Source: an uncultured Pseudomonadales bacterium
Lineage (GTDB): Bacteria > Pseudomonadota > Gammaproteobacteria > Pseudomonadales > Azotimanducaceae
Direction of reading: 5' to 3'
Assembly: GCA_964598305.1 (NCBI GenBank)
Contig: CAZRBP010000001.1
Coordinates: 22,501 to 86,500 of the forward strand
Length of the DNA: 64,000 bases
Shown here: piece by piece, positions 1 to 64,000 of the stretch
How the letters are laid out: each line of letters opens with the position of its first letter
Position numbering within the stretch: the first letter of the stretch is position 1
Notes under the pieces: model-generated
The model's input: the letters and a program-made list of their open reading frames with translations, nothing else
The model's database searches: none
What the model was told of the DNA's origin: nothing
Program-made: the position numbers and the translations under genes

Positions 1-827
1 CCATGCGCAAAACCGACCTCGTAGTAGACGCCGCCCCGAGCCCCCGCCTCCCCGTGTGTGAAATCGGCGACAAGAAATCTGGACCTCCTGATCTCCGCAA
101 CAATCTCATCATCTATTCGGCCCACGTGCTCCTGCTCATCTATGACAACTGGCTCATATCCCGATTGCCTGATAGCTAGCTTAATGCCCTTGTCCCTCGC
201 ATCCCGCATCGACGGATCGAACCACATTGCCACAAACGCCCTTGATGATGCCGAGGCGTTTTGCTCCAGTGCCTCCAGGTGCGCGTAGCCCCGGAACGTC
301 AACGCGCATTCCTGCGCCGGATTATTGATGCCGTGGCGGTCAATTAGGTCTTGGTCACTTAGGTAGCCTAGGAGATATTCGAAGTCCTCTGAACCGATGC
401 AGCCGGAGTGTGCGAGAAGCTCGTAGAAGGTTCTTTCCGCATCGGTCAGGGACATCCCAATGTTCTCAGCAGTGCCAAATGTAAACTCAAAGGATATGCG
501 GGTTCCCAAAACTGACGATCTGCGCGAGACGTACTTGAGGAGTCCGTCAGCTCGCCTAAAAACGCTCGGATCCCTCCACCTCGTTGCCTCGTCGACGGTA
601 GCCCATGAGATTTCAGGGCAGCGCTCGCCGAGCGCCCGTTGCTCAACGAGCCATGTTGTAAGCCGCGCTTTCAGATGCTCGTCATGCTTGTTCAGCCCTG
701 GCTCCGCAGATCCGGAAATGAAATACATTCCCCCGGCTCGAGGGGAATCAAAGAGGCGCCCGTCCCTGCCTGTTGGGAGTTCGGTGGCCGATGTCCCCCA
801 AATTGCGCATTTAGCGCTCTCTAGCAT
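1..827 (-). CDS. Partial CDS (C-terminus lies beyond window edge): unknown N-terminal region fused to a nucleoside 2-deoxyribosyltransferase/TIR-like Rossmannoid domain
   Basis: Absent from the ORF track because it has no stop in the window. Hand translation of the minus strand from ATG 827-825 (in-frame TAG at 833-831) gives MLESACAIWG..FISGSAEPGLNKHDEHLKARLTTWLVEQR... It ends ..RAFVAMWFDPSMRDARDKGIKLAIRQSGYEPVVIDEQEHVGRIDDEIVAEIRRSRFLVADFTHGEAGARGGVYYEVGFAHG, a pattern typical of NDT-like/TIR-like nucleotide-processing domains. An alternative internal ATG lies at 455. Confidence 0.55.
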   Translation of the reverse strand, partial: MLESAKCAIWGTSATELPTGRDGRLFDSPRAGGMYFISGSAEPGLNKHDEHLKARLTTWLVEQRALGERCPEISWATVDEATRWRDPSVFRRADGLLKYVSRRSSVLGTRISFEFTFGTAENIGMSLTDAERTFYELLAHSGCIGSEDFEYLLGYLSDQDLIDRHGINNPAQECALTFRGYAHLEALEQNASASSRAFVAMWFDPSMRDARDKGIKLAIRQSGYEPVVIDEQEHVGRIDDEIVAEIRRSRFLVADFTHGEAGARGGVYYEVGFAH

Positions 828-1203
828 GCTCTATTGCTCGCCACCGAACTACCTAGAATTCCACCATTCCAATGCGCGTAGTCTTGTGGCGACCTGCTTT
901 CCTGCTAGCGTACAGCGGGCTTGGACGCTGCATACTACGGCTCCACCACCCCACAACAGTAGCTTCTTGACGCCCGTTGCACAGCCCGCGCTTCAGTGGC
1001 ACCAAACGCTTCTTTTCGCGGTTCCCGAAGGTCACAACTACTTCCCTTTGCGTCGATCAGTTAGCCTATCAACCGATCATGGTTGAAACAACTCGCTTCT
1101 CGACGCTGTACGGCGCAACACGAATCTACGTGCTGCTCGACGTGCGCCATTCGGTCAGGGAGCCATCGTTCAGGCGGGTCGGTCTAGGGCTAGGAAGGAT
1201 TGA

Positions 1204-2121
1204 TCACACCGTACCGCCAATCTCCAACCCCTCAATTGTGCTGAACACCTCAGCATAGCGCTGACGCTGCGCCTCCATCCAATCGATGAGTTCGTCCCAA
1301 CGTGTACCCTGTTGAACGGCAATTTCCTGCCAAGTCGTGTAGTAGTAGCCTCGGCTGGTCGATTGGTTGGGGCCGAGGGCTTGTTCGAGAACGTCGGCAT
1401 GCTTGGACATGAAGGGCGCGAGATGCTCGCTGTCGGCCCCCATCCGGCCGCGCAAGAACATGCCGGACGTCTTGCTGCCCACATACATTGACAGCACAAC
1501 CTCCCCGTCGGAAAGCATGGGAACCCAGACGTTCGAGTCGCGCGTAGGCGCGAACACGCCTGGGTGTCTCTCCAAGTAGCGGTTCCAAAACTGGCGCCTC
1601 AGTCGTGTCAACTTGGATTCGGCGGTAGCGGTTCTGTCTCGGAGGGTGATGTCCCAGTTGTTCGGCTGCTCAACGACATCAAACACTGGCGCAAAGGGAC
1701 TGTCCTCGATGCGCACCACGCGAAGCCGGACGGCGAAGAAGGCGAATTCATCGTTCGTATGCTCATTGAGCCATCGGACGGCGGACCGATGGGCTGCTTG
1801 GAAGTCCCGTGCGACCCAGACCACAGTTTTGGCCTCAATTCCAGCCAGATACGTGAGCACCTGCCCCAAGTGCCTATGGTCGGAAACCTCGAGTTGGTTC
1901 TCGATGACGACCCGATCACCCGTTCTGGAGTCCTCGGCGAGGATATCCACCGAGAAGTTGTCGACCGCATCTTCAGTGGCAATGGCCTTCAACTCGATCC
2001 CCAGTGCGTCGGAGAGAAAATCGAGGTGGTCGAAGAGCCAGGGGGTGAAGTCACGGGCCTCATCCGGCCACGCCTCACGGACCGGAGCGTCTGTGAGTCG
2101 GGTAAAGCGGGTTGTCGTCAT
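1204..2121 (-). CDS. PD-(D/E)XK nuclease-like N-terminal domain + DUF4268-type C-terminal domain protein
   Basis: The ORF track gives 1204..2160. I moved the start to ATG 2121 (MTTTRFTRL), which overlaps the stop of the upstream small ORF in ATGA. DILAEDSRTGDRVVIENQLEVSDHRHLGQVLTYLA is a restriction-endonuclease-fold core as I recall it from DUF4268-family proteins. Confidence 0.65.
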   Translation of the reverse strand: MTTTRFTRLTDAPVREAWPDEARDFTPWLFDHLDFLSDALGIELKAIATEDAVDNFSVDILAEDSRTGDRVVIENQLEVSDHRHLGQVLTYLAGIEAKTVVWVARDFQAAHRSAVRWLNEHTNDEFAFFAVRLRVVRIEDSPFAPVFDVVEQPNNWDITLRDRTATAESKLTRLRRQFWNRYLERHPGVFAPTRDSNVWVPMLSDGEVVLSMYVGSKTSGMFLRGRMGADSEHLAPFMSKHADVLEQALGPNQSTSRGYYYTTWQEIAVQQGTRWDELIDWMEAQRQRYAEVFSTIEGLEIGGTV

Positions 2122-2387
2122 GGGACTTCGTCGGCACCCCGTACGAGGACGTACGGCCATAGGCGGCCGTCGGTCGCCTTCCAGACGACATCATGCGCCA
2201 TGCTCTTCAGCCGACTCATGGCGTCCGGGTCGAAAGCGTCGGCCTCAATCTCGACCACGGCCCAAACCCATGCAGCGGAATCGTCGGTGGCGTCCAGCCC
2301 GTCCTCGACAACCCAAGATTGCACGGGGGCCGGCAAGCCTTCGGGCGCCTCAAGTTCGGATCGAATTTTGGCGGTGTCAGCGATCAT
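2118..2387 (-). CDS. Acidic 89-aa hypothetical protein, copy 1 (paralog of 7567..7839)
   Basis: This intact ORF reads MIADTAKIRSELE..VQSWVVEDGLDATDD..WKATDGRLWPYVLVRGADE. By eye it is ~4/5 identical to the 90-aa ORF at 7567..7839. Its stop overlaps the start of the DUF4268 gene (ATGA). I recognise no family motif. Confidence 0.65.
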   Translation of the reverse strand: MIADTAKIRSELEAPEGLPAPVQSWVVEDGLDATDDSAAWVWAVVEIEADAFDPDAMSRLKSMAHDVVWKATDGRLWPYVLVRGADEVP

Positions 2388-2417
2388 GACGTTAACTTAC
2401 GCTTCGGATAGGCTATG
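2126..2417. repeat. Direct repeat copy 1 (~290 bp) covering the acidic small ORF plus ~30 nt of its upstream leader
   Basis: It aligns along its whole length with 7584..7867 in the same orientation. I saw scattered substitutions and one 6-nt indel. Confidence 0.85.
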
Positions 2418-2482
2418 TTCAAACAGAGGACCAGCAACAGTGAAGATGAGAGTAAGACACGAAATTTGTTTCTCTCGTGCCC

Positions 2483-5400
2483 TCAGCGCCACGGAGCCAT
2501 GGTGGTGGCCGAAATTGGGGTATGAAACAGCGTTCTCTTGCGTCTATCGCGATCCTTCTTGATGGCATGGTCCAATCCCGTAGAACCAAGGACTCTCGCA
2601 AGTGTCCTCCGATACGGCGGATCAATGGCCGGGTCGATGTGTTTGAACCACGCAATGAACCGCCGGTCGCAATTCTCCTCCACACGCTTCCACACGTGCC
2701 GGGCTGCACGCTCGTCGATATCTGTCTGCCAGAACTCATGAAGCGCCGCTCGCGCTTGCACATTTCGCTGATAGTCCTGACGGCTGGCTTCCAAGACCGT
2801 GCGAAGCCATGGATCCATGGGCGGATTCAATTCAAGGATATTCCACTGCTCGTCGGCCTCCGCCGATTGGTCGCAGAGACCAAGCAATGTGATCGCCTTC
2901 GCGAGATCAACCGGACGCGGCTTTGACTCAAGGGCTTTGATCCGCTCCAGCAGCCAGTCCACGCGGTCGTGCTTGTGGGAGTAGTGGGAGATCCCGAGCA
3001 AGTCATCGTCCGTAGCAGCCAACGACAAACACTCGTCACACGCAGCGTCACTGGATTCGGATCGGGCCAATTCAAATGGAAACCCTTGGTACGAATCCCT
3101 CGAAAAGATGCTGGATTTGACTCCCGTCTGTATCGCAGCGAATGCTGATAGCGCAACTTCTGGAGCCTTGTCCTTCAGAGCCCTCATCGTGTCCATGACT
3201 GGAAAATTGTTCATCAGAGCTTTGTCGGCGCCGCGCCCTGCATTCTCGGTCCATCTCGACAGCCACTCTTCGACCGGATCTACGCCGCGCTCAACCAACA
3301 TCTTGACACAGTCCAGATAATGGATGTACCAGTAGCGAGGCATGCTCCAAGCGGTGGCGGCTGTTATCGCCTGCAGTTCACCCTCCAAGTAAGCAGCGAA
3401 TGCATCCAGCGCAGCGTCCGAAGAGGCACCCCATTTAACCCTTAGCGCCACGCTTTCATCGGCAAGTTCCGTTTTCGGGACGAGCTCCGGGCGAATCGAC
3501 TCAAGTTGCACTAGGGCGGTGGTTCGAGCGAGTTCATCTAGCTTGTCGGCCCAATTGTTGCCGGAGACCGGCGACACATAGGCCGATTCTGCGAACCGCG
3601 TCAAAGCATCCAAGTGTTGGCCTTCCGAAGCAATGAAGAGTGCTCGTCGTCGAATCTCCCTGTCTTCGTGAGTTGTCAGCATCGGCAGGAAATCCAGCCT
3701 TGCAATCGCTGCATCCTCAAGGCGTTGACCCACATAATCCAGCCAAAGAACGAGACCCTCTCGCGTTGCGCTGGAGATGTCCAGTTGGGCCAAGTCATCC
3801 TCTCCGGGCAAGCGGCAAACTAGCTGCCACTTATCACCCAGCGAGGCGTACGGAGCCGACAGGATTAGGGGAGCCTGTTGTGCGGGTTTCGCGTCGTACA
3901 ACCGCAGCCGCAAGGCACTGATTCCCAACTTGTTGCCCCGTTCCGCGTCTTCCCCCCTGGCCGCTGCCCGTTGTTCTTGATCGAACGCTGCGGCCAGAAG
4001 AGAACGGGATGTCGGGGTGATGATGGTCAGGATTTGCCGGAAGTTGTTCAGCAGCAGGTCGATTTCTCTGCCGCCGGGAGGCAACCCTTGCGCAATCAAG
4101 GTGTCGATCAGCTCAGCTCCCGATTGCGCGTCGACTTGTTTCCAGCCCTCTGGCGCGAGGTAGTCGACCACGGAGTCCAACGGGCTTCTTCTCTCCTTGT
4201 CCTTGGCGCCATCTCGTGCGATTGGTACGGCTGGGCTCTCCCCTTTGTCGTCCATTAAACCGACTGCGTTCTCTCGGGCAACGTCACTCAAGGCTTTGCG
4301 GAGCGTCGATGCGGCTTTCAGGGGAATGATGTGCCCGCACTGCTCGAGTCGACAGATCACCCTACCCAGTGCTTCATCCGCCTCGGACGGGTCCTCGGAG
4401 TTGATCCGGAGCATCCAAGCCACGTCATCCAGTTCGTGGGTCGATTCCATCACCGCCCGGCTCAGCGCCCATGCCTCTATGGCCGCCACGTAAGGCGCTC
4501 TCGCCAAATAGGAACATACTGCCACCGCACAACGAGCGAGGTAGTTCCAATTGCCTTCGACTTGGAACCGAACAGGCGCGAAATCCTTGGCTTGTGGAGA
4601 ACGCATCCAACGTTTGCAGCGAGACCTCACATTTCCTGCATTCCTGTTGTCCCCCCTTAACCTGATGTTGCCGTTCTGCCCCGGAGCGAAAGCGTCAAGC
4701 GCTGGTTCGGACCACGCTGTTCCCAACCATTCGACTAGCTTGGGCAGCAGAGCCTCGTGGAATCTGGGGTACTGCGCAGCGTTTGCCAGCGTTTTGATCA
4801 GCACTTCGTCCTTCATACCGCTTGTGCGATCGCTCAGCCAGTCGCGTTCCGCGACTCCTAGGACTAGATCCGGGTCAAGTCCAGCTAGTCGCCAAAGGTC
4901 TTCAAAGTCCGCACTGGAAAAATTCTGTTCATTGAGCCACCTGCACATCAGTTCGTACCGCAGCTGGCTGTCGGTTCCCTGCTCCACTAAGGCGATTGTT
5001 GTAGCTGCTCTGAGGATTTTCGAACCGAGGCTATGCGCCTTTAACGGGTCCAGGAACTCGGCAATGGTCCCGGCGAAGTCCGTGCGGGAGCCCTGCTTGA
5101 GTTCGGACAGTAGGGCGGCTCCAAGCACGTAATGCACTCTGTCCGTGTTGAGTTTGAACCTGTCGGGATCGGCTCCTGCCGTGAACCATCCCCCAGACGT
5201 CAACTGGAGGACAGCGGCCTCTAGATTACGTCCCGCCGACCCGCTGTCGGCCGAAAGCGTTGCCATGATGTTTCGACGGGTCACGGCGCGTTCCACATCA
5301 TTTCGGAGATCTCGCCCGAGATTCGCGATGAACACTCTCATGCGAGCATCATCCATCCCTACCCTTGGCCCCTGTCGGCTAATCCTGTCCTTCCAATCCT

Positions 5401-6829
5401 CGTAGATGACACGCTCAGCAGTGATGTCCCCGCTGTCCGCGAGTGCTTTGTGGTGTTTCAGTGCGATCGCTGCGAGGCGAGGCACGCGCATTAACTCCAA
5501 CACCGGCTTCGTCAGCACATCACGGTTAACGGTCATTGCTGTCAACAGTTCATCAAGTTCCGCGTCGGAAAAGCCCTCTACGAGAATCTCGATTGGTTTA
5601 GGTTCCAGGTTGGATAGGCAGTAAAGGTCGTCGCGCCACCGATTTGGCCAGCAACTGAGGACGAGCTTGTACATCCCCCCTAGATTGTCTTCCAGAAGCG
5701 GTTGCGCCCAGTCCGCCCAGTCACTGAACAGAAAGTTCTGGTTCAGGCCATCCACAATCACAAGGATTCGAGTGGATTCCCTTCCGCTCCTCTCCCAAAG
5801 ACTAAGCCGACGGAGCCAAAACTCTGCAGATCCGGGACGAGCCTGTTGCGAAAGCGCCTGCGCAATGTCGGCTCGGGCATCGGTTCCCTGAACGGATGTG
5901 GCAGGCAGGTACACGATCAAGGGCGAAGCTGGTTCCAGCGGGTTGATCAACTCATTGCACCAGTCCAGCGCAGCCCATGACTTTCCGGTGCCCTCGTCGC
6001 CTACAAGTGCCGCCATGGGGCTCCTTTTGTCAGCAAACCACGCGTTCAGCTGTTGACTGACACCAGCGCGGCGGATGACGGTGGACTCGCTGTCTCGCAG
6101 GTTGTGGTGGCCGCCCAGACGAGACTTAGCTTTGCGCAACGACGATTGCCCATCGTGCAACCAACGTTGGCACTGTTCGCGGCAACTGGCGTAGCCGACG
6201 GCCGGAGCCACCAAACGATCACGCCACATCGACACCTTCGATTCAAACTGATTGCTCTTCCGAATCAATTCCAAGGCTTGGTGAGTCTTGGACGACTGGT
6301 CTAGGCAGTTTCCACAGGCTTGAGGTGCTGCAGCAGAAATCGCAGCCAGATCGCACAGAGCGTTACTGTGTTCAGGCCAGTCCAATACGAGGACGTCAAT
6401 TCCCAATAGTTCTCCGTGCCTGACAAGCGCCTCCCGAAGAGAGCTGTCAACCTGCCGGGTCGACGCTAGCAACCAAAGGTCGGGAGGCGTTGTGAGGGTT
6501 GACGCTTCAGTCACCTTGGACAGCAATGCATCCTGCGGGAGGCTCGTACTCCGGCTGTACCTTTTGGCTTCAAGACTTGCCTTTACCAAGTTGCAAGGGT
6601 CGGAGCGAACGTCGCTACCCCCTTGGAGCCCGGACTTGACCACATGAAAGGGCTGCCCAGAGAGTTCGCTGAGTGCGGCCGCAAGAAAACCCTCGAATCC
6701 CGACACCCCGGTTGGCTTTAGTCCGTAGATCTGCTTCCAGAGCAGTTCCTGCGCATCCGCTAAGTCCATTGTCGCGCCCAAACGGCCAGCAACAAGCGTC
6801 GCATGGAATCCAGTTCTGTGCCAGTGCAT
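2483..6829 (-). CDS. STAND-class P-loop NTPase with N-terminal Mrr/PD-(D/E)XK-like nuclease domain and ~900-aa helical C-terminal region (Avs/NLR-like sensor candidate)
   Basis: A 1448-aa ORF with an alternative ATG at 6769 (MDLADAQ). Residues ~45-90, FEGFLAAALSEL..QGGSDVRS..ASLEAKRY, fit the Mrr_cat-type D..ExK pattern. Walker A is LVGDEGTGKS (nt 5978-6001). Walker B-like RILVIVDGLN lies ~75 aa further. A long Leu/Ala-rich C-terminus follows. Confidence 0.8.
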   Translation of the reverse strand: MHWHRTGFHATLVAGRLGATMDLADAQELLWKQIYGLKPTGVSGFEGFLAAALSELSGQPFHVVKSGLQGGSDVRSDPCNLVKASLEAKRYSRSTSLPQDALLSKVTEASTLTTPPDLWLLASTRQVDSSLREALVRHGELLGIDVLVLDWPEHSNALCDLAAISAAAPQACGNCLDQSSKTHQALELIRKSNQFESKVSMWRDRLVAPAVGYASCREQCQRWLHDGQSSLRKAKSRLGGHHNLRDSESTVIRRAGVSQQLNAWFADKRSPMAALVGDEGTGKSWAALDWCNELINPLEPASPLIVYLPATSVQGTDARADIAQALSQQARPGSAEFWLRRLSLWERSGRESTRILVIVDGLNQNFLFSDWADWAQPLLEDNLGGMYKLVLSCWPNRWRDDLYCLSNLEPKPIEILVEGFSDAELDELLTAMTVNRDVLTKPVLELMRVPRLAAIALKHHKALADSGDITAERVIYEDWKDRISRQGPRVGMDDARMRVFIANLGRDLRNDVERAVTRRNIMATLSADSGSAGRNLEAAVLQLTSGGWFTAGADPDRFKLNTDRVHYVLGAALLSELKQGSRTDFAGTIAEFLDPLKAHSLGSKILRAATTIALVEQGTDSQLRYELMCRWLNEQNFSSADFEDLWRLAGLDPDLVLGVAERDWLSDRTSGMKDEVLIKTLANAAQYPRFHEALLPKLVEWLGTAWSEPALDAFAPGQNGNIRLRGDNRNAGNVRSRCKRWMRSPQAKDFAPVRFQVEGNWNYLARCAVAVCSYLARAPYVAAIEAWALSRAVMESTHELDDVAWMLRINSEDPSEADEALGRVICRLEQCGHIIPLKAASTLRKALSDVARENAVGLMDDKGESPAVPIARDGAKDKERRSPLDSVVDYLAPEGWKQVDAQSGAELIDTLIAQGLPPGGREIDLLLNNFRQILTIITPTSRSLLAAAFDQEQRAAARGEDAERGNKLGISALRLRLYDAKPAQQAPLILSAPYASLGDKWQLVCRLPGEDDLAQLDISSATREGLVLWLDYVGQRLEDAAIARLDFLPMLTTHEDREIRRRALFIASEGQHLDALTRFAESAYVSPVSGNNWADKLDELARTTALVQLESIRPELVPKTELADESVALRVKWGASSDAALDAFAAYLEGELQAITAATAWSMPRYWYIHYLDCVKMLVERGVDPVEEWLSRWTENAGRGADKALMNNFPVMDTMRALKDKAPEVALSAFAAIQTGVKSSIFSRDSYQGFPFELARSESSDAACDECLSLAATDDDLLGISHYSHKHDRVDWLLERIKALESKPRPVDLAKAITLLGLCDQSAEADEQWNILELNPPMDPWLRTVLEASRQDYQRNVQARAALHEFWQTDIDERAARHVWKRVEENCDRRFIAWFKHIDPAIDPPYRRTLARVLGSTGLDHAIKKDRDRRKRTLFHTPISATTMAPWR

Positions 6830-6940
6830 TCGGGCGGTGACAAATCTAGTGCAAGCTCCTGCCGAATGGTCTGCGGGAGCCGTTTAGCGTTCCTCTTGAA
6901 AGTGCCCGTGGGTTCGAGAAAGCCCTGCAGGGGCGGCGGA

Positions 6941-7450
6941 CTACTCGTCATGAAGCGTCGCGAGCCACTCCGCAGAAGAGGTGAACGTGCGGGGTTCGGG
7001 AGAGTCGGCCCTGTCCCTGACACCGTCGCCAATGAGCACAGCCCATCGGACTTCCTGCATGGTAGCTACAGTCCACGCGTACAGGTGCTCTAGCCGATCG
7101 AGCTCGCGGAACACGTCGTGCGACGACGAAGTACGCAAATCGGCGAAAGCGTCCCGCAACTGCTGGAGTTCTTCAAGGCGATGCTTGAAGTAGCGTTCCC
7201 CCTGCTCCATAGCCTGGACGCCTTCGCTATCGGGATCGACGGGCGATTTGGGATCATGCTCTTTCATGGCTTCAGACAGTACGCTGCCTGCCCGATCAAC
7301 CACAGGGAGAAGACTGTCGTGCCCCTCGCGGAGTCCCTGCGCCTGGGCATCGAGCAGTTCGGCAGAGACAGGCATACCGAGGTCGGGACCCGACACGAGC
7401 GCGGGTAGCGCGCGGCTGATGTCACGTATGGTGTTCGATTGAGCCAGCAT
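6941..7450 (-). CDS. 169-aa hypothetical, predicted all-helical protein (possible HEPN-like Rx6H motif)
   Basis: An intact ORF with a GAGGGG SD 8 nt upstream of ATG 7450. It lies between acidic ORF copy 2 and the STAND gene on the same strand. RELDRLEH sits at aa 115-122. I recognise no other motif. Confidence 0.55.
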   Translation of the reverse strand: MLAQSNTIRDISRALPALVSGPDLGMPVSAELLDAQAQGLREGHDSLLPVVDRAGSVLSEAMKEHDPKSPVDPDSEGVQAMEQGERYFKHRLEELQQLRDAFADLRTSSSHDVFRELDRLEHLYAWTVATMQEVRWAVLIGDGVRDRADSPEPRTFTSSAEWLATLHDE

Positions 7451-7566
7451 TCAAAAGCCCCTCAGGGGACGATTCCAGCAGACACCCACAATAAACCGGA
7501 TTCGCGCCGGATTCGCGTTCTTGATGGCGAGGAGCGTCGCCTGCGCGAGAAGTTCCTTGGAAAGGC

Positions 7567-7839
7567 TCACGAAGCGACTTCGGCTTCGTCGGCTCCCCGT
7601 ATGAGGACGTACGGCCACAGGCGACCGTCGGTCGCCTTCCAGACGACATCACGCGCCATGCTCTTCAGCTGACTCATGGAGTCCGGGTCGAAAGCGTTGG
7701 TCTCGACCACGGCCCAAATCCATACGGCGGGATCGTCGGTGGCATCCAGCCCGTCCTCGACAACCCAAGATTGCACGGGAGTCGGCAGGTCTTCGAGTCC
7801 CTCAAGCTCGGATCGGATTTTGGCGGTGTCAGCGATCAT
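7567..7839 (-). CDS. Acidic 90-aa hypothetical protein, copy 2 (paralog of 2118..2387)
   Basis: This intact ORF reads MIADTAKIRSELEGLEDLPTPVQSWVVEDGLDATDD..WKATDGRLWPYVLIRGADE. It is the first gene of the minus-strand block. Confidence 0.65.
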   Translation of the reverse strand: MIADTAKIRSELEGLEDLPTPVQSWVVEDGLDATDDPAVWIWAVVETNAFDPDSMSQLKSMARDVVWKATDGRLWPYVLIRGADEAEVAS

Positions 7840-7867
7840 GGTGCTAGCTTACGCCTCGGATAGCATG
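7584..7867. repeat. Direct repeat copy 2 (~285 bp) covering the acidic small ORF plus upstream leader
   Basis: It aligns with 2126..2417. The leader CTATCCGA(A/G)GCGTAAG(T/C)TA upstream of the ATG is conserved in both copies. Confidence 0.85.
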
Positions 7868-8030
7868 CATTCTAGGCACCTCCCTTCGCCGCCCATGGCC
7901 GTTGCTCTCCCAGTGGGTGAATTGGAGCCAAGTCCCCATCGGCAACGGCACGGCCTTGAACGCCACTGCCGGTAGGCTCCCCCACATCCACACAGCCCGT
8001 AGTTGTCCCCTCACTCGGGTTGGGCATACC

Positions 8031-8657
8031 ATGCGCCCGTATAAAGGCAGAGCCAACCTAACCATGCGCCATGCTGCCAAATCGGACTTCGTGCCGGTCA
8101 GGATAGGCCCCACCAGCGCGCGGCAGTACATAACCGGGCTGCAAGCGCTGAACCTCATCGACCCGGAATTCGAGTCGAGCGGAGATTGGCACATGCAGGG
8201 CAGTTGGTTCGTGCCCGCCGAAGGCGTCCATCCCAGGGCCTACGAGGCGCTGCTGGCGAACAAGGCCAGGTTTGGATACGTGCTCGCCACGCCGGTGGAA
8301 CTGCTCGGCGAGGATCGGCTATTCGACGCCCGCCCCTCGCTGCAGCGCCTAGGCCATCCCGAGGGCGATTCAACCGAGCCCGTATGGGCAGCCCACCACG
8401 ACCGGGCCATTGTCGATGGCGCCTGGAAGTGGCTTCATCCCAACCCGTCCCTCTTTCCCGGCCCCTACTACGGCCCGGCGGTGGCCAACTGGCTTTGGAC
8501 GAATGCCCAATTCGCGCATCTGCACCGGCTCGCCCGCAAGGTTGAGAGCACCCTGTCCGGGAACAGACAGAAATTGTGGGCCACATGGATGCGCGACCTG
8601 ACGCCGGACGCCGAATGGGAAAGAGGCACCTACCTTAAAGGCACACGTGATCACTGA
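8031..8657 (+). CDS. Hypothetical protein (208 aa from ATG 8031; alternative ATG 8064)
   Basis: The ORF track gives 7902..8657. Third-codon positions are strongly G/C-biased, consistent with coding. It is divergent from the minus-strand block. I recognise no motif. Confidence 0.5.
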   Translation: MRPYKGRANLTMRHAAKSDFVPVRIGPTSARQYITGLQALNLIDPEFESSGDWHMQGSWFVPAEGVHPRAYEALLANKARFGYVLATPVELLGEDRLFDARPSLQRLGHPEGDSTEPVWAAHHDRAIVDGAWKWLHPNPSLFPGPYYGPAVANWLWTNAQFAHLHRLARKVESTLSGNRQKLWATWMRDLTPDAEWERGTYLKGTRDH

Positions 8658-9000
8658 AGGCACCGCCGGGAAGGCGAGTTCCACGCCGCTGCTCGATCAC
8701 TGATTCGGTTAGGTCTCCCTCAGCGCCAATGTCCCCTACGACAACAGCCTCAAGCCGACCGCAGTACCGCATGCGCACAACAGCGTCGGCCAAGACCGCA
8801 GACATTGCCCGGCCCGCTGTGAGACATTGGCCTGTCCGCAGCCGCAAAAAGGAGCGGGCCGACTTGGACATCCCGACATCAAAATCTGGAAAGCGCAGTG
8901 CAATCAAAGGCTTGAATTCATCCTAAGCCCATCTCAAGTTACTCGGAAAAAAGCGTCATCGCCTACATCTTTGTTAGCGCCCCCCTGCCAACATGGGGGC

Positions 9001-10038
9001 ATGCCACACGACGCACTCAGCAAGACCCTGTTCGCCCTGCCGCTGGTGGTGGCCGACCTCCTGCGCCTCATCGCCCGCGCCTGGGTCCACCTGCTCGACC
9101 TCGGCTCCCTCAGGCGCATGAGCGCCGAGCACCCGTCGGCCGACCTCTCCCAGCGCGTCGGCGACCTCGCCTGGCGGGCCTGCTTCCGGGCCGGGGAGTT
9201 GGCTGACGGGTCGCGCCCTTGGCTGTTGCAGCCAATAGAGTGCCAATCCACGCACGACTCGGGGATGGGGGGACGGCAGGCAGAGTACCTCGGTCGCCAT
9301 CTTCAGGCGCTGGAGAGTGACGGAACTCTGGCGAAGGAGGGCGAGGAGCCTCGGGTGCTGTCCGTGGTGGTTTACGACGGGGAGCGGCGGTGGCCCAGGC
9401 TGGCCGCCCCAGCAGGCATGCCCTCCCTCCTGCAGCCCGGCGGCTACGTGGTGCTTGACGCGGGCGCCGGGGAGTTGGAGGATTGGCCTCGTGGCAACCG
9501 GGTGTCTTCGTGGGTGCGGCTTCTGAGGGCGCGCAGCCCCGAGGAGCTGCTGGGACGCCTTGTAGATGCCATTCGGGAGTTTCCGGAGGCGCCGGACCAG
9601 GCCTTCCGGGAGGCGCTGCACACTTGGGCGCAGGCGCTACTCACGCGGATGGCGCCGGACGCGCATGCGCTGCCACCGCTGTTGGAGTTGGAGAACGGAC
9701 AGGGAGAACGGGACATGACGACGCTGCTTGAAGCGAACCTGAGCAAGTGGAGGGCGGGAGTGGTCCAGGAGGGCATCGCCCAAGGCATGGAACGAGGCAT
9801 GGAACGAGGCATCGAGCGCGGCGAGGCGCGGGCGCGGGCGGACCAGCGGGCGCAGCTGCGGCGCCAAGCGGGCCGCAAGTTTGGCGGCGGGGCGGCGGAG
9901 CGTCTGTCGGCGCTGATCGAGGGCGAATCGGACCCGAAGCGCCTAGCCGAGGTCTTGGACTGGATTATCGACTGCAGCACCGAGGACGAGTTTCTTGCCC
10001 ACGCTGAGCGCTGGGTCAGGCCCGGAGTTTCGCGATAG
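9001..10038 (+). CDS. Rpn-family recombination-promoting nuclease / putative transposase (PD-(D/E)XK, YhgA-like)
   Basis: The start was moved to ATG 9001 (MPHDALSKTLF), matching the family-typical N-terminus HD..fK.lF. The core reads RVGDLAWRACF .. IECQSTHDSGMGGRQAEYL. The C-terminus is a repetitive EGIAQGMERGMERGIERGEARARA tail. Confidence 0.75.
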   Translation: MPHDALSKTLFALPLVVADLLRLIARAWVHLLDLGSLRRMSAEHPSADLSQRVGDLAWRACFRAGELADGSRPWLLQPIECQSTHDSGMGGRQAEYLGRHLQALESDGTLAKEGEEPRVLSVVVYDGERRWPRLAAPAGMPSLLQPGGYVVLDAGAGELEDWPRGNRVSSWVRLLRARSPEELLGRLVDAIREFPEAPDQAFREALHTWAQALLTRMAPDAHALPPLLELENGQGERDMTTLLEANLSKWRAGVVQEGIAQGMERGMERGIERGEARARADQRAQLRRQAGRKFGGGAAERLSALIEGESDPKRLAEVLDWIIDCSTEDEFLAHAERWVRPGVSR

Positions 10039-10285
10039 CGAAACTCCAATGCGCCTTTGGTGCGCCTCGCCAAAGGCCGGTCCCTATGTGGGGCGCACTG
10101 CGTTTTCATGTCTCCTTTGACGCCGAAGACCGCCTCTACGATTGCGCACCGAACTCCTGCACAGGCTTCGGGCGGCATAGTGGGGACATACAAGCGGCAA
10201 TCAATGCCAAACAAGGACACTCCACACAGATCGGTGGCGTCGATCTACCGACAGGCGGAATGGAGCGCGTAAGGAGGAAGATACG

Positions 10286-10516
10286 ATGCGCTACGTATCC
10301 TTCATCCACCGGAGCAAGGCTGGCTATGGCGTCAGCTTCCCCGACATTCCGGGCTGCGTGGCGGTCGGGGACACAGTCGACGACGCGATTCGCCACGGAA
10401 GCGAAGTCTTGGCCTTCCACGTGGAGGGGCTTGCCGAGAATGGCGAGGCGATTCCGGAGCCACGCACAATTGAGGCCATCAAGGCCGAGGATACCAACGG
10501 GGTGACGGCATCCTAG
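10286..10516 (+). CDS. HicB-family antitoxin-like protein (UPF0150), no adjacent HicA
   Basis: MRYVSFIHRSKAGYGVSFPDIPGCVAVGDTVDDAIRHGSEVLAFHVEGLAENGEAIPEP matches the HicB N-terminal pattern. A strong SD (AAGGAGGA) lies upstream. Confidence 0.7.
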   Translation: MRYVSFIHRSKAGYGVSFPDIPGCVAVGDTVDDAIRHGSEVLAFHVEGLAENGEAIPEPRTIEAIKAEDTNGVTAS

Positions 10517-10524
10517 GCGGAAGT

Positions 10525-11823
10525 TCAAGGATTGGTGTGAATGGTGGATCCAGGATGCCGCTCCGGGATTGCGGGCGGGTTCTCCAGTCCCTCGAAAGCC
10601 AGGTCGTTAACGAACACTTGGCGCCATAGCTGCCGGCGCTGGCCTTCATCCATGCCCGCCTCGTTGCACACGTCCTCCCATCCCGACACAACCGCTGAGA
10701 CCTGCCGGTCGATGATGGCGCGGGCATCCTGCGGCGAAAGCTGGAACTTCGGTGCGGCGGCAAGGCAAAGCGAAAGCTGGCTTCGCCGCGCTTGGCCGTG
10801 GATCAGCATTCCCTGGGATGCTTCCCGCCCAACACGGGATTGGGGGCAGATGTCGTACGCGGGGGTGAGGGACAGGGCGCGTCCGTCCCAGAATGCCGCA
10901 TGGTTGCGCGCGTGGTCGTCGGTGTTCCCGCAGAGGATGTTGAAGGTCATGCGCCCGAACAATTCCTTGAGGTTGCGCCGCGGCGACTGGGCGCCTTGGC
11001 GCAGGGCGTCGGCCAGCTCCTCGTAGGACGCGTATTGCGCGAACATCTCATCGAGGTTGAGCAGGGACAAGCCAGAGAGCATGGCGCGGCGCGTCCACCC
11101 TCGGTCGGTTCGTTCGCGGTCGAAGCGTTTGACGAACAGGACATCCTTGCGCATGGCCTTGACCAGCTTGACGTCGGCAACGTCAAGGCCCGCCTTTTGC
11201 GCTAAGCGCATGGCTATGTACTCGGCCTTGATCACGTTGTGTGTGTCGCTGGTGGATGAGAACTTGGCGATGTGCTTGGCGTCCTCATGGGTGATGAGTG
11301 CCTTGGGCCTCGCGCCGCCGACTGAGGCGCTGTGGAGCAGTGCGCGGTCCAGCGCCGGCGGCAGGATGATGCCCTTTTCCACAGACTCAGCCGCATTGAC
11401 AAGCTGCTCAAGGGTGACTCCGGCGTCGTCTCGGGGGACATGGCGTCGCATTGATTGCTGGAAGTCCAAGGCGCCGGGGCGGTCTGACCCTGACTTGAGC
11501 AGGTAGTCTGCCTCCCGCAGGCCCTCATCCGCATTGCCGAGGGAGTGGTTAATGACGCGGCGCCCCCAAGCGTCGGGGGCGCTATCCCGTAGGGCGTTGG
11601 CAAGCAACAGCGGCGGCTCGGGTTCGATGGTTCCGGCGCGAAGGGGAAGCTCGGTGGGGTGAAGGGCTATTGCGTCGGCCCTGGCTAGGTAGTCAGGCGC
11701 GTAGGCAAAGGCCATCGGGCCTCCAGGCTCCTGCTCGACAAGCGTGCCCGCCGCGATGGGGTCGGTTCGGGAAGGTAGCCAAACCCAAACGGCGACTGGT
11801 CTTGGGTCCGCTTTTGTGGCCAT
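10525..11823 (-). CDS. hipA: Type II toxin HipA-family serine/threonine kinase
   Basis: The start was moved to ATG 11823 (MATKADPRPVAVWVW), 10 nt after the hipB-like stop. Motifs present are SVGGARPKAL, KFS..SDTHNV.KAEY and NTDDHARNHA. Confidence 0.85.
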   Translation of the reverse strand: MATKADPRPVAVWVWLPSRTDPIAAGTLVEQEPGGPMAFAYAPDYLARADAIALHPTELPLRAGTIEPEPPLLLANALRDSAPDAWGRRVINHSLGNADEGLREADYLLKSGSDRPGALDFQQSMRRHVPRDDAGVTLEQLVNAAESVEKGIILPPALDRALLHSASVGGARPKALITHEDAKHIAKFSSTSDTHNVIKAEYIAMRLAQKAGLDVADVKLVKAMRKDVLFVKRFDRERTDRGWTRRAMLSGLSLLNLDEMFAQYASYEELADALRQGAQSPRRNLKELFGRMTFNILCGNTDDHARNHAAFWDGRALSLTPAYDICPQSRVGREASQGMLIHGQARRSQLSLCLAAAPKFQLSPQDARAIIDRQVSAVVSGWEDVCNEAGMDEGQRRQLWRQVFVNDLAFEGLENPPAIPERHPGSTIHTNP

Positions 11824-11833
11824 GGGAACCCTC

Positions 11834-12172
11834 TTAGTAGTCGTGGGAAATCTCGGGTGCAGGGCGCCCGCTCCTCTTTGGAAGGAGCGTGAGCATGTCC
11901 TGCGCTTGTTTGAGGTGCACAGCCAAGCGTGGGCTGTCCGGCACGAAGAGCGGAACGCCCACCAGGGTTGCGGCCTCAAGGACGGCGCCGACCGAAACGG
12001 TTGGCGACCCGCCCTCGATCTTCCGAACCGTGCTTCGGCATACGCCCAAACGTTCAGCTAGGTTGGCCTCAGACCACTGGCGCTTCTTGCGGGCAATGCG
12101 AATCTGACTTGCCAGCATGTGCAGGGCGGCTTCCGTCACCGTGGAGTAAGTGCGTAGGTTTGCGGCTGCCAT
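11834..12172 (-). CDS. hipB: HipB-like XRE-family HTH antitoxin/transcriptional regulator
   Basis: A 112-aa protein with an HTH segment (WSEANLAERLGVCRSTVRKIEGG), immediately upstream of hipA. Confidence 0.75.
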   Translation of the reverse strand: MAAANLRTYSTVTEAALHMLASQIRIARKKRQWSEANLAERLGVCRSTVRKIEGGSPTVSVGAVLEAATLVGVPLFVPDSPRLAVHLKQAQDMLTLLPKRSGRPAPEISHDY

Positions 12173-12222
12173 TGTCTTGGCCTTGCTAGATTGGCTTGTT
12201 CAGCAGTCATAGTAAGCTATTT

Positions 12223-12240
12223 TGTTTACTTTAGTAAACA
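12223..12240. promoter_or_regulatory. Perfect palindrome TGTTTAC-TTTA-GTAAACA, candidate HipB operator
   Basis: It has 7-bp perfect arms and lies ~50 nt upstream of the hipB start in an AT-rich stretch. Confidence 0.45.
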
Positions 12241-12394
12241 GATTCGTCGAACGCACTGAACCAACGCGTTCGTCAGAACGGTAGCGCCGCGTTGCCCCGA
12301 GCTATCGGCGACATTTCCCGAATTAGGTACTCCGGCCCGCGGGAGCTACCATGGAGCCATGGATAAAGACAAAGTCGACGGCCCTGAGTGACAC

Positions 12395-13273
12395 ATGAAG
12401 CGGCTCCTGCAAACGACCATCGCCCTAGCGATGCTGGCTCTCCCGCTGGCTCCAGCCACGGCGACCGCGCAGCAAATCTGGTGGGAGCCCGGATTGATCG
12501 AGCACGTGCGGTTCCGGGGCACGCTGCGGGTCGGGGTCGGCATGTTCGAACCCTGGGTGATGTGCGACCGCAGCGGCGATCTGATCGGCTACGAGATCGA
12601 CCTCGCCCGCCAGCTCGCCGAGGACCTTGGCGTACGCATCGAGTTCGTGCGCATGAATTGGCAATACGTCATCCCGGCGCTGGTTGAGGGGCGGTTCGAC
12701 GTCATCATCAGCGGCCTGTCCATCACGCCGGCCCGCAGCCTGCTGGTCAACTTCTCAGTGCCCTACTCCGAATTCGGCACCGCCATCGTCGCCAACATCG
12801 GGCTCACGCCGGGTTTCGCCAGCGTTGAGGACTTCAACCGCGCCGACGTGACCTTTGCCGCCCGTCGCGGCACCACGGCGGAGGCGTTGGTCCTACGGGA
12901 GTTTCCGGAGGCGATGTTGCTGTCCTTCGACACCGACGCCGAGGTGCTGGACGCTGTGACCAGCGGGCAAGCCCATGCGACCGCTGCTGACCAAGTGATG
13001 GCAGCACGGTCGATCCACGAACATCCAAACGTGCTGCATCGTCCGATCGATACGCTGTTTGACCAGCTTCCCCAGGCGATTGCGCTGCGGCGAAGCGATG
13101 GCGATGCGCTGAACTACCTCGACAGTTGGGTCCGCCACTACCGGGTCAACGGCTGGCTTGCGGAACGGTGGCACTACTGGTTCGAGACCCGCGACTGGGA
13201 AGGCCTAGCGGCTTCGGGCTCGTCCCAGCGGGGCTGCGCAGAATCCTTCGTCGAGACGGCTACCGGCCAGTGA
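12395..13273 (+). CDS. ABC-transporter periplasmic substrate-binding protein, family 3 (amino-acid type)
   Basis: A signal peptide (MKRLLQTTIALAMLALPLAPATATA) is followed by an SBP_bac_3-like block (LRVGV..GYEIDLARQLAEDLGV..EFV..W..IPAL..G.FDVIISGLSIT). Confidence 0.75.
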   Translation: MKRLLQTTIALAMLALPLAPATATAQQIWWEPGLIEHVRFRGTLRVGVGMFEPWVMCDRSGDLIGYEIDLARQLAEDLGVRIEFVRMNWQYVIPALVEGRFDVIISGLSITPARSLLVNFSVPYSEFGTAIVANIGLTPGFASVEDFNRADVTFAARRGTTAEALVLREFPEAMLLSFDTDAEVLDAVTSGQAHATAADQVMAARSIHEHPNVLHRPIDTLFDQLPQAIALRRSDGDALNYLDSWVRHYRVNGWLAERWHYWFETRDWEGLAASGSSQRGCAESFVETATGQ

Positions 13274-13393
13274 CTTGGGCGGCGAAGAATAACCGCCCGA
13301 AAACTGGCGATCTGAAAGCAAGGCGGCACAGGTGTGCCACAATACCCGCCATCGCCCGTGCACGCGGGCCATGACCCACCGTTGGGAGCGATT

Positions 13394-13846
13394 ATGAAGA
13401 GAGCCGTCCTCATCGTCGTCGCCGTGCTGGCGGCCGTTTACCTTGCGGCCCTGTTAGTGCCGTACGAGCCGGACGAACGCCGTCCCGGCACCAGCCTCGG
13501 CGGTCCGCTCGCCGCCGAGCAAGGCACCGACTGGTCCTTCCGCCAGCCGGGGCCCATGCAGATATTCCTCGAGACCGCCACCTGGTACGGCGTCCCGCAC
13601 TCGGTGACCACCACCTCATGGATCGTGGACGGCGAACTGTACGTGCCGTGCAACGCCTGCGCGACGAAGCGCTGGCCGAAGAATGTGGCCCGGAACCCGG
13701 ACGTGCGGCTCAAGGTCGGCGATGAAATCTACGAGCGGCGGGCAGTACGGATCGAGGACGATGCCGAGCGGCGGCGGCTGTTCGCGGCGCTCACCGACCG
13801 GCCGCCGCCGCCGGGACGGTGGGTGTTCCGGATGGAGGCGCGGTGA
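13394..13846 (+). CDS. Membrane-anchored DUF385/deazaflavin-dependent nitroreductase-like protein
   Basis: The start was moved to ATG 13394 (MKRAVLIVVAVLAAV, SD GGGAG). The block RWPKNVARNPDVRLKVGDEIYERRAVRIEDDAERRRLFAAL resembles that family. Confidence 0.5.
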   Translation: MKRAVLIVVAVLAAVYLAALLVPYEPDERRPGTSLGGPLAAEQGTDWSFRQPGPMQIFLETATWYGVPHSVTTTSWIVDGELYVPCNACATKRWPKNVARNPDVRLKVGDEIYERRAVRIEDDAERRRLFAALTDRPPPPGRWVFRMEAR

Positions 13847-14408
13847 CATCGCTCTCGAACCGATGCACTTGGGTGAATTGATGCTGTTGGCCGCCGGTCC
13901 AGTGGCAGGGTTCCCTCCACGAGCGCTTGGAAGGCTGGGTTGGCCTACTCGGTCTCCGCCGCGTAACGGCAACCTGAGCTTGGTGGGGATTTCGACGCCG
14001 TGCCGCTGAACGACGTCAGCCGGCAGGCCCCTTGCAAACCGCAGGTGGACCGCCGTGGGTGATGAGTCCTGTCATTGGTTGGATGGCGCACCAGGAGTGG
14101 TTCACATTGTAGTGGGGGCTTGAGTTATTCAAACTTATCCATGGTTGAATAGTTAATTCATCGGCGTCCAAAATTGGCCAATGAGAGATGATCCTTGGCA
14201 TTACGAGCGACCTGAATAAACGAAGAGCATTCTCACCCTACTGAACGATGGGCTCGCGCATGCGCTTACCCTGTTCGGGCCTCGCGGCTCTTCAATCGAC
14301 CCCCCGCCGAACCTGCTGCTCTATCTGGATGATTTGATTGGCCGGGCCTCACGCAGGACCCGCAACACCATTCTGCTGTTCGAAGCCAGGAAACGGCTTG
14401 ACGGCCGC

Positions 14409-14888
14409 TCAGTGGGATTCGGCCACGGCGCAGGTGCCGCACACCCCCTTGATCTCGACGACAGCGTCATCCGCCCGGAATCCGTGTTTGTCGGCGATCT
14501 CCGACAGCAATGCCCCAACCCCCGTCGACTCGACTTCGTCCACATGGCCGCAGGAGGAGCACAGCAGGAACTGGCTTTCGTGGGGACGGTCGGGATGGTC
14601 GCACGGCAAATAGGCCTGGGCGGATTGCAGCCGGTGCACGAGGCCGTTGCGCATGAGGAAATCGAGATGCCGGTAAACGCTCAGTGGCGCGATCTTGCGC
14701 CCCTGGCGCTGCTCCAGCAGCGCGATGAGTTCGTAGGCGGAAAGTGACCGGTCGCCGCTGGCCAGCATTTCCGCATAGACCGCCAATCGGGCCGGGGTCA
14801 GCCGCTCTCCCCGCTCCGCGCAGCGGGTTTCGGCGAGCTTTCGCCACTTTGCCGCAAGTGGTGCCGATTTCGCCGATTGTTTACCCAT
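14409..14888 (-). CDS. Fur-family metalloregulator, Zur-like
   Basis: The start was moved to ATG 14888 (SD AAGGAG). A winged-helix segment is present (AYELIALLEQRQGRKIAPLSVYRHLDFLMRNGLVHRL). Two CxxC pairs are present (CSSCGH, CGTCAV). Confidence 0.75.
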   Translation of the reverse strand: MGKQSAKSAPLAAKWRKLAETRCAERGERLTPARLAVYAEMLASGDRSLSAYELIALLEQRQGRKIAPLSVYRHLDFLMRNGLVHRLQSAQAYLPCDHPDRPHESQFLLCSSCGHVDEVESTGVGALLSEIADKHGFRADDAVVEIKGVCGTCAVAESH

Positions 14889-14933
14889 TTGAGACTCCTT
14901 GCGAAGCCCACGGTTCAGAGCCGACGTTAGCAA

Positions 14934-15380
14934 TCAACGCTCATCGGCTTCAACCAGGACGCTGCGGAGACTACGTTTACCACGTTGCTGCGACCAATGC
15001 CAAAGGTGGGCTAAGCACAGCAGCACCCCACCGGTCACGGTGATCGGCTCCTCGTACGCGGACACCGCCTCGACGAACGCCGCCAGCAGCAACAGGCTGA
15101 GGCCGATCAACGCCGCACCAACGAAGGGCCGGTTGCCCTCCACGGACAGTGACTTCCAGACCACCCGGAGACTCACGGGAACCGCGGCGGCGGCTAGGAT
15201 GCGATGCAGCACCTCGCTTTCGGCGGCTAGGGCGGCCAACGGCATCAGCGTAACGAGCAGGGGCAGAGCGAGACAATGGAGCAGGCACAGCGTTGAGAGC
15301 CCCGCCGCGTACAGGTCAAGACGGGCATTCGTGGGCTGCGCCGAGCTAAGTGGGCTTTGGGATCGATTCATGGCACTCAT
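14934..15380 (-). CDS. MerC-domain membrane protein (metal transport-like), first gene of the operon with the Fur-family regulator
   Basis: There are four hydrophobic segments and an LCLLHCLALPLL motif typical of MerC-like proteins. It ends 45 nt upstream of the Zur-like gene. Confidence 0.6.
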   Translation of the reverse strand: MSAMNRSQSPLSSAQPTNARLDLYAAGLSTLCLLHCLALPLLVTLMPLAALAAESEVLHRILAAAAVPVSLRVVWKSLSVEGNRPFVGAALIGLSLLLLAAFVEAVSAYEEPITVTGGVLLCLAHLWHWSQQRGKRSLRSVLVEADER

Positions 15381-15385
15381 TCATT

Positions 15386-15398
15386 GATATGTTATAAC
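15386..15398. promoter_or_regulatory. Possible Zur/Fur-type box GATATGTTATAAC (palindromic core GTTATAAC)
   Basis: It sits directly upstream of the MerC-like/Zur-like operon start. The ATGTTATAAC core resembles the centre of Zur boxes as I recall them. The right arm is degenerate. Confidence 0.35.
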
Positions 15399-15420
15399 GC
15401 GCTTGCCCTCCCCTCAACGC

Positions 15421-15474
15421 TCCGTTCACAAGCTTCCGTTCACAAGCTCCGTTCACAAGCCTCCGTTCACAAGC
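15421..15474. repeat. Four tandem copies of TCCGTTCACAAGC (period 13-14 bp)
   Basis: The four 13-mers are exact, at 15421, 15435, 15448 and 15462. They lie in the divergent intergenic region between the MerC-like gene and the SDR gene. Confidence 0.9.
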
Positions 15475-15616
15475 CCTGAATCGTGGGCGTGTTTGGTGTC
15501 CGTCGCTGCTCTTCCACTAGCATCGCCTCGCGCCCGCTCGGTCAACGGCAGGTTCGGCAATCCAGTGTGACAGGCCCTACGTATAATCGGCTTTTTTTCG
15601 AGGTGGGAACATTGGC

Positions 15617-16513
15617 ATGGAACTGAACGGCAAGTCGGCCGTCGTGACGGGCGGCGGCAACGGCATCGGCCGGGCGCTCTGCTTGGCCCTCGCCGGCGAG
15701 GGCGTCAATGTGGCGGTCGCGGACATCGACTCGGCGGCGGCACAGGCCGTGGCGGAGGAAGCGAAGGGTGTTGGCGTCAAAGCCATCGGCGTCGGTGCGG
15801 ACGTAACCAGCGAGGCCAGCGTGAACGCACTGGCCGACGCGGCTTGGGATGCATTCGAAGCCGTTGACATCTTGGTCAACAACGCCGGCGTCATACACCC
15901 GACCGGGCCCCTTGCCGCAACCAGCGCAGCCGACTTCGACTGGGTGTTCGCGGTCAACGTGCGCGGCGTGATGAACGGCATCCGCGCCTTCGTCCCCCGC
16001 TTCATTGCCTCCGGCCGCGAATGCCGGGTGGTCAACACCGCGTCCGAACACGCCTTGGGCGTGCCCCACGTCGGCGCCGGGCTGTACACGGCCTCCAAGC
16101 ACGCCCTGCTCGGGCTGTCCGACGTGCTGCGCCGGGAAGTGCCGGAGCGCGTCATGGTCAGCGTGCTCTGTCCGGGGATCGTCGCCTCCACGCTGTGGCG
16201 CGCCACGGAGCGCCGTCCAGCCGCCTTCGGTGGCTCGGCCCCGGCACCGGAGGCGGCCGGCGCCTTCATGGACCAGATCGGCATGCCGGCCGAAGAGGTC
16301 GCGGCGCGCGCCATGAAGGGCATCCGGATGGGTGAGTTCCACATCCTGACCCATCCCCACGTGGTCGGCATCGCCCAAGCGCGTTGGACTGAGCTTGAGA
16401 AGGCGTTCGCTGCCCAGGCGCCGCGCCGGGAGGGGGACGCCAAGTACGACCTCGAACCGATCATGCGCCAGTTCATGGGGCAAACGGCCGCCCAGCAAGG
16501 CGAGGGATCATGA
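15617..16513 (+). CDS. SDR-family oxidoreductase
   Basis: Motifs present are TGGGNGIGRA, NNAG and YTASKHA. The stop overlaps the next start (ATGA). Confidence 0.85.
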   Translation: MELNGKSAVVTGGGNGIGRALCLALAGEGVNVAVADIDSAAAQAVAEEAKGVGVKAIGVGADVTSEASVNALADAAWDAFEAVDILVNNAGVIHPTGPLAATSAADFDWVFAVNVRGVMNGIRAFVPRFIASGRECRVVNTASEHALGVPHVGAGLYTASKHALLGLSDVLRREVPERVMVSVLCPGIVASTLWRATERRPAAFGGSAPAPEAAGAFMDQIGMPAEEVAARAMKGIRMGEFHILTHPHVVGIAQARWTELEKAFAAQAPRREGDAKYDLEPIMRQFMGQTAAQQGEGS

Positions 16514-18102
16514 TCAACGTGCCCGTGTGCATCATCGGATGCGGCCCGATTGGCCTCACTGGCGCCTTGCTGCTTTCGAGGTTTGGCATCAATTCCCTGC
16601 TGATTGAGCGGCGCAGCGAGGTCAACACCCACCCGCGCTCCCGCTTCGTGGACACCAACACCATGGAGTTGATGCGCTTCCTGGGCCTGGAAAAGGCGGT
16701 GGAGGAGACCGGGCTCGGACCGGACTGGACCGAGCGCAATCGCTGGTTCAGCGCCTTGACCGGGCAGCAGATCGCGGCGATCCCCAGCCCCACGTTCCAC
16801 ACGGTGCCGCGCAGCACCAGCCCCACCATGCCGGTGATGACCTGCCAGGACTACGTCGAGAACATCCTGCTCGCCGAAGCCCGCGGGGACGAGCGCATCG
16901 AGCTTCGCTACCGCACTGAAGCGGTCGAGGTGAACCAGGACGAGAATGGCACCACGGTGGTCATCCGGGATCTGGCCTCCGGGGAGAAAAGCACCGTTCG
17001 CGCCGACTACACGGTGGGCACGGATGGCCCCCACAGCTTCGCACGCGAGGCCATCGGGAGCGCGCTTGAGACCGCACCGCTGGCCACCTTCATGCAGGAC
17101 GTCATCTTCGATGCCGACCTGTCCAAGTACGTCGAAGGGCGCAAGGGCGGGTTGCTGTACAACGCCACCCTTAGCGGCATGCTGGTGTTTCAGCCGCTCA
17201 ACGGCATCACGCGCTGGCGCTGCCAGATCCCCAACGCGGAAAACGAGCCGCTGACGGAAGCGGAGACGGTGCGCCGCATCCGGGAAGCTGTCGGCACCGA
17301 GGATGAAGTGCCCATCCGCATCACCAGCACCGGCATGTGGCGGCCGACGCCGGGGTGCGTGGACGCCCTAAGCCGCGGCCGAGTGTTCCTGGCCGGGGAC
17401 GCGGCGCACATCTCGGTGCCCACAGGCGGCATGGGCAACAACATCGGCTTCGCCGGAATCCGCAATCTGACTTGGAAGCTCGCCTACGTGCTGAAGGGGC
17501 TGGCGCCGCCCGAGATTCTCGACACCTACCACACCGAGCACCGGCCCATCGCCTTGGAGCGCATCGCCGTGGGGGTCAAAACCACGGAGTGCATGGCGCA
17601 GATTTTCATGGCGTTCTACGCCGGCAAGGACACCTCCGATGCCGTTCGGGACACCCAGCAATACGGCGACTACGACGGGGTGCTGCTCGGCTTCGAGATG
17701 GCCTCGCCGCTGATCGCGAAGAACCCGGAGCCGCCGCCAGCGGTCGGGAACCCCACCATCGACTTCGTGCCAGCGGTACGCGCGGGCCGCCGCGCCCCAC
17801 ACCTTTGGGTTGATGAACGGCAAAACCAATCCGTTCTGGATTGGTTCGGCACGGAGTACGTGCTCATCGGCGGCGCTTCCGTTGCCGCCGAGCGCTGGTG
17901 CGAAGCGGTGCGGCAAACAGCGGACCGCACCGGCTTCCCGCTGCGTTGGCGGCAGTTGCCGGAACCCGAGGCCGCGCCCTACGAGCCGTTCGGCCTAGTA
18001 CTGGTCCGCCCGGACGGCATCATCGCCGACTGCTGGAACGATGCCGGCGTCGGCGACCAAGAGGTCGAAGCACGGCTGCGCAGGCAACTGCCCTCGCCCT
18101 GA
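16510..18102 (+). CDS. FAD-dependent aromatic-ring monooxygenase (PheA/TfdB-like)
   Basis: The N-terminal dinucleotide fold is IIGCGPIGLTGALLLSRFG. The motifs TDGPHS and FLAGDAAH are present. Length is 530 aa. Confidence 0.8.
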   Translation: MINVPVCIIGCGPIGLTGALLLSRFGINSLLIERRSEVNTHPRSRFVDTNTMELMRFLGLEKAVEETGLGPDWTERNRWFSALTGQQIAAIPSPTFHTVPRSTSPTMPVMTCQDYVENILLAEARGDERIELRYRTEAVEVNQDENGTTVVIRDLASGEKSTVRADYTVGTDGPHSFAREAIGSALETAPLATFMQDVIFDADLSKYVEGRKGGLLYNATLSGMLVFQPLNGITRWRCQIPNAENEPLTEAETVRRIREAVGTEDEVPIRITSTGMWRPTPGCVDALSRGRVFLAGDAAHISVPTGGMGNNIGFAGIRNLTWKLAYVLKGLAPPEILDTYHTEHRPIALERIAVGVKTTECMAQIFMAFYAGKDTSDAVRDTQQYGDYDGVLLGFEMASPLIAKNPEPPPAVGNPTIDFVPAVRAGRRAPHLWVDERQNQSVLDWFGTEYVLIGGASVAAERWCEAVRQTADRTGFPLRWRQLPEPEAAPYEPFGLVLVRPDGIIADCWNDAGVGDQEVEARLRRQLPSP

Positions 18103-18113
18103 ACCAAGGGAAT

Positions 18114-18449
18114 CCCTGCGAGGGCGAGTCGCCCTCGCTCCGAGCGTGATCCCCGGAGGGCGGCCCGCTCGCTCCGGGCGTGATCCCCAGAGCGAGGGCG
18201 GCCCCCTTGCTCCGAGCGTGATCCCCAGAGCGAGGGCGGCCCGCTCGCTCCGAGCGTGATCCCCGGAGCGAGGGCGGCCCCCTTGCTCCGGGCGTGATCC
18301 CCAGAGCGAGGGCGGCCCGCTCGCTCCGAGCGTGATCCCCGGAGCGAGGGCGGCCCCCTTGCTCCGAGCGTGATCCCCAGAGCGAGGGCGGCTCGCTCGC
18401 TCCGAGCGTGATCCCCGGAGCGAGGGCGACTCGCCCTCGAACTGATCCT
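18114..18449. repeat. Tandem array of ~9 units of a 38-bp REP-like hairpin repeat (two alternating variants, i.e. 76-bp higher-order period)
   Basis: GTGATCCCC recurs at 18146, 18180, 18218, 18256, 18294, 18332, 18370 and 18408. Each unit carries GGAGCGAG-N9-CTCGCTCC or the G-T wobble variant CTTGCTCC. The terminal units carry CGAGGGCGAGTCGCCCTCG and GAGGGCGACTCGCCCTC. Confidence 0.9.
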
Positions 18450-18462
18450 CGAATCCGCCAGC

Positions 18463-19146
18463 GTGTACCCTATGCCGTCCGCTGAGATGATTCGACTTCC
18501 GGCTTTGACTCAATACACCCACCTCCTCTTCGACCACGACGGCGTCCTTGTGGATACCGAGCCGTTGTACTACGAAGCAACGCGGCAGTGCATTGCGCAT
18601 CTCGGCGTGGAACTGGCCTTGGACCACTACCTTATGCTGATGGTGGATGGAGCGAGCCCGTGGGAGCTGGCGCGGCCACTCGGAGCCACGGACGGGGACA
18701 TCGACCACTGGCGCGCCAAGCGCAACGTCCTGTACCAAGAGTTGCTGGTTTCGGAGCCGATCGAGATCGAGGGCGTGGAGGAAGTGCTCGCCAAGCTCCG
18801 CAAACGCTTCCGCATCGCCATCGTCACCACCGCGAAGCCCGAGGACTTCGCCCTCATTCACCGCCACCGCAACATCGTGCCGTTCACCGACTTCGTGCTG
18901 ACGCGGGAGGCCTACCAACGCAGCAAGCCGCACCCGGACCCCTACCTCGCGGCGCTGGCGCGCTACGGCATCGGCCCGAACCAAGCCTTGGCCGTGGAGG
19001 ACTCCCAGCGCGGCCTGCGCGCCGCCGTGGCTGCGGAGTTGGACTGCGCCGTGGTCCACCATCCATTCACCGCTACGCAGGACTTCTCACTGGCAACCTA
19101 CCGCTTCGGGAGTCTTCTCGAGTTAGCGGAGGAGCTTCTTGGGTAG
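18463..19146 (+). CDS. HAD-superfamily hydrolase (beta-phosphoglucomutase-like subfamily IA)
   Basis: Motif I is LLFDHDGVLVDTE. The later motifs TTAKP, KPHPDPY and EDS are present. The exact start is uncertain (GTG 18463, ATG 18472 or ATG 18487). Confidence 0.75.
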   Translation: MYPMPSAEMIRLPALTQYTHLLFDHDGVLVDTEPLYYEATRQCIAHLGVELALDHYLMLMVDGASPWELARPLGATDGDIDHWRAKRNVLYQELLVSEPIEIEGVEEVLAKLRKRFRIAIVTTAKPEDFALIHRHRNIVPFTDFVLTREAYQRSKPHPDPYLAALARYGIGPNQALAVEDSQRGLRAAVAAELDCAVVHHPFTATQDFSLATYRFGSLLELAEELLG

Positions 19147-19349
19147 CTGTAGCGATGGTGACAGTGGGCAATGCAATCGAGGCGTCGAGTTCGAGGGCAA
19201 TCAACCCTCAGGGTCCGCCAGTGATTCAGCGCACCGCCCAGGTCAGCAGTGCGTCCTGGATTCTTGACCCCGTTTCTTGAGTGAGTGTGGCTTAGGCCGC
19301 CCAGCCCCGCTATGCTCTCGCACCGGACAATCGCCCCGAGGAGTGCAGA

Positions 19350-20567
19350 GTGAGCAATGACCCCTATCTTCTGATCACCGCCGACACCCACGCCGGGGGC
19401 AGCCACGCGCAATACCGCGAGTATCTGGACCCCGGCTACCGGGAGCGCTTCGACGACTGGCGGGGCGGCTACCGCAATCCCTCCCAGGAGCATTACGGCA
19501 AGAAGAAGATGCGCAACTGGGACTACGAGATCCGCACCCAGGACCAAAACAGCCAGGGCGTGGTCGGCGAGGTGGTGTTCCCCAACACGGTGCCGCCGTT
19601 CTACACCAAGAGCGTGGTCACCGCCCAGCCGCCGACGGCGGACCGCTTTGAACTGGCCCTGGCCGGCATCCGCGCCCACAACCGCTGGCTGAAGGACTTC
19701 TGCGCGGAGGACCCGGACCGCCGCGCCGGCATCGGCCTGATCCTGCCGAACGACCTGGACGAGGCCATCAAGGACATCGAGTTCATTGCCGAGGCGGGGC
19801 TGCGCGGCGGCGTGCTGCTGCCGCTCATCCCACCCGACTGCACTTGGCTGAAGCCGCTCTACGACCCGGCTTGGGATCGGGTGCTGGCTGCGATCCAGGA
19901 CCACGACCTAGTCATCAACCAGCATTCCGGGCAGGGTTCGCCGGACTACGGCGCCGGGCCGGTGCCGGAGGCGCTTTGGATCTCGGAAGTCACCTTCTAC
20001 TGCCAAGCCGGCTGGCGGCACCTGTTGATGAGCGGCGCCTATGAGAAGTTCCCCAAGCTCAAGTACATCCTCACCGAGTCCGGCTGCGCTTGGGTGGGGC
20101 CGGCGCTGCAGCAGCTCGACCGCATCCACATGGGCTTCAAGGCGGGCGCCATCGGCGAGATGGACTACGGCGGCATGGAGTGGGTGCTGAAGGACCGCCC
20201 CAGCGAGTATGCGGCGCGCAACTGCTACTACGGCGCGAGCTTCCCCAGCAACGCCGACCTGGAGGGCATCGACGCCGTTGGCGAGGACCGGGTGCTCTGG
20301 GGCAACGACTACCCCCACTTCGAGGGCACCTTTCCCTACAACCTGGAGTCCCTGCGCCTGACGTTCGGCGATCTGCCGGACGGGCGCCGCCGCAAGATCC
20401 TCGGCCTCAACGCGGCCGAACTCTACAACTTCGACGTGGAGAAGCTAGCGCCCCTTGCCCAAGAACACGGGCCGACGCCGGAGCAGGTGGAGACTCCGCT
20501 GCCCAGGGAGCAGATCCCCACCGATTCGATGTGCTACCTGTTCACCAACGCCCTGTACGGAGCCTAG
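19350..20567 (+). CDS. Amidohydrolase-2 family metal-dependent hydrolase/decarboxylase
   Basis: The start is GTG with a GAGGAG SD. The motifs ITADTHAG and WGNDYPHFEGTFPY are typical of PF04909-type proteins. Confidence 0.7.
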   Translation: MSNDPYLLITADTHAGGSHAQYREYLDPGYRERFDDWRGGYRNPSQEHYGKKKMRNWDYEIRTQDQNSQGVVGEVVFPNTVPPFYTKSVVTAQPPTADRFELALAGIRAHNRWLKDFCAEDPDRRAGIGLILPNDLDEAIKDIEFIAEAGLRGGVLLPLIPPDCTWLKPLYDPAWDRVLAAIQDHDLVINQHSGQGSPDYGAGPVPEALWISEVTFYCQAGWRHLLMSGAYEKFPKLKYILTESGCAWVGPALQQLDRIHMGFKAGAIGEMDYGGMEWVLKDRPSEYAARNCYYGASFPSNADLEGIDAVGEDRVLWGNDYPHFEGTFPYNLESLRLTFGDLPDGRRRKILGLNAAELYNFDVEKLAPLAQEHGPTPEQVETPLPREQIPTDSMCYLFTNALYGA

Positions 20568-20575
20568 CCGTGGCC

Positions 20576-21427
20576 ATGCCGAGCGGCATCGGGATCATCG
20601 ACACGATGATCGGCTTCCCGGCCGAGGACTTCAAGCAGTACGACTTCATCCGCGAGCAGTTGAAGGACGGCTCCCAGGACTTTGACTTTCCCGTGGAGTA
20701 CATGTTCAAGCACGTCCCCAAGTCGCTCTACGGCGCCCCGGACCCCATCGCCATCACGCTGCACGAGATGGACCGCTTCGGCATCGAGGTCGGCGTGGTC
20801 GGGGTCGGCAACGAAGTGAGCCGCCACGCCCTCAAGCAGCATCCCGACCGCTTCGTCGGGCAAGGATTCGTGGACCCGAACCGCGGCATGGAGGGCATCC
20901 GCGACATGGTGCGCGAGCACGAGGAGCTGGGCGTGCGTTCCTTCACCGCCTTCAACGCCGGCTACAACCCGCAAGTGGGCATCGCCGACCCGCTAATGTA
21001 CCCCATCTACGCCAAGTGCGTGGAGCTTGGAACGCCCATCTTCTCCTGCGCCGGCGTGCCGGGGCCGCGCTTTCCGATGTGGCCCCAGGAGGTGCGCCTG
21101 ATCGACCAGGTGATGTACGACTTCCCGGAGCTGGTGTTCGTCACCCGCCACGGCTGCGAGCCGTGGGAGGACCTCGCGGTCAAGCTCATGCTCAAGTGGC
21201 CGAACCTGTACTACTCCACCACCGCCTTCGCGCCAAAGTACTACCCCCAGGCCATCATCGACTACGCCAACACCCGCGGCGCCGACAAGATCATCTACGG
21301 CGGCTACTTCCCGATGGGCCTCTCCCTGGAACGCATCATGACCGACATGCCCAGTCTGCCGCTGAAGGACGAGGTGTGGCCGAAATTCCTGCGCGACAAC
21401 GCCAAAAAGGTCCTGAACCTCGGCTAA
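20576..21427 (+). CDS. Amidohydrolase-family protein
   Basis: The ORF track gives 20090..21427, but its first 162 codons overlap the preceding gene. I moved the start to ATG 20576 (MPSGIGIIDTMIGFP), 9 nt after that gene's stop. Confidence 0.7.
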   Translation: MPSGIGIIDTMIGFPAEDFKQYDFIREQLKDGSQDFDFPVEYMFKHVPKSLYGAPDPIAITLHEMDRFGIEVGVVGVGNEVSRHALKQHPDRFVGQGFVDPNRGMEGIRDMVREHEELGVRSFTAFNAGYNPQVGIADPLMYPIYAKCVELGTPIFSCAGVPGPRFPMWPQEVRLIDQVMYDFPELVFVTRHGCEPWEDLAVKLMLKWPNLYYSTTAFAPKYYPQAIIDYANTRGADKIIYGGYFPMGLSLERIMTDMPSLPLKDEVWPKFLRDNAKKVLNLG

Positions 21428-21451
21428 CGGGTAAGATTCCCTTGGATTAAC

Positions 21452-21474
21452 TCGAGGGCGGGACGCCCTTATCT
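21452..21474. repeat. Single REP-like element TCGAGGGCGGGACGCCCTTATCT
   Basis: It differs at one position from the 23-nt arm of the long inverted repeat at 37473..37495. It has an internal hairpin, AGGGCG-GGA-CGCCCT. It sits just after the amidohydrolase stop. Confidence 0.75.
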
Positions 21475-21508
21475 CCAGCAATCGCCAACCACCACAAGGA
21501 GCACACTC

Positions 21509-22117
21509 ATGCTGACCCTGCACTTCGCCCCCAACTCACGCGCCGGCCGCATCGTCTGGCTGCTCGAGGAGTTGGGCCTGGACTACGAGCTCAACCGCAT
21601 GGACTTTCATCCCAAGGACTTGAAGTCCAACGATCACCGCGCCCGGCATCCCCTGGGCCGTGTGCCGGTGCTCGATGACGGCGACGTGCGCATCTACGAG
21701 TCGGGCGCCATCGTTGAGTACATCGTCGCCCGGCACACGGACGGCGCTTTGAAGCCGGCCATCGATTCACCGCTGTTTCCCGCCTACCTGCAGTGGTTCC
21801 ACTACTGCGAGGGCATGGTGATGCCGCCGGTGAACACCATCGTGGTGCAAACCATCCTGCTGCCCCCGGAGCGCCAGAACAAGGAGGCCTTGGGGCAGGC
21901 CCAGCGCTTGCTGACCAAGGCGCTGGCACCGGTCGATGAGCAACTTGAGGGCAAGGACTACCTGATCGGCGACTTCTCCGCCGCCGACATCATGCTCGGC
22001 CACGCCTGCTTCATGAGCCGGCGCTTGGGCTGCGTCACCGATGAGATGACCCACCTGCACGCCTACGTTGAGCGCGTGGAGGCCCGGCCCGCCTTCCAGA
22101 AGGCGATGAGTTCCTAG
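21509..22117 (+). CDS. Glutathione S-transferase
   Basis: A thioredoxin-like N-domain (HPLGRVPVLDDGDVRIYESGAIVEYI) is followed by a helical C-domain. Confidence 0.8.
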   Translation: MLTLHFAPNSRAGRIVWLLEELGLDYELNRMDFHPKDLKSNDHRARHPLGRVPVLDDGDVRIYESGAIVEYIVARHTDGALKPAIDSPLFPAYLQWFHYCEGMVMPPVNTIVVQTILLPPERQNKEALGQAQRLLTKALAPVDEQLEGKDYLIGDFSAADIMLGHACFMSRRLGCVTDEMTHLHAYVERVEARPAFQKAMSS

Positions 22118-22121
22118 CTGG

Positions 22122-22544
22122 CTAGGGGCTCAACCGATAGGTAACCCGCGCCGCGGCCACTTCCTCGCCGTCCGCGTTGCGCACGGAGACATCGCCGACC
22201 GAGACCGAACCACCGCGGCGACGCACCTTGGCTTCGGCAATGAGGTCCGTGTCCACGGCCAGCCTGAGGAAGTGGACCGTGAAGTCCACGGTGGCGCCCC
22301 AAGCGCCTTCCGTGATTGCGGGATGGGACCAGAAAGCTGCGGTCGCGGCGATGTCGATCAAAGCGCTGATGGCCCCGCCATGTATGCGGGCCGTGCCCAG
22401 CGCTTCCCGGTACGGCAGCCGAATGGTGGCCTCATCCTGGGCGCTGTGCGTCAATTCCACGCCCAGCAGGGAGGCGAAGCCGTCGTTGGCGACGGCCTGC
22501 GCGTAGTCGAAGGCCAAGGCTAGCCGTCCAGCGCGGCGTTCCAA
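22122..22544 (-). CDS. PaaI-family hotdog-fold thioesterase
   Basis: The blocks [16 protein letters not shown] and [10 protein letters not shown] are present. The TTG start at 22544 overlaps the PPIase end. An alternative TTG lies at 22517. Confidence 0.7.
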
Positions 22545-23023
22545 GCCGCAACGCGGTCCTCGAAGGCGTCGAGCAGGGCATCGACCTCGCCGACAATCTC
22601 GATGCCGTCAATCGAATCGCCTTGTTGGATGCCGTCCACGACCGCCTGGTCGTCGCCATCAAGCACCTCGCCAAAGATGGTATGGGCGTCGTCCAGCCAC
22701 GCGGTCGGCACATGGGTGATGAAGAACTGCGAGCCGTTGGTGCCCGGACCGGCGTTGGCCATCGACAGCCGGCCCGGGCGGTCGTGGCGCAACTCGTCGC
22801 TGAATTCGTCCTCAAACTGATAGCCCGGCCCGCCCCGGCCCGAACCCTGGGGGCAGCCGCCCTGGATCATGAACTGGTCGATCACGCGATGGAACCTAAG
22901 CCCGTCGTAAAACCCCCGGCGGCTGAGGTTGGCGAAGTTGGCGACCGTCACCGGCGCCTGTTCGGGAAACAACTGCAGCCGGATGGCCCCCTTGCTGGTG
23001 GCGATGGTGGCTTGAATGGACAT
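22520..23023 (-). CDS. Cyclophilin-type peptidyl-prolyl cis-trans isomerase
   Basis: The start was moved to ATG 23023 ([12 protein letters not shown]). The motifs [29 protein letters not shown] and HTIFG are present. Confidence 0.85.
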
Positions 23024-23174
23024 AGGCGATCCTCCCTGCGTGGCGGGTTGCAAGTGGAAGTTGGGAAAAAATGCCATCCTGCCCTTTTGGCAGCCGGAAT
23101 GCGAGCGGTTCAAGCACCAAACTAATGTAATATCCTTCGTCCGCATTGCCGATGTCCAAGGAGAGGAGGCCACC

Positions 23175-24374
23175 GTGAGCCGCGCCCAACTGATCGAAAT
23201 GGCCGAGCACAACCTCAAGTACGCTCAAACGGGAACCATTGAGCAAGCTGAGGCCATCTGCAAGGTGCCCGCCGACCACTACTATGACGAGAGCCGTTGG
23301 CGGCTGGAGATGGACCGGGTGTTCAAGCGCATGCCGTTGATGCTCGCCACCAGCGCCGAAATCCCCAATCCCGGCGACTACAAGGCCATGGACGCGGTGG
23401 ATACCCCGGTGCTCATCAGCCGGGACAGCGACGGCCAGGTGCGCGCCTTCATCAACATGTGCCGCCACCGGGGCTCGCAGATCATGAAGGCCGGCACTGG
23501 CAACGCCAAGCGGTTCACCTGCCCCTACCACGCCTGGTCCTACGATCAGAGCGGCGCCCTCATCGGCGTGTACTCGGAACAGGACTTCGGCGAGGTGGAC
23601 CGTTCCTGCCACAGCTTGGTGGAACTCCCAGCGGCGGAGCGGGCGGGCCTGATCTGGGTGATGATCAATCCCAACGCGAGCCTCGACATCGACACCTTCC
23701 TGTCCGGCTACGACGAAGTCCTCAACCACTTCGATTTCGCCAACTGGCACTTCTTTGAAAGCCGCACCCTCGAGGGCCCCAATTGGAAGGTCGCCTACGA
23801 CGGCTACCTCGACCTCTATCACCTGCCTATCCTGCACAAGGACACTTTCGGCAGCCAGTTCCCCAACCAAGCGCTCTACTACGCTTGGGGGCCGCACCAG
23901 CGGGTCAGTTCGCCGGACCCGTCGCTGGGTGAATACGAGAATCTCTCAGACGCCAGCGACGCCCACCTGATGGCCGGGGTCTGGACCATATTCCCGCACG
24001 TCTCCATCGCCGGCTTCGACGGCGGCGGCCGGGGGGTGATGATCTCCCAGCTCTTCCCCGGCGAGACGCCGCTGACCTCCTACACCGTGCAGAACTACCT
24101 GATGGAGAAGCCGCCGGCGGACGAGGAGACGGCCCAAGCCGCCCATGAGCAGTTCAAGTTCCTCGAATACGTGGTGCAGGAGGAGGACTACGCCACCGGC
24201 CTGCGCCAGCAGAAAGCGCTGCTGACCGGCGCCATGCCCTACGTCCAGTTCGGCCGCAACGAGGGCGGTGGGCAGCGTTTCCACGCTTGGGTAGATCGGC
24301 TGCTCGAAACCGACGACCAAGCCCTGCCTGCCCTATTTCAGAACGGCCACGCAAACAACGGAGCCCGCCAATGA
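23175..24374 (+). CDS. Rieske [2Fe-2S] aromatic-ring-hydroxylating oxygenase, alpha subunit
   Basis: The Rieske motif is CRHRG..(17 aa)..CPYHAW. The start was set to GTG 23175 behind GGAGAGGAGG. The stop overlaps the next start (ATGA). Confidence 0.75.
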
Positions 24375-26317
24375 ACACACTGAAAACGGCCTTCATGCTC
24401 GTCATCGCCACCTCCTTGGCGGCCTGCAGTGCACCGGAGGAGCAGCCGGAAGCGCCGGCGACGGAGGAAGCCGCCATGCAAGAGGCGGTGCCTGCGGTGA
24501 TCGAATCCAACCCCAACCGCAACCCCTATTTCGGGGATCTGCACGTGCACACCACCTATTCGTTCGATGCGTTCCTGTTCGGCACCCGGGCCACCCCCGA
24601 TGACGCCTACGCCTTCGCCAAGGGCGGTGCGTTGACTCACGCAGACGGCTTCGAAATGAAGATGAAAAAACCCTTGGACTTCCAAGCGGTGACCGATCAC
24701 GCCACCTACTTGGGCATGCTGCCGGAAATGTTTGACGAGACCACCAAGGCAGGCCAGCATTCGATTGCCGCCGACCTGCGCAATGCCGAGACGCCGGCGG
24801 AGATCGGCGAGGCCTTCGAGTCCGTTCTGCCGCGCATCGGCGGCACCTTGGAAGAGCCCGACGATTTGCTGGACCTGAACGTGGTCAGCGGCGCCTGGAG
24901 CAAGATCATCGAGTCCGCCGAACGCAACAACGAGCCCGGCGAGTTCACCGCTTTCATCGGCTACGAGTACACCACCTCCGGCCCCGAGTTCGAGAACCTG
25001 CACCGCAACGTCATCTTCCCCGGCTCCGACGCACCGGACATCCCGTTCAGCCGCCTGGACTCCACGAACCCGGAAGACCTCTGGGATTGGATGGACGACC
25101 TGCGCAACCAAGGCATGGACGCATTGGCCATTCCGCACAATTCCAACGGCTCCAATGGCTGGATGTTCGAGAAGACCTATCAATCAGGCGAGCCGATCGA
25201 CGCCGCCTACGCCGAACAGCGCATGCGCAACGAGCCGCTGGTGGAGATCACCCAAGTGAAGGGCACCTCGGATACGCACCCCATGCTGTCGCCCAACGAC
25301 GAGTGGGCCGATTTCGAGATTATGCCGGTGCGGGTGGCCAGCCCCTTGGAGAGCGAGCCCCAGGGCAGCTACGTCCGTGAGGCCTGGCTGAACGGCCTGG
25401 CCATGGAGAACGCCGAGGGCTTGAACCCGTACCGCTTTGGCGTCATCGGCTCCTCGGACACCCACAACGCCGCCGGATCCTTCGAGGAGGATAACTATTG
25501 GAGCAAAACCGGACTGCTCGACTCCACGCCCCAGCTGCGCGGCTCGGTGCCCCTCGACGAGGGAATGGACGCCAACGTCTTCAACATAAGCGACTTGGAC
25601 AGTGAGTCCTCCGGTGAGGAGGCCGCTGCGGACGGGTCCGCCTACTCAGACACGCCCGCCCAATACTGGGGGGCTTCCGGCTTGGCCGGGGTCTGGGCGG
25701 AGAGCAATACGCGCGCGGCCATCTACGACGCCTTCCGCCGCAAGGAGACCTTCGCCACCAGCGGCCCGCACATCCCCGTGCGCTTCTTCGCAGGCTACGG
25801 CATCGACGAGGCGCTGCTCGAAGCGGAGGACGTCATCGCCACCGCCTACGCCGCCGGTGTGCCCATGGGCGGCGACCTCCTCGCCGACGGCGAAGCCGCC
25901 CCCGGCTTCTTCGTCTGGGCCCTGCGCGACAGCGACGCCGCCCCCCTGCAACGCCTGCAAGTGGTCAAGGGCTGGGTGGAGGAAGGCCAGAACAACGAGC
26001 AGGTCTTCGACGTAGCCTGCTCCGATGGCGGCACGGTTGACCCCGAAACCCACCGATGCCCCGACAACGGCGCGGCGGTGGACTTGGCCACCTGCGCCAT
26101 CAGCGACGACAAGGGCGCGGCGGAACTGTCGGCGGTCTGGCGGGATCCCACCTTCACCCCCGGCCAGCGGGCCTTCTACTACGTCCGCGTTCTGGAAAAC
26201 CCGAAGTGCCGATGGTCCACTTGGGACGCCATCCGCGAGGGCGTGGCGCCGCGCGAGGACATGCACGCCACCATCCAAGACCGAGCTTGGTCGTCACCAA
26301 TCTGGTACGTGCCGTAA
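24371..26317 (+). CDS. DUF3604-family lipoprotein
   Basis: The start was moved to ATG 24371 ([19 protein letters not shown] lipobox). NPYFGDLHVHTTYSFDA is the DUF3604 hallmark as I recall it. Confidence 0.7.
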   Translation: MNTLKTAFMLVIATSLAACSAPEEQPEAPATEEAAMQEAVPAVIESNPNRNPYFGDLHVHTTYSFDAFLFGTRATPDDAYAFAKGGALTHADGFEMKMKKPLDFQAVTDHATYLGMLPEMFDETTKAGQHSIAADLRNAETPAEIGEAFESVLPRIGGTLEEPDDLLDLNVVSGAWSKIIESAERNNEPGEFTAFIGYEYTTSGPEFENLHRNVIFPGSDAPDIPFSRLDSTNPEDLWDWMDDLRNQGMDALAIPHNSNGSNGWMFEKTYQSGEPIDAAYAEQRMRNEPLVEITQVKGTSDTHPMLSPNDEWADFEIMPVRVASPLESEPQGSYVREAWLNGLAMENAEGLNPYRFGVIGSSDTHNAAGSFEEDNYWSKTGLLDSTPQLRGSVPLDEGMDANVFNISDLDSESSGEEAAADGSAYSDTPAQYWGASGLAGVWAESNTRAAIYDAFRRKETFATSGPHIPVRFFAGYGIDEALLEAEDVIATAYAAGVPMGGDLLADGEAAPGFFVWALRDSDAAPLQRLQVVKGWVEEGQNNEQVFDVACSDGGTVDPETHRCPDNGAAVDLATCAISDDKGAAELSAVWRDPTFTPGQRAFYYVRVLENPKCRWSTWDAIREGVAPREDMHATIQDRAWSSPIWYVP

Positions 26318-26365
26318 TCGAGGAGAGCGAGTGGGCGAGCCTTCGATAACATAGTGGAGGAATTC

Positions 26366-28621
26366 ATGCGCCGAATCACCATCGCTGCCGCACTGCTGCT
26401 AGCCGGCTGCCAGCCGAGTCAAGAAGCGGCGCAGCCAGCATCATCCACCTACGATGTGGAGATTCGTTGGACCAGTTACGGCATCCCTCACGTCAAGGCC
26501 ACCGACTGGGGCTCACTGGGCTATGGCTTTGCCTACGCGACCGCCACCGATGCCATCTGCGTGATTGCCCGCGACGTGCTCTTGGTCAATGGCGAGCTGT
26601 CCAAACACCATGGGCCGGACGAGGGACGCTTCGATAGCGACGTCTTCCACAAGGGCATCCTCACCGAGGACAAGGTCGCGGCGTACAACCAGGCGCAAAG
26701 CGACCGCGACCTAGCCTTCGCCGACGGCTACGTGGCGGGCTATAACCGCTATGTGCGCGACCACGCCGAGTCACTGCCCGAAAGTTGCGCGGGCGCGCCC
26801 TGGGTCGCCGAGATCGACGCCGACGACCTCACCCGGCTGACCCTTGGGGTGGGCATTCGCTACGGCTTGGGCCGTTTCCGCACGGAAATCAGCCAAGCGG
26901 CCCCGATTGAAGCATCCAGTTCGGACCAGGTGGCCAGCCAACCCACTTCGTGGCGCTTGCCGGACGGCATCGGCAGCAACGGGGTGGCCATCGGCTCCGC
27001 GTTGAGCGCTTCGGGGCGCGGCATTCTGCTGGGCAATCCCCACTACCCGTGGCACGGCTCATCCCGCTTTCACCTCATCCACACCACCCTGCCCGGCGAA
27101 GTCGACGTCATGGGCGCCAGCCTGCTCAACACCAGCCGGGTGGCCATCGGCTTCAACAAGGACGTGGCGTGGACGCACACGGTCTCGACGGCGCTGCGCT
27201 TCACCCTCTACCAACTGCAGCTCAATCCAGACAATCCGCTGCAGTACCGCTATGACGGAGCCTACCGCGACATCGAGCCCCGGGTCGTCACGGTCGAAGT
27301 GGCGACGGAAGACGGCGCGGAGGCCCGTCAGCAGACGATTTACCTCACCCACTACGGCCCCATCCTGGAGAACGACCTGCTGCCTTGGTCCGCCAGCCAC
27401 GCCTACGCCCTGCGCGACGCGGTGATCGGCAACTACGTCACCGCAGACACCTACGACGCCATGAGCAAGGCAGCCTCAACGGCGGAATTGGAAGCCGCCA
27501 TCAGCCGCCAAGGGGTGTTTTGGGTGAACACCATCGCCGCCGACCGGCACGGCAACGCCTTCTACGCCGACATCAGCGGCGCGCCCAACGTGGACGCCGA
27601 CTTGCTGGACGCCTGCGGCCTGTCCGTGGAGGGTGCGCCGGAACGGCTGGTCATCCTGGACGGCAGCCGCGCCGATTGCGAATGGCGCGAGGACGAGCGA
27701 AGCCGCGTTGCCGGCACCCTGCCGCCCGCGGAAATGCCGCGCCTGACCCGAGCCGACTACGTCACCAATTCCAACGACAGCTATTGGCTGAGCAACCCCG
27801 ACGCGCCCTTGGAAGGCTATTCGCCCATCATCGGCCCGGAGCGAACCGCCCGCTCCTTGCGTACCCGGGCAGGCCTGCACATGGTCGCCGAACTGATCGA
27901 ACGAGGCGGCGTCATCACCCCGGACGACATCCAGTACATGCTCTACAACCATCGCCACTACGGCGCCGAACTGCTGCTCGATGACGTGCTTGAAGTGTGC
28001 GGCGACCACGCCGACCTAGCCCCCGCCTGCGAAGCGCTCGCGGCTTGGGACCGAACCATGACGGTGGATGCCCGGGGCGGCCACGTGTGGCGGGAGTTCT
28101 GGAACGAAGCGCACGACATCGACGGCCTCTTGGCGGTGCCTTTCGATGCGGACGACCCAATCAACACCCCGCGTGGAGTCAACCTCGAAAGCCCCGCAGT
28201 GCGCCAGGCGGTGGCAGATGCCCTGCGCACCGCCACCACCACGCTGAGCGAGGCCAACATCCCGCTGAACGCCCGCCTCGGCGACATCCAGTACGCCCCG
28301 CGCAACGGCCGCAACATCCCGGTCCCCGGCGGCATCGGCACCGCCGGGATGTTCAGCATGATCATCACCAGCCTAGATCCGGAGAAGGGCTACACGCCCA
28401 TCATCCACGGCAACAGCTACATCCAAGTCATCAGTTGGGATGAGGATGGCAACCTCGATCCGCGGGCGATGCTGACCTATTCCCAATCACCGGAGCCGGA
28501 CTCGCCCCACTACAGCGACCTAACGGAAATCTACGCCCAAGGCGGCTGGGTCCGCCTACCCTTCACCGACGCGGAGATCGAGGCCGACCCGAACCTGAGA
28601 ACCCTGCACTTGACGGAGTGA
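26366..28621 (+). CDS. Penicillin/acyl-homoserine-lactone acylase family Ntn-hydrolase (lipoprotein signal)
   Basis: ATG 26366 follows a GGAGG SD. The signal is MRRITIAAALLLAGC. YGIPHV is present, as is the nucleophile context DGIGSNGVAIG and GNPHYPW. Confidence 0.8.
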   Translation: MRRITIAAALLLAGCQPSQEAAQPASSTYDVEIRWTSYGIPHVKATDWGSLGYGFAYATATDAICVIARDVLLVNGELSKHHGPDEGRFDSDVFHKGILTEDKVAAYNQAQSDRDLAFADGYVAGYNRYVRDHAESLPESCAGAPWVAEIDADDLTRLTLGVGIRYGLGRFRTEISQAAPIEASSSDQVASQPTSWRLPDGIGSNGVAIGSALSASGRGILLGNPHYPWHGSSRFHLIHTTLPGEVDVMGASLLNTSRVAIGFNKDVAWTHTVSTALRFTLYQLQLNPDNPLQYRYDGAYRDIEPRVVTVEVATEDGAEARQQTIYLTHYGPILENDLLPWSASHAYALRDAVIGNYVTADTYDAMSKAASTAELEAAISRQGVFWVNTIAADRHGNAFYADISGAPNVDADLLDACGLSVEGAPERLVILDGSRADCEWREDERSRVAGTLPPAEMPRLTRADYVTNSNDSYWLSNPDAPLEGYSPIIGPERTARSLRTRAGLHMVAELIERGGVITPDDIQYMLYNHRHYGAELLLDDVLEVCGDHADLAPACEALAAWDRTMTVDARGGHVWREFWNEAHDIDGLLAVPFDADDPINTPRGVNLESPAVRQAVADALRTATTTLSEANIPLNARLGDIQYAPRNGRNIPVPGGIGTAGMFSMIITSLDPEKGYTPIIHGNSYIQVISWDEDGNLDPRAMLTYSQSPEPDSPHYSDLTEIYAQGGWVRLPFTDAEIEADPNLRTLHLTE

Positions 28622-28623
28622 GT

Positions 28624-30315
28624 TCAAAGAGGAAGCTTCCAGATGTCAGTCGCCTGCTTGGCCATCCATTGCTGGTGCGCACGGACTTTCTCGACGGTCC
28701 ACGAATCGAACTCGTCCGCCACTCGGCGAGTGATGGCGAACTCGCTTTGGCAGTATGCCTCACGCTTTTCGCCGTAGGAAGCATTGCCCAACTCCCGGTT
28801 CAGCGCGGTCTCCAATAGCGTCTGGTTGCCTAGGCGGTGCATGAATTCATCGCGCTGCCGTTCATCGAACTGCTCCCAGCCTTCGTCAGGGTGCCCGGGC
28901 AAAACGTGTTCAATGTTGTAGGTGTCACTCTCGAAATCGAAGTCCTGGCCGGACAGTTTTCGCTCCAGCCGCAACAAAATGTATCGGACCACCCTCCGGT
29001 TGCGGCGGACGTTTAACGCCTTTTCGGCGAAGGCGGTGCGAAAGGGGCTGTTTCCTGGGTAAACCGGTCGCAGGGCTTCAATCGCGGCCGAAGGCTCGCC
29101 GATTTCCCCGCTTGAGATGCGGCAGGCGATTCGGTTGTACACCCCTTCCTGCTCGTTGCTCTGACGTCGGCAAATCAGATTGTAGCGGAAGGAGACGACG
29201 GCAATGGCCTTGAGAAAGCGGCCAAACCCGGCACGGTCATTTTCCGTAAATCGATCAAAAGCGGCCAACAACACCGCAAATGGCTGACGCACACCGAACA
29301 TGCCTAGCTGCTGCAGACTGTTGCGTTCCGCAACTTCCCAACTTCCCTCCTCGGGATTGCGCAGCTGGGCGTACACCCGAGCCTGCCGGTCGAGATCTCG
29401 AACCAAATCGAACGCCGCGGCCCTGCCGGTCACGGTGCCTCGTATGGTCTTGAAAAGCTCCGTCTTGCGCACTAAGGGATTGCGGCTGTTCCAGAAGGTG
29501 CGCAGGAATTCCGGGAAGCTCTCGCCGCCCAGCAGTCCAATGATGCCCTCCCAGCGGCTCTCCAAGGCCGTGATTTCGGATTCATGGGCACCATCCCGAG
29601 CAACCACTGAGAACAGAAAGTTCTTCAGCAGGTCAGTTGCGGACAAGCGCACGCCGCGCGCATTGAGCGTCTCGAAGACAGTGAAGGCGTTCAATTCATC
29701 GGTGACCGTGATGACCGTGAACAGCAGCTTGTCCACCACTTCATCCACAAATCGGGCCACTGCGGTTCCATCGTCGGCGACGTGGGATTGCATGCGCTCC
29801 GCAAACCAAAGAAATGCTCGGCGCATCAAGCGTTCAGAAGCGTTCAAGCCTCGACTAGGCAACGGTTCGAGCGGTACCAGATAGCTCTGATAGTAGAGGT
29901 CGTTGTGACGATTGAGCGTTAGCTTGGAGCGTGGCACCAAGGTGACCGGGTCCAAATAGCCGATGTAGCTGCCGCGCAGCTGCTCGGCGCGCCGGTTTTC
30001 CGGGTCCTGCTCGCTATCCGAATTGGCCATGCCCCTCAGTTGCGATATGGCTGCCAGCACCAGAAGGCTCAATGTCGTCATGCGCTGCTGGCCATCGATG
30101 ATCTCGAAGTCCTTGTTGTCGGCCGACTGAAGGACCAAGTAGCCCATGTAGTGGGCCGACTCTGAGTCTTCGGCGGTCAACGCCACGATGTCCTGCCATA
30201 GGTCATCCCACTCATCCGGTCCCCAAGAGTAGTCACGCTGGAATGCCGGCACCCGATAGCTCAAGCCGTTGCCCATGAGCTGGCGAAAAGTGCTGTTGGC
30301 CGTGTTGAAGTTCAT
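28624..30315 (-). CDS. DUF262 + DUF1524 two-domain protein, GmrSD-like type IV (modification-dependent) restriction endonuclease candidate
   Basis: The N-terminus carries FQRDYSW and IIDGQQRMTTL. The C-terminus carries YNIEHVLP..HRLGNQTLLETALNRELGN (His-Me finger-like). Confidence 0.75.
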   Translation of the reverse strand: MNFNTANSTFRQLMGNGLSYRVPAFQRDYSWGPDEWDDLWQDIVALTAEDSESAHYMGYLVLQSADNKDFEIIDGQQRMTTLSLLVLAAISQLRGMANSDSEQDPENRRAEQLRGSYIGYLDPVTLVPRSKLTLNRHNDLYYQSYLVPLEPLPSRGLNASERLMRRAFLWFAERMQSHVADDGTAVARFVDEVVDKLLFTVITVTDELNAFTVFETLNARGVRLSATDLLKNFLFSVVARDGAHESEITALESRWEGIIGLLGGESFPEFLRTFWNSRNPLVRKTELFKTIRGTVTGRAAAFDLVRDLDRQARVYAQLRNPEEGSWEVAERNSLQQLGMFGVRQPFAVLLAAFDRFTENDRAGFGRFLKAIAVVSFRYNLICRRQSNEQEGVYNRIACRISSGEIGEPSAAIEALRPVYPGNSPFRTAFAEKALNVRRNRRVVRYILLRLERKLSGQDFDFESDTYNIEHVLPGHPDEGWEQFDERQRDEFMHRLGNQTLLETALNRELGNASYGEKREAYCQSEFAITRRVADEFDSWTVEKVRAHQQWMAKQATDIWKLPL

Positions 30316-30331
30316 GTTGGCGCTCCAGATC

Positions 30332-31858
30332 TCAGCCCTGCCCTTCCCAGTACGGCGCCCGCAGCTTGCGTTTGTTGATCTTGCCCATGGTGTTGCGGCC
30401 TAGGGTGTCCACCCAGTCGAAGGTGCGCGGGCACTTGTAGTGGGATAGGCGCTCGCGGCACCAAGCAATGACCACTTCGCCGGAAGGGGCGTTTTGCGGG
30501 TCATGGGGGATGGCCAGGGCCTTGAGCTCCTCGCCCATTTCCGGGTGGGGGATGCCGATGCAGGCCACGTCGAGGATGGCCTCGTGCTCGATCAGCACCT
30601 GCTCGGCTTCCGCCGGGTAGATGTTGACGCCGCCGGACACCACCATGTCGCTGAAGCGGTCGGTGATGTAAACGTAGCCGTCCTCGTCCATGTAGGCGAT
30701 TTCGCCCAAGGTGAACACGCCCGGGGCGATGTGCGCGGCCGCGGACTTCTCCGGGTCGTTGTGGTAGATGACGCCCCGTCCAGTGGTGTCCTTGAAGAAC
30801 AGGCGCCCCTCCGTGTTGGGCGGTAACGGGTTGTCGTCGTCGTCCAGAATCATCGCTTCGAAGGGCGGCACCGCCTTGCCCACCGAGCCCGGATGCTCCA
30901 GCCACTCCTCGGAGGTGATGACGCAGGTGCTGCCCACCTCGCTGGCGCCGTAAGCGTCCACGAACACCGGCCCCCACCACTCGATCATCGCCCGCTTCAC
31001 GTCCACTGGGCACTTGGCGCCGGTATGCGCGACGCGAATCAGGGAAGTGCTGTCGTAGCGGGCCTTGACGTCATCCGGCAAGGCCAGCAGGCGCACGAAG
31101 TGGGTGGGCACCATGACCGTGTTGCCGATCCGGTGCTCAGCTATCGCCTTGAGCGTCTTCTCCGCATCGAATCGGCCCAGGATGACGCAGGGCACGCCGG
31201 CGGCTAGGGAACGGGCGCCGGACAACGGGCCAGTGTGGTACATGGGGCCGACCACCAGATGGGTGCCGGCGTCCGCCACCGGAGCGGCGGCCAAGTTGGC
31301 GATGTGCTCGGCGACGGTGTCGCCGCCGGCGAACATGGTGGGGGGCAACTCCGTGCCCTTGGGCCGTCCGGTGGTGCCGGAGGTGTAGAGCAGGTTCGGC
31401 CGCGGCGGCAAATCCCCCGGCGGTTCGTCGGCGGACTGCGCGGCCAGCCAGGCATCCCAGGGCGTCACGCCCTCCTCTTCGCACCAGCCAATGACTCTGG
31501 TGACCTCGCTGGCTGCGGCGGCGGCAACGCCCCGTTCAGCGGTCTCGGGGCCGACAAACAGCACGCGGGCTCCGGAATCGCTCAAAATGTAGGCCACTTC
31601 GTCGGCGGTGAGGTGGAAGTTGACCGGCACCACGGAGGCGCCGCCGATCAGACCGCCGAGGTTGGCCAGGGCGGTTTCGACGGCGTTCTCGGCAAAGACC
31701 GCAATACGGCGGCCCGGTCCCAAATCCACGGTCTGCAGCCCGTTGGCCACCCGATTGAGGACATCGTCGAGTTGCAGCCAGCCAAGCGCTTGACGCTCGT
31801 CGCGAACCGCCACCTCATCGGGCCGCTCCGCCCCCAATTGCCGCGCAAAAGTCGTCAC
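30332..31858 (-). CDS. AMP-dependent acyl-CoA synthetase/ligase
   Basis: The AMP-binding motif LLYTSGTTGRPKG is present, along with GEIAYMDEDGYVYITDR and the C-terminal K.NKRKL. Confidence 0.85.
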   Translation of the reverse strand: MTTFARQLGAERPDEVAVRDERQALGWLQLDDVLNRVANGLQTVDLGPGRRIAVFAENAVETALANLGGLIGGASVVPVNFHLTADEVAYILSDSGARVLFVGPETAERGVAAAAASEVTRVIGWCEEEGVTPWDAWLAAQSADEPPGDLPPRPNLLYTSGTTGRPKGTELPPTMFAGGDTVAEHIANLAAAPVADAGTHLVVGPMYHTGPLSGARSLAAGVPCVILGRFDAEKTLKAIAEHRIGNTVMVPTHFVRLLALPDDVKARYDSTSLIRVAHTGAKCPVDVKRAMIEWWGPVFVDAYGASEVGSTCVITSEEWLEHPGSVGKAVPPFEAMILDDDDNPLPPNTEGRLFFKDTTGRGVIYHNDPEKSAAAHIAPGVFTLGEIAYMDEDGYVYITDRFSDMVVSGGVNIYPAEAEQVLIEHEAILDVACIGIPHPEMGEELKALAIPHDPQNAPSGEVVIAWCRERLSHYKCPRTFDWVDTLGRNTMGKINKRKLRAPYWEGQG

Positions 31859-32005
31859 CCTGCCTCCTTGTTCACGAGTTGAATTCCCCCGAAGTCCGCC
31901 ACTCGGTCAGCGCGGAGTTTCGCGCCAGCGAAGCTCCAAACAAGCTTGGGCCCTCTTGGGCCAAAGTTCGCGTTGTAAAAGCTGTCGTAAATGGGAAAAT
32001 ACGCT

Positions 32006-32022
32006 GCTTAACGCGCTTAAGC
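32006..32022. promoter_or_regulatory. Palindrome GCTTAA-N5-TTAAGC upstream of the E1-alpha gene
   Basis: Perfect 6-bp arms. It shares 6-5-6 geometry with the palindrome at 32062. Confidence 0.25.
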
Positions 32023-32061
32023 CTCGGGCCTGTTTTCATAATAACAATCTGGAACTCGAAG

Positions 32062-32078
32062 GTTCGACATTTTCGAAC
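32062..32078. promoter_or_regulatory. Palindrome GTTCGA-N5-TCGAAC upstream of the E1-alpha gene
   Basis: Perfect 6-bp arms, 45 nt upstream of the TTG start at 32123. Confidence 0.25.
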
Positions 32079-32122
32079 GAGGCCACCTTGAGCGCCTTCA
32101 CGTGCATTGACGGGAGAACACC

Positions 32123-33094
32123 TTGAGCAGCGAAATCACCGACGACATCCTGCTGGACATCCACCGGCGCATGGTGCGCATCCGCACCTTCGAGGAGCGG
32201 GCCGGCAAAATGATGGAGGACGGCAAGATTCCCGGCGCCCTGCACCTGTACGTGGGCCAGGAGGCCATCGCCAGCGCCGTGATGGTGCACCTCTCCAATG
32301 AGGACTACATCACCGGCACCCACCGTGGGCACGGCCACCTGATCGCCAAGGGCGGTGAATTCACCTACATGTTCGCCGAGCTCTACGGCAAGGCCACCGG
32401 CTACTGCAAGGGCAAGGGCGGCAGCATGCACATCTCCAACCTGGATCTCGGCATGCTCGGCGCCAACGGCATCGTCGGCGGCGGACCGCCCATCGCCATG
32501 GGCGCGGCCTTCTCCTGCAAGTTCCGCAAGACCAAAAACGTCTCCATCAGCTTCTTCGGCGACGGCGCCAGCAACGAGGGCGCCTTCCACGAGGCCGCCA
32601 ACATGGCCGCACTCTACAAGCTGCCCTGCGTGTTCGTCTGCGAGAACAACGGCTACGGCGAGTACACGCCCCAAGCCAACCACCAGGCCATCGTCGATGT
32701 CGCCGACCGGGCGCCGGGCTACGGGATGCCGGGCGTCGTGGTGGACGGCATGGACGCCGTCGCCGTCTATGAGGCGGCCGGCGAGGCCATCGCCCGGGCC
32801 CGGGAAGGCGGCGGGCCCACCCTGCTCGAGTGCAAGACCTACCGCTACTACGACCACGTCGGGGTGCGGGGCATGGGCTTGAGCTACCGCACCGACGAGG
32901 AAGTGGAGCAATGGCGGCTCAAGGACCCCATCGTGAACTTCGAAGCGCGGCTCGCCGAACAGGGCGTGCTGTCGCCTGAAGCGGCCCAAGCCGTCCATGA
33001 GGAAGTGCTAAATGAAGTGGAGGCCGGCATCGAGTTCGCCGAAGCCAGCCCCGATCCCGACCCCGCTGCCGTCACCGAAGACGTTTACGCCTAA
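32123..33094 (+). CDS. TPP-dependent 2-oxoacid (acetoin/pyruvate-type) dehydrogenase E1 alpha subunit (AcoA-like)
   Basis: The TPP motif is GDGASNEGAFHEAANMAALYKLP..VCENNGYG. The start is TTG as in the ORF track. Confidence 0.8.
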   Translation: MSSEITDDILLDIHRRMVRIRTFEERAGKMMEDGKIPGALHLYVGQEAIASAVMVHLSNEDYITGTHRGHGHLIAKGGEFTYMFAELYGKATGYCKGKGGSMHISNLDLGMLGANGIVGGGPPIAMGAAFSCKFRKTKNVSISFFGDGASNEGAFHEAANMAALYKLPCVFVCENNGYGEYTPQANHQAIVDVADRAPGYGMPGVVVDGMDAVAVYEAAGEAIARAREGGGPTLLECKTYRYYDHVGVRGMGLSYRTDEEVEQWRLKDPIVNFEARLAEQGVLSPEAAQAVHEEVLNEVEAGIEFAEASPDPDPAAVTEDVYA

Positions 33095-33110
33095 CCCAAG
33101 GAGCCCCGCA

Positions 33111-34109
33111 ATGGCCGAACCCCAACCCAAACCCAGGGAACTTCCCTACGTCGCCGCCATCACCGAAGGCGTACGCACGGTGATGCAGGAGCAGCCGGAC
33201 GCCTTCGTGGCCGGCGAGGACGTCGCCGAAGCGGGCGGCGTTTACGGCTACTACAACGGCATCCTGAAGGAATTCGGTCCGGACCGGGTGTTTGATACGC
33301 CGATTTCCGAAGAGGGCATCGTCGGTCTCGGCGTCGGCGCCGCCGCCACCGGCTGCCGCCCGATCATCGACGTGATGTTCATGGACTTCATGGGCGAGTG
33401 CATGGACGAGATCGCCAACCAGCTCGCCAAGATGCGCTACATGTTCGGCGGGCGGGCCACGCTGCCGGTGACCATCCTCAGCATGGCTGGCGCCGGCGCC
33501 AGCCTCGCCGCCCAGCACAGCCAGAGCCTGGAGGCTTGGATCTGCCACCTACCGGGCCTGAAGGTGGTGATGGCCTGCACCCCCTACGACGCCAAGGGGC
33601 TGATCATCAGCGCCGCGCGCGACGACAATCCGGTGATCGTGGTGCTCAACAAGATGTCGCTGGCCATGATGGGGCCGGTGCCGGAGGAGTCGTACACGGT
33701 GCCCATCGGCGAAGCCAACGTGGTGCGCAGCGGCTCGAACTACACCATCATCAGCTACGGGCGTATGGTGCACGAGGCGCTCGCCGCAGCGACGCAACTC
33801 GAAAAGCTCGGCATCGATGCCGAAGTGATCGACCTGCGCAGCCTCCAGCCGCTGGACAGCGACGCCATCGTCGCCTCCGTGAAGAAGACCCACCGGGCGA
33901 TGATCGTCCACGAAGCCGTGCGCTTCGGCGGCTTCGGCGGCGAGATCACCGCGCAGATCCAGGAGTTGGCGTTCGACTACCTCGACGCCCCAGTGGCGCG
34001 GGTCGGCGCGCCGTTCAGCCCGGTACCTTTCAGCCCGGTGCTCGAAGCCACCTATGTGCCCAACGCCGACCGCATCGTCGCCGAGGCCAAGCAACAGCTC
34101 GGGCTTTAG
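33111..34109 (+). CDS. 2-oxoacid dehydrogenase E1 beta subunit (AcoB-like)
   Basis: The start was moved to ATG 33111 (MAEPQPKPRELPYVAAITEG) behind AAGGAG. A transketolase-like pyrimidine-binding block is present (FDTPISEEGIVGLGVGAA). Confidence 0.8.
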   Translation: MAEPQPKPRELPYVAAITEGVRTVMQEQPDAFVAGEDVAEAGGVYGYYNGILKEFGPDRVFDTPISEEGIVGLGVGAAATGCRPIIDVMFMDFMGECMDEIANQLAKMRYMFGGRATLPVTILSMAGAGASLAAQHSQSLEAWICHLPGLKVVMACTPYDAKGLIISAARDDNPVIVVLNKMSLAMMGPVPEESYTVPIGEANVVRSGSNYTIISYGRMVHEALAAATQLEKLGIDAEVIDLRSLQPLDSDAIVASVKKTHRAMIVHEAVRFGGFGGEITAQIQELAFDYLDAPVARVGAPFSPVPFSPVLEATYVPNADRIVAEAKQQLGL

Positions 34110-34152
34110 CGGCCACCTAGCGCCCTGTCCGGGTTAAGCGCCCCAGGAAACG

Positions 34153-35160
34153 ATGAGCCTGTTCGGCGTTGTCGCCAACCCGGCCTCCGGCAAGGACGTG
34201 CGCCGCTTGGTGGCCCGCGCCTCGGTATTCGACAACCAGGAAAAACAGGCCATCGTTGAGCGGGCGCTGATTGGCGCCGAAGCCGCTGGCGCCTCTGAAT
34301 TCGCCTACCTCGACGACCCCAACGGCATTGTCGCCAACGCCGTGCGTGAAAACGGCCGCCTGTGCGCCAGGCCGCTGGACACCACCCGAACCCGAACGGC
34401 GCTCGACACCATCACCGCGGCGCGAGCCTTGAAGGACATGGGCTGTGCCGTAGTCATCACCCTAGGCGGCGACGGCACCAATCGGGCCTTCGCCCTAGGC
34501 TGGCCCGACGCGCCCCTGATTCCGCTGTCCACCGGCACCAACAACGTTTTCCCGCGCCTGGCGGAGGCGACCCTGGCGGGTGCCGCCGCCGGACTGATCG
34601 CTTCCGGCCAGTTGGCATTGGGGGAGGTCGCCGCGCAGCAGAAGGCCATCCAAGTGACCGTGGACGGCGAGCGCCCCGACCTTGCGCTGATCGATGCGGT
34701 GCTGAGCCGGGAGCGCTTCGTGGGCGCCCGCGCCCTGCTCGAGCCGAAACAGCTCGACACCGCCCTGCTCACCCGCGCCGAACCGGCGGCGGTGGGCATC
34801 ACCGCCATCGGTGGGCTGCTGCATCCCTTGTCGCGGGACGCCGAAGGCGGGCTGCTGCTCCGCTTCGGACCCGGCGGCGAGCGGGTGCAGGCGCCCATCG
34901 CGCCGGGGCTATACAAGACGGTTGAGGTGGCGGAGTGCCGAACGGTCGCTGCGGACGAAGCTGTTGCGGCCCGAGGACCGGGCGTGCTGGCCTTCGACGG
35001 CGAACGGGACCGTTCGCTCAAGCCCGGCCAGCCCATTGAACTGAAAGTGGACCGAACCGGGCCCTGGGTGGTGGATATCCGCCAGACCCTTGAATTGGCG
35101 GCCCGCAAAGGATTGTTTACGATGGCCCATTCCCACGCCCGGCGCCAAGCGGCAGGCTAG
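34153..35160 (+). CDS. ATP-NAD kinase-family protein (AcoX-like)
   Basis: The GGDGT motif is present (VVITLGGDGTNRA), as is TGTNNVFP. Confidence 0.65.
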   Translation: MSLFGVVANPASGKDVRRLVARASVFDNQEKQAIVERALIGAEAAGASEFAYLDDPNGIVANAVRENGRLCARPLDTTRTRTALDTITAARALKDMGCAVVITLGGDGTNRAFALGWPDAPLIPLSTGTNNVFPRLAEATLAGAAAGLIASGQLALGEVAAQQKAIQVTVDGERPDLALIDAVLSRERFVGARALLEPKQLDTALLTRAEPAAVGITAIGGLLHPLSRDAEGGLLLRFGPGGERVQAPIAPGLYKTVEVAECRTVAADEAVAARGPGVLAFDGERDRSLKPGQPIELKVDRTGPWVVDIRQTLELAARKGLFTMAHSHARRQAAG

Positions 35161-35196
35161 CAAGCACAAGTCAAGGCAAAGCAAGGAGAGCGTAAG

Positions 35197-36543
35197 TTGC
35201 CCAAGGAAATCTATCTGGTAAAGGTCGGCATGAACATGACCGAAGGGGTGGTGGAGGAGTGGTACATCGCCGACGGCGCCACCGTGGACAAGGGCGAGCT
35301 GCTCTACCGCCTGGAAACCGAAAAGGTCAACCTCGACGTGGATGCCGAGGCCAGCGGCATCGTCAAGCATGTGGTGGCCGAAGGCGTGACCATGAAGCCG
35401 GGCGACGTGGTCGGCTACATCTACGCTGCGGACGAAGCCATTCCCGACGTGCTGCCCCAAGCCGCAGCGGCTGCCGCGGAATCGGTGGCAGAGAGCGCCC
35501 CAACAGCCGCCGCGCCCGCACGACCAGCGGCCTCAAGCACGGCCGACGGGCGCATTCTGTCATCGCCGGCGGCGCGCCGGCTGGCCGGTGAACTGAACGT
35601 CGAAATCGCCACCTTGAACGGCAGCGGACCCAGCGGGCGCATCGTCGAGGCGGACGTCCAGGCTGCCGCCGATGCCACCCGTCCCGCGGCACCCTCGCCG
35701 TCCTCACCCATGGCGCGCAAGCTGGCCCGGGAACTCGGCGTCGATCTGGCCCTGGTGCGCGGCACCGGTCCCGGTGGCCGAATCACCAAGGACGATGTGG
35801 AACAGGCCGCCGCCGCTCCCCCGGCACCGGCTGCAGCACCGGTCTTCGCCAGCGGCGAGGACCGCGTGGTGCCCGTGCGGGGCATGCGCAAGACCATCGC
35901 CACGCGCATGTTCGAAAGCCTGCAGTCGTCCGCCCAGCTCACCATGGACATGGACGCCAACATGGACGACGCGGTGAAGCTGCGCAGCCAGTTGGTGGAT
36001 GAGTGGCAGGACGAGGGGGTGCGCCCGACCTACACCGATCTGGTGATCCGCGCCGCCGCCAAGGCGTTGGAGAAGCATCCGCTGATGAACAGCGTTTTTG
36101 GCGAGACGGAAATGACCCTGCGCGGCGACATCAACGTCGGCATGGCCGTGGCGCTGGAGGAAGGCCTGATCGTGCCGGTGGTGCGCCACGCCAACCAACT
36201 GAGCATGAAGGAACTCGCCCGCGAAAGCGGACGCCTCGCCCAAGCCGCGCGCGACGGGGCCTTGACCCCGGACGACCTCCAAGACGGCACCTTTACCGTC
36301 TCCGCCCTCGGCATGTTCGGCGTCGATGCCTTCACGCCGATCATCAACGCGCCCCAGTCCGGCATCCTGGGCGTCAACCGCCTGCGCGACGACCTGAAGT
36401 GGGTGGGCGAAACGCCGGTCAAGACCCAAGTGATGCGCCTGTCGCTGACGTGGGACCACCGCGCCCTGGACGGCGCCCCAGCCGCCCAGTTCCTAGCCGC
36501 CGTCCGCGACCTGCTCGAAGCCCCCTTCCGGCTGTTGGTTTAG
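35197..36543 (+). CDS. Dihydrolipoamide acyltransferase E2 component (AcoC-like)
   Basis: A lipoyl domain (LETEKVNLDV), an E3-binding-like segment (SSPAARRLAGELNV) and a catalytic DHRALDGA motif are all present. Confidence 0.85.
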   Translation: MPKEIYLVKVGMNMTEGVVEEWYIADGATVDKGELLYRLETEKVNLDVDAEASGIVKHVVAEGVTMKPGDVVGYIYAADEAIPDVLPQAAAAAAESVAESAPTAAAPARPAASSTADGRILSSPAARRLAGELNVEIATLNGSGPSGRIVEADVQAAADATRPAAPSPSSPMARKLARELGVDLALVRGTGPGGRITKDDVEQAAAAPPAPAAAPVFASGEDRVVPVRGMRKTIATRMFESLQSSAQLTMDMDANMDDAVKLRSQLVDEWQDEGVRPTYTDLVIRAAAKALEKHPLMNSVFGETEMTLRGDINVGMAVALEEGLIVPVVRHANQLSMKELARESGRLAQAARDGALTPDDLQDGTFTVSALGMFGVDAFTPIINAPQSGILGVNRLRDDLKWVGETPVKTQVMRLSLTWDHRALDGAPAAQFLAAVRDLLEAPFRLLV

Positions 36544-36544
36544 G

Positions 36545-37303
36545 TCACTGCGTGGTCATACCGGCATCCACGGTGAACTCGGCGCCGCTGACGTAGTTGG
36601 ACTCGTCCGAAGCCAAGTAGAGCACGCAGTTGGCAATGTCCTGGGGTTCGCCCATGCGGCCCATGGGCACCCGCTCCGGGGGCACCGCCTGGGGCTCTTC
36701 GAGGCCGGTGGCCTGCGCCTGCATATTGGTCCAGATGACACCGGGATGCACCGAGTTGCAGCGAATGTTGTCCGCCGCGCCCTCCACGGCGATGGACTTT
36801 GACATGATGCGCACCCCGCCCTTGGCCGCGCCGTAGGCGACGCAGGTGGCCATGCCGACCAAGCCAGCTACCGAGGAGAGGTTGATGATGGAGCCGCCGC
36901 CCGATGCGCGCATGGCCTCCATGCCGTACTTGCAGCCGAGAAAAACGCTGGTCAGATTGACCTCGATCTGCCGGTTCCAATCCGCTAGGCTCATTTCCTC
37001 GACCCGCTTGAGGACTGCGATGCCGGCGTTGTTGACCAACACGTCCAAACCGCCGTAGGCGGCGCTGGTCCGCTCCACCACGGCCTGCCACTGCGCCTCA
37101 TTGGTCACGTCCTGACCGAGGGCAAGCGCGTCGCCGCCCGCCTCCTGAATGGCTGCGGCGCAGGCCGACGCCCCGGCTTCATCCACATCGGTCACCACCA
37201 CCCGCGCACCCTCGCGCGCCAGCGTCACCGCCGTGGCAAAACCCAACCCCGGATTCGAAGCCGCCCCGGTCACGATGGCGGTCTTGCCTTGCACTCGTCC
37301 CAT
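36545..37303 (-). CDS. SDR-family oxidoreductase
   Basis: The motifs TGAASNPGLG, NNAG and YGAAKGG are present. Confidence 0.85.
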   Translation of the reverse strand: MGRVQGKTAIVTGAASNPGLGFATAVTLAREGARVVVTDVDEAGASACAAAIQEAGGDALALGQDVTNEAQWQAVVERTSAAYGGLDVLVNNAGIAVLKRVEEMSLADWNRQIEVNLTSVFLGCKYGMEAMRASGGGSIINLSSVAGLVGMATCVAYGAAKGGVRIMSKSIAVEGAADNIRCNSVHPGVIWTNMQAQATGLEEPQAVPPERVPMGRMGEPQDIANCVLYLASDESNYVSGAEFTVDAGMTTQ

Positions 37304-37357
37304 GTCCCTTCCTTGTACGCTTTACAAGCGGCGATGATAGTTCACAACTCACTTAAA

Positions 37358-37547
37358 GTCGCAACCAGAAGTGGCGACGGCATCCTGTCGAGGGCGAGTC
37401 GCCCTCGCTCCGACCTTCGTTCGAAGCCGTTCCGCGGAGCGAGTCGCAGCCAGAAGTGGGGTCGGCATCCTGTCGAGGGCGGGTCGCCCTTATCTGACCT
37501 TCGTTCGAAGCTGTTCCCCGGAGATAAGGGCGACCCGCCCTCGAACG
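37358..37547. repeat. Two ~85-bp tandem REP-like units; the second contains a perfect 23-bp inverted repeat (37473-37495 / 37522-37544) around a 26-nt spacer
   Basis: The units start at 37358 and 37443 (GTCGCA(A/G)CCAGAAGTGG..GGCATCCTGTCGAGGGCG..GACCTTCGTTCGAAGC..). The arms are TCGAGGGCGGGTCGCCCTTATCT and AGATAAGGGCGACCCGCCCTCGA. Unit 1 carries CGAGGGCGAGTCGCCCTCG. Confidence 0.9.
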
Positions 37548-37585
37548 ATGCGCAGCATCGTCCTATCCAGAGCGTTCAAGGTCGG

Positions 37586-38569
37586 TCAGCGCACCGGCAA
37601 GTCCGTTTCCGCGAACATCTTTGCCCGGGCGGCGCCGGTGGGCCGGGCGACGGCTTCGGCCACCGTGCGCGGGTCCAGGTGCGGGGCAAACCACTCGATG
37701 AACTCGTGCATGAAGCGGCGCAGGAAGGTGCCGCGGCGAAAGCCGATGTGGGTGACGGAGGGTTCGAAGAGGTGCGAGGCATCGACGGTCACCAGGCCCC
37801 GGTCAACCGCCGGGTCGAAGGCCATCGAGGCGATGATGCCGGCGCCGAAGCCGAGGCGCACGTAGGTCTTGATCACGTCGGTATCGGTGGCAGTGAAGGC
37901 CACGTTCGGCTTGAAGCCCTCTGCCTGGAAGGCCCGGTCGAGTACCGAGCGGCCGGTGAAGCCAAACACATAGGTCACCAAGGGCTCCGCCGCCACGTCC
38001 GCCAAGGTCAGTTCGCGCTCCGCGCCGATCTGCGCTAACCGATGCCCCTCGGGCACGATGATGTCCCGATACCACCGGTAGCAAGGCAGCATGATGAGGT
38101 TCTTGAAGAGCTCCAAACCCTCGGTGGCAATGACGAAGTCCACCTCCCCCGCTTCGGCCAGTTCGACCAGTTGGGCGGGGGAGCCTTGGTGCATCTGCAG
38201 CGCCACCTCCGGGTAGGCGCTGCGGAACTTGCGCACCACGGGCGGCAACGCATACCGGGCTTGGGTGTGGGTGGTGGCGATGGACAGCAGGCCGGTTCGT
38301 TCGTCCCGGTATTCGTCGGCCATCAGCTTGATGCTGTCCACTTGACGCAGCACCTCGCCGGCCCGCTCCAGAATGAGCTTGCCGATGGGGGTGACATCAG
38401 CGAGCTGCTTGCCTTGGCGGGCAAAGATCTCGACGCCGAGTTCGTCTTCCAGCAAGCGAATCTGCTTGCTGATGCCGGGCTGGGCGGTGAACAGGCTTTC
38501 AGCCGTCAGGGAAACGTTCAGGCCATGCTGAGCCACTTCCCAAATGTAGCGCAGTTGCTGGAGTTTCAT
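37586..38569 (-). CDS. cysB: LysR-family transcriptional regulator CysB
   Basis: The start was moved to ATG 38569. MKLQQLRYIWEVAQHGLNVS.TAE.L.T.QPGISKQIR.LEDELG..IF.R.GK and ATTHTQARYALP..HQGSP track E. coli CysB closely along the whole length, from memory. Confidence 0.9.
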   Translation of the reverse strand: MKLQQLRYIWEVAQHGLNVSLTAESLFTAQPGISKQIRLLEDELGVEIFARQGKQLADVTPIGKLILERAGEVLRQVDSIKLMADEYRDERTGLLSIATTHTQARYALPPVVRKFRSAYPEVALQMHQGSPAQLVELAEAGEVDFVIATEGLELFKNLIMLPCYRWYRDIIVPEGHRLAQIGAERELTLADVAAEPLVTYVFGFTGRSVLDRAFQAEGFKPNVAFTATDTDVIKTYVRLGFGAGIIASMAFDPAVDRGLVTVDASHLFEPSVTHIGFRRGTFLRRFMHEFIEWFAPHLDPRTVAEAVARPTGAARAKMFAETDLPVR

Positions 38570-38637
38570 GGGGCCGCATTCTAAGCCCATTCATCGGCTT
38601 TTGGAATAAAGCCAATGTTCGTTATAACAAAAGGGTC

Positions 38638-39531
38638 TTACGGCGTGTTGGTGACCCCGCTCGGCACGTGGCCGGCGGGGATGTGCGGGGCGGCGGCTTC
38701 GCAGTGCTGGGTTTGGTCATCGAAGAACACGTCGGCGGCGAACGCCCGGAGGAACTCGGATTTGGTCATGCCGCCGAGGAACAGGGATTCATCCAAGCGG
38801 ATGTTCCAGGCGCGCAGTGTGCGAATGACCCGTTCATGGGCTGGCGCCTCGCGGGCGGTGACCAGCGCGGTGCGGATGGGGCAATCCTCGTCGAACTCCT
38901 GCTGCAGGTCATGCAGCGCCTTCAGAAACGACTTGAACGGCCCGCCCGGCAGCGGCTTGCCGGCCTCTGCGGCCTCCGCCGCGCTGAAGGCTTCGAGCCC
39001 TTGCGCTTGGTAGATTTGCTCGGCCTCATCGGAAAAGAGCACCGCGTCGCCGTCGAAGGCCAGGCGCAGTTGGTCCGTGCCCGACCGCTCGCGCCCGCTG
39101 CTGCCTAGCAGCAAGTTGGCCGCCGCCACGCCCTGCTCCAAGGCTTGGCGAACGTCCGCGCCGTGGGTGCTGAGAAACAGGTCGCAACCAAATGCCCGCA
39201 CGTAGCGGTATGGCGTGTCGCCGCTACAGAACGCTGCCTTGGTGACATCGAGCCCATGGTGCTTGATGGAATTGAAGATGCGCAGCCCCGTATCCGCCGA
39301 GTTGCGCGACAGCAATATGATCTCAACTCTCTTTTTTTTCTTTAATTTATTGATATTGAGCAATTTTTTTACGAAGTAAAACCCCTCCCCTGGGTCTAGC
39401 GGCTTGTCTTCGTTGTCGATTTGGAAACGCCGGTAGGCCTCCAGCCCCTCCGCTTCATAAACGGCATTGCTGTCGCGGAGATCGAACAGTGCCCGGGAGG
39501 AGATGGCGACGGTCAGCAGGTCGGGCGTCAT
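38638..39531 (-). CDS. 5'-nucleotidase (cytosolic 5'-nucleotidase-like family, PF06189-type)
   Basis: The N-terminus is LTVAISSRALFDL. Length is ~297 aa. The start overlaps the upstream stop (ATGA). Confidence 0.6.
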   Translation of the reverse strand: MTPDLLTVAISSRALFDLRDSNAVYEAEGLEAYRRFQIDNEDKPLDPGEGFYFVKKLLNINKLKKKKRVEIILLSRNSADTGLRIFNSIKHHGLDVTKAAFCSGDTPYRYVRAFGCDLFLSTHGADVRQALEQGVAAANLLLGSSGRERSGTDQLRLAFDGDAVLFSDEAEQIYQAQGLEAFSAAEAAEAGKPLPGGPFKSFLKALHDLQQEFDEDCPIRTALVTAREAPAHERVIRTLRAWNIRLDESLFLGGMTKSEFLRAFAADVFFDDQTQHCEAAAPHIPAGHVPSGVTNTP

Positions 39532-39725
39532 GCGTCAAGGTCAGGAATGAGTTGGCTTTCGAGCTTGGCGATCGTGTCCTTGAGCTTGAGCTTGCGCTTC
39601 TTCAACCGCTGCACCCGCATGGTGTCGTGATGGCTGGTGGAGATGAGGTGATGAATGACCTCATCGAGGTCGCGATGCTCAATGCGCAATTCCTCCAGCC
39701 ACTTGGTGAGTTCGGCGCTGTCCAT
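39528..39725 (-). CDS. DUF465/YdcH-family small protein
   Basis: A 65-aa protein. EHRDLDEVIHHL .. RLKKRKLKLKDTIAKLE matches the family pattern. Confidence 0.7.
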   Translation of the reverse strand: MDSAELTKWLEELRIEHRDLDEVIHHLISTSHHDTMRVQRLKKRKLKLKDTIAKLESQLIPDLDA

Positions 39726-39805
39726 GGACGGCTACGCAGCCCTGCAACTGATTGCCTAGCCGCCATGATACCCTAGAGTCCTAACGACAGCCCCCGTTTA
39801 GCCGC

Positions 39806-40291
39806 ATGATCCCCTTGATGCTCGGTTTGATTGCCGCGACCGCCTTGGTGGTGCTGTTCCGGCTGGTGTGGCTCTCGGCTCCCGTCAAAAAGAGCACCCT
39901 CATCATCACCTTGGCCACGCTGGCCTTGATAGCGGCGCTGGCGGTGCTTGCCGCCACGGGACGCCTGCATTGGCTGGCCGCGGCGGTAGCCGCCCTGCTG
40001 CCCTTCCTGCGCCGCAGCGCCGGCTTGCTGGTGCGTTTCTTTCCGATCCTCGGGCGCCTGTTCATGGCGTTCAGGCAAAAGCGCCAGGACGCAGGCGGCG
40101 CGGCGCGGCCTGCCGCCGGCGCCATGAGCCGCCAAGAGGCCCTGAGCGTTCTGGGACTTGGCGCCAATGCCACCAAGCAGGAAATCATCGACGCCCACCG
40201 GCGGCTGATGGCCAAGAACCACCCCGACAAGGGCGGCTCGACGTTCATCGCCCAGCAACTCAACGAAGCCAAGCGCGTGCTGCTGGGCTAG
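39806..40291 (+). CDS. Membrane-anchored J-domain (DnaJ-like) protein
   Basis: Three hydrophobic segments are followed by AYSVLGL-like ALSVLGLGANATKQEIIDAHRRLMAKNHPDKGG. Confidence 0.7.
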   Translation: MIPLMLGLIAATALVVLFRLVWLSAPVKKSTLIITLATLALIAALAVLAATGRLHWLAAAVAALLPFLRRSAGLLVRFFPILGRLFMAFRQKRQDAGGAARPAAGAMSRQEALSVLGLGANATKQEIIDAHRRLMAKNHPDKGGSTFIAQQLNEAKRVLLG

Positions 40292-40686
40292 CTTGGAACC
40301 ATGAAGCCGCGGGCTTCCTCCTCCAAGCTCAACAGCCGCCGCACCCAATTGTCCAGCAGCCTGAATTGCTCGTCTTCGACGCCAAACGCTCGGCTGACTT
40401 CCTTGAGCAGGCACTCCTCCTCCACTTCGAAGGCGCCGTCGGCGTAGCTCAGCCGAATTAAGTTCAACAAGGCAATGATGCGCGACTTGGGGGTGTTGAA
40501 AGTGGCCTCGATGCCGTCGAGCGCCAAGTACTCGGCCTCAAGCGCGGGATTGAGCTCCATCTCGCGCTTGAACTCGTCGAGCATGCCCTCCTCGTTGGGA
40601 TCGAGCAGCCCGTCGGAGACCACCACGTTGTGGGCAAGCCCCAAAAGGGCTTCGCGCTGCTCAACTGATAGCGCCGACAACCACAT
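40288..40686 (-). CDS. TerB-like (tellurite-resistance-type) domain protein
   Basis: A 132-aa acidic helical protein. LLGLAHNVVVSDGLLDPNEEGML resembles TerB-family ADG..d..E repeats. GAGGG SD. Confidence 0.45.
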   Translation of the reverse strand: MWLSALSVEQREALLGLAHNVVVSDGLLDPNEEGMLDEFKREMELNPALEAEYLALDGIEATFNTPKSRIIALLNLIRLSYADGAFEVEEECLLKEVSRAFGVEDEQFRLLDNWVRRLLSLEEEARGFMVPS

Positions 40687-40695
40687 GGCGAACCC

Positions 40696-40827
40696 TCAAC
40701 TGCCGGCGATGATCCGCAGATTGTCGATCAGGCTGGCCACCATGATGAGAACGCACAGCCAACCCCAGCCAATAATGGCCTTCATGAACCAGCTTTGGTT
40801 GATGAAGTCCTCAATCAAATACCACAT
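40696..40827 (-). CDS. 43-aa single-pass membrane peptide (below ORF-track size cut-off)
   Basis: Hand translation gives MWYLIEDFINQSWFMKAIIGWGWLCVLIMVASLIDNLRIIAGS. A GGGAGG SD lies 7 nt upstream. It ends 9 nt before the TerB-like gene. Confidence 0.4.
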   Translation of the reverse strand: MWYLIEDFINQSWFMKAIIGWGWLCVLIMVASLIDNLRIIAGS

Positions 40828-40981
40828 CGCTCGGCCTCCCAATGTCTATGCGCGGCAATCCGCGCCAAGATGTCCCCGACCCGGGGTGCCGCTATTTTAG
40901 TCGAATTTTCCGCCCGAGGTTCGCTCAGAGTTTCGCCGCCTCGAAGCGCCGTTGGCAGCCCGGCCCCTGTAGAATGGCGGC

Positions 40982-43351
40982 ATGCCGATTCACTTCGCAC
41001 GGTTGCCGCCAGAACTGGCCGATGCGGCGTTACGGGAGCCGCTCGTCACGCCCAACGAGCGGCTGGCGCGGGAAGCGGCGGCCGCCTGCAACCAGCGGCA
41101 GATCGACTTGGGACGCGGCGCTTGGCCAAAGCCGCGCACAATGAGCCTGCGCCGCTATTTGGGCGGCTGCTTCGACGCGGCGGCGGTGGGCGTCGAGGTG
41201 CTCTCCGCCGAGGCCGAACTGCTGCTGTGGCGTGACACGGCGGAGGCCGAGACTCTGCATTTGGCAGAACTGGCCGCTGACGCTTGGTCTCTAGCGTTAG
41301 CTTGGCGAATCGATCCGGCGTCGCCTGGGTTTGACGCCACGGCGAACGGCCGCCTCTTCCAACGCTGGGCGGCCCGGTTCAACACCCAACTCAAGGCCAA
41401 CGGCTGGATCACCGAAGCCCAATTGGCAGACATGGCGGCGGCGCGGGACGATAGCCTGCACCTGCTAGCGTTTGAGCGCATCGAGCCGCAGACCGCCGCC
41501 TTTCTCGCCCGGGTTGAACGGGCGGGAGGGCATGTCCAGCACCATGCCGCCGCCGAGTCCCCTGCCCACTCGGAGCGCCGGGTCGGGCTGGAAAGCCGCG
41601 CCGAGGAGATCAGCGCCGCCGCCCAATGGGCGCGCCAGACGTTGGCTGAGGATGAGGAAGCCCGCATCGGGGTGGTCTTTCCGTACCTGACCGACGCTTA
41701 TCACGCCATCGACCACGCATTCGGAGTGGAGTTCGCCGATGCGCGTGAGGCCTTCGACATCTCCGGTGGGCTGCCCTTGGCCCAGCAGCCGGTTTGGCGC
41801 TCTGCCGAAGCGCTGTTGGAGTACATGACGGAGCCAGCGGAACCAAGGCTGGAAGGACTCTTGAAGCTGCCCTTTCTGGAATCGCCCGAACTGGCCGAGT
41901 CCCTTCCTCACCCCGGCCGTCGTCGGGCTTTCGGAGATTGGGTGGCGAACTTCGACCACAGCTTAAGGCAAGCCGGTTGGGGCACCGGTGCCGGCAGCGT
42001 CCAGTTTCAGGCCCTCGAAGCCATCCTGGCCAACCTCGACCGCTACAGCCGTCTTGCCCAGCGCCCCAACATCAACGCCGCGGAGGCGCTGCACACCTTG
42101 AGGGATTTGCTCGGCACCCAGGACTTCGCGCCCGAGCGGCGGCCAGCGCCGATTCAGGTGCTCGGCTACTTGGAGACCACCGGGCTGCAGTTCAGCGATC
42201 TCTGGGTGGCGGGCCTGTCGGATGCCAACTGGCCGACCAACCCGTCGCCGAACCCGCTCATCCCGATGGAAGTGCAACGGCGCAGCGGCGTTCCCCGCAT
42301 CGATCACCACAGCGAAGGCGAGTTCGCCGCGCAACGGTTGCGGCATTGGCGCAACGCCTGCCAATCCCTCACCGCCAGTTGGCCACAGGACGACACCGAC
42401 GGCCCCCATGGCTGCAGCGCCTTGATCAAACCCCTTCCCGAAGCCACGGCCAGCGAGGCCATTGCGGGCTTCCGCCAACGCCGGAATCCGTGGCTGGCCG
42501 TCCCACCGCCCTTGAAAGGGGAAGCCGCCCCTGCGGACCAAGCCACCCCCGTCGAAGCGGAGATTCGCGCAGGCACCGCCCTGGTCCGCGATCAGGCGCA
42601 GTGCCCGTTCCGCGCTTGGGCCATTCACCGCTTGGGGCTGAACGCGGACAGCGCGGAGGAGCCCTTCGCCGACCCCCTGATTCGCGGCACTGTCGTTCAT
42701 GAGGCCTTTTGCGCCCTCTACCGAGATCACGAGCGTCCGTTCTCCGGTGACGACATCCGCGAAGCCGTCGAGGGCGCCGTGGAGAAGCATCTGGCCGGGA
42801 CGCCCGGCTTGTTTCGCGGACACGAAAAAGCCCGCGTTGCGGGGATCATCAACGCTTGGCTTAAGCACGAAGCGCACCGCCCAGAGTTCACCGTCGCCGG
42901 TCTTGAGCAGGGTGCCGAACTGAGGGTGCCGGGCGCGCAATTCCACATGCGGATCGACCGCCTCGATCGGGACGACGCCACCGGTGCGAAGATCGTCATC
43001 GACTACAAGACCGGCGCGCTGGCCGTGAACCGCCTGGTCGCAGAGCGCCTCACCGAGCCCCAACTGCCGATGTACGCGTTGACCGACAACGCCATCCAAG
43101 CCGTGCTGTTCGCCCGGGTCGGCGATGAGGACGTGCGGCTGGACGGCTGGAGCGGCGAGGGGCTGCGGCCCGGCAAGTCGCCGGATGGCGGCTGGGAGCT
43201 GTTGCGCGCACGCTGGCGAACCCAAGTCGAAGCGCTGGTCGGGGAGTTTCGCAATGGGGAAGCTGAAGTGCAGCCCAGCGACCCCCAAGTCTGCCGCTAT
43301 TGCCATCTGCCGAGCCTGTGCCGAGTCAACGCCTTCGTGGGTGCGCCGTGA
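40982..43351 (+). CDS. AddB-like PD-(D/E)XK nuclease-family protein (partner of the downstream helicase-nuclease)
   Basis: A 789-aa protein. The C-terminal nuclease block is RIDRLDRDDATGAKIVIDYKTG. Cysteines are present at QCPF and CRYCHLPSLC (Fe-S cluster pattern). Confidence 0.7.
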   Translation: MPIHFARLPPELADAALREPLVTPNERLAREAAAACNQRQIDLGRGAWPKPRTMSLRRYLGGCFDAAAVGVEVLSAEAELLLWRDTAEAETLHLAELAADAWSLALAWRIDPASPGFDATANGRLFQRWAARFNTQLKANGWITEAQLADMAAARDDSLHLLAFERIEPQTAAFLARVERAGGHVQHHAAAESPAHSERRVGLESRAEEISAAAQWARQTLAEDEEARIGVVFPYLTDAYHAIDHAFGVEFADAREAFDISGGLPLAQQPVWRSAEALLEYMTEPAEPRLEGLLKLPFLESPELAESLPHPGRRRAFGDWVANFDHSLRQAGWGTGAGSVQFQALEAILANLDRYSRLAQRPNINAAEALHTLRDLLGTQDFAPERRPAPIQVLGYLETTGLQFSDLWVAGLSDANWPTNPSPNPLIPMEVQRRSGVPRIDHHSEGEFAAQRLRHWRNACQSLTASWPQDDTDGPHGCSALIKPLPEATASEAIAGFRQRRNPWLAVPPPLKGEAAPADQATPVEAEIRAGTALVRDQAQCPFRAWAIHRLGLNADSAEEPFADPLIRGTVVHEAFCALYRDHERPFSGDDIREAVEGAVEKHLAGTPGLFRGHEKARVAGIINAWLKHEAHRPEFTVAGLEQGAELRVPGAQFHMRIDRLDRDDATGAKIVIDYKTGALAVNRLVAERLTEPQLPMYALTDNAIQAVLFARVGDEDVRLDGWSGEGLRPGKSPDGGWELLRARWRTQVEALVGEFRNGEAEVQPSDPQVCRYCHLPSLCRVNAFVGAP

Positions 43352-46300
43352 CTTCCCCCCGCGCCCCGGCGGACGCCAAGCACCGCGCCGACGCCCTTCG
43401 GCCGGAGGCCTCCTGCATCGTCCAAGCCCCGGCGGGTTCCGGCAAAACCACGCTGCTGGTCAACCGATTCGCCACGCTACTAGCTGGAGTCGAGAAGCCG
43501 GAGCAAATCCTGGCCATCACCTTCACCCGCAAGGCCGCCGCCGAGATGCGCCAGCGGGTGCTTTCGCTGCTCGAGGATGAGCAGAGTGCCACCGCCGCCG
43601 CCATCCGGGCTCGGGATGAGGCGTTCGGCTGGCGCTTAGCGGACAATCCCTCCCGATTGCAGATACAGACCATCGACAGCTTCGCGATGTCGCTCACCGG
43701 TCGGCTGCCCTTGGCGTCGGGCTTCGACCGGCGCACTCGCTTGGTCGAGGACGGCACGCCGCTCTACGAGGCGGCCGCCCACCAAGTGCTCAACCGGCTG
43801 TTCGAGGACGATCCCTTGGGCGCCGAGATCGCACGCTTCCTGGCCCTGAACGGCAACGACGCCGGCAGGGCCCGCCGCCTCTTGATCGAAATGCTGGGGC
43901 GCCGGGATCAGTGGCTCGACGCCGTGACCGCCGTGGCGGCCGACCGGGACGCCGCCGAAGCGGCCCTTACGCGCAGCGTTCGCGCGCTGGTCGATTCGGT
44001 GATCGACGGCGTCGAGCAGGCGGTGCCGCCGGCTCTGCGGGAGGAACTGGTTTGGATGGTCGAATTCGCCAGCGCTCGCCAAAACGCCCTGCCCGCCTCG
44101 TTTTGGCCCGCCGCCAGCGCCCTGTGCATGACCCAAAAGGGGGAGTTTCGCAAGACCCTAACCAAGAACAACGGCTTCCCGGCCGACTGCAAGGAAGAGA
44201 AGCAACGGGCGCTCGACGCCATCGATGCGCTGCGCCAATTGGCCTTGGAAGACCGCTTTGCGGCCTTGGCCATGCTGCCCTCAACGGAGTTCACCGAAGC
44301 GCAAATCGACGACCTGCTGGCGGTCTGCACGACGCTGGTGCTGGCCGTGCAAGACCTCTCCAACGCCATGCGCTCCGAGCGACGCACAGACTTCACCGAG
44401 CTGAACCTAGCCGCCCGCCGGGCGCTGCGCTGGGGCGACGACGCCCCAACGGAACTGGCCTTGGCGCTCGACTACCGCATCCGGCACATCCTGATTGATG
44501 AGTTCCAGGACACTTCCATCGCCCAGTTCGACCTGCTCGGCCTGTTGATCGAGGGCTGGAGCGACAACGGAGGCACGAGCCTCTTCGCCGTCGGCGACCC
44601 CATGCAGTCGATCTACCGCTTCCGGGACGCCGACGTGGGCCTCTTCTCCCGCGCCGCCGACGAAGGCATCAGCGGCATGGCCCTTGAGCCGCTGCGGCTG
44701 ACGGCCAACTTCCGTTCCGCGCCGGGGCTGGTGGCTTGGTTCAACCGCACATTCGCCTTGGTCATGGGCCGCGATGCCGACCGCCTGACGGGCCAAGTGC
44801 CCTACGGCGCATCCACCGCCGAAGCGACCGGCGAGGGCGGCGCCGAAGCCCAGCTGTTCGAAGAGCCCGCCCAGGAAGTCGAGGCGCTCATCGCCCGCAT
44901 CCAATCGCTTGCCCGCGACGACCCCGACAGCTCCATCGCCCTGCTGGTGCGCAGCCGCAACCACCTGCCGCAAATCCTCGACGCCCTGCGTCGCGCCGAC
45001 ATCAACTGGCAGGCCACCGACATCGACCCCTTGGCGGAAACCCCCGCGGTCACCGACCTGCTGTCGCTGGCCGATGCCTTGGCGGACCCGACCGACAAGC
45101 TGGCTTGGCTCAGCGTCTTGCGTGCGCCTTGGGTCGGCCTCGACCTGCCCGGCCTGGAACGCGCCGCCACCCTCGATGCCTTCGACCTAGACCGGCTGCA
45201 CGCCTTGATGGCAACCTTGAGTCCATCCGGATCACGGCGTTTGACACGACTCGTCGCCGCCCTCGAACGCTGGCTGCCGTTGCGCCTTGAGCGCCCGCCG
45301 CGGTCAAGCTTGGAGGCCATCTGGCTGGCCTGCGGTGGCGCCTCGGCCTACGCCGGCACTGCGGCCATCGACCACGCTGAACGGTTCCTCGAGCTGGTCG
45401 ATCAACTCGGCCCCGACGGCTGGGACGGGGCGCAATTGCGGCGTGGCGCTGAGCAGCTTTTCGCCGCCGACCAGGCTTCGGCCCAGCTGCAGATACTCAC
45501 CATCCACAAGGCCAAGGGGCTGGAGTTCGACCACGTCCTGCTGCCCTGCCTCGACCGGGGCACCCGCGCCGGGGACGCCCCGCTGCTGCGCTGGCGGATG
45601 GCCGACGACGGCATCCTGATGGCCGCCAAGGGCTCCGGCAGCCTCTACGAGTGGCTGGGCAGGGAGGAACGGGAGCGGGACCGCAACGAGCGGCTGCGCC
45701 TGCTGTACGTGGCCTGCACCCGCGCCAAGCGCAGCCTGCTGCTCACCGGCGTGAAGGGCGAGCGGGCGCCAAGAGGGAACTCCCTGTTGGCGCTGCTGTG
45801 GCCGGCCTTGGACGATGCGACACGGGAACCGGCTTCCGGGAGCACCGCAAGCGAAGCAGCGGATTCACCCAAGCGCCTGCATCGGTTGCCGGAGGACTTC
45901 AGCTGGCACCCGCCCCAACCCAAGCCCCTGCGGCTGCCACAAATCCATATCCAGCCAGCAGGGGACCCCGGCGACCCCATCAGCGGCCGCCGGGAAGTGA
46001 TCCTGGGCCACGTGATCCATGATTGGCTGCGGCGCTTGAGCGAACGTCCCCTGCCGGAGGATGCGAACGCCTGGGCCATCGAAAACCGCGGCCACTGGCA
46101 GCGCCAACTCGAGGCCGCGGGCCTTCCTCAGGAGGACCTCGAAGGCTGCTTGGACGAGGCCACCCTGCAACTGCGCACGGTTCTGGCCGACGAGGCCGGC
46201 CGCTGGCTGCTGCGCCCCCGGCCGGGTGCCGCCTCGGAGTACGCCGTGACCGGCATCCTGGAAGGCGCCTTGGCGTCGGCCTATTTCGACCGCACCTTTG

Positions 46301-46485
46301 AGGAGGACGGCGTTCGCTGGATCATCGACTACAAGACTGGCCGCACGGACGACCAAGCTTCGGCCACCGCCCGCTACCGCCCCCAACTCGCCCGCTACCG
46401 CGCCTTGGGGGAAGGCCTGTTCGACAAGCCGATCCGAACGGCGCTCTATTTGACCGCCATTCCGAAGCTCATCAACGTCTTGTAG
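43348..46485 (+). CDS. UvrD/Rep-type helicase with C-terminal PD-(D/E)XK nuclease (AddA/RecB-like)
   Basis: The start was set to GTG 43348, overlapping the upstream stop (GTGA). Walker A is APAGSGKTT. The motifs ITFTRKAAAEM, DEFQDTS, TIHKAKGLEFD, YVACTRAK and WIIDYKTG are present. Confidence 0.8.
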   Translation: MTSPRAPADAKHRADALRPEASCIVQAPAGSGKTTLLVNRFATLLAGVEKPEQILAITFTRKAAAEMRQRVLSLLEDEQSATAAAIRARDEAFGWRLADNPSRLQIQTIDSFAMSLTGRLPLASGFDRRTRLVEDGTPLYEAAAHQVLNRLFEDDPLGAEIARFLALNGNDAGRARRLLIEMLGRRDQWLDAVTAVAADRDAAEAALTRSVRALVDSVIDGVEQAVPPALREELVWMVEFASARQNALPASFWPAASALCMTQKGEFRKTLTKNNGFPADCKEEKQRALDAIDALRQLALEDRFAALAMLPSTEFTEAQIDDLLAVCTTLVLAVQDLSNAMRSERRTDFTELNLAARRALRWGDDAPTELALALDYRIRHILIDEFQDTSIAQFDLLGLLIEGWSDNGGTSLFAVGDPMQSIYRFRDADVGLFSRAADEGISGMALEPLRLTANFRSAPGLVAWFNRTFALVMGRDADRLTGQVPYGASTAEATGEGGAEAQLFEEPAQEVEALIARIQSLARDDPDSSIALLVRSRNHLPQILDALRRADINWQATDIDPLAETPAVTDLLSLADALADPTDKLAWLSVLRAPWVGLDLPGLERAATLDAFDLDRLHALMATLSPSGSRRLTRLVAALERWLPLRLERPPRSSLEAIWLACGGASAYAGTAAIDHAERFLELVDQLGPDGWDGAQLRRGAEQLFAADQASAQLQILTIHKAKGLEFDHVLLPCLDRGTRAGDAPLLRWRMADDGILMAAKGSGSLYEWLGREERERDRNERLRLLYVACTRAKRSLLLTGVKGERAPRGNSLLALLWPALDDATREPASGSTASEAADSPKRLHRLPEDFSWHPPQPKPLRLPQIHIQPAGDPGDPISGRREVILGHVIHDWLRRLSERPLPEDANAWAIENRGHWQRQLEAAGLPQEDLEGCLDEATLQLRTVLADEAGRWLLRPRPGAASEYAVTGILEGALASAYFDRTFEEDGVRWIIDYKTGRTDDQASATARYRPQLARYRALGEGLFDKPIRTALYLTAIPKLINVL

Positions 46486-46520
46486 CGGCTTAGGGCCGTT
46501 CAGAATCTTGGCTATTCGGG

Positions 46521-46700
46521 TCAGACATCATCATCGATCTGGACAAGGTACTCATGATCCAGTGCAACGTGCGGCCGCACGTAGTCGTGGAAGAACTGGT
46601 AGTCGACGAGCTTGGGGGCGACGTCGGCGACGGTGAGGGGCGTCGTATTGGTTCCAGAACTCGACGTTGGTGGCTGTGGCCCGCGAGTAGGCCCCCACGA
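46521..46700 (-). pseudogene. Possible 3' remnant of a DDE transposase/integrase gene (no start codon)
   Basis: Hand translation between in-frame stops gives ..LTVADVAPKLVDYQFFHDYVRPHVALDHEYLVQIDDDV*. The YVRPHVALD segment resembles the ..YN..RPH.aL.. end of rve-type catalytic cores. This evidence is weak. Confidence 0.25.
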
Positions 46701-46775
46701 TCATGTGCCTAGTGGTCGGGCAGACAACCGGACTCGAAGAGTCCGCCGAAGGAACCCCCTTGCAGCTTCATGCGG

Positions 46776-47117
46776 TCACCATGCGGTGGCGCAGTGGTCG
46801 ATGGTGTACGGAATGCCCTCAAGGGCAATGCTGCTCAACACCTTGATTGATTGGACGGTCCCAGGGCCGCATTGATGCAGCGGCGATTCCTGGTCGGCGA
46901 CCATCTCCGCATAGCGTTGGGCGACTTTCAGCGCCTCGCTCATAGCTGTAGCGCCTCGATGGCATCGGAGGTGCATCGTGCGCCAGGAGTCCGGCGTGTG
47001 ACGCAACGCGATGCGCCTTATCTCGGCCTCGGCGCCCTCGCAGTCCATTTCGCCATGGGCGTCCGTCGTAGCCGCCAGCAGCACAATTGCCGTCAGCGCC
47101 GAATAGGCAGCGATCAC
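46776..47117 (-). CDS. 113-aa hypothetical secreted protein (signal-peptide-like N-terminus, 5 Cys)
   Basis: The ORF track gives 46776..47234. I set the start to GTG 47117, which overlaps the upstream stop (GTGA). The N-terminus is (M)IAAYSALTAIVLLAATTDAHGE. Confidence 0.4.
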   Translation of the reverse strand: MIAAYSALTAIVLLAATTDAHGEMDCEGAEAEIRRIALRHTPDSWRTMHLRCHRGATAMSEALKVAQRYAEMVADQESPLHQCGPGTVQSIKVLSSIALEGIPYTIDHCATAW

Positions 47118-47437
47118 GCAATGGGTGTTCCGGTCAGTGCGGCAAGAGCGCGACAAAAGCTCGGTACCTCCGCTTCGCTGCTTAGCTTCCACCACTTGTG
47201 CCCGGCGGGCTGTTCCTTTGGCTCGAATCCGCACTGAACCAGAAGTTCTCTATGTCTAGGATACTCGGAAGCAAAGCGATTAAGAATGAACCAATGGCGA
47301 TTCTTCGAATTCCATCCTCCGGCGGCCCTGCCGTCGTGTTGGAGTTGAAATCCGGTCTTCTGGCACTTCACGGTGTAGGAACTGCTGGCTTCGGCAGCCT
47401 TGAATGCATCTTCCGCAGTGCTCAGTTCGTCACTCAT
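47114..47437 (-). CDS. 107-aa hypothetical protein
   Basis: The ORF track gives 47114..47500. ATG 47437 gives MSDELSTAEDAFKAAEASSSYTVKCQK..GWNSKNRHWFILNRF... I recognise no motif. Confidence 0.4.
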   Translation of the reverse strand: MSDELSTAEDAFKAAEASSSYTVKCQKTGFQLQHDGRAAGGWNSKNRHWFILNRFASEYPRHRELLVQCGFEPKEQPAGHKWWKLSSEAEVPSFCRALAALTGTPIA

Positions 47438-47606
47438 GCTTTCAGTCGAATTCGGAATTGCACGGGAGGGGCTTTGTCGCCATTCCAGCCAAGGGTACAC
47501 AATTCACGACATTCAAGCTCCGTTTAGCAATAACTCTAGCCGTTTATCGCAAATAGGCTCCCCATTTAAACTTGCTTTTTTAAAGAAACACTTTAAATTT
47601 ACGAGG

Positions 47607-48782
47607 ATGATTCCTCGCCAAGCCAAGCTGAAAGTGGAAACCGCACTGCGCCGCCAAGCTGCCGTGGCGCTGATCGGCGCTCGTCAAGTCGGCAAGACGA
47701 CCTTGGCGCTCGACATCGCTCAACACACCCAAGGACTGTACCTCGATTTGGAGTCTCGGGCCGATCGGCAGCGGATGGCGGAGCCCGCCCTGTTTCTCGC
47801 GGAACATGCCCACCGGCTGGTGATCCTGGATGAGATCCACCGTGCCCCCGGCTTGTTTCCAGAACTTCGCAGCATCATTGACCTAGGACGCCGAGCGGGG
47901 CGGCGCACAGGGCGCTTCCTCATTCTGGGTTCCGCCTCGATGGACTTGTTGCGGCAGTCCGGCGAAAGTCTCGCCGGGCGTATCGAGATGGTGCCCCTGA
48001 ACCCGTTTGACGTGCTCGACATCGAACACAATGTCGCGTCCGTCAACACGCATTGGGTACGCGGCGGCTTTCCCGACAGCCTGCTGGCAGCCAATGCGGA
48101 GGATTCATCCGCATTCCGGCGCAACCTCATTCGCACCTACCTCGACCGAGACATTAGCGAATTCACGGGGCGGCGGGTGCCGGCCGAAACGCTGGAACGG
48201 CTTTGGACCATGTTGGCGCACGGTCAGGGGACGCTTTTGAATGCCACCAAGCTGGCTGCCAGCCTCGGCGTGACCAGCCCCACCGTAACCACGTACATCG
48301 ACTTGCTGGTTGACCTGCTGCTGGTGCGCCGCCTTCGCCCCCACCATGTGAACGTCAAAAAGCGGCTGGTCAAGTCTCCCAAGGTCTATGTTCGGGACAG
48401 CGGCATCGCCCACACCCTGCTCGGCATCGAGGACTACACCACGCTCGCCGGACATCCGGTCGCCGGTGCAAGTTGGGAGGGGTTTGTGATCGAGAACCTG
48501 CTCGCCGCCGCTCCCCTCGGCACGGCAGCCAGCTTCTACCGAACCCAAGCCGGAGCTGAGATCGATCTACTGCTTGAACTGCCGGGCCAAACAGCACCTT
48601 GGGCGGTGGAAATTAAGCTGGGCGTGGCTCCTAAGCTCAGCCGCGGCTTCCACCACGCCAGACAGGACATTCATTCCGCCAAATCTTTCGTGGTCTATTC
48701 CGGCACCGAGCGCTACCCGCTGGCTGCCGACGTTGAAGCCATCGGCCTGAAGGCTCTATCGGAACTTTTGGCCAGTCAGTAG
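47607..48782 (+). CDS. AAA-type ATPase with C-terminal DUF4143 domain
   Basis: The start was moved to ATG 47607 (SD GAGG). Walker A is GARQVGKTTL and Walker B is LVILDEIH. The DUF4143-like block is LNATKLAASLGVTSPTVTTYIDLLVDLLLVRRL. Confidence 0.75.
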   Translation: MIPRQAKLKVETALRRQAAVALIGARQVGKTTLALDIAQHTQGLYLDLESRADRQRMAEPALFLAEHAHRLVILDEIHRAPGLFPELRSIIDLGRRAGRRTGRFLILGSASMDLLRQSGESLAGRIEMVPLNPFDVLDIEHNVASVNTHWVRGGFPDSLLAANAEDSSAFRRNLIRTYLDRDISEFTGRRVPAETLERLWTMLAHGQGTLLNATKLAASLGVTSPTVTTYIDLLVDLLLVRRLRPHHVNVKKRLVKSPKVYVRDSGIAHTLLGIEDYTTLAGHPVAGASWEGFVIENLLAAAPLGTAASFYRTQAGAEIDLLLELPGQTAPWAVEIKLGVAPKLSRGFHHARQDIHSAKSFVVYSGTERYPLAADVEAIGLKALSELLASQ

Positions 48783-48821
48783 TTGTTGCCATCCTCGCAA
48801 AACCCTGTACCATGCGCCGCC

Positions 48822-48971
48822 ATGCTGAATGACACGCAATATTTTTGGGTTCGCTACTTTGGTCGCTTCGCGGTGACCTAGCCCCCTTTTGTCAATCGCA
48901 TGAATGGAAGGTGGCCAAACCGGGCGCCTTCCCCAAGAAGGCCCCGCCAGAAGATGAGCGGGGTTTTTTTT
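48822..48971 (+). promoter_or_regulatory. Candidate leader/attenuator: 19-codon aromatic-rich mini-ORF (48822-48881, MLNDTQYFWVRYFGRFAVT) followed by hairpins and an intrinsic terminator, upstream of DAHP synthase
   Basis: The ORF was read directly; 6 of 19 residues are Tyr/Phe/Trp. A hairpin GGAAGGTG..CGCCTTCC lies at 48907-48931. The terminator follows at 48942-48971. There is no obvious SD for the mini-ORF. Confidence 0.35.
48942..48971 (+). terminator. Rho-independent terminator CCCCGC-N10-GCGGGG-TTTTTTTT
   Basis: A 6-bp all-G/C stem (48942-48947 / 48958-48963) is followed directly by T8 (48964-48971). Confidence 0.7.
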
Positions 48972-49023
48972 GCCTGCGGTTCACGCGGCGGGCAATGGCC
49001 TAGGAGGAAAGGAGGCTTGAACC

Positions 49024-50091
49024 ATGTCCGAGTTGGAGAACATCAACGTGGAGCGGCTGCAAGTGTTGACAACGCCTGAACAACTCAAACGGCAATTGCC
49101 CGCATCAAAGGCGGCGCGGGCCAGCGTGCAACGCGCGCGGCGGGCGGTCAACGCGGTGCTCAACCGGCAGGATCCCCGGCTGCTGGTGGTGGTCGGCCCC
49201 TGCTCGATCCACGACACCAGCGCCGCCAAGGACTACGGCGAACGCTTGGCGGCGCTCGGCCAGGAGGTCGAGGACGCCCTGCTGCTGGTGATGCGCACCT
49301 ACTTCGAGAAGCCGCGCACCACCGTCGGCTGGAAAGGGCTGATCAACGACCCCTACCTGGACGATTCGTTTCGGGTGTCCGACGGCCTGCAAATCGCCCG
49401 CCGCCTGCTGCTCGACCTGGCCGAACTCGGCCTGCCGCTCAGCACCGAAGCCTTGGACCCGATCACCCCGCAGTACCTGCAGGACCTGATTAGCTGGTCG
49501 GCCATCGGCGCCCGCACCTCAGAATCCCAAACCCATCGGGAAATGGCATCGGGACTGAGTTCGGCGGTGGGCTTCAAGAACGGCACCGACGGCTCCTTGG
49601 ACGCCGCCATCAACGCCATGCGCTCGGTGGCCAAGCCGCACCGCTTCCTCGGCATCAATCCAGCCGGTCAAGTGGCGGTCATTGAGACGCGGGGCAACCC
49701 CAACGCCCATATGGTGCTGCGCGGCGGCGCCAACGGCACCAACTACGACCGCGCCAGCATCCGCGCCTGCGAAGCGGCGATGCGCGACGCCGGGTTGACG
49801 CCGATCATCATGGTGGATTGCAGCCACGCCAACTCCAACAAGGACCCGTCCACCCAGCCGACGGTCGCCCGGGAGGTGCTCGGTCAGATTGGGGAAGGCA
49901 ACGATTCCATCGTCGGCATCATGCTGGAGAGCCACATCCACGGCGGCAGCCAGCGCATTCCAGACAACTTGGATGAATTGCGCTACGGCGTCTCAGTCAC
50001 CGATGGCTGCATCGACTGGGCCACCACTGAGGCACTGCTGCGCGAAGCCGCCGATGCGCTCAGGCCGACGCTCGCCCGCCGAGTCGCCTAA
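49024..50091 (+). CDS. Class I 3-deoxy-7-phosphoheptulonate (DAHP) synthase
   Basis: The motifs VVGPCSIHD, RTYFEKPRTTVGWKGLINDP, SWSAIGARTSESQ.HRE.ASGLS and VGFKNGTDG are present. A strong AGGAGG/AAGGAGG SD lies upstream. Confidence 0.9.
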   Translation: MSELENINVERLQVLTTPEQLKRQLPASKAARASVQRARRAVNAVLNRQDPRLLVVVGPCSIHDTSAAKDYGERLAALGQEVEDALLLVMRTYFEKPRTTVGWKGLINDPYLDDSFRVSDGLQIARRLLLDLAELGLPLSTEALDPITPQYLQDLISWSAIGARTSESQTHREMASGLSSAVGFKNGTDGSLDAAINAMRSVAKPHRFLGINPAGQVAVIETRGNPNAHMVLRGGANGTNYDRASIRACEAAMRDAGLTPIIMVDCSHANSNKDPSTQPTVAREVLGQIGEGNDSIVGIMLESHIHGGSQRIPDNLDELRYGVSVTDGCIDWATTEALLREAADALRPTLARRVA

Positions 50092-50111
50092 CGCGGGCGC
50101 CGTATCGCACA

Positions 50112-50693
50112 CTATCGATAGTAGGCGTTTTCCGTAACGCTGTGGTCGGTGACGTCGCGAATTGCGGAAAGGTCGGGAATCTGCGCCAGCAGTGTGCTCT
50201 CGACGCTCTGCTTGAGAGTGATGTCCACCGCCGCGCAACCTTGGCAGCCACCGCCGAACTGCAGCACGGCGGTGTTGTCCTCCAGCAACTCCACGAGGGT
50301 GACCATGCCGCCGTGGGCCGCTAGCCCCGGGTTGATCTCGTTGTAGAGCACGTAGTTGATGCGATCCTCCAGCGGCGAATCCTCATCGACGCTGGGCACC
50401 CGGGCGTTGGGCGCCTTGATGGTGAGCTGGCCGCCCATGCGGTCCTCCTGAAAGTCCACCACCGCATCGACCAGGTAGCTTTCGCTGCGTGCCTCGATCC
50501 AAGCCCGAAAGCCATCATACTCGTAAGGCATGTCGTCGTCCTGGGCCTCGCCGGGACGGCAGTAGGCGATGCAGGTCTCCGCATGGGGGGTGCCGGGCTG
50601 GGCAACGAACACGCGGATGCCCACGTCGTCGTCCTCCTGCTTGGCCAGCAACTCCCGCAGATACGCCTGCGCCTTCTCTGAGATATTGATCAT
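50112..50693 (-). CDS. nfuA: Fe-S cluster biogenesis protein NfuA
   Basis: The start was moved to ATG 50693 ([16 protein letters not shown]). An A-type-like N-domain is followed by an Nfu C-domain with GGGCQGC. Confidence 0.9.
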
Positions 50694-50804
50694 GTCAATT
50701 CCCGACCATTTCAGTCGGGTATAGTACCGGCTAAGGCTTCCGGGGCCAAGGACTGGGTTCAGCGACTGTCGTTCAGCGGCTGGGTTCAGCGGCGTTGCCA
50801 AACA

Positions 50805-50817
50805 TGAATCCCTTTCA
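50805..50817. promoter_or_regulatory. Putative MetR box TGAATCCCTTTCA (TGAA-N5-TTCA)
   Basis: It is an exact match to the MetR consensus geometry, ~110 nt upstream of the metH start. Confidence 0.4.
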
Positions 50818-50925
50818 GGTTGGGGATTTGAAATCCGGCTCGCCCCCAAACGGTGCCTGTCTATACTCCCTTAGCAATCTGGCTTGATGCTGCAAGGCGG
50901 GCCTAATGACCCGCCCCCTCCACTC

Positions 50926-54582
<3,657 letters not shown>

Positions 54583-54680
54583 TGGAGCGATTTTTGTTCT
54601 ATCCATAGGCGCAATCGTGTGTTCAGTCCGGGCTGCCGCGGTGCTAGCGTTACAGGTTGCTTCGCACACAGCAGGAACCG

Positions 54681-56336
54681 ATGTACCGCTACGACACCTT
54701 CGATCAGCAGTTCGTTGACGAACGGGTGGCTCACTTTCGCAGCCAAACCGAGCGCTACTTGGCGGGCGAACTCAGCGACGATGAGTTCCTGCAACTGCGC
54801 CTTCGTAACGGCCTCTACATTCAGCGCTTGGCGCCCATGCTGCGGGTGGCGGTGCCCTACGGCACCCTGTCGAGCCAACAGTTGCGGATGCTCGCCCACA
54901 TCGCCCGCCACTACGATCGCGGCTACGGCCACCTGAGCACCCGCCAGAACATGCAGTTCAATTGGCCGGAATTGGCTGAAGTGCCGGACATCCTAGCCGA
55001 TCTCGCCACCGTGCAAATGCATGCCATCCAGACCAGCGGCAACTGCATCCGCAACGTCACCGCCGATGAGTTCGCCGGCGTGGCGGCGGATGAGTCGGTC
55101 GACCCCCGCCCCTACTGCGAGCTGATCCGCCAATGGTCCACCTCGCACCCGGAATTCGACTGGCTGCCGCGCAAGTTCAAGATCGCCATCAGCGGCGCCG
55201 ATGAGGACCGGGCCGCGGTCAACGTGCACGACATCGGTCTGCTGGTGCGGCGGCGGGACGGCGAGACCGTCTTCGACGTCCTGGCCGGCGGCGGCCTCGG
55301 CCGCACTCCGGTCATCGGCTCGCTCATCCGCGAGGCGCTGCCGGTCCGCCATCTGCTGACCTACCTCGAAGCCATCATGCGGGTGTACAACCGCTTTGGC
55401 CGCCGCGACAACAAGTACAAGGCGCGCATCAAGATCCTGGTTCGGGCCATGACCGCCGAGGGGTTCAAGGCCCGGGTCGATGAGGAGTGGTCGCACCTCA
55501 AGGGCTCGCCCAGCACGCTGACGGACGAGCAAGTGACGGGCATGGAGGCCCATTTCGAACCGCCAGCCTACACCGAACGGCCCGGCGCTGAAGCCGCCTT
55601 GGCCGCGGACCGGCTGAAGGATGCGGACTTCGCCCGCTGGGTGCGGCACAACGTGTCGCCGCACAAGCAAACCGGCTACGCGATCGCCACCCTCTCCACG
55701 AAGGAGACCGGCACGCCGCCCGGCGACGTCTCCGACCGGCAGATGGAAGCGGTGGCCGATTGGGCCGAGGCCTACGGCTTCGGCGAGATCCGCATCTCCC
55801 ACCAGCAGAACTTCGTGCTGCCGGACGTCGGCCAGGACCAGCTCCACGCGCTTTGGCTGGCGGCCCGCACCGAACGCCTCGCCACGCCCAACCGGGGCCT
55901 CGCCACCGACATCATTTGCTGCCCTGGCGGTGACTACTGCTCGCTGGCCAACGCCAAGTCCATTCCGGTGGCGGAGGCCATTCAGGCGCAGCTCGAGGAC
56001 TACGACTACCTGCATGACTTAGGCGAGCTCGACATCAACATTTCCGGCTGCATGAACGCCTGCGGCCACCACCACGTCGGCCACATCGGCATTCTCGGCG
56101 TGGACAAGAAGGGCCGCGAGTACTACCAAGTCTCCATCGGCGGCCACTCGGGCAACGACGCTTCCGTCGGCCAGATCATCGGACCATCGTTCTTCCGCGA
56201 CGACGTCCCCAGGGTGATTCGCCGCATCTTCGACGTTTACCTCGCCGAGCGCGTGGAAGACGAGAGTTTCCTGCACTGCGTTCGACGCATCGGCGTCGAG
56301 CCCTTCAAGGTAGAGGTCTATGCCAAAGCTGCTTAG
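54681..56336 (+). CDS. cysI: Sulfite reductase hemoprotein-type (nitrite/sulfite reductase family, ferredoxin/NADPH-independent CysI-like)
   Basis: The start was moved to ATG 54681 (MYRYDTF). The siroheme/4Fe-4S cysteines are CPGGDYC..ISGCMNACGHH. The sulfate-assimilation role is supported by the downstream DUF934 partner. Confidence 0.7.
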   Translation: MYRYDTFDQQFVDERVAHFRSQTERYLAGELSDDEFLQLRLRNGLYIQRLAPMLRVAVPYGTLSSQQLRMLAHIARHYDRGYGHLSTRQNMQFNWPELAEVPDILADLATVQMHAIQTSGNCIRNVTADEFAGVAADESVDPRPYCELIRQWSTSHPEFDWLPRKFKIAISGADEDRAAVNVHDIGLLVRRRDGETVFDVLAGGGLGRTPVIGSLIREALPVRHLLTYLEAIMRVYNRFGRRDNKYKARIKILVRAMTAEGFKARVDEEWSHLKGSPSTLTDEQVTGMEAHFEPPAYTERPGAEAALAADRLKDADFARWVRHNVSPHKQTGYAIATLSTKETGTPPGDVSDRQMEAVADWAEAYGFGEIRISHQQNFVLPDVGQDQLHALWLAARTERLATPNRGLATDIICCPGGDYCSLANAKSIPVAEAIQAQLEDYDYLHDLGELDINISGCMNACGHHHVGHIGILGVDKKGREYYQVSIGGHSGNDASVGQIIGPSFFRDDVPRVIRRIFDVYLAERVEDESFLHCVRRIGVEPFKVEVYAKAA

Positions 56337-56766
56337 TTTGATTGACGACGCAAACGGTGCCACCAACGGCACACCGCCGCAATTTGAGCCGGCGGGCCAA
56401 TGGACGCCGGATTCCGGCAAGGGCATTGAGCTCAGCGTGGATGCCGAGATCGAGGAACGGTTTCTGGCCGCGCCGGCGATCGGCATCGAGTTTCCGGCCT
56501 TCAATGACGGCCGGGGGCTCTCCCAAGCCGTCCTCCTGCGCAACCGCCACGGCTACCAAGGCGACTTGGTCGCCACCGGCGCGGTGCAGCCCGACATCCT
56601 GCACTACATGCGCCGCTGCGGCTTCTCGGCGGCGGTGCTGCCCAACGGCGACCTGCCCGACCCGCAAACCCTTGCACCCTATTCGGATTACTATCAGGCT
56701 TGTGCCACAGAGCCCGAGCCCGTTAGTCGCCGAATGGGGAGAGGTGCATCGAACACTCCGACATAG
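56320..56766 (+). CDS. DUF934-family protein (sulfite-reductase-associated)
   Basis: The block FNDGRGLSQAVLLRNRHGYQGDLVATGAVQPD is typical of DUF934. It overlaps the end of the preceding gene by 17 nt. Confidence 0.7.
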   Translation: MPKLLSLIDDANGATNGTPPQFEPAGQWTPDSGKGIELSVDAEIEERFLAAPAIGIEFPAFNDGRGLSQAVLLRNRHGYQGDLVATGAVQPDILHYMRRCGFSAAVLPNGDLPDPQTLAPYSDYYQACATEPEPVSRRMGRGASNTPT

Positions 56767-56801
56767 TCGCATCGTTTTTCCTGATCTTCGCCGGGGCGGC
56801 G

Positions 56802-57920
56802 GTGCTGGCCACCTTCGCCCTGTACAGCCGTCAACCCCTGCTGGTCGCCTACATCGCCATCGGCTGCCTGCTGGGCCCGCACGGCATATCCATGGTCAGC
56901 GATGCCCAACTGCTCGCCGAGATCGCCGAGTTCGGCATCATCTTCCTGCTCTTCCTGATCGGGCTGGACATGCAGCCGTCCACGCTCAAGACCATGCTGG
57001 GCAAGTCCTTGGTGACGGCACTGGGCACGTCAGCGGCGTTCTTCGCGGTAGGCTTTGGTCTGACGCTGGCGTTCGGCTTCAGCATTGCCGAGGCGTTGGT
57101 CGCGGGGGTGGCGGTGACCTTCTCGAGCACCATCCTAGGCGTGAAGCTGCTGCCAACCACGGCGTTGCACCACCGGCACATCGGCGAGATCGTGGTCGGC
57201 CTGCTGCTGATTCAGGACCTGTTGGCGATCATCGCCCTGGTGCTGGTGGCGGGCTACGGCGGGAGCTTCGAGGCCACCCTCGCCAGCCTCGGCACCATCG
57301 TCATCGCCCTGCCGGCGCTGACCTGGGTGGCGTTCCTGGCGGTGCGCATGGTGCTGCTGCCGCTGATCGCCCGCTTCGACGCCTTCCACGAGTTCATCTT
57401 CCTGCTGGCGATCGGCTGGTGCTTCAGCGTCGCCTTCGCCGCTGGCGCCGCCGGACTCTCCTTGGAAATCGGCGCCTTCCTCGCCGGCGTCACCCTGGCG
57501 ATTCATCCCGTCTCCCAGTACATCGCTGAAAGCCTGCGCCCGCTCCGAGACTTCTTCCTGGTGCTCTTCTTCTTCTCGGTGGGCGCTGAACTCGACATCG
57601 GCGCGGCCCTGCAGATGGCGGTTCCGATTCTGCTGCTGGCCGGCCTGCTGGTTGCATTGAAACCGGTCACGTTCGCCTATCTGCTGCGCTGGCAGGGGGA
57701 GTCCAAGGCCAATTCCTGGGAAACCGGCTTTCGGCTGGGGCAGGCGTCGGAATTCTCCCTGCTGCTGAGCTACGTCGCCGTCACCGCCGGCCTGATCGGC
57801 GCCAATGCGGCCTACCTCATCCAAGGCGCCACCATCTTGACCCTGATCGCCTCAAGCTACCTGGTCGTCTTCCGCTTCCCAAGCCCCATCGCCATGCGCG
57901 CCGAACTGCGGCGGGATTAG
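56802..57920 (+). CDS. Cation:proton antiporter (CPA2/Kef-type membrane domain, no KTN domain)
   Basis: A multi-TM protein with LLGPHG, FGIIFLLFLIGL and EFS motifs. GTG 56802 truncates TM1. The open frame extends back to 56727, and the only candidate start with an SD is ATC 56748 (see findings). Confidence 0.75.
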   Translation: MLATFALYSRQPLLVAYIAIGCLLGPHGISMVSDAQLLAEIAEFGIIFLLFLIGLDMQPSTLKTMLGKSLVTALGTSAAFFAVGFGLTLAFGFSIAEALVAGVAVTFSSTILGVKLLPTTALHHRHIGEIVVGLLLIQDLLAIIALVLVAGYGGSFEATLASLGTIVIALPALTWVAFLAVRMVLLPLIARFDAFHEFIFLLAIGWCFSVAFAAGAAGLSLEIGAFLAGVTLAIHPVSQYIAESLRPLRDFFLVLFFFSVGAELDIGAALQMAVPILLLAGLLVALKPVTFAYLLRWQGESKANSWETGFRLGQASEFSLLLSYVAVTAGLIGANAAYLIQGATILTLIASSYLVVFRFPSPIAMRAELRRD

Positions 57921-57923
57921 GCC

Positions 57924-58907
57924 CTAGTCCAAGACAACGAGTCCGCGACCGACCATTTTCCCGGCCAGGATGCGCTCAATCGCCTCCGGCAACGCGTCGA
58001 GGGTCAGCGCTTTCTCCAGAGCCGCCAAGTCCATTTTCCAAGGTCCGGCCAGCTTCTCCCAAATCTCCCGCTTCTGCTCAAGCGGCAACTGCACCGAGTC
58101 GATGCCGAGCAGGTTCACGTGGCGCAGTAGGAAGGGCAGCACGGTGGCCGGGATGGCCGGTGAATCCACCAAGCCGCAGGCGCCCAGGCTGCATCCGTAT
58201 TGGAGGCTCTTGACCGCATTGAAGAGTATCTCGCCGCCCACGGTATCGATGGCGCCAGCATAGGCCTCGCGCAGCAAGGGCTTGTCCGCGCCCTCCCGGG
58301 CCTGCTCACGGGACAGCACCTCGGCGGCGCCGAGCCCGCGCAGCCAGTCGTGCCGCTCCGCCTTGCCGGACACGGCGACCACTTCATAGCCGAGTTGGAC
58401 GAGCAGCTTCACCGCCACCGAGCCGACCCCACCGGTGGCGCCGGTTACCAGAACTGGACCCTGCCCTGGAACCATGCCGTGGGCTTCGAGCTTATGCACC
58501 GCCAAGGCGGCGGTGAAGCCAGCCGTGCCGAGCCGCATGCTCTCACGCAGCGACAGTCCGTCGGGCAGCGCAACGACCCAACCGGACGGAACGCGTATGC
58601 GCTGGCCGAAGCCGCCCGGCGTGTTCATGCCGAGATCGAAGCCGATCACCACCACCTCATCACCCGGCGCGAAATCCGGGCCGGACCCCTCCAGCACCAC
58701 TCCTGCGGCATCGATGCCGGGGGTGTGGGGATAGCGGCGGGTGACGCCCCGGTTGCCGCTCGCCGAGAGGCCGTCCTTGTAGTTGAGCGACGAGTAGCGG
58801 ACCTCGATCAGGACATCGCCATCGGGCAGGTCGCCGGGCGCCCGCTCAATGACGCGCCCCCGGTAGCCGCCATCCTGCTCCTCAACCCAATAGGCCTTGA
58901 ATGTCAT
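57924..58907 (-). CDS. YhdH/YhfP-family (AcuI-like) NADPH:quinone/acrylyl-CoA reductase
   Basis: The start was moved to ATG 58907 (MTFKAYWVEEQDG), which overlaps the sohB stop (ATGA). The motifs SSLNYKD and VTGATGGVGS are present. Confidence 0.8.
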   Translation of the reverse strand: MTFKAYWVEEQDGGYRGRVIERAPGDLPDGDVLIEVRYSSLNYKDGLSASGNRGVTRRYPHTPGIDAAGVVLEGSGPDFAPGDEVVVIGFDLGMNTPGGFGQRIRVPSGWVVALPDGLSLRESMRLGTAGFTAALAVHKLEAHGMVPGQGPVLVTGATGGVGSVAVKLLVQLGYEVVAVSGKAERHDWLRGLGAAEVLSREQAREGADKPLLREAYAGAIDTVGGEILFNAVKSLQYGCSLGACGLVDSPAIPATVLPFLLRHVNLLGIDSVQLPLEQKREIWEKLAGPWKMDLAALEKALTLDALPEAIERILAGKMVGRGLVVLD

Positions 58908-60076
58908 TGCCAGCCTCCCTTGCCCGGCAGCCACTGGACCAGTTGCCGCAGGCCGCTTTCCATTTCGCCGAGCACCCGTTCCAAGGGCTTCTTGTGCTCC
59001 ACCCAGCGCACCTCGAAGACATCCGCCTCCGCGCAGCGCTGCATGAGGTACTCATCGCTGGTGGCGATCTCATCAACCAAGTTCAACTCGATGGCCCGCC
59101 GCCCGTACCAAGCCTCGCCGGTGGCCACCTTGTCCAACTCCACGCCGGGGCGCTGCTCATTGACGAACTCCTGGAAGAGCACGTGCAGGTCCTCAAGCTC
59201 CTCGGTGAACTTGCGGCGTCCCTCGTCGGTGTTCTCGCCGAGCAGGGTCAGGGTGCGCTTGTAGCGTCCGGCGGTGATGACCTCGACATCCACGTCGTTC
59301 TTCTTCAGCAGGCGGTGGACATTGGGAATCTCCGCCACCACGCCGATGGAGCCCACCACAGCAAAGGGCGCCGCGATGACCTTGTTGGCCACCGCCGCCA
59401 TCAGGTAGCCGCCGCTGGCCGCCACCTGATCCACCGCCACCACCAGGTTCAGGCCATGCTGGCGCACCCGCTGCAACTGCGATGCCGCCAACCCGTAGCC
59501 GTGCACCCGGCCGCCGAAGCTCTTGACCCGCACCACCACCTCATCGCCGCTGCTGGCCTTGGTGAGCACGGCGTTGATCTCGTGGCGCAGATGGGAGACC
59601 TTGGTGGCATCCATGTCGCCTTCAAAAGTGAGCGCATAGACGCGGCTTTTGCCCGCATCGCTTTCGGCATCCGCCTGGGGTGCATCCTGGCCCTGCGCGG
59701 GCTGATCCTCCGCCTTTGATTCCTCGGCTGGGTGGTCCTCAACAGCCGCTTCAGCGGGTTCCGGAGCCGCTTCATCGCCGCCATCCTGCTTGGCGGCCCG
59801 CTGCGCCTGCTTGGCCTCCTGCTTGGCCTTGCGGCGCGCCGCCTTGGCCTCTTGGCGCGCCGCCTTGCGGTACTGCCCCCGGGTGAGCATCGCCTGCTCA
59901 AGGCCGTGCCGCAGGTCGTCGAGGTAGTCGTTGAGCCGAACCACCTCCAGAGCGCCCCTGGGCGCGTGGCGGCGGCGGGCGCTGAACGTCGCCATGGCGC
60001 TGAGCACCACCAACACGGCGACCACGACAGTGGCGGCCTGAGCCAGGAAAACCAAGTAGTCGTATAGATAGGTCAT
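58904..60076 (-). CDS. sohB: S49-family inner-membrane protease SohB
   Basis: An N-terminal TM segment is followed by a Lys/Ala-rich linker. ESPGG-like KSFGGRVHGYGLAASQLQR, VDQVAASGGYLMA and TAGRYKRTLTLLGENT are collinear with E. coli SohB. Confidence 0.85.
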   Translation of the reverse strand: MTYLYDYLVFLAQAATVVVAVLVVLSAMATFSARRRHAPRGALEVVRLNDYLDDLRHGLEQAMLTRGQYRKAARQEAKAARRKAKQEAKQAQRAAKQDGGDEAAPEPAEAAVEDHPAEESKAEDQPAQGQDAPQADAESDAGKSRVYALTFEGDMDATKVSHLRHEINAVLTKASSGDEVVVRVKSFGGRVHGYGLAASQLQRVRQHGLNLVVAVDQVAASGGYLMAAVANKVIAAPFAVVGSIGVVAEIPNVHRLLKKNDVDVEVITAGRYKRTLTLLGENTDEGRRKFTEELEDLHVLFQEFVNEQRPGVELDKVATGEAWYGRRAIELNLVDEIATSDEYLMQRCAEADVFEVRWVEHKKPLERVLGEMESGLRQLVQWLPGKGGWQ

Positions 60077-60290
60077 GTGGGCCTAATCGTGGAAAAGCGG
60101 CCTACTTTACTGGCTGAACGCAATTCAAGCCACCATCCATTCGTTCATCCATTTGCTCATCCCAATGGCAACTAGTGCTTGCCCAGCATCGGCAAGTCCA
60201 CCAAACTACGCGCCCCAAAAGGCACAGTCCCCCGGCCTAGGCGGCCACCATCGGCAGCCAACCGGGGGAATTTGATTCAAGGAGAACAAA

Positions 60291-61793
60291 ATCAACACGG
60301 CAAACGCCTTCTGGCAGAACTTTCTCGGCCACACGCCGCGCTGGTACAAGCTGACCATCGTCGCCTTCCTGGTCATCAATCCCATCCTCCTAGTGGTCGC
60401 CGGGCCCTTCTTCACGGGGTGGGTGTTGGTGCTGGAATTCATCTTCACCCTGGCCATGGCGCTGAGTTGCTATCCGCTGCAACCCGGCGGCCTGCTGGCC
60501 ATTCAGGCCTTGGTGCTGGGCATGACCTCGCCGGAAACCCTGCGCATGGAAGTGTTCAGCAACTTCCCGGTCATCCTGCTGCTGATGTTCATGGTGGCGG
60601 GCATTTTCTTCATGAAGGAACTGCTGCTGTTCACCTTCACCAAGATTTTGCTCGGCATTCGCTCAAAGGCCCTGCTTGCCCTGCTGTTCTCGGCGGTGGC
60701 CGCCTTTCTGTCGGCCTTTCTCGATGCGCTGACGGTGACCGCGGTGATCATCAGCGTCGCCGTCGGCTTCTACGGCGTCTATCACAAGGTGGCGTCCGGC
60801 AAGACCTTTCACGACGAAGACCACGAACACGGCGACGACGAGGGCGTGCATGACCATCACCGCGAGCACCTCGAGCAATTCCGCGCCTTCCTGCGCACCC
60901 TGCTGATGCACGGCGCGGTGGGCACAGCGCTCGGCGGCGTCTGCACCACCGTCGGCGAGCCGCAGAACCTGCTGATCGCCAACAAGCTCGGCTGGGAGTT
61001 CATTGAGTTTTTTCTGAACATGGCGCCGGTGACCATGCCGGTCCTCGCGGTGGGGCTGACAACCTGTGTCCTGCTCGAAAAACTCAAGCTGTTCGGCTAC
61101 GGCGTCGAAATGCCCGACAACGTGCGGCACATATTGGAGAGCTACGACACGGCGGAAACGCAAAAGCGCACAACGCGGGACGCCGCCCGGCTCATCATCC
61201 AAGCCATCGCCGGCATACTGCTGGTTCTGGCCCTCGCCTTCCACGTGGCGGAGGTGGGCTTCATTGGGCTGATGGTGATCGTCATTCAAACGGCCTTCAA
61301 CGGAATAGTGCGGGAGCACCAATTGGGCAAGGCGTTCGAGGAGGCGCTGCCGTTCACCGCCCTGCTCGTGGTTTTCTTCGCCATCGTTGCGGTGATCCAC
61401 GACCAGCACCTGTTTCAGCCGGTCATCGAATACGTGCTGAGCTTGGAGGTCTCCGTGCAGCCGGGCATGTTCTACATTGCCAACGGCGTGCTGTCCGCCA
61501 TGAGCGACAACGTGTTCGTCGCGACGGTTTACATCAACGAGATCAAGGCGGCATTCGACGCCGGCGACATCGACCGGGCGCACTTCGAATTGATGGCTGT
61601 GGCCATCAACACCGGCACCAACATTCCGAGCATCGCCACGCCCAACGGCCAAGCCGCCTTTCTGTTCCTGCTGACCTCGTCAGTGGCGCCGCTGATCCGG
61701 CTGTCCTACCTGCGCATGGTGCTGATGGCGCTGCCCTACACCGTGGTCATGGGCATCACCGGTTGGGTGGCCGTCCACTACTTCCTCGCTTGA
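60291..61793 (+). CDS. nhaB: Na+/H+ antiporter NhaB
   Basis: It is collinear with E. coli NhaB ([56 protein letters not shown]). The first canonical start (GTG 60393) removes the conserved NFLG..P.WYKL segment. The frame is open from 60276. I placed the start at ATC 60291, 6 nt after AAGGAG (see findings). Confidence 0.85.
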
Positions 61794-61869
61794 TGCCAGC
61801 CTTTCGGAGCGAGGGCACCTTGCCCTCGCTTGATTCCAGCCTTTCGGAGCGAGGGCACCTTGCCCTCGC
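61785..61869. repeat. Two 40-bp tandem REP-like units, each with hairpin GCGAGGGCA-CCT-TGCCCTCGC
   Basis: The units start at 61785 and 61825 (CTCGCTTGAT(G/T)CCAGCCTTTCGGAGCGAGGGCACCTTGCC). The hairpins lie at 61809-61829 and 61849-61869. The first unit includes the nhaB stop codon. Confidence 0.9.
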
Positions 61870-61923
61870 ATTGGATTAGGCGGTTCTTGGAAAGGCCACG
61901 CCGCACAAGAATTGGTTAACGGC

Positions 61924-62886
61924 TCAGTAACCCAACTCCTTGTCAATAACGCCTTCAAGCGGCTCCCCGCGCCGCAGGCGCTTAAGGTTCTCCACAAAGC
62001 GGTCGATGTTGCGGCCAGCCCGAAACTGGCTGGCCCCGGCGGTATGGGGCGTCATCACCACGTTGGGCATGGACCACAGCGGACTGTCCGCAGGCAGGGG
62101 CTCGCGCGGGGCGACGTCTAGGGCCGCCCCGCGAATTTGGCCGCTGGTCAACGCCTCCACCAAGTCGTCCTCCACCATCACCTCGCCCCGGGTCACGTTG
62201 ACCAGCAAGGCGGAGTCTTGCATGGCGCGCAAGGCGTCGCGGTTGAACTTGTTGCGGGTCTCCGGCGTCAGAGGAACGCAAATGGCCAGCACATCCGAAC
62301 GCGCCAGCAGCTCATCAAAGAAATCCGGCCCTTCCACCCGCTGCACCTCCGGCGAAGCGGGCACCGCGTCCCGGTCCATGGCGATGACCTGCATGCCAAA
62401 GGCGGCTGCCCGCCGAGCCATGGCCCGGCCCGTGCCGCCAAACCCGTACAGCCCCATGGTGGCGCCGGTCAGCTCGATTTCCTGGGCCCGCATCTCCGGC
62501 CGGTGATTCCAGCAGTCGGCCCCCAAGCCATGGGCAGTGGCCAATTGGCGGGTAAGCATCAGCAGCAAGCCGAAGGCGTGGTCGGCCAGGTGCTCACCAA
62601 CCAAGCCCTTCTCGCTGGTCAGGATGACCTCGCTGTTGCGGAACTCGTCGAACAGCAGCGCATCTACCCCGGAGGCAATGGCATGCAGCCAACGCAGCTT
62701 GTGAGCTTGCCGAAACAGCCGCCGGGAGATGAAGCCGAGCACCACGTCCGCATCGCCAATGTCCCGGTCCGCCTCGGCAAAGTCCCGAACCACCACCGTG
62801 GCGCCGCCGCCCGCTTCCGCCATGCGCTCAAGGTCGGCGTCACTCACTTCCGGCAGGGTCAATCCCGGCAGCACCAGAATCTTCAT
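61924..62886 (-). CDS. D-2-hydroxyacid dehydrogenase-family NAD-binding oxidoreductase
   Basis: The motifs GLYGFGGTGRAMARRA, N.TRG..V and TPHTAG are present. Confidence 0.8.
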   Translation of the reverse strand: MKILVLPGLTLPEVSDADLERMAEAGGGATVVVRDFAEADRDIGDADVVLGFISRRLFRQAHKLRWLHAIASGVDALLFDEFRNSEVILTSEKGLVGEHLADHAFGLLLMLTRQLATAHGLGADCWNHRPEMRAQEIELTGATMGLYGFGGTGRAMARRAAAFGMQVIAMDRDAVPASPEVQRVEGPDFFDELLARSDVLAICVPLTPETRNKFNRDALRAMQDSALLVNVTRGEVMVEDDLVEALTSGQIRGAALDVAPREPLPADSPLWSMPNVVMTPHTAGASQFRAGRNIDRFVENLKRLRRGEPLEGVIDKELGY

Positions 62887-63575
62887 ACGTACTCCATGGC
62901 AACCTGGCCGAGACCCTGGACCGCGCCGACATCAAAGTCGCCGTCGTAGCGGCAGGGACCGGCAACGGCCTGCTTGGTGAAGGAGCCGGTGATGATCCGC
63001 GCCCCGGCGTCCAGACAACGATCAAAGCGGGCCAGTTGGGCCGCGAGCGCCGCAATGGACGCAAAGTGGTCGTCGATGTGGCCGGCGGCGGCAACCCGCT
63101 GCACCGGCTCGCCATCCCGATGCAGGGCAACGGCGATGGCTGGAAACGGGAAGCGTTCCCAATCGAGTTGCCGCTCCTCCCCGACCACGATACCCCATTG
63201 GGCCAGATTGTCGGCGATGTGCTCCTCTTGGCCAGCGCTCGGCGGCAAACGGCGTTCTATGAGTTCAAAAGCGGGAGCCACGGTCGCGACCGCGTCAAGC
63301 ACTTGATTACGGCTCACTGGGCCTTCCAAGGCTCCGCCCAGCCTAAAGCAGAGTTCGTTCTCGATGCCGGGTGTGCGCATCCCAGCCAAGGGGATGCGAG
63401 CGCCGCTGTCGAACACCCGATCAGGCAGGATGTGGCCGAAAGGCCGGAAGCCTTCGCCCATGCTGTCCCGGGCCGCCCCGGAAGTCAGGCCCACCTTCCA
63501 ACCCGCAGGCGCTCCAGCACCCAACGACTCCAACTGGCGCTGCAAACCCGCCTCAAGTTGCTGCCGGTCCGGCAT
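62883..63575 (-). CDS. 2-keto-4-pentenoate hydratase / FAH-fold hydratase-decarboxylase family protein
   Basis: The start was moved to ATG 63575 (MPDRQQLEAGL). GWKVGLTSGAARDSMG is typical of MhpD-like hydratases. The stop overlaps the next gene's start region. Confidence 0.65.
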   Translation of the reverse strand: MPDRQQLEAGLQRQLESLGAGAPAGWKVGLTSGAARDSMGEGFRPFGHILPDRVFDSGARIPLAGMRTPGIENELCFRLGGALEGPVSRNQVLDAVATVAPAFELIERRLPPSAGQEEHIADNLAQWGIVVGEERQLDWERFPFPAIAVALHRDGEPVQRVAAAGHIDDHFASIAALAAQLARFDRCLDAGARIITGSFTKQAVAGPCRYDGDFDVGAVQGLGQVAMEYV

Positions 63576-63660
63576 GTGGAAGCTCCAAGACAGTGGCAAA
63601 GTCGATAGGCTAACATGATGCTGGCGCGCCGAATTGCTCGGCAACTCAGGGGAAATGACC

Positions 63661-64000
63661 ATGCGCAACGGCTTTCGGGTACTCGACACCGATGCCCACC
63701 AGATGGAGCCGCCGAGCATCTGGCGGGAGCGCATCGATCCGGCCTTTGCCGACCGGGCGCCCAGGACCGGCAACTTGGGCGGCGGCCGCACCGGCATGGT
63801 GGTGGAAGGCGAGCCCATCACCAAGCAGGATGGCAGCTACCCCATGCACTCCGAGGAGTTTCAGGAGGCCGTGGTGCGCGGCATGGAGAAGCATGAGCAG
63901 TCCCGGGCCGAAGGCTTTAGCCCGGCGGCGCGGCTGAGCGACATGGACAGCCACGGGGTCGATGCCCAGGTGCTCTACCCCACCGTCGGCGGGCAGATGC
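63661..64000 (+). CDS. Partial CDS (continues beyond window): amidohydrolase-2 family protein
   Basis: Not in the ORF track because it has no stop in the window. Hand translation from ATG 63661 (SD AGGGGA) gives MRNGFRVLDTDAHQMEPPSIWRERIDPAFADRAP..MDSHGVDAQVLYPT. Confidence 0.6.
   Translation, partial: MRNGFRVLDTDAHQMEPPSIWRERIDPAFADRAPRTGNLGGGRTGMVVEGEPITKQDGSYPMHSEEFQEAVVRGMEKHEQSRAEGFSPAARLSDMDSHGVDAQVLYPTVGGQM

Follow-up and report, generated by a model that had tools for sequence, protein, structure and literature searches.

Results

Gene content and composition of the locus

The first 7.9 kb of the window, that is, of the whole stretch of 64,000 nucleotides analysed here, carry six open reading frames (ORFs) on the minus strand, and all of them were found where an earlier note on this DNA had placed them. 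Read 5' to 3' on that strand, they encode an acidic protein of 90 aa (copy 1, 7567-7839), a helical acidic protein of 169 aa called h169 (6941-7450), a STAND/NACHT-family NTPase (2483-6829), a second acidic protein of 89 aa (copy 2, 2118-2387), a DUF4268-type protein of 305 aa (1204-2121), and an NDT-like (nucleoside 2-deoxyribosyltransferase/TIR-like) protein (3-827). The block also holds ORFs on the plus strand, the longest of 332 aa; they are antisense to the minus-strand coding frames and do not show the GC3>GC1>GC2 pattern seen in the genes of the minus strand.

The G+C content is 58.1% in positions 1-7867 versus 64.9% in positions 12401-64000, where the minimum among 219 segments of equal length is 63.2%; this bears out a difference that had been judged by eye. 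Together with the module matches given below, it supports the earlier view of a defence-type gene island of distinct composition. Judged from their sequence, the large genes of the block are defence-type modules of kinds already known, and this part of the claim stands, but not the part in which the small ORFs were their conserved partners.

To the right of the block, on the plus strand, lies an AbiEi-like antitoxin-type ORF (7902-8657; PADLOC AbiEi, E 6.4e-17) with no AbiEii gene adjoining. It has no Pfam match, and it shares 94% DNA identity with positions 1442-2176 of another locus, L102. This ORF was absent from the earlier note. Toxin-antitoxin and recombination-type genes with host-like G+C follow at 8827-12172, and Pfam matches confirm the Rpn, HicB and HipBA modules previously described there: an Rpn/YhgA-like gene (8827-10038, plus strand; Transposase_31, 27.2 bits against a cut-off of 21), a HicB-like N-terminal domain (10286-10516, plus strand; HicB_lk_antitox, 5e-18), HipA (10525-11829, minus strand; HipA_C, 4e-52) and an HTH HipB-like protein (11834-12172, minus strand; HTH_31, 4e-9). 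Housekeeping genes start at 12395, the first of them matching SBP_bac_3 in Pfam.

The STAND/NACHT-family gene

Counted from the ATG at 6829, the STAND protein has 1448 aa, with an N-terminal PD-(D/E)xK-type motif and a C-terminal region of about 800 aa. The ORF is present as described before, but its start at 6829 is less likely than M21 (ATG 6769), the start that both NCBI and the majority of homologs use. The family comprises at least 179 clusters of proteins of about 1430 aa, across which D73, E87, K89 and G277-K283 are invariant. The residues singled out in the earlier note (the Walker A lysine K283, E87 and K89) are thus true family invariants, as is D73, and the assignment to the STAND/NACHT family holds. 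Pfam NACHT matches six of eight N-termini of the family, in two cases with a score that exceeds the gathering threshold; the window protein stays below the NACHT threshold and has AAA_22 as its sole Pfam match. The PADLOC NLR and Avs models gave no match to it, and a sequence search for a relative of solved structure found none. Homologs of this gene are situated in defence islands, with restriction-modification, Mrr, McrA, SLFN, KAP and Abi genes as neighbours. Neither small ORF, acidic or h169, was present in the neighbourhoods of homologs at 70, 64, 62, 47 and 31% identity.

h169 and the 5.06-kb cassette

The h169 gene precedes the STAND gene with a gap of 111 nt, in the same orientation, and both belong to a 5.06-kb cassette (2444-7506) that is common to contig L086 (positions 1111-6156; 90.7% identity over 5064 nt by blastn). 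In L086, where the STAND relative is 87% identical to the window protein, the cassette is flanked by an NYN-domain gene and a PRTase-CE gene, and no acidic ORFs are found. The h169 gene adjoins the STAND gene in both contexts seen for this STAND sub-lineage (at least 87% protein identity). Beyond it, h169 was not found beside any of six more distant STAND homologs, and it occurs in eight loci (L088-L095) without a STAND gene and with no conserved neighbour. In L102 there is a 3' fragment of h169; the homology with the window ends 9 nt beyond the stop codon and unrelated DNA follows.

The h169 family has 84 clusters with a mean column identity of 71%. The AF2 model is all-helical (pLDDT 81) and retrieved no match in a fold search, and the protein has none in Pfam, PADLOC, NCBIfam or PHROG. 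The distribution of h169 does not support its proposed role as a partner of the STAND and DUF4268 nucleases; it would be an independent small helical protein whose link with the STAND gene is limited to this recent lineage.

The DUF4268-type and NDT-like genes

The PADLOC PDC-S11 match spans the full length of the 305-aa protein (E 6.4e-86). Pfam DUF4268 gave no score even at E<=10, so that the earlier DUF4268 label stands only through homologs on plasmids, 33-41% identical and annotated as DUF4268; the match to the NucS nuclease domain is weak (E 0.022). The ORF starts at an ATG that overlaps the stop codon of acidic copy 2 as ATGA, and independent gene calls in other assemblies of the same locus agree with the overlap of 4 nt and with the start MTTTRF. 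The cassette at 2134-1125 recurs among other surroundings in L102, where the DNA is 89% identical and the encoded relative is 91% identical over 307 aa. An orphan acidic gene, with a partner remnant of 36 codons, lies about 3 kb from it. No acidic ORF was found directly upstream of the DUF4268 homologs in L102 or on plasmids, where these genes are solitary. The DUF4268/PDC-S11 protein would be a separate, single-gene candidate effector.

The NDT-like ORF (275 aa) is open to the window edge and lacks about 56 aa, as a full-length homolog from a Bradyrhizobium plasmid (39% identity) runs 56 aa beyond it. Over residues 148-274, the protein shares 38% identity with sequences annotated as nucleoside 2-deoxyribosyltransferases (E 8e-17), in support of the NDT-like C-terminus noted before. 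The protein matches the PADLOC TIR-effector model at E 7e-5 and has no Pfam match; its N-terminal half is unassigned. It may likewise represent a separate single-gene candidate effector.

The acidic gene and its HEPN-like partner

The acidic ORFs belong to a family (A1) of 56 clusters at 90% identity and 293 at 50%. Homologs of the gene led us to 76 species-level genome loci. Directly downstream of the acidic gene, 66 of the 76 loci carry a basic gene of about 169 codons, or a remnant of it, which is unrelated to h169. This partner is full-length in 49 loci (44 of them with the 4-nt overlap [AGT]TGA), frameshifted in 6, truncated to a remnant in 11 and absent in 10. The downstream gene is often lost and the upstream acidic gene intact, although the loci were ascertained via the acidic gene, which biases the comparison towards damage in the partner. 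No third conserved gene was found around the pair. Homologs of the STAND, DUF4268 and NDT genes were found within 10 kb of the acidic gene in none of the 76 loci, nor was an AbiEi homolog present at any of them. Since the large genes are missing there and a different gene lies downstream in 66 loci, the earlier proposal that the acidic ORF is a partner of the STAND and DUF4268 nucleases is not supported.

The acidic protein (median pI 4.5, charge -7) and its partner (pI 10.4, charge +9) are of opposite charge. Copy 1 (pI 4.05) has an AF2 model of pLDDT 87 with the order alpha-beta-beta-alpha-beta, for which the fold search returned only generic alpha/beta matches and no DNA-binding or known antitoxin fold; Pfam, PADLOC, NCBIfam, PHROG and fold comparison gave no family assignment. 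The partner appears weakly HEPN-like, all matches being below threshold: five of 15 members match Pfam HEPN (lowest E 0.013), and comparison with PDB 2hsb (E 0.045) and with the HEPN entry 9xbd (E 1) aligned the RxxxDY region.

In the window, the two acidic ORFs are copies of one gene, as had been noted: positions 2126-2411 and 7584-7863 form a true repeat of 88-90% DNA identity that covers only the acidic gene and 24 nt upstream. Both copies lack the HEPN-like gene. Copy 1 is followed by a remnant of it (7451-7570, minus strand), recognised by direct reading, which starts at a GTG overlapping the copy-1 stop (GTGA) and contains 17 partner-homologous codons and then 22 unrelated ones. In one targeted test with the partner HMM, the remnant reached 11.6 bits (E 9e-6), and a shuffled control failed. 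Over 7863-7520, the window shares 92% identity with L102, in which the partner retains 36 codons. At copy 2, the repeat homology ends at 2126 and the DUF4268-cassette homology starts at 2134, so that the ATGA overlap sits at the junction.

Discussion

A probable mosaic island and the alternatives

From these homologies and junctions, both acidic copies in the window are read as orphaned upstream genes of the acidic/HEPN-like pair. In copy 1, the start of the 5.06-kb cassette would mark the point at which the partner was truncated, leaving 17 of its codons; for copy 2, the DUF4268 cassette would have taken the partner's place, and the junction would happen to recreate the overlap. In view of the genes present, their homologies, the positions of the junctions and the co-occurrence figures, we regard it as probable that the 1-7.9 kb region is a mosaic defence/toxin-antitoxin island, built by recombination from independently moving modules, and not one multi-gene system. 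Some retained function of the orphan acidic genes is possible, since both ORFs are intact with dN/dS of 0.32-0.59.

The opposite proposal, a single defence system in which the acidic ORF and h169 serve the STAND and DUF4268 nucleases as inhibitor, regulator or adaptor, draws on the arrangement in the window. Each acidic copy heads a same-strand gene run, copy 2 overlaps the DUF4268 gene, the stop of the remnant ORF abuts the h169 ATG and dN/dS is below 1; in addition, L010 has an acidic gene followed, after about 340 nt, by an h169-like ORF (30% identical). However, co-occurrence already largely refutes it: the 76 acidic-gene loci have neither a STAND nor a DUF4268 homolog, both small ORFs are missing from the surroundings of the STAND homologs at 31-70% identity, and the DUF4268 homologs on plasmids and in L102 have no acidic ORF directly upstream. 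The overlap coincides exactly with a recombination junction and copy 1 keeps codons of its real partner, all of which makes this proposal highly improbable. A narrower version, where h169 and the STAND gene would form a two-gene system in this sub-lineage, with h169 as an accessory or regulatory subunit and the acidic genes as unrelated orphans, is favoured by the short same-strand spacing, by the conservation of h169 as a family and by the cassette moving as a unit between two different contexts. We consider it unlikely, because the two occurrences are close relatives whose adjacency may be simply inherited, the more distant STAND homologs are without h169, eight h169 loci are without a STAND gene, and the L102 fragment is followed by unrelated DNA.

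Regarding the pair itself, it looks like a widespread, undescribed toxin-antitoxin-like module, as suggested by the 4-nt coupling, the opposite charges, the several copies per genome in scattered contexts and across phyla, and the frequent loss of the downstream gene. Judged from context, the acidic protein would be the antitoxin and would neutralise its basic partner through direct binding. The pair could instead be another two-component unit, for example a joint defence/stress system, whose orphan copies are decaying leftovers with no role. The sub-threshold HEPN signal, the lack of a DNA-binding or known antitoxin fold in the matches, and the three substitutions of copy 2 (L15P, P37S, V39A), which fall in columns that hardly vary, agree with this. 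Nevertheless, the coupling and charges, the distribution and the survival of the upstream gene all fit toxin-antitoxin modules best, and we find the alternative rather unlikely.

For the STAND protein, we infer a mechanism by analogy with bacterial NLR-like and Avs proteins: the long C-terminal region would sense a phage-derived cue, the NACHT module would drive NTP-dependent oligomerisation, and the oligomer would switch on the N-terminal PD-(D/E)xK-type nuclease, with abortion of the infection as the outcome.

Comparison with known systems

The 305-aa protein resembles PDC-S11, apparently a computational candidate system, in the full-length match and in being a single gene in variable contexts; it differs in its overlap with an unrelated orphan acidic gene. 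The acidic, AbiEi-like and HicB-like genes of the window recall orphan antitoxins and toxin-antitoxin decay in islands (AbiEi without AbiEii, HicB without HicA), as no cognate toxin gene was detected beside any of them. The canonical acidic/HEPN-like pair is comparable to HEPN-MNT (HepT/MntA-type) type II/VII toxin-antitoxin modules in its two-gene operon with overlapping genes, in its basic helical partner with HEPN-like RxxxDY and YYAxFH regions (a sub-threshold match) and in its patchy, multi-copy distribution. It differs in that the upstream gene encodes an acidic alpha/beta protein of about 90 aa instead of a nucleotidyltransferase, and the window differs further in the loss of the HEPN-like gene from both copies.

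In bacteria, NACHT proteins that carry an N-terminal nuclease effector protect against phage as single genes (10.1101/2022.07.19.500537). With respect to bNACHT and Avs (AVAST) proteins, the STAND protein of the window is set apart by the absence of a PADLOC NLR/Avs match, by its sub-threshold NACHT score and by its Walker B region, DGLNQ versus the NACHT signature D[GAS]hDE. It is like them in being a single large polypeptide with the N-terminal D73/E87/K89 motif, and its family shares with them the central P-loop STAND module (Pfam NACHT in members), the long C-terminal region and the defence-island setting.

Results

In the first 7867 nt of the window, the ORF list and a translation of the left edge recovered every minus-strand ORF listed in the earlier note: an acidic ORF of 90 aa (7839-7567, copy 1), a helical ORF of 169 aa (7450-6941, h169), a STAND NTPase ORF of 1448 aa (6829-2483), a second acidic ORF of 89 aa (2387-2118, copy 2), a DUF4268-type ORF of 305 aa (2121-1204), whose ATG at 2121 overlaps the stop of copy 2 in ATGA and was called independently as the start in other assemblies, and an NDT-like ORF that runs from 827 to the window edge, where its frame is still open. 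Within this block, ORFs on the plus strand are antisense shadows and do not show the G+C pattern by codon position that the minus-strand genes have. The lower G+C of the block, previously an impression by eye, was borne out by computation: 58.1% in 1-7867 versus 64.9% in 12401-64000, with a minimum of 63.2% elsewhere in the window (219 equally long windows). No tRNA gene, Rfam family or sigma-70-like promoter was found in the block, nor any excess of terminators. Further G+C dips to 0.59-0.61 (2-kb windows) at about 28-31, 38-41, 46-49 and 60-62 kb may be other acquired segments.

Next to the block, on the plus strand, lies an AbiEi-like ORF (7902-8657; PADLOC AbiEi match, E 6e-17). AbiEii was not seen beside it, the next gene being Rpn-like, and had no match among the proteins scanned. 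Beyond the AbiEi-like ORF there are the Rpn-like gene, a HicB-like N-terminal domain, HipA and an HTH protein, and the housekeeping genes start at 12395. The HicB-like ORF (10286-10516, plus strand, 76 aa) corresponds to the N-terminal half of the Pfam model only and has no HicA nearby, and several antitoxin-type genes (AbiEi-like, HicB-like and the two acidic genes) are found side by side without toxins.

The 1448-aa protein has homologs in at least 179 clusters, with a very uniform length of about 1430 aa; Pfam NACHT is present in some of them, and some bear the source name "NACHT domain-containing protein", in Pseudomonas citronellolis and Serratia fonticola. In an alignment of 53 family sequences, D73, E87 and K89 are invariant, as are G277, G280, G282 and K283 of the Walker A motif (GxxxxGK[ST]; GDEGTGKS at 277-284), including the three residues (E87, K89, K283) formerly proposed for control mutants. 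Pfam NACHT (PF05729) matches six of eight family N-termini over model positions 2-163, in two of the eight above the gathering score (32.0 and 27.6 versus 26.7); the window protein itself matches AAA_22 only, with 20.6 bits at full length and 22.9 bits for residues 1-620 (cut-off 27). The NACHT signature after Walker B is D[GAS]hDE (10.1101/2022.07.19.500537), but the window protein reads VIVDGLNQNF, that is DGLNQ, both acidic residues being replaced by N and Q; D360 and G361 are invariant in this region of the family and N363 nearly so. The protein matched no PADLOC family at E<=0.1, the NLR and Avs (AVAST) models included, Mrr_cat of Pfam was found weakly in one of eight family members (E 0.035, 14.7 bits versus a cut-off of 21), and searches with the protein and the family profile gave no sequence match among PDB chains. 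We read the protein as divergent and uncatalogued, but as belonging to the antiviral STAND class of single polypeptides. The neighbours of its homologs include type I and MmeI restriction-modification, Mrr_cat, ScoMcrA, SLFN-helicase, KAP NTPase, PRTase-CE and Abi_C genes. A Met equivalent to residue 21 (stretch 6769-6829) is where the 1428-aa protein of the NCBI call and most of the homologs begin; M21 is probably the true start, and the first 20 codons of the ORF are then untranslated.

The 305-aa protein matches PDC-S11 of PADLOC over its full length (PDLC04911, E 6.4e-86, residues 15-309 on model positions 2-311 of 318). No Pfam family matches it at E<=10, DUF4268 included, and this name comes indirectly from plasmid homologs of 33-41% identity annotated as DUF4268 by PGAP. 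The NDT-like protein, of which about 56 residues lie past the window edge, is 38% identical in its C-terminal half (residues 148-274) to annotated nucleoside 2-deoxyribosyltransferases (E 8e-17) and matches a PADLOC TIR effector (E 7e-5); its gene, cut by the edge, had no Pfam match. For both proteins, sequence and profile searches against PDB chains gave nothing useful.

At 90% identity the acidic family falls into 56 clusters, and 12 of its columns are invariant; a profile search gave 293 clusters at 50% identity. The AF2 model is confident (pLDDT 87) and presents a small alpha-beta-beta-alpha-beta unit. No match was obtained in Pfam, NCBIfam, PADLOC or PHROGs, and sequence and profile searches against PDB chains gave nothing useful; Foldseek matches to the C-terminal parts of an acyl-CoA synthetase and a CDF transporter, and to EscJ (TM 0.45-0.67), are generic alpha/beta and were rejected as functional leads. 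When the acidic gene was scanned with one genome per species, 76 loci were obtained, and in none of them did tblastn with all the window proteins find a homolog of the STAND, DUF4268, NDT or AbiEi genes. Instead, according to an HMM built for it, a basic HEPN-like gene of about 169 aa, which we call the partner and which is not h169, lies directly downstream, complete or as a remnant, in 66 of the 76 loci. It is full length in 49 (44 of them with a 4-nt ATGA, GTGA or TTGA overlap), frameshifted in 6 and a short remnant in 11, and it was not detected in 10, so that the downstream gene is decayed or lost in 27 of the 76. Median pI and charge are 4.5 and -7 for the acidic protein versus 10.4 and +9 for the partner, and the surroundings of the pair contain no conserved third gene.

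The HEPN signals of the partner are coherent and sub-threshold: Pfam HEPN in 5 of 15 members (best E 0.013) and, among PDB entries, 2hsb (UPF0332, E 0.045) and the HEPN protein 9xbd (E 1), with the YYAxFH and RxxxDY regions aligned. Four residues (R115, H116, A118 and D119) are invariant, and Y120 is nearly so; the canonical HEPN Rx4-6H spacing is absent. Neither Pfam nor NCBIfam, PADLOC or PHROGs includes a family for the acidic/HEPN-like pair, and viral contigs gave no match to the acidic or the h169 family.

Several genomes carry two copies of the acidic gene. In locus L022 two of them lie on the same strand, 5.2 kb apart, one with a full partner (10001-10779) and the other with partner positions 4-38 only (15187-15542); this tandem resembles that of the window (5.45 kb apart), but there is no STAND gene between. 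In locus L003 (10403-12195) the partner is frameshifted and split by an insertion of about 1.3 kb with a 414-aa ORF, an insertional decay of the downstream gene. Behind truncated partners elsewhere we read by eye, among others, a transposase-like ORF, an ABC-transporter binding protein, CoaBC/dut and an EamA-type transporter. Ordinary decay seems the better account, and the idea of the acidic gene as a portable head that swaps defence cargo was rejected. The loci with the pair (L003-L078; acidic gene at about 10001 in most) come from MAGs labelled Gamma- and Alphaproteobacteria, Acidobacteria/Bryobacterales, Spirochaetia, Latescibacterota and Rhodothermales, and from the cyanobacterium Aphanocapsa feldmannii. 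Many bin names resemble those of what we take to be sponge-symbiont studies. This pattern suggests that the spread was horizontal and within one habitat.

In the window the two-gene pair is incomplete, since the partner HMM finds nothing there at E<1e-2. At the 3' end of copy 1, a GTG overlapping the stop (GTGA, 7570-7567) opens a 39-codon ORF whose first 17 residues, VSLSKELLAQATLLAIK, match the partner N-terminus (11.6 bits, E 9e-6 as a single targeted test, which a shuffled control fails); after residue 17 this ORF is unrelated to the partner, and its stop abuts the h169 ATG. After copy 2 there is no partner remnant. Copies 1 and 2 lie in a direct repeat of about 286 nt with 88-90% identity, which extends over the gene and 24 nt upstream and no further.

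The block could be resolved into segments by comparison with two contigs. Window 7506-2444, with h169 and STAND, is one 5.06-kb segment 90.7% identical (blastn) to contig L086, where both genes are flanked by an NYN-domain gene and a PRTase-CE gene, and where no acidic ORFs are found. The 48-kb contig L102, from a related metagenome, carries the same parts as the window in another arrangement: the AbiEi-like gene (window 8657-7915, 94% DNA identity) is there 2.4 kb from an acidic gene; the acidic gene with its partner remnant (7863-7520, 92%) has there a remnant of 36 codons, followed by a SLFN_AlbA_2 gene; the DUF4268 cassette (2134-1125, 89%) lies behind an unrelated 267-aa gene; and of h169 there is a 3' fragment (7053-6932, 92%), whose homology ends 9 nt past the stop. 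The L102 counterparts of window 1-8.7 kb adjoin a HigB-like gene, an ECF sigma/anti-sigma pair, SLFN_AlbA_2, a type I restriction-modification system and an ankyrin-repeat gene of more than 524 aa. The acidic repeat ends at 2126 and the homology of the DUF4268 cassette starts at 2134; therefore, the ATGA overlap between copy 2 and the DUF4268-type gene sits on a recombination junction. This junction shortened the C-terminus of copy 2 (…DEVP versus …DEAEVAS), which also presents the substitutions L15P, P37S and V39A at nearly invariant family columns. Among orphan acidic copies dN/dS is 0.32-0.59, which, with small numbers, is no more than suggestive of relaxed constraint. The 95-nt spacer between the STAND stop and copy 2 (2388-2482), with 45% G+C the minimum of the block, may be the acidic gene's own promoter region; L102 homology sets in within this spacer, at position 2427, which is 40 nt ahead of the copy 2 ATG.

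The h169 family (84 clusters, 169-170 aa) gave an all-helical model (pLDDT 81) with no fold, profile or PDB-chain match (best Foldseek E 0.19). That h169 could be a diverged copy of the 169-aa partner was rejected by hhalign (probability 0.1%). Close to the acidic gene, an h169 homolog was found in only 1 of the 76 loci, L010, with 30% identity; this sole other locus with both families close together presents (10001-11208) the acidic gene, a 4-residue partner trace (VSLP), a short ORF starting MPLTRNFRV, by appearance a small regulator or antitoxin, and then the h169-like ORF. In three of eight metagenome loci with h169 (L091, L093 and L094), a conserved 80-aa ORF on the opposite strand converges on it, about 17-260 nt past its stop; in some lineages this ORF might accompany h169 as a neighbour.

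Discussion

The earlier note had proposed that the acidic ORF and h169 are partners of the STAND and DUF4268 proteins in a multi-gene system. This proposal was not supported by the comparison: neither large gene occurs at any of the 76 acidic-gene loci, STAND homologs exist without the small ORFs, and the overlap of copy 2 with the DUF4268-type gene falls on a junction. The defence-type character of the block was upheld in that its large genes are known kinds of single-gene defence modules, but not as one multi-gene system. In a narrower form, h169 could be a local accessory to STAND, as both genes travel in the same segment here and in L086. However, in eight metagenome loci h169 has neither a STAND gene nor an acidic gene nor any conserved neighbour beside it, and near the STAND homologs at 70, 64, 62, 47 and 31% identity there is no h169, acidic or partner gene. 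The h169-STAND adjacency is therefore documented only within one recent lineage, and we consider the accessory role unlikely. As regards the experimental design, STAND, DUF4268/PDC-S11 and the NDT-like gene should each be treated as a single-gene unit, with h169 plus STAND as one extra construct. In defence islands, adjacency and even start/stop overlap can be recombination accidents, and junction coordinates compared between related contigs expose them.

For the single-gene STAND protein, what is established for NACHT and Avs proteins of bacteria (10.1101/2022.07.19.500537; 10.64898/2026.01.04.697583) provides a model by analogy: its C-terminal region would sense a phage cue, the protein would then oligomerise in an NTP-dependent manner, and oligomerisation would activate the N-terminal nuclease.

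The only new element is the acidic/HEPN-like pair. Because the partner lies downstream with an overlapping start, the two proteins have opposite charges and no third gene is conserved, we infer that the module is toxin-antitoxin-like, the acidic protein occupying the place of the antitoxin. Judging from gene context, the acidic protein would bind and neutralise the basic HEPN-like protein, and orphan acidic genes would be leftovers after toxin loss that may still serve in trans. A more ambitious reading, in which the pair is an undescribed toxin-antitoxin/abortive-infection family with a new antitoxin fold, spread across at least seven bacterial lineages seemingly of one habitat, and with orphan antitoxins kept because they still act, seems to us quite improbable as a whole; under it, orphans might act in trans against incoming toxin copies, or as translationally coupled brakes on a nuclease placed behind them, e.g. 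DUF4268. The outcome is a useful correction and a modest new family, not a new kind of system: the pair is a candidate toxin-antitoxin-like family, present in at least 76 species-level genomes from phyla that differ widely, and for these uncultured bacteria it offers a convenient marker of mobile DNA.

Among known systems, the layout of the pair is similar to that of HEPN-MNT toxin-antitoxin modules. However, the upstream gene of HEPN-MNT encodes a minimal nucleotidyltransferase, which the acidic protein, without a family in the libraries searched, is not. AbiE, in turn, consists of the AbiEi antitoxin and the AbiEii nucleotidyltransferase toxin, whereas 7902-8657 of the window holds the AbiEi-like gene only.

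Follow-up and report, generated by a model that had tools for sequence, protein, structure and literature searches.

Two copies of a previously unannotated small gene lie as direct repeats near one end of the window (the whole 64,000-nucleotide stretch of DNA analysed here), and we think it probable that both are orphaned antitoxin-like genes of a HEPN-type toxin-antitoxin (TA)-like module, left in their present arrangement as a by-product of serial recombination. In its complete form, as found in relatives, the module consists of two genes that overlap by 4 nt: the first encodes an alpha/beta protein of ~90 aa, usually acidic, and the second a basic HEPN/UPF0332-like protein of 168-170 aa. 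In the window both copies are orphaned and joined to unrelated genes, and the order repeat, 169-aa gene plus STAND gene, repeat would thus be the residue of recombination rather than a designed cassette. The features that enter into this reading are as follows.

1204..2121, minus strand: PDC-S11/DUF4268-type gene (305 aa), a defence candidate with an ATG start that shares bases with the copy 1 stop, TGA
2118..2387, minus strand: small acidic gene, copy 1 (from the ORF list), 89 aa, pI 4.1, with an altered C-terminus, ADEVP and stop
2126..2134, minus strand: recombination junction, 9 nt (ACGAAGTCC) where the small-gene homology, ending at 2126, overlaps the PDC-S11 block homology, beginning at 2134
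2394..2422, minus strand: conserved upstream motif of copy 1, TTGAAC-N17-TAAGTT, with promoter-like spacing; the ATG lies 6 nt further on
2483..6829, minus strand: STAND-like NTPase, 1448 aa, with the Walker A/P-loop GDEGTGKS
6941..7450, minus strand: the 169-aa gene, here called type-B, pI 4.7, a three-long-helix protein in frame with the partner remnant
7451..7570, minus strand: HEPN-like partner remnant, ~120 nt, reading VSLSKELLAQATLLAIKNANPAR and then unrelated sequence to a stop at 7453-7451
7457..7470, minus strand: terminator-like GC hairpin and T-run of putative function, directly 5' of the type-B start codon
7567..7839, minus strand: small acidic gene, copy 2 (from the ORF list, repeat search and family alignment), 90 aa, pI 4.05, ending in the canonical ADEAEVAS; its repeat segment is 7584-7867

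The repeats, 2126-2417 and 7584-7867, align end to end in the same orientation with one 6-nt indel, and both a repeat finder and a global alignment confirm the original prediction on this point. The global alignment holds 256 matches, 28 mismatches and 8 gap columns, which gives 256/284 identical bases (90.1%, excluding gaps) where ~85% had been judged by eye. The repeat finder reports two in-register families, 2126-2256/7584-7714 (90%) and 2249-2411/7701-7863 (88%), offset by the indel. Start to start, the repeats are 5458 nt apart, and their longest perfect identity is 35 nt. Each encodes an intact minus-strand ORF with 18 D/E against 7 K/R, the count that the original prediction gave for copy 1. 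The copies also share ~24-28 nt 5' of each ATG, and similarity ends a few codons short of the stop codons rather than at them: in the family alignment, copy 2 and all close relatives share one C-terminus and copy 1 has another. Upstream, TTGAAC ... GCGTAAGCT stands at a fixed distance from the ATG in ~30 relatives, and copy 2 has an equivalent at roughly 7846-7874 (TAGAAT ... TAAGCT). This motif, which a sigma-70 consensus scan did not call and whose -10-like hexamer matches at 3/6 positions only, may be a promoter that would give a leaderless mRNA.

In ~40 related loci, mostly from sponge-associated MAGs of several phyla, together with one Planctomycetota MAG, the small gene opens a conserved operon of two genes. 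A survey of what lies downstream of it in related genomes had been proposed in the expectation of variable cargo; the downstream gene does vary in some loci, but in almost all of 43 loci one and the same partner follows, intact or recognisable by tblastn. This partner is strongly basic (pI 9.5-10.7, versus 4.1 for the small protein), and its start codon, GTG, ATG or TTG, overlaps the small-gene TGA by 4 nt (GTGA/ATGA) in nearly all of 33 non-redundant loci. Distant homologues of the small gene in L051 (the Planctomycetota MAG) and L055, only ~30% identical, keep the partner (hhalign probability 100%) and the NTGA overlap. Of the 33 non-redundant loci, 32 have an intact small gene and only ~16 an intact partner, counts that come from MAG and metagenome assemblies in which some frameshifts may be assembly errors. 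Elsewhere the partner has a frameshift, is cut short, is interrupted by an insertion or has been replaced, and a stub of the N-terminus VSLPRDLLAQA, which is present in ~30 loci, often persists. Such asymmetric decay, in which the small gene is kept and its partner lost, is as expected for a TA pair. We infer that this module, which has no earlier description, behaves like one: the partner would be toxic, and the small protein would protect the cell by neutralising it.

The partner is probably HEPN-like and, as such, a candidate RNase toxin. Its Pfam HEPN matches are repeated, though sub-threshold (E 8e-4 to 0.17); the best, to PF05168/UPF0332, reaches 20.0 bits (E 8e-4) against a cutoff of 22, and other members score 12-16 bits or do not match. 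The only PDB sequence matches of the partner profile are HEPN/UPF0332 proteins (E 0.1-0.6), and the alignment covers both signature regions, YYALFH and RHEADYD, the latter facing RNRSDYD in 9xbd and REESDYG in 2hsb. Partner proteins have an invariant R116-H-x-A-D120-Y121, in which the histidine of Rx4-6H is replaced (RxxxDY). Classical HEPN proteins in which D stands for the motif histidine have been described, as have HEPN proteins that are toxic although they lack the motif (PMC3710099).

In these respects the module resembles the HEPN-MNT (HepT/MntA) type VII TA systems and the UPF0332 proteins (PF05168; PDB 2hsb, AF0298, and 9xbd). It shares with them a two-gene operon with a small upstream gene, for which we propose a protective role; a helical downstream protein of ~130-170 aa with the signature helices YYAxFH ... 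RxxxDY; and a mobile, patchy distribution in defence/TA islands. Unlike MntA, the small protein is not a minimal nucleotidyltransferase (NTase): it has no GSx10DxD motif, none of 82 family members has an NTase family match, and its fold matches include no NTase structures. The partner also differs from solved HEPN proteins by a ~40-residue insertion, in addition to falling below the Pfam gathering score. A further likeness is to RnlA-RnlB and LsoA-LsoB, TA/anti-phage systems in which a HEPN RNase is inactivated by the binding of a small unstable protein (PMC3710099, PMC8266594). The small protein described here, which like its counterpart lacks a DNA-binding domain, would neutralise a HEPN effector in the same way, and is probably a direct protein inhibitor and not an MNT-type modifier. 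However, it resembles RnlB in neither sequence nor fold, and the two systems differ in gene order and size, RnlA being a large multidomain protein. As in type II-like TA systems, the genes are adjacent, co-oriented and overlapping in relatives (in the window only the stub at copy 2 is left), but the small protein has no DNA-binding domain for autoregulation.

The small protein itself has no match in Pfam, NCBIfam or PADLOC, and no RHH, HTH, AbrB or Phd domain. Its predicted model is confident but generic, an alpha-beta-beta-alpha-beta fold that retrieves ferredoxin-like structures without a specific match and no known antitoxin fold. The earlier suggestion that it could be a DNA mimic fares poorly: no known DNA-mimic protein is among its 50 best structural matches, and 5 of the 82 family members (median pI 4.6) are basic, two of which (pI 9.1-9.3) keep the partner gene.

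Copy 2 still bears the mark of its lost partner. Only the 169-aa ORF and the STAND gene had been placed between the copies, but the remnant of a third gene (7570-7451) lies there too. The GTG of this remnant overlaps the TGA of copy 2, and only the first ~20 partner codons are kept; tblastn with partner proteins matches 7570-7502/7520, and translation of the frame agrees with such a stub. It is the only partner trace in the window, and there is none at copy 1. The partner would thus have been cut after ~20 codons, with type-B and then the STAND-like gene in its place. With its flanks, copy 2 is 96% identical in DNA to L043 and 92-93% to L039/L013, and the hairpin sequence is conserved in L043 and in an L039 fragment (786-922).

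Type-B has 84 homologous clusters of conserved length and no detectable relation to the canonical partner (hhalign probability 0.3%). Its AF2 model (pLDDT 76) consists of three long helices and matches no PDB fold. We also considered type-B as a HEPN protein and rejected this on the hhalign result, on the absence of HEPN fold matches and because its apparent RTSSSH motif begins with an R that the family does not conserve. Most type-B relatives stand alone, without the small ORF or a STAND gene, as in L044-L047, where no small-gene remnant lies upstream. The STAND-like protein scores below cutoff against NACHT (18 bits, cutoff 26.7, E 2.6e-3, profile positions 4-162 of 167) and AAA_22 (22 bits, cutoff 27, E 2e-4) and has no PADLOC or PDB sequence match; the sole relative found, metagenomic and 45% identical, has no repeats, no type-B and no small gene.

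Copy 1 has a different history. Its own final codons are gone, and at 9 nt of microhomology it runs into the 5' UTR of the PDC-S11 gene, a joint probably made by microhomology-mediated illegitimate recombination. The original prediction assigned this downstream gene to DUF4268. A Pfam hmmscan of the 305-aa protein gave no match, DUF4268 included, but PADLOC identifies it over its full length as PDC-S11 (PDLC04911, E 5.6e-86; residues 2-296 on profile positions 2-311 of 318), and some of the more distant of its 885 homologues are annotated DUF4268/PF14088. Identity over the block 1200-2134 is 93% with L048 and 87% with L049, and the homology of copy 1 to its own relatives covers 2126-2446, including 59 nt upstream (89% to L013). 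The two meet where L048 reads ...CTACGAAGCCCCATGACG, copy 2 ...GCCGACGAAGCCGAAGTC and the window ...GCCGACGAAGTCCCATGACG. A small ORF directly before PDC-S11 is in no other contig among the database matches; the junction is a one-off, and the deletion variant that had been envisaged, a single small ORF followed directly by this gene, does not appear.

Since copy 1 and PDC-S11 overlap by ATGA, their translation could be coupled, and copy 1 may thus have a regulatory role there. One could extend this view to both copies, with copy 2 controlling type-B and/or the STAND gene and copy 1 controlling PDC-S11, through coupling or direct binding, much as the original prediction gave each nuclease module its own inhibitor. 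The intact, selected state of both copies is consistent with such control, as is the occurrence of type-B after the small gene in two divergent lineages. Nevertheless, we consider it highly improbable. Upstream of the nearest PDC-S11 relatives (92%, 87%) lies a 267-aa gene in place of the small gene, comparison with L048/L049 shows the ATGA to be native to the PDC-S11 5' end, and PADLOC models PDC-S11 as a single-gene candidate. Moreover, type-B and STAND relatives do without the small gene, and the terminator-like hairpin stands between copy 2 and type-B. An inhibitor role for the small protein is plausible only towards the HEPN-like partner, which is missing here.

Both small genes are under purifying selection. 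A decaying duplication had been expected to show dN/dS near 1; the ratio between the window copies is 0.33-0.36, so they are not freely decaying, and against four alleles it is 0.2-0.4. It could be argued that both copies are functionless, decaying leftovers of dead modules and that the constraint is sampling noise from ~25 substitutions, given that the partner is gone at both and that copy 1 has a replaced C-terminus and changes at clade-conserved positions (L15P, P37S). We give this little credence, as both ORFs are intact despite a dS of ~0.2, the ratios against the four alleles are low as well, and orphan small genes are intact in many loci with a broken partner. The orphans may instead still act, for example by neutralising a partner encoded elsewhere or merely by supplying a promoter. 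In this they resemble orphan antitoxins, intact antitoxin-like genes that outlast toxin loss, with the difference that the same orphan is found here twice, in direct orientation 5.5 kb apart, and that one of the two runs precisely into the start of a defence gene unrelated to it.

The copies are diverged paralogues. Copy 1 has a dS of 0.18-0.25 to every other allele, versus 0.02-0.17 for the other alleles among themselves, and carries the private substitutions L15P, T20A, P37S and I82V. Whereas copy 2 and its flanking sequence match L039/L043/L013, only L013 matches the 59 nt upstream of copy 1. The allele at copy 1 is a mosaic too, with a EIEADAFDPDAMSRL segment common to L043. With a dS of ~0.2 and an upstream region of its own, copy 1 is either an old paralogue or an allele of foreign origin.

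On our best reading, both copies are held in a low-GC, recombination-prone, horizontally acquired defence/TA island. GC is 57-60% in 1-8000 and 64-68% elsewhere, and the neighbours include HipA/HTH, HicB-like, AbiEi-like and Transposase_31 genes. The setting recalls mosaic defence islands: here, on this reading, the neighbouring PDC-S11, STAND NTPase, AbiEi-like, HipBA and HicB genes are shuffled by illegitimate and homologous recombination within a stretch of low GC. Across loci, the slot downstream of the small gene has been reoccupied repeatedly: by type-B in the window and L043, by a type-B-like fusion in L022, by other genes in L025/L026, by an inserted gene in L015 and by PDC-S11 at window copy 1. 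The partner stubs left behind range from 9 to 117 codons, hence the break points are not site-specific. A site-specific (integron-like) cassette was rejected: the repeat is a coding gene, break points vary by locus, and the copy 1 joint is microhomology.

These replacements bear out part of the idea that the small gene is an anchor before variable cargo, but the single fixed partner in almost all of the ~40 loci does not. In a stronger form of that idea, the small gene and its leader would be a portable landing pad or promoter whose copies recombine to swap HEPN-like, type-B, PDC-S11 and STAND cargo. The 35 nt of perfect identity would in principle suffice for deletion or exchange through RecA, copy 1 is a mosaic allele, and L039, L043 and the window contain reshuffled fragments of the type-B unit and truncated copies of Transposase_31. 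Still, this is unlikely: one partner predominates overwhelmingly, the stub lengths vary, the PDC-S11 joint is unique, no deletion variant is seen, and the repeat search found no integrase, att-like or inverted-repeat structure flanking the unit. Alternatively, and with rather less probability, the small alpha/beta protein could be a versatile neutraliser or gatekeeper that is portable and brings along a leaderless promoter, re-paired with the HEPN-like protein, with type-B in two independent lineages and with the ATGA-coupled PDC-S11. If so, the module would be a plug-in socket with which defence islands of sponge symbionts recruit and tame new toxic effectors, and the pair of direct copies would represent an exchange of this kind caught midway.

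The two lineages in which type-B occupies the partner position, window/L043 and L022, share only 30% identity, which suggests that the small protein and type-B may truly be linked in function. Orphaning by serial recombination, the reading that we favour, does not require such a link.

Following the repeat uncovers an unannotated, widespread two-gene module made up of a gene for a HEPN/UPF0332-like protein and a second gene that does not encode an MNT nucleotidyltransferase. Two direct repeats with an intact acidic ORF each, as the original prediction described, are confirmed by a repeat finder and a global alignment, with small corrections. The features on which the argument turns are these:

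2126-2417 and 7584-7867, genes on the minus strand: direct repeats (repeat finder and global alignment)
2387-2118, minus strand: copy 1 of the small gene, intact, 89 aa
7839-7567, minus strand: copy 2 of the small gene, intact, 90 aa
Stop at 7453-7451, minus strand: partner stub after copy 2 (frame translation)
7450-6941, minus strand: type-B, a 169-aa three-helix protein gene, with a terminator-like hairpin (7470-7457) before its start

Every gene in 1204-7839 is carried by the minus strand. The repeat finder returned two in-register families (90% and 88%), a split caused by a 6-nt indel, and 256 of 284 globally aligned positions (90.1%) are identical. Both small proteins have 18 D/E versus 7 K/R residues and a pI of about 4.1. 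The sequence shared by the copies starts 24-28 nt upstream of the ATG and ends a few codons before the stop codons, not at them as had been stated: copy 1 finishes in ADEVP, and copy 2 and all close relatives in ADEAEVAS. A TTGAAC-N17-TAAGYT motif ends 6 nt before the ATG in copy 1 and most relatives and suggests a leaderless transcript, but a sigma-70 and terminator consensus scan did not pick it up and called no promoter at either copy. The window holds no third small-gene copy, and the missing part of the partner gene was not found in it.

The small protein and 82 family members have no real match in Pfam, NCBIfam or PADLOC, and a profile search of PDB sequences returned weak tautomerase noise only. 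Only 10 close clusters came out of a word-indexed search, against 206 at E<=1e-3 when profiles were searched exhaustively (roughly that number when counted at 50% identity). Hosts of the module include Pseudomonadales, Alphaproteobacteria, Acidobacteria, Spirochaetia and Planctomycetota MAGs, many of them from sponge metagenomes, and a Planctomycetota member and its neighbour are both annotated 'hypothetical protein' at NCBI. A confident AlphaFold model built on the 82-sequence alignment (pLDDT 92, pTM 0.82) predicts an alpha-beta-beta-alpha-beta fold. Its Foldseek matches are generic ferredoxin-like domains only (TM 0.5-0.68), including the C-terminal domains of an acyl-CoA synthetase and a CDF transporter, and were set aside as uninformative.

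Two sets of loci were examined for the neighbours of the small gene: contigs carrying its close relatives, and 25 loci drawn from MAGs that serve as species representatives (Pseudomonadales, Alphaproteobacteria, Acidobacteria, Spirochaetia and Gammaproteobacteria, with several recognisably sponge-associated bins). In the examined loci the small gene is followed by a gene of 168-170 aa, the canonical partner, whose start codon overlaps the small-gene TGA by 4 nt. Two distant small proteins, about 30% identical to the window copies, show the same arrangement, and their partners match the canonical partner profile with 100% hhalign probability. The canonical partner is basic (pI 9.5-10.7). It repeatedly matches Pfam HEPN below threshold (best 20.0 bits, cutoff 22), and its PDB profile matches are HEPN/UPF0332 proteins only. 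Its YYALFH aligns with YYAMFH of AF0298, and its RHEADYD with RNRSDYD and REESDYG. The motif histidine of HEPN is replaced, a variant noted among classical HEPN proteins (PMC3710099). We regard the canonical partner as HEPN-like, a possible family member whose score stays below the Pfam cutoff. In the lineage of loci L007-L012, a further 150-aa gene begins some 50 nt beyond the partner (in L007, at 4098-4550); it has a weak HEPN match (E 0.037) and may be a second HEPN-like gene of the operon.

The suggestion that the acidic protein is a DNA mimic found no support. The family's median pI is 4.6, and 5 of 82 members are basic. Distant basic small proteins (pI 9.1-9.3) in a Planctomycetota MAG (L051 3001-3770) and in locus L055 (188-963) still have a HEPN-like partner with the 4-nt overlap, and acidity is therefore not essential to pairing.

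The two genes of the module decay asymmetrically. Of 33 non-redundant loci, 32 have an intact small gene and only about 16 an intact partner, a count in which some partner breaks could be assembly errors. Broken partners have suffered a frameshift, an internal deletion, a split by an inserted gene, truncation after 9-117 codons, or replacement, and a VSLPRDLLAQA stub is frequently left in their place. In locus L015 (10270-12192), for example, an intact small gene precedes a partner split by insertion of a 414-aa gene. Such asymmetry is as expected of a harmful second gene that is preceded by a protective one.

The data show a conserved two-gene module with translational overlap, in which the second gene is HEPN-like, the two products are opposite in charge and decay is asymmetric; they also show the junction structures described below. 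In the mechanism we propose, the HEPN-like protein would be a toxin that probably cleaves or binds RNA, and the small protein would neutralise it by direct binding; the small gene would then persist after toxin loss. Binding is favoured over AMPylation because the small protein lacks nucleotidyltransferase features. Its proposed role is thus analogous to that of RnlB, which neutralises RnlA by direct binding, and differs from that of MNT, which acts by AMPylation. The module is a putative, previously undescribed form of HEPN-type toxin-antitoxin system whose partner has a new fold. Should the two proteins indeed act as toxin and antitoxin, they would provide a new neutraliser fold for the superfamily that is most abundant among predicted TA toxins. 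They would also be a clean case, in nature, of an antitoxin kept after its toxin was lost, and of an antitoxin gene fused to a defence gene by microhomology.

That fusion concerns copy 1. The 305-aa protein encoded downstream of it (1204-2121, minus strand) is a full-length match to PADLOC PDC-S11 (E 5.6e-86). The small protein had been proposed as a companion of this DUF4268-type candidate defence gene, but it is not a conserved one: the two closest PDC-S11 homologues (92% and 87%) have a 267-aa gene upstream and no small gene. Homology of the window to the closest PDC-S11 loci spans 1200-2134, beginning 13 nt upstream of the PDC-S11 ATG, whereas the small-gene alleles match only as far as 2126. 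Both parents contain the 9 bases of this overlap, ACGAAGTCC (...ACGAAGCC... in the 3' end of the small gene and ...ACGAAGCCCCATGACG in the PDC-S11 5' UTR). Such a joint is the hallmark of illegitimate recombination at a microhomology. The ATGA in which stop and start overlap is native PDC-S11 sequence read in the small-gene frame, not an inherited coupling signal. Past PDC-S11, homology continues to 1121 in one of the closest loci (L049) and only to 1200 in the other (L048); window 1-1200 holds overlapping ORFs in several frames and no convincing gene.

After copy 2, a GTG overlapping the TGA opens VSLSKELLAQATLLAIKNANPAR, the partner N-terminus, which then degenerates. The type-B gene that follows belongs to a family of 84 clusters with conserved length, and its model has three long predicted helices and no PDB fold match. 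We first suspected a diverged HEPN partner from the stub frame, an apparent RTSSSH and a BLASTP match (E 0.015); this was ruled out, as the motif R is not conserved in the family, hhalign against the canonical partner reached a probability of only 0.3% and the fold search returned no HEPN. Type-B and the STAND-like gene (2483-6829, minus strand, 1448 aa) had been treated as a gene pair. Type-B stands alone in three long contigs, which have no small gene and no STAND gene close to it; related contig L043 has small gene, partner stub and type-B at 91-96% identity with no STAND gene after them; and a metagenome scan with the STAND-like protein returned a single distant relative in an unrelated neighbourhood. 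The two are therefore not a conserved pair. All AAA_22/NACHT matches of the STAND-like protein are sub-threshold. By eye, its first ~90 residues (6560-6829, minus strand) show a D...EAK pattern (GGSDV ... SLEAKRY) that recalls a PD-(D/E)xK nuclease, with no supporting profile match.

The original prediction offered the small gene as an anchor for interchangeable cargo or as a dedicated inhibitor of each downstream gene. The anchor reading holds in part: what lies downstream does vary, but this reflects repeated loss or displacement of a fixed partner, with break points that are not specific, rather than any anchoring of cassettes by the small gene. For PDC-S11, type-B and STAND an inhibitor role finds no support, and only toward the missing HEPN-like partner is it plausible. 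In locus L022 (10261-11172), a long ORF follows the small gene with a GTGA overlap; VSLP of the partner opens it, and its end is a type-B-like domain with only 30% identity to the type-B of the window (E 9e-14). Type-B has thus come to lie in the partner position on at least two occasions, which keeps a more interesting version alive.

In itself, the repeat is a case of ordinary paralogy within an island prone to recombination. Copy 2 and its flanks are 92-96% identical to contigs L039, L043 and L013; the 59 nt upstream of copy 1 match L013 only. Synonymous distances from copy 1 to every allele, copy 2 included, are 0.18-0.25, against 0.02-0.17 among the other alleles, and one copy 1 segment is specifically common to L043. 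Copy 1 is thus either an older paralogue or an allele that was imported, with some gene conversion, and did not arise by recent tandem duplication. It carries L15P and P37S at clade-conserved positions, and the proposed dN/dS comparison of the copies gave 0.33-0.36, so both are still constrained. With up to 35 nt of perfect identity, the copies could in principle recombine to delete the 169-aa and STAND genes; no such deletion product was found.

GC content is 57-60% in window 1-8000 versus 64-68% in the remainder, consistent with horizontal acquisition of the low-GC block (PDC-S11, both copies, STAND and type-B). A whole-window Rfam gathering scan found no RNA family, and ARAGORN no tRNA or tmRNA marking an integration site. 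The region is a recombination hot spot: L039, L043 and the window differ in how they arrange truncated copies of Transposase_31 and pieces of the type-B unit. L039 786-922, for instance, is an isolated fragment of the partner stub and the first 20 type-B codons, 87% identical to window 7396-7543 and 1.3 kb upstream of an intact small-gene/partner pair.

AbiEi-like, Transposase_31, HicB-like and HipA/HTH genes border the 1-8000 region. Transposase_31 (YhgA/Rpn-like) adjoins the locus (window 8827-10038, plus strand; L013 4121-5134; L039 1288-1797; L043 2083-2505). In L039, L040 and L043 truncated C-terminal copies of it flank the rearranged pieces, and the gene may have a part in the reshuffling. 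A HipA kinase (HipA_C, E 5e-52) and an overlapping upstream HTH_31 gene form a HipBA-type pair (10525-12172, minus strand) in a block 96% identical to L013, beside a HicB-like antitoxin (10286-10516, plus strand; E 5e-18) with no obvious HicA. The 251-aa protein at 7902-8657 (plus strand) matches PADLOC AbiEi (E 6e-17) and has no adjacent AbiEii toxin; its position is taken by a YbjQ_1 gene in L013 and by only a 74-aa fragment in L039.

Follow-up and report, generated by a model that had tools for sequence, protein, structure and literature searches.

A gene on the reverse strand of the 64,000-nucleotide window (the whole stretch of DNA analysed here) encodes a large immune-receptor-like protein that has a DNA-cutting head, an ATP-binding switch and a long helical sensor tail. 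We consider it probable that this gene (2483..6769, -; 1428 amino acids, stop codon included in the span) specifies an NLR-like ('Avs-type') antiviral protein of the STAND class that works without partners as a ligand-triggered oligomerising nuclease. The locus combines three domains and their catalytic and binding residues with a single-gene organisation and a defence-island context. In the proposed mechanism, the protein would rest as a monomer with its Mrr-type nuclease head held inactive, and its ~830-aa α-solenoid would bind an infection cue, for which a conserved phage protein is the likeliest candidate; the ATP-loaded central NTPase would then drive oligomerisation, which would gather the nuclease domains for indiscriminate DNA cutting, and this cutting would stop phage replication and probably kill the cell (abortive infection). 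For the binding of a ligand, the assembly into oligomers, the degradation of DNA and the abortive outcome, this proposal draws on the characterised relatives Avs2, Avs3, Avs4, Avs7 and bNACHT25.

The first-pass annotation had reported a 1448-aa protein at 2483-6829, and the ORF list and its translation contain this open reading frame intact on the reverse strand. The upstream ATG at 6829 (-) would yield the 1448-aa form, but translation likely starts at the second ATG (M21, nt 6769), since alignments of homologs begin there and a database protein that is 100% identical to the window protein (P0001) has 1428 amino acids; residue numbering throughout follows this shorter version. A chance reading frame is ruled out because the protein has 179 homologs, many of them full length with E=0. 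A search for a promoter-like site at the gene found none, a result that is uninformative given the high-GC genome. The effector-NTPase-sensor layout proposed in the earlier annotation is borne out by AlphaFold2 (AF2) models, which place a nuclease at aa 1-135, an NTPase module at aa 247-600 and an α-solenoid at aa 601-1428.

On conservation, the AF2 model and Mrr_cat matches in relatives, the N-terminus (aa 1-135; 6365..6769, -) is a PD-(D/E)xK nuclease of the Mrr type, with activity predicted. The motifs that had suggested this assignment, FEGFLAAALSEL (nt 6662-6697), QGGSDVRS (nt 6602-6625) and ASLEAKRY (nt 6557-6580), are present, and the residues singled out in them correspond to the family-invariant E...D...ExK pattern, namely E26 (nt 6692-6694, -), D53 (nt 6611-6613, -), E67 (nt 6569-6571, -) and K69 (nt 6563-6565, -). 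Among 279 relatives, down to ~23% identity, E26, Q49, G51, D53 and K69 are invariant in the 258-274 residues aligned per column, and position 67 is Glu in 270 sequences and Gln in 4. In the AF2 model the domain has the topology α-β-β-β-α-β (H25-37/E41-46/E51-56/E64-69/H79-90/E98-103), so that the catalytic E...D...(E/Q)xK residues sit on a PD-(D/E)xK core, with E26 on helix 25-37 (α1), D53 on strand 51-56 (β2) and E67-x-K69 on strand 64-69 (β3). The window domain itself gave no match to Pfam Mrr_cat (PF04471) at E<=10, and seven of eight distant relatives match this model in their N-terminal domains, two of them at the gathering score (21.7 and 21.8 against 21 bits), so homology to Mrr_cat is transitive through the family. 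One relative (P0107) matches a PADLOC REase model over aa 48-145. A helical linker (aa 136-246; 6032..6364, -), modelled as helices H140-246 with pLDDT mostly >80 and conserved across the family, joins the nuclease to the NTPase.

Sequence motifs and the AF2 model indicate that the centre of the protein is a STAND NTPase, as had been claimed. Its P-loop nucleotide-binding domain (aa 247-400; 5570..6031, -), delimited by the AF2 model and invariant residues, contains the Walker A motif GDEGTGKS exactly where the first annotation had put it (nt 5978-6001, -), the Walker B motif ILVIVDG (nt 5747-5767, -), whose Asp lies 77 aa past the Walker A Lys where a spacing of ~75 had been estimated, and the sensor-1 position LSCWP (nt 5645-5659, -). 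Both K263 of Walker A and D340 of Walker B are invariant in all 279 sequences, and GDEGTGKS and ILVIVD lie on a five-strand ASCE core (β1 252-256, β2 284-289, β3 335-340, β4 367-373, β5 393-396), as in the P-loop of the STAND superfamily. Helical and winged-helix-like domains (aa 401-600; 4970..5569, -; AF2 model, Foldseek), which include a family-invariant P430-R431 motif (MRVPRL), complete the module, and this order of nucleotide-binding, helical and winged-helix domains is that of solved STANDs. The model of the nuclease and STAND part (pLDDT 84, pTM 0.83) returned 111 Foldseek matches in the PDB at E<=1e-3 when aa 1-600 were searched, the best being the EcAvs4-portal structure (8dgf; E=4e-9, 588 columns of the 600 residues), and other top-ranked matches included NLRP7/9/3, Dark/Apaf-1, NLRC4, ZAR1, NRC, EfAvs5 and many ORC/Cdc6 AAA+ chains, with alignments to NLRP, Apaf-1 and ORC modules spanning 370-640 columns. 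Profile matches are found mainly in relatives: Pfam NACHT (PF05729) matches 18 of 32 (best E 1.2e-7), and RefSeq labels some relatives 'NACHT domain-containing protein'. The window protein lacks a NACHT match, scores 20.6 bits with Pfam AAA_22, short of the 27-bit cutoff, and gave no match to PADLOC and NCBIfam models.

In NACHT proteins, acidic residues follow Walker B and sensor-1 carries an arginine. Where the NACHT signature has hhhhDGhDE and T/S-S-R-P, the window protein has DGLNQ at Walker B and SCWP at sensor-1, an equivalence of positions that comes from motif alignment and descriptions of NACHT proteins rather than from a nucleotide-bound structure. The family consensus at Walker B, taken over 279 sequences, is DGLN[E/Q], with Asn at position +3 in 96% and either Glu (141) or Gln (138) at +4, and the sensor-1 residue is Arg in 144 and Trp in 132; both positions toggle repeatedly within the family. 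Because Gln replaces the Walker-B-proximal Glu and Trp replaces the sensor-1 Arg, with the Lys and Asp kept, the window protein would probably still bind ATP yet turn over little of it, and so work as a switch that goes one way. Alternatively, loss of the Walker-B Glu and the sensor-1 Arg could mean that NTPase switching is altered or lost.

The C-terminal region (aa 601-1428; 2486..4969, -) is a putative sensor, predicted from AF2, Foldseek and hhalign to form a long α-solenoid of the HEAT/TPR-like kind. The Leu/Ala/Arg-rich helical C-terminus noted earlier comprises ~870 aa (Ala/Leu/Arg 13.1/11.7/8.5%), and its model (aa 560-1428; pLDDT 87, pTM 0.85) is all-helical. Foldseek retrieved only generic HEAT solenoids (such as importin-β, SF3B1 and CAND1; TM 0.15-0.2) with this model; it returned no solved Avs or NLR sensor that resembles it, and 8dgf was not retrieved. 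By hhalign, homology to distant subgroups runs through the entire sensor. Within the solenoid, the first ~230 aa (aa ~600-800) are as conserved across phyla as the enzymatic domains, and the most variable part is aa ~800-1280. The extreme C-terminal tail (aa 1405-1428; 2486..2557, -) consists of a basic stretch followed by LFHT and then TMAPW-R, and its motif LF[GH]T...[MQ]xPW-x is kept even in ~24%-identical cyanobacterial and acidobacterial members.

Among named systems, EcAvs4 (PDB 8dgf), which senses the phage portal, is structurally closest to the head and NTPase (aa 1-600), and like the window protein it is a single-protein system whose nuclease lies at the N-terminus, ahead of the STAND NTPase. 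Phage activates Avs4 as a DNA endonuclease without sequence specificity, and its nuclease is reportedly of the Mrr-like type. However, EcAvs4 shares only 11% sequence identity with the window protein and its sensor is unmatched by the C-terminal model. Membership of Avs4 was rejected, as neither the window protein nor its relatives match the PADLOC Avs4 model and the C-terminal model matches HEAT solenoids only. Avs2 was likewise rejected: the window protein has no PADLOC match, and the matches of five of 32 relatives to the Avs2 model are weak and confined to the stretch between P-loop and Walker B (aa 162-364, profile positions 250-446 of 1504, 15-22 bits). KpAvs2 also shares its operon with accessory genes, unlike the solitary STAND gene in the window. 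The architecture that the first annotation likened to Avs proteins holds; no Avs1-5 or bNACHT profile in PADLOC v2 matches the protein, and 'Avs-like' therefore denotes a probable mode of action rather than membership of such a clade.

A closer relationship was found with two proteins gathered as defence STANDs in the catalogue of Lee et al. 2026 (Nature 657:735), which are given in its Supplementary Table 1 as seeds 404 and 503 (WP_124253864.1 from Cereibacter sphaeroides and WP_181620452.1 from Enterobacter sp.). The NTPases of these seeds are homologous to the window family profile (hhalign 99.3%, E 2.5e-20 for WP_124253864.1; 98.6%, E 1.3e-15 for WP_181620452.1), BLAST searches with them matched 273 and 206 of the 279 family members, respectively, and the NTPase domain of the Cereibacter seed is 79% identical to that of one family member (L060). 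Proteins of the Cereibacter-type subgroup resemble the window protein in having an Mrr-type head from residue ~10, a size of 1.5 thousand aa and a sensor homologous end to end to that of the window protein (hhalign 99.5%, 788 columns). They differ in that identity is ~25% over the head and NTPase and 12-17% over the sensor, and their sensors are ~90 aa longer, so ligand specificity may differ. The Avs proteins described as functionally tested in Lee et al. 2026 include one from Cereibacter sphaeroides, which may be seed WP_124253864.1.

The bNACHT25 and bNACHT32 proteins (NACHT clade 6) are similarly built, with an N-terminal PD-(D/E)xK DNase, a NACHT-type centre and a helical C-terminus, and the nuclease residue D48 that bNACHT25 requires (PMC12169576) is placed much like D53 of the window protein. 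They differ in motifs and sequence: bNACHT25 has canonical DSVDE and ASR motifs in place of DGLNQ and SCW, and membership was rejected because the bNACHT25 NTPase (WP_001702659.1) aligned with the family profile over just 74 columns, P-loop to Walker B, at an hhalign probability of 15%, and had no BLAST match to the 279 members. Sensing might be indirect, with the solenoid guarding a phage-perturbed host factor (such as a chaperone or translation factor) under the same effector logic. Dependence of bNACHT25, also a PD-(D/E)xK-NACHT protein, on host DnaJ (PMC12169576), the incorporation of EF-Tu by SeAvs7, and the conservation of aa ~600-800 across phyla, compatible with a host partner that is itself conserved, lend this idea some weight, but we consider it unlikely, since direct binding of phage proteins is the rule in most characterised Avs families, variability rises markedly in the middle of the sensor (aa 800-1280), as expected of an arms-race surface, and the family is unrelated to bNACHT25 beyond the P-loop.

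The organisation of the locus is that of a self-contained single-gene system that lacks a conserved partner, as clustering of 81 family loci found no neighbouring gene that is conserved in more than five of them. In the window its neighbours are PDC-S11, an AbiEi-like gene and HipA, and positions 1-8000 have a GC content of 57-60%, lower than the 62-68% of most of the remaining window. All inspected family contexts have defence, toxin-antitoxin or mobile genes as neighbours, in the combinations HsdR and KAP NTPase; integrase and methyltransferase; ScoMcrA, SLFN helicase and Fic; type I R-M, Abi_C and PRTase-CE; and an AAA_15/21 protein with an adjoining uncharacterised ORF. The gene had been called the sensor/effector core of the island; the sensor/effector layout is upheld, but 'core' claims too much for a gene that is self-contained and stands beside independent defence or toxin-antitoxin genes.

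A 169-aa ORF directly upstream (6941..7450, -) accompanies the STAND gene in its closest relative, where the ORF upstream of P0002 is 91% identical, and it might be a required inhibitor, antitoxin or adaptor in a two-gene system. Both genes have the same orientation, with 112-172 nt between them, and comparison of the window with the metagenomic contigs L086 and L087 by blastn delimits a 5.06-kb block holding the pair (2447..7506, -), which is 90.8% DNA-identical to L086 with flanks unrelated on both sides, so that a unit of 91% identity with sharp borders recurs in two otherwise unrelated neighbourhoods. Against such a partnership, which we regard as quite improbable, tblastn and clustering show the ~80 remaining STAND family loci to lack the small ORF, its own family (84 clusters) occurs in housekeeping or unrelated contexts in three of three loci inspected, and the STAND family is otherwise solitary; the 169-aa ORF is thus probably not a functional partner.

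It is also very improbable, in our judgement, that the protein is no immune sensor at all, but a type IV-like restriction enzyme that depends on NTP and on DNA modification, or else a STAND of DNA repair or regulation, with DNA or chromatin as the target of its NTPase and solenoid. Type IV restriction enzymes typically carry Mrr-type nuclease domains, the HEAT solenoids of condensin, CAND1 and Mot1 are among the weak fold matches, and non-defence STAND clades are interspersed among defence clades. By Foldseek, however, the NTPase is of the STAND/NLR type and not a translocase or McrB-type GTPase, the architecture is canonically effector-NTPase-sensor, the context consistently consists of defence islands, and the related seeds listed by Lee et al. 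were collected as defence STANDs.

The family to which this antiviral STAND protein belongs is widespread but poorly annotated, with 649 representative clusters at 50% identity in an exhaustive search, a uniform length of 1.4-1.6 thousand aa and members in many phyla. Tentatively, and as a possibility that we would not bet on, the ~1430-aa subfamily of the window may respond to a cue, from phage or host, outside those of the assigned Avs families, may act as a hydrolysis-deficient, ATP-binding-only 'one-shot' switch, and may use its LF[GH]T...xPW tail as an autoinhibitory latch; the one-shot reading is suggested by the Gln and Trp at the Walker-B Glu and sensor-1 Arg positions and by the E/Q and R/W toggling in the family. 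This kind of anti-phage protein is already known, and the gene adds one good further example of it rather than a new kind.

The nuclease-STAND-solenoid gene on the minus strand of the window encodes a protein that direct annotation leaves as a 'hypothetical protein'. Its sole Pfam match is AAA_22, at 20.6 bits and below the cutoff of 27, with no match to NACHT, NB-ARC or Mrr_cat; PADLOC v2 and NCBIfam profile searches returned nothing, and neither did PDB sequences queried by single sequence and by family profile. Because direct profile searches gave a sub-threshold AAA_22 match or nothing, we relied on relatives and structure prediction. The reading frame described in a first-pass annotation, made by eye, is uninterrupted over 1448 codons (2483-6829, minus strand), and all peptide strings quoted there were found, including the Walker A motif GDEGTGKS at nt 5978-6001. 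The Walker B Asp, estimated to lie ~75 aa further on, is 77 residues past the Walker A Lys, and the proposed Ala/Leu/Arg-rich composition of the C-terminus is borne out for the last ~870 residues. A 100%-identical database protein is 1428 aa long and the alignments of 40 homologs start at the second Met, so M21 (nt 6769) was taken as the start and as the origin of the numbering used here; no convincing Shine-Dalgarno sequence precedes either ATG. Nor did a promoter and terminator scan yield a promoter-like site, which says little in a high-GC genome.

The protein belongs to a large family. A word-indexed search recovered 179 relatives, most of them full length (1420-1460 aa) and ranging from 87% to 30% identity, and an exhaustive HMMER search against 1.84 billion cluster representatives, queried with aa 230-1428, gave 649 clusters at E<=1e-3, of which 521 reach E<=1e-10. 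In almost every full-length hit the aligned part begins at about residue 230 of a 1400-1600-aa protein, and the family architecture is therefore uniform. When each species was represented by a single genome, the scan yielded 80 loci, found among the γ-proteobacteria in Pseudomonadales, Serratia, Rahnella, Pseudomonas, Xanthomonas and Shewanella, among the α-proteobacteria in Mesorhizobium, Rhizobium, Azospirillum, Bradyrhizobium and Rhodobacter, and beyond these in Cyanobacteria, Acidobacteriota, Thermodesulfobacteriota (also given as Desulfobacterota), Planctomycetota, Anaerolineae and others. Family members are also carried by 12 plasmids, and a search of phage genomes gave no match. Some members carry the RefSeq label 'NACHT domain-containing protein'. 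The nuclease-STAND family escapes 2023-era defence annotators and the versions of Pfam and NCBIfam that were searched.

Conservation in the N-terminal domain centers on a small set of residues. Among 279 members aligned to the family HMM, with gapped rows excluded from each count, E26 is conserved in 258 of 258, Q49, G51 and D53 each in 272 of 272, and K69 in 274 of 274, while position 67 is E in 270 sequences and Q in four. An AlphaFold2 model of aa 1-600 (pLDDT 84.2, pTM 0.83) places E26 on a helix (residues 25-37), D53 on a strand (51-56) and E67 and K69 on another strand (64-69), in a predicted alpha-beta-beta-beta-alpha-beta fold that is a PD-(D/E)xK core. Pfam Mrr_cat, which does not match the window protein's own N-domain, is matched by seven of eight N-domains from distant family members, two of them at or above the gathering score, and one relative matches the PADLOC model of an Argonaute-associated REase. 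The earlier description of this region as a D..ExK domain of the Mrr_cat type is thus supported by transitive homology, by the invariance of these residues and by topology.

The central domain is a STAND NTPase of the NACHT-like type. When the aa 1-600 model was compared with the PDB by Foldseek, the best match was EcAvs4 bound to portal (8dgf; E=4e-9), in an alignment of 588 columns that includes the nuclease head, followed by NLRP7, ORC1/Cdc6, Dark/Apaf-1, NLRP9, NLRP3, NLRC4, ZAR1, NRC and EfAvs5. In addition, 18 of 32 profile-searched relatives match Pfam NACHT (best E 1.2e-7). Across the 279-member alignment K263 and D340 are invariant, and the acidic pair that follows Walker B in the NACHT type is replaced, with N at +3 in 96% of members and a split at +4 from the Walker B Asp between E (141 members) and Q (138). 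A second split, R in 144 against W in 132, is seen at sensor-1, which follows strand beta4. Within the segment running from Walker B to sensor-1 (aa 335-375; 5645-5767, minus strand), the window protein reads DGLNQ and SCWP, with Q at +4 and W at sensor-1. All four E/Q and R/W combinations occur, even among close relatives, so the idea of a tidy 'hydrolysis-dead clade', in which E-to-Q and R-to-W would change together, was rejected. We infer that the family probably needs to bind nucleotide, whereas hydrolysis may be dispensable or variable, a proposal echoed by the degenerate NTPase noted in the literature for KpAvs8 and by the published finding that SeAvs7 binds MCP and EF-Tu independently of ATP. 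The natural E/Q and R/W variants could serve as they stand to test whether STAND activation or reset depends on ATP hydrolysis.

The remainder of the protein forms the putative sensor. A model of aa 560-1428 (pLDDT 87.0, pTM 0.85) is helical throughout but for two disordered loops (aa ~690-707 and aa ~840-858), and its Foldseek matches are generic HEAT solenoids only (Kap95/importin-beta, SF3B1, CAND1 and mTOR; E~1e-4, TM 0.15-0.2), with no Avs or NLR sensor among them. The region is therefore an alpha-solenoid of the HEAT/TPR-like kind for which no close counterpart has been solved. It is well conserved to aa ~800, least so over aa 800-1280 and more so again over the last ~150 aa, where the extreme C-terminal tail (aa 1405-1428; 2486-2557, minus strand) contains a basic stretch, LFHT and TMAPW-R. 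The corresponding consensus, a basic stretch followed by LF[GH]T and then [MQ]xPW plus one residue, is conserved superfamily-wide, including in cyanobacterial members of ~24% identity. The tripartite interpretation offered in the first-pass annotation is upheld by these domain assignments; its wording of the gene as the 'core of the island' needs softening.

Several known systems were considered as possible homes for the protein. Five of the 32 relatives match PADLOC Avs2, but only from the P-loop to Walker B and at 15-22 bits, a weak similarity. Membership in bNACHT25 clade 6 was rejected, since the bNACHT25 NTPase, in the sequence listed in Supplementary Table 1 of Lee et al. 2026 (Nature 657:735), reached 15% probability against the family profile and no member gave a BLAST match. 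By profile, the window protein is not Avs2, Avs4 or bNACHT25. Two entries in that same table, a catalogue of defence STAND proteins, are clear homologs of the family by hhalign: no. 404 (WP_124253864.1, Cereibacter sphaeroides; probability 99.3%) and no. 503 (WP_181620452.1, Enterobacter sp.; probability 98.6%). The NTPase domain of the Cereibacter entry is 79% identical to that of a Rhodobacter capsulatus family member (locus L060), and by profile-profile comparison the window subfamily's sensor is homologous over ~790 columns to those of the Cereibacter-type subgroup and two further distant subgroups (probability 99.5-99.9%). Among the Avs representatives that core phage proteins activate, the Fig. 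5 legend of Lee et al. gives 'Cs, Cereibacter sphaeroides'. The family thus already figures among the catalogued defence STAND proteins, and the window protein is one of its divergent members, sharing with the catalogued subgroup ~25% identity in the head and NTPase and 12-17% in the sensor.

No conserved partner gene accompanies the family. When the ORFs lying up to 6 kb from the gene were clustered across 81 non-redundant loci, no cluster occurred in more than five, and the family therefore constitutes a single-gene system. The commonest neighbor is HipA (5/81 loci), and other recurrent neighbors are Fic-like by eye (four loci), integrase-like (three), PIN-like (three) and relaxase-like (three). 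All annotated neighborhoods are defence or mobile contexts: one contains HsdR, a KAP NTPase and an IS element; a second an integrase and an N6/N4 methyltransferase; a third ScoMcrA/NOV_C, MazG, an SLFN helicase and Fic; a fourth type I R-M, Abi_C, PRTase-CE and NYN; and a fifth an AAA_15/21 protein with an adjacent uncharacterized ORF.

The window offers a similar setting. On one side of the STAND gene, 323 nt downstream and on the same strand, lies a candidate single-gene defence system, PDC-S11 (1204-2160, minus strand; 318 aa; PADLOC E 6e-86; no Pfam match). On the other side are genes for an AbiEi-like protein (7902-8657, plus strand; PADLOC E 6e-17), a YhgA/Rpn-like Transposase_31 protein (8827-10038, plus strand) and a HipA-family toxin kinase (10525-11979, minus strand; HipA_C E 5e-52); the AbiEi-like gene has no adjacent AbiEii nucleotidyltransferase, the next ORF being the YhgA/Rpn-like one. 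The presence of the STAND gene flags window positions 1-12 kb as an island of defence and toxin-antitoxin genes. GC content is 57-60% over positions 1-8000 compared with 62-68% in most of the remaining window, a composition consistent with horizontally acquired island DNA. Further GC dips occur near 28-30, 38-40, 46-48 and 60-62 kb. The island's left border falls outside the window, and searching the window for Rfam families and tRNAs, as possible integration sites, gave no match. At the left edge, a 208-aa mechanical ORF (460-1086, plus strand) has an odd, low-complexity-like composition and may be non-coding or a pseudogene.

Directly upstream of the STAND gene is a 169-aa ORF (6941-7450, minus strand) with no Pfam domain, whose family comprises 84 clusters at 45-93% identity. 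Both genes lie in a 5.06-kb block (window 7506 to 2447) that is 90.8% identical to positions 1111-6153 of a metagenomic contig (L086); the block has sharp ends and flanks unrelated to those of that contig, and accordingly behaves like a self-contained cassette that can be transferred. Travel within such a sharply bounded block would fit a role for the small ORF as partner of the STAND protein, but we consider this very improbable, as its 84-cluster family occupies unrelated contexts elsewhere: homologs sit beside housekeeping genes in two genomes and in an Upx-like/ThiF/AAA_21 island in a third. The ORF is also absent from all other STAND-family loci, which together with these contexts rules it out as a general partner. 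The 169-aa ORF is accordingly best regarded, from its distribution, as a probable hitchhiker, and its family may mark an island insertion hotspot. In one genome with a small-ORF homolog (L091; 803-4534 and 8885-14504), an Upx-like gene (PF28173) adjoins that homolog; a ThiF gene, an AAA_21/AAA_15 gene and a helicase gene of very large size (DEAD/MZB/Peptidase_S24) are also present, making this a further dense island of defence genes.

To the domains, residues, solitary organization and island context documented here, a mode of action can be added by analogy with Avs3, Avs4, KpAvs2, bNACHT25 and Avs7-21. The solenoid would bind a conserved phage protein or, less likely, respond to a perturbed host factor; the NTPase would oligomerize in its ATP-bound state; and the Mrr-type heads, once clustered, would degrade DNA. 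Avs3 and Avs4 are non-specific DNA endonucleases activated by phage (PMC11564622), bNACHT25 requires nuclease residue D48 (PMC12169576), and KpAvs2, laid out like the window protein as Mrr, STAND and a long C-terminus, acts by abortive infection (PMC11564622). The ligand of the HEAT-like sensor, if found, would extend the map of phage components that bacteria sense and, if active, this widespread and taxonomically broad nuclease-STAND family would be an addition to the bacterial pattern-recognition receptors.

What the first reader, a model, noticed from the sequence alone, without database searches (positions are those of the whole stretch)
48783..49026. Aromatic-rich 19-codon mini-ORF plus intrinsic terminator upstream of DAHP synthase: candidate Tyr/Phe/Trp-sensing attenuator
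Seen:
- ATG 48822 opens MLNDTQYFWVRYFGRFAVT-stop (48879-48881). Six of 19 residues are aromatic, including the run Tyr-Phe-Trp and a second Tyr-Phe.
- Downstream lie a hairpin (GGAAGGTG-loop-CGCCTTCC, 48907-48931) and a clean terminator (CCCCGC-N10-GCGGGG-T8, 48942-48971).
- 52 nt after the T-run, the DAHP synthase gene starts behind a strong SD.

Established: ribosome-mediated attenuation uses leader peptides enriched in the regulatory amino acids (trpL, pheL). DAHP synthase is the first committed enzyme for all three aromatic amino acids. In enterobacteria it is controlled by TyrR/TrpR repression, not attenuation.

Inference: a single leader may sense all three aromatic aminoacyl-tRNAs.

Caveats:
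- I see no SD for the mini-ORF.
- I could not identify a convincing antiterminator pairing by eye.
- The terminator could simply serve the ATPase gene ending 160 nt upstream.
Basis: partly seen in the sequence, partly recalled or inferred. Interest (0 to 1): 0.6.

Follow-up and report, generated by a model that had tools for sequence, protein, structure and literature searches.

The report
Aromatic leader-peptide attenuator before DAHP synthase
A 19-codon mini-gene rich in Tyr, Phe and Trp codons, followed by a switchable transcription stop signal, sits in front of the first enzyme of aromatic amino-acid synthesis; it is conserved across a whole, mostly uncultured gammaproteobacterial family, and is a new example of the classic "leader peptide" way of sensing amino-acid supply.

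Summary
The hairpin coordinates are off by one base; everything else is as stated. The attenuator reading is well supported.

- **Conservation:** promoter, mini-ORF, hairpin and terminator recur upstream of the orthologous DAHP synthase in 22 of 24 genus-mates. A covariance model found the element in 65 of 201 genomes (26 of 44 genera) of the same family. It found none before this gene in other families of the order.
- **Leader peptides:** all 67 analysed end in an aromatic cluster, and 63 carry Phe, Tyr and Trp together.
- **No Shine-Dalgarno:** a sigma-70-type promoter ends 6-10 nt before the ATG in 54 of 67, so the leader is leaderless or nearly so.
- **Missing antiterminator, now found:** 48921-48931 pairs with 48937-46 and sequesters the terminator's 5' arm.
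- **Relay:** the stop codon plus about 10 nt (S1, 48881-92) pairs with the 5' arm of the hairpin. A ribosome at the stop codon masks S1, so the hairpin and the terminator form. A ribosome stalled at aromatic codons leaves S1 free, so the antiterminator forms.
- **Covariation:** both alternative pairings covary across genera.

No expression data could be obtained. Analogous devices are known in Corynebacterium (aroR-aroF) and predicted in Acholeplasma. I file this as a new, uncatalogued member of a known kind, of moderate interest.

The parts
48786..48813 (+). Sigma-70-type promoter: -35 TTGCCA (48786-91), 16-nt spacer, -10 TACCAT (48808-13). It is followed by a G+C-rich 8-nt discriminator, GCGCCGCC.
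   Evidence: Found by the scan: 1 site, against 0.1 expected. It is conserved in position and TAnnnT pattern across the genus. TTGnnn-N16-18-nAnnnT ends 6-10 nt before the in-frame ATG in 54 of 67 family leaders, against 3.5% of shuffles.
48822..48881 (+). Leader ORF of 19 codons plus TAG: MLNDTQYFWVRYFGRFAVT. It has no SD and is leaderless or nearly so. The candidate sensing codons are TAT TTT TGG (48840-48), TAC TTT (48855-60) and TTC (48867-69).
   Evidence: An ORF ending in an aromatic cluster is present in all 67 leaders. The in-frame mean is 5.5 aromatic codons in the last 14, against 1.3 and 1.9 in the other frames. TAT/TAC and TTT/TTC are both used.
48847..48856 (+). S0 (tentative): GGG..GCUA within the Trp-Val-Arg-Tyr codons. 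In the untranslated leader it can pair with UAGC..CCC of S1.
   Evidence: Seen in the minimum-energy fold of the full leader. The cognate-over-non-cognate advantage is weak (-10.8 vs -9.9 kcal/mol, p 2.5e-4; 10 thinned representatives p 0.013).
48881..48892 (+). S1: the last base of the stop codon plus the next 11 nt (GCCCCCUUUUGU). It mimics the 3' arm of the hairpin and pairs with S2. A ribosome sitting on the stop codon covers it.
   Evidence: The best S1:S2 duplex starts at +1 of the stop codon in about 55 of 67 leaders. Cognate vs non-cognate is -12.2 vs -9.8 kcal/mol (p 5e-5; thinned set p 0.008). Control windows show no effect.
48904..48915 (+). S2: the 5' arm of hairpin A (GGAAGGUG 48906-13) with flanking bases. 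It pairs with either S1 or S3.
48921..48932 (+). S3: the 3' arm of hairpin A (CGCCUUCC 48925-32) plus CGGG (48921-24). It pairs with either S2 (hairpin A) or S4 (antiterminator).
   Evidence: All 8 pairs of hairpin A show compensatory changes and 95.6% of cells are paired. The alternative pairing is shown.
48937..48946 (+). S4: GAAGGCCCCG, the antiterminator partner of S3. It includes CCCCG of the terminator's 5' arm.
   Evidence: helices 48926-31:48937-42 and 48921-24:48943-46, duplex -18.2 kcal/mol. Across the family, S3 pairs with the terminator 5' arm and loop at -13.4 vs -10.2 kcal/mol for cognate vs non-cognate (p 5e-5; thinned set p 1e-4).
48935..48971 (+). Intrinsic terminator: extended stem AAGAAGGCCCCGC / GCGGGGUUUUUUU. 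The core is CCCCGC 48942-47 and GCGGGG 48958-63, with T8 at 48964-71.
   Evidence: It is conserved in every leader, with 98.9% of cells paired.
49024..50091 (+). Regulated gene: class I-alpha DAHP synthase (355 aa), with SD AGGAGG at 49010-15. It appears monocistronic, because the next ORF (50112-50849) lies on the opposite strand.

Best explanation
This is a ribosome-mediated (leader-peptide) transcription attenuator that sets how many transcripts from the aro promoter reach the DAHP synthase gene.

Transcription starts at or within about 3 nt of the leader ATG. A ribosome translates the 19-codon leader close behind RNA polymerase.

**Aromatic supply sufficient (terminate).** The ribosome runs to the TAG and covers S1 (48881-92). 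S2 then pairs with S3 to form hairpin A (48906-13:48925-32). S4 stays free, the terminator (48935-71) forms, and transcription stops 52 nt before the gene.

**Aromatic supply short (read through).** If Tyr-, Phe- or Trp-tRNA is scarce, the ribosome stalls on TAT-TTT-TGG, TAC-TTT or TTC. S1 emerges uncovered and captures S2. The freed S3 pairs with S4 (48921-31:48937-46) and sequesters the terminator's 5' arm. Polymerase reads through into the gene.

**Design.** This is a relay of the his-operon type (A:B, B:C, C:D, D:E, E:F) rather than the four-segment trp type.

**Shown here by computation:** the parts, their conservation, the mutually exclusive pairings, their covariation, and their register relative to the stop codon.

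**Inferred:** that the ORF is translated, that stalling happens on starvation, that the kinetics work, and which of the three amino acids matter.
For: 1. **Conservation with the gene.** The cassette is present upstream of the orthologue in 22 of 24 genus-mates. CM R1 hits 65 of 201 family genomes in 26 of 44 genera. Among the hits examined, 50 of 65 loci outside the genus, including nearly all full-length matches, lie directly upstream of the DAHP synthase orthologue. In 400 genomes of the order, no hit outside the family lies before a DAHP synthase. Named Pseudomonas, Halomonas, Halieaceae and Cellvibrionaceae loci lack it.
2. **Coding signature.** Every leader ORF ends in an aromatic cluster. 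Its last 14 residues are 18% F, 13% Y and 8% W. All three are present in 63 of 67. The enrichment is frame-specific and synonymous codons vary.
3. **Promoter abutting the ATG** in 54 of 67 leaders.
4. **Structures.** Hairpin A and the terminator form standard pairs in 97.6% of cells, and 13 of 18 pairs show compensatory change (0 of 500 shuffles reach this).
5. **Switch.** In nascent-RNA partition functions, hairpin A has median probability 0.00 with a ribosome stalled on aromatic codons and 0.80 with a ribosome at the stop. For the window these are 0.00 and 0.79, and the terminator 5' arm is paired 0.98 vs 0.47.
6. **Alternative helices covary.** Cognate beats non-cognate for S1:S2 and for S3:terminator-arm/loop, also in a set thinned to below 70% identity. 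Control windows do not show this.
7. **Register.** S1 begins at +1 of the stop codon in about 55 of 67 leaders.
8. **Precedent.** C. glutamicum aroR-aroF is an experimentally shown attenuator.
Against: - There are no expression data.
- At equilibrium the terminator always wins (P about 1). The switch must therefore be kinetic, which folding cannot test.
- With no ribosome at all, the model predicts the antiterminated fold in most members (hairpin A median 0.02), unless the weakly supported S0:S1 helix operates.
- In most other genera the antiterminator partner lies largely in the terminator loop. Exclusion of the terminator there is less clear-cut than in the window's clade.
- The ORF frame was chosen partly by aromatic content, which inflates the frame contrast.
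- The cognate/non-cognate tests are not fully phylogeny-corrected.
Confidence: 0.82

Rival explanations
1. Chance ORF plus an ordinary terminator. The terminator ends the upstream DUF4143 ATPase transcript, DAHP synthase has its own promoter downstream, and the aromatic ORF is coincidence.
For: The ATPase gene ends 160 nt upstream on the same strand. The 52 nt between the T-run and the ATG could in principle hold a promoter.
Against: A conserved promoter and the ORF lie between the ATPase stop and the terminator. The cassette stays with DAHP synthase where the upstream gene differs or the ATPase islet is absent. It is conserved across 26 genera. No promoter-like site was found in 48972-49023.
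Confidence: 0.02
2. A conserved cis-regulatory RNA that works without translation. It would sense a metabolite, a protein or an uncharged tRNA directly, and the open frame would be a by-product of sequence constraints.
For: Hairpin A and the alternative helices are strongly conserved and covary. No SD is present. Translation was not observed.
Against: The part upstream of the stop codon is conserved as peptide, not as sequence: aromatic residues are kept with synonymous codon variation and the enrichment is frame-specific. An in-frame ATG sits 6-10 nt after the -10 box in 54 of 67. The stop codon is locked in register with S1. There is no match to any riboswitch or T-box family in Rfam.
Confidence: 0.06
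3. The peptide itself matters. It could act as a nascent-chain arrest peptide that senses free aromatic amino acids in the ribosome tunnel, as TnaC does. Or it could act as a small trans-acting peptide, as peTrpL does. Either could replace or add to tRNA-charging sensing.
For: Non-aromatic positions are also conserved at the amino-acid level with wobble variation: Y-F-G-R in the genus and W-x-G-Y in the family. TAG is the stop codon in 52 of 67. peTrpL shows that leader peptides can act in trans (PMC7298713, abstract listed).
Against: Peptide length and N-terminal sequence vary freely (19-52 residues). The Gly/Arg codons and the TAG overlap predicted RNA helices, which can explain their conservation. 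The classical mechanism already accounts for every conserved part.
Confidence: 0.08

Closest known systems
aroR-aroF leader-peptide attenuator of Corynebacterium glutamicum (Neshat et al. 2014, as summarised in PMC11802643)
   Same: An aromatic-rich leader peptide (Phe-Tyr-Phe) with attenuation upstream of a DAHP synthase gene. Ribosome stalling raises transcription of the gene.
   Different: It is from another phylum and no sequence relationship was tested. The peptide here carries Trp as well as Tyr and Phe. In C. glutamicum only Phe limitation, not Tyr, had an effect.
Salmonella/E. coli his operon attenuator (hisL). The segment scheme A:B, C:D, E:F versus B:C, D:E is from my own knowledge.
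   Same: A multi-segment relay in which the segment at the end of the leader ORF decides between two alternating sets of helices. A ribosome at the stop codon gives termination, and a ribosome stalled upstream gives readthrough.
   Different: Different amino acids and a different regulated gene. The first helix (S0:S1) is only weakly supported here. The leader here has no SD.
E. coli trpL and pheL attenuators (Rfam Trp_leader RF00513, Phe_leader)
   Same: The same principle, with an aromatic amino acid sensed through tRNA charging.
   Different: Those control terminal-branch operons and each senses one amino acid through tandem identical codons. This element is not a member of either Rfam family: only a 15.7-bit Trp_leader match (gathering score 41, E 6.6), driven by the terminator.
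uORFC-13-1 motif upstream of aroF in Acholeplasma (PMC8632094)
   Same: A predicted uORF with Phe codons next to a terminator, upstream of DAHP synthase.
   Different: It is from Mollicutes and has a different consensus. It is predicted only.

Membership tests
Ribosome-mediated (leader-peptide) transcription attenuators | A short upstream ORF enriched in codons for the end-product amino acid(s) of the regulated gene | tested here: met
   Six of 19 codons are aromatic. Family-wide, 39% of the last 14 residues are aromatic. The regulated gene is a DAHP synthase.
Ribosome-mediated (leader-peptide) transcription attenuators | An intrinsic terminator between the leader ORF and the gene | tested here: met
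   A 13-bp extended stem plus T8 at 48935-71. It is conserved in all 67 leaders. Function as a terminator was not assayed.
Ribosome-mediated (leader-peptide) transcription attenuators | An antiterminator helix mutually exclusive with the terminator | tested here: met
   48921-31:48937-46 covers CCCCG of the terminator arm. The equivalent pairing covaries across genera.
Ribosome-mediated (leader-peptide) transcription attenuators | A register in which a ribosome stalled on the regulatory codons favours the antiterminator and a ribosome at the stop codon favours the terminator | tested here: met
   Hairpin A probability is 0.00 (stalled) vs 0.79 (at stop) in the window, with family medians 0.00 vs 0.80. 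S1 starts at +1 of the stop codon in about 55 of 67. These are thermodynamic models only.
Ribosome-mediated (leader-peptide) transcription attenuators | The leader ORF is translated | not testable with these tools
   Support is indirect only: the coding signature and an ATG abutting the promoter.
Ribosome-mediated (leader-peptide) transcription attenuators | Readthrough rises when the cognate amino acid or charged tRNA is limiting | not testable with these tools
   This needs reporter or transcript assays.
Rfam Trp_leader (RF00513) and the other catalogued leader families | A score at or above the family's gathering threshold | tested here: not met
   Trp_leader scores 15.7 bits against a gathering score of 41 (E 6.6). 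No other leader family appears at E up to 10.
C. glutamicum aroR leader | Sequence or structure homology to aroR | not tested
   The aroR sequence was not at hand. Only the published description was used.

The most novel reading that the evidence does not exclude
One leaderless 19-32-codon peptide integrates the charging of three different tRNA species (Phe, Tyr, Trp) to gate the committed step of the common aromatic pathway. On this reading it serves as the main transcriptional control of DAHP synthase throughout a large, mostly uncultured Pseudomonadales family, in place of the TyrR/TrpR repressors of model gammaproteobacteria. In most genera its antiterminator would work by pairing into the terminator's loop rather than its stem.
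Probability: 0.35. Interest if true: 0.5.

Novelty: new member of a known kind. Interest (0 to 1): 0.38.

Why it matters
**What it changes.** Textbook gammaproteobacterial control of DAHP synthase is by repressors (TyrR, TrpR) plus feedback inhibition. Here a whole family appears to use a translation-coupled RNA switch at the pathway's entry point. Its single leader carries codons for all three end products.

**What it offers.**
- A ready-made, uncatalogued RNA family: 67 distinct sequences, a covariance model, and defined alternative helices.
- A likely case of leaderless translation in a gammaproteobacterium.
- A compact part (about 190 nt) that could serve as an aromatic-supply sensor in engineering.

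**Limits.** The mechanism class is long known. DAHP synthase attenuators are already described in Corynebacterium and predicted in Acholeplasma. Unchecked notes from this scan report similar devices in other phyla. This is an extension of known biology, not a surprise.

Tried and rejected
- **Rfam scan at E up to 10.** It gave only a sub-threshold Trp_leader match carried by the terminator, so the element belongs to no catalogued family.
- **Consensus terminator scan.** It found nothing because the loop (10 nt) exceeds its limit. The terminator was verified by folding instead.
- **The search for related loci on genome contigs with the DAHP synthase.** This served as a negative set. It gave only generic names for family members ('Pseudomonadales bacterium', 'Gammaproteobacteria bacterium'), so the family and genus remain unnamed.
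- **The look-up of encoding contigs.** It gave an ENA MAG record without an organism name.
- **Automatic hairpin picking by minimum-energy fold.** It often returned the alternative S1:S2 or S3:S4 helices instead of hairpin A. I replaced it with an explicit stem search.
- **TyrR-box search, TGTAAA-N6-TTTACA.** There is no site near the leader, and the window-wide count is at chance level.
- **Order-wide CM hits outside the family.** These are generic terminators or unrelated leaders, and none lies before a DAHP synthase.
- **Second aromatic-dense short ORF in the window (39266-39380).** It lies antisense inside a 297-aa gene, so I rejected it as chance.
- **Literature searches.** They found no description of a proteobacterial DAHP synthase leader-peptide attenuator. 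The only related item is the old, unconfirmed hypothesis for E. coli aroF (Camakaris 1980, cited in PMC2659441 and PMC8632094).
Full report
**1. The observation**

Reading 48400-49300 confirms the mini-ORF: ATG 48822, MLNDTQYFWVRYFGRFAVT, TAG 48879-81. Six of 19 residues are aromatic, in the runs Tyr-Phe-Trp, Tyr-Phe and a lone Phe.

The terminator is as stated: CCCCGC 48942-47, N10, GCGGGG 48958-63, T8 48964-71. The DAHP synthase ATG is at 49024, 52 nt after the T-run, with AGGAGG at 49010-15.

The gene product is a class I-alpha DAHP synthase (TIGR00034, 488 bits).

Among 543 short ATG-ORFs in the window, only this one and a nested set lying antisense inside a coding gene are as aromatic-dense. 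Rfam has no family for it: the only match is a 15.7-bit Trp_leader hit (gathering score 41) carried by the terminator.

**2. Conservation**

The genome has two class I-alpha DAHP synthases. Only this one carries the element.

In 22 of the 24 genus-mates whose orthologue was fetched (G024 gave only the paralogue match), the same cassette lies upstream of the orthologue (73-97% identical): promoter, ATG, aromatic-ended ORF, hairpin and terminator.
- The peptides differ but keep F-W-x-x-Y-F-G-R.
- The third codon positions vary (TAC/TAT, TTT/TTC, GGT/GGC, CGC/CGT/CGG).
- The -10 box varies only within TAnnnT (TACCAT, TATGAT, TAGTAT, TACACT).

A covariance model built from the genus found the element in 65 of 201 sampled genomes of the same GTDB family, in 26 of 44 genera. 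Of the 65 hit loci examined outside the genus, 50 lie directly upstream of the DAHP synthase orthologue at 58-68% identity. The other 15 are mostly partial or weak matches to the terminator half of the model.

Each of these hits has a leader ORF ending in an aromatic cluster, for example YWLGYFYFIDK, WWAGYYFFSD, YWFGYAFVD and FFWFGFYYFFEK.

In 400 genomes drawn from the whole order, no hit outside the family is next to a DAHP synthase. Named Pseudomonas, Halomonas, Halieaceae, Cellvibrionaceae and other loci lack both the RNA and any aromatic leader.

Family members that carry public titles are called only 'Pseudomonadales bacterium' or 'Gammaproteobacteria bacterium' MAGs. I could not name the family.

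**3.

*No SD.* A promoter-like site, TTGCCA-16-TACCAT, ends 8 nt before the ATG. In 54 of 67 family leaders a TTGnnn-N16-18-nAnnnT site ends 6-10 nt before an in-frame ATG. Only 3.5% of shuffles hold any such arrangement. The leader mRNA is therefore leaderless or has at most a few untranslated bases. That explains the missing SD and places the aro promoter upstream of the mini-ORF.

*The terminator as the end of the ATPase gene.* The promoter and ORF lie between the ATPase stop (48782) and the terminator. In G001 the upstream neighbour is instead the AddA-like helicase gene, with the leader ORF called as a 49-aa gene there. The cassette follows DAHP synthase, not the upstream gene.

*The antiterminator.* When the RNA from just after a stalled ribosome up to the base before the terminator's 3' arm is folded, two helices appear:
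- S1:S2, formed by 48881-83:48913-15 and 48885-92:48904-11.
- S3:S4, formed by 48926-31:48937-42 and 48921-24:48943-46, with a duplex energy of -18.2 kcal/mol.

S3:S4 buries CCCCG of the terminator's 5' arm. When the ribosome is put on the stop codon, covering bases to about 48891, S1 is unavailable. Hairpin A then forms (48906-13:48925-32) and S4 stays free for the terminator.

**4. Does this hold across the family?**

I analysed 67 non-redundant leaders.
- **Register.** The best S1:S2 duplex starts at +1 of the stop codon in about 55 of 67 and ends at +10 to +16. That is the stretch a terminating ribosome covers.
- **Stop codon.** It is TAG in 52, TGA in 13 and TAA in 2.
- **Predicted switch.** In partition-function folds of the nascent RNA, hairpin A has median probability 0.00 with a ribosome on the first or last aromatic codon and 0.80 with a ribosome on the stop codon. 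For the window the values are 0.00 vs 0.79, and the terminator 5' arm is paired 0.98 vs 0.47.
- **Hairpin A and the terminator.** 97.6% of cells pair and 13 of 18 pairs show a compensatory change. All 8 pairs of hairpin A have changes on both sides, and no shuffle of 500 reaches these values.

For the alternative helices I used an alignment-free test. It compares the duplex energy of each sequence's own partners with partners taken from other sequences.

| Pairing | Cognate (kcal/mol) | Non-cognate (kcal/mol) | p, all 67 | p, 10 representatives below 70% identity |
|---|---|---|---|---|
| S1:S2 | -12.2 | -9.8 | 5e-5 | 0.008 |
| S3 with terminator 5' arm and loop | -13.4 | -10.2 | 5e-5 | 1e-4 |
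| Control: ORF body with S2 | -9.19 | -9.12 | 0.35 | 0.35 |
| Control: S3 with downstream of T-run | -8.11 | -8.26 | 0.74 | 0.88 |
| S0:S1 (tentative) | -10.8 | -9.9 | 2.5e-4 | 0.013 |

In the window's clade the S3 partner (GAAGGC) lies just 5' of, and overlaps, the terminator arm. In most other genera it lies in the terminator loop (GGCAG, GGCGG, GGGCAA and similar) and changes in step with S3 (CTGCC, CCGCC, TTGCCC).

**5. Coding signature**

In the last 14 codons the chosen frame holds 5.5 aromatic codons on average, against 1.3 and 1.9 in the other frames. The composition is F 18%, Y 13% and W 8%. All three residues occur in 63 of 67 leaders. TAT/TAC and TTT/TTC are all used. The frame was picked partly by aromatic content, so the contrast is somewhat inflated. 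However, the same frame is the one whose stop codon is locked to S1 and whose ATG abuts the promoter.

**6. Mechanism**

The best reading is a classical ribosome-mediated attenuator with a his-type relay. A ribosome that reaches the stop codon masks S1, giving hairpin A plus terminator, so the gene is off. A ribosome stalled on Tyr, Phe or Trp codons leaves S1 free, giving S1:S2 plus S3:S4, so transcription reads through.

An upstream S0:S1 helix (48847-56 with 48879-86) appears in the minimum-energy fold of the untranslated leader. It shows only a weak cognate advantage. Without it, the model predicts readthrough for untranslated leaders. This point stays open.

At equilibrium the terminator always wins, so the switch has to be kinetic, as in the known cases.

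**7. What is not shown**

Translation of the ORF, the transcription start, the terminated transcript and the response to starvation are all unobserved. Which amino acids are sensed is also open. In C. glutamicum aroR carries Phe-Tyr-Phe but responds to Phe and not to Tyr (PMC11802643).

**8. Comparison with known systems and novelty**

- The principle is that of trpL, pheL and hisL.
- A DAHP synthase attenuator with an aromatic leader is established in C. glutamicum (aroR-aroF).
- A uORF motif before aroF is predicted in Acholeplasma (PMC8632094).
- Attenuation of E. coli aroF was hypothesised in 1980 (cited).
- I found no description of a proteobacterial DAHP synthase leader-peptide attenuator in the searched library, and Rfam has no model for it.
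- Earlier unchecked notes of this scan report analogous aromatic leaders before DAHP synthase in cyanobacteria, archaea and other groups. If right, the theme is common in nature even if little described.

I therefore file this as a new member of a known kind. It is a well-supported, family-wide, uncatalogued attenuator with a leaderless leader and codons for all three aromatic amino acids. Its interest is moderate.

Noticed in passing
L043 (G091:C15:9309-9443 and flanks): The covariance model also hit a different leader in a family member. It is a Thr-rich mini-ORF (MCDMRVMTTTTTTATSVAGSSRA) behind a promoter-like site, followed by the same hairpin-plus-CCCCG..CGGGG-T-run architecture. It lies directly upstream of a threonyl-tRNA synthetase gene. 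This looks like a candidate Thr-sensing attenuator of thrS built on the same scaffold.
   Followed up: partly
window 48814-48821 and the same position in genus-mates: The 8-10 nt between the -10 box and the leader ATG are G+C-rich and conserved in the genus (GCGCCGCC, or GCGCGGCCTT). A G+C-rich discriminator is the hallmark of promoters negatively controlled by ppGpp/DksA. That would be unexpected for an amino-acid biosynthetic gene.
   Followed up: no
window 48855-48866 (TAC TTT GGT CGC) and family leaders: Non-aromatic residues of the leader are also conserved as amino acids, with wobble variation: Y-F-G-R throughout the genus and W-x-G-Y in most of the family. Overlap with RNA helices (48861-67:48872-78) may explain this. 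A constraint on the peptide itself is not excluded.
   Followed up: partly
stop codon of the leader, window 48879-48881 and 66 relatives: TAG, usually the rarest stop codon, ends 52 of 67 leader ORFs. Its AG is the first paired base pair of S1 in most of them.
   Followed up: partly
window 46486-48782 compared with L182 (G001): In G001 the AddA-like helicase gene is followed after about 90 nt by the aro leader. In the window a 2.3-kb lower-G+C stretch with the DUF4143 ATPase lies between them, immediately upstream of the aro promoter.
   Followed up: partly
L004 / L182 718-867: In one genus-mate the leader ORF is extended at its N-terminus to 49 codons (MLQVKTKILDRG...WYFGRFAVT). It was called as a gene in the public record. 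The promoter-ATG arrangement is kept further upstream.
   Followed up: no
L187 (G605:C91:97572-97645 and flanks): A weak model hit in another family of the order shows a short frame ending ..T-T-H-H-H-I-Q-R-F-T-stop, followed by a hairpin and a CCCCGG..CCGGGG-T-run terminator. It may be a His-type leader. The downstream gene was not identified.
   Followed up: no
window 39266-39380 (+): This is the only other aromatic-dense short ORF in the window (..STLFFFFNLLILSNFFTK). It lies antisense inside a 297-aa minus-strand ORF (38638-39531), so it is a by-product of an A-rich coding stretch and not a leader.
   Followed up: yes
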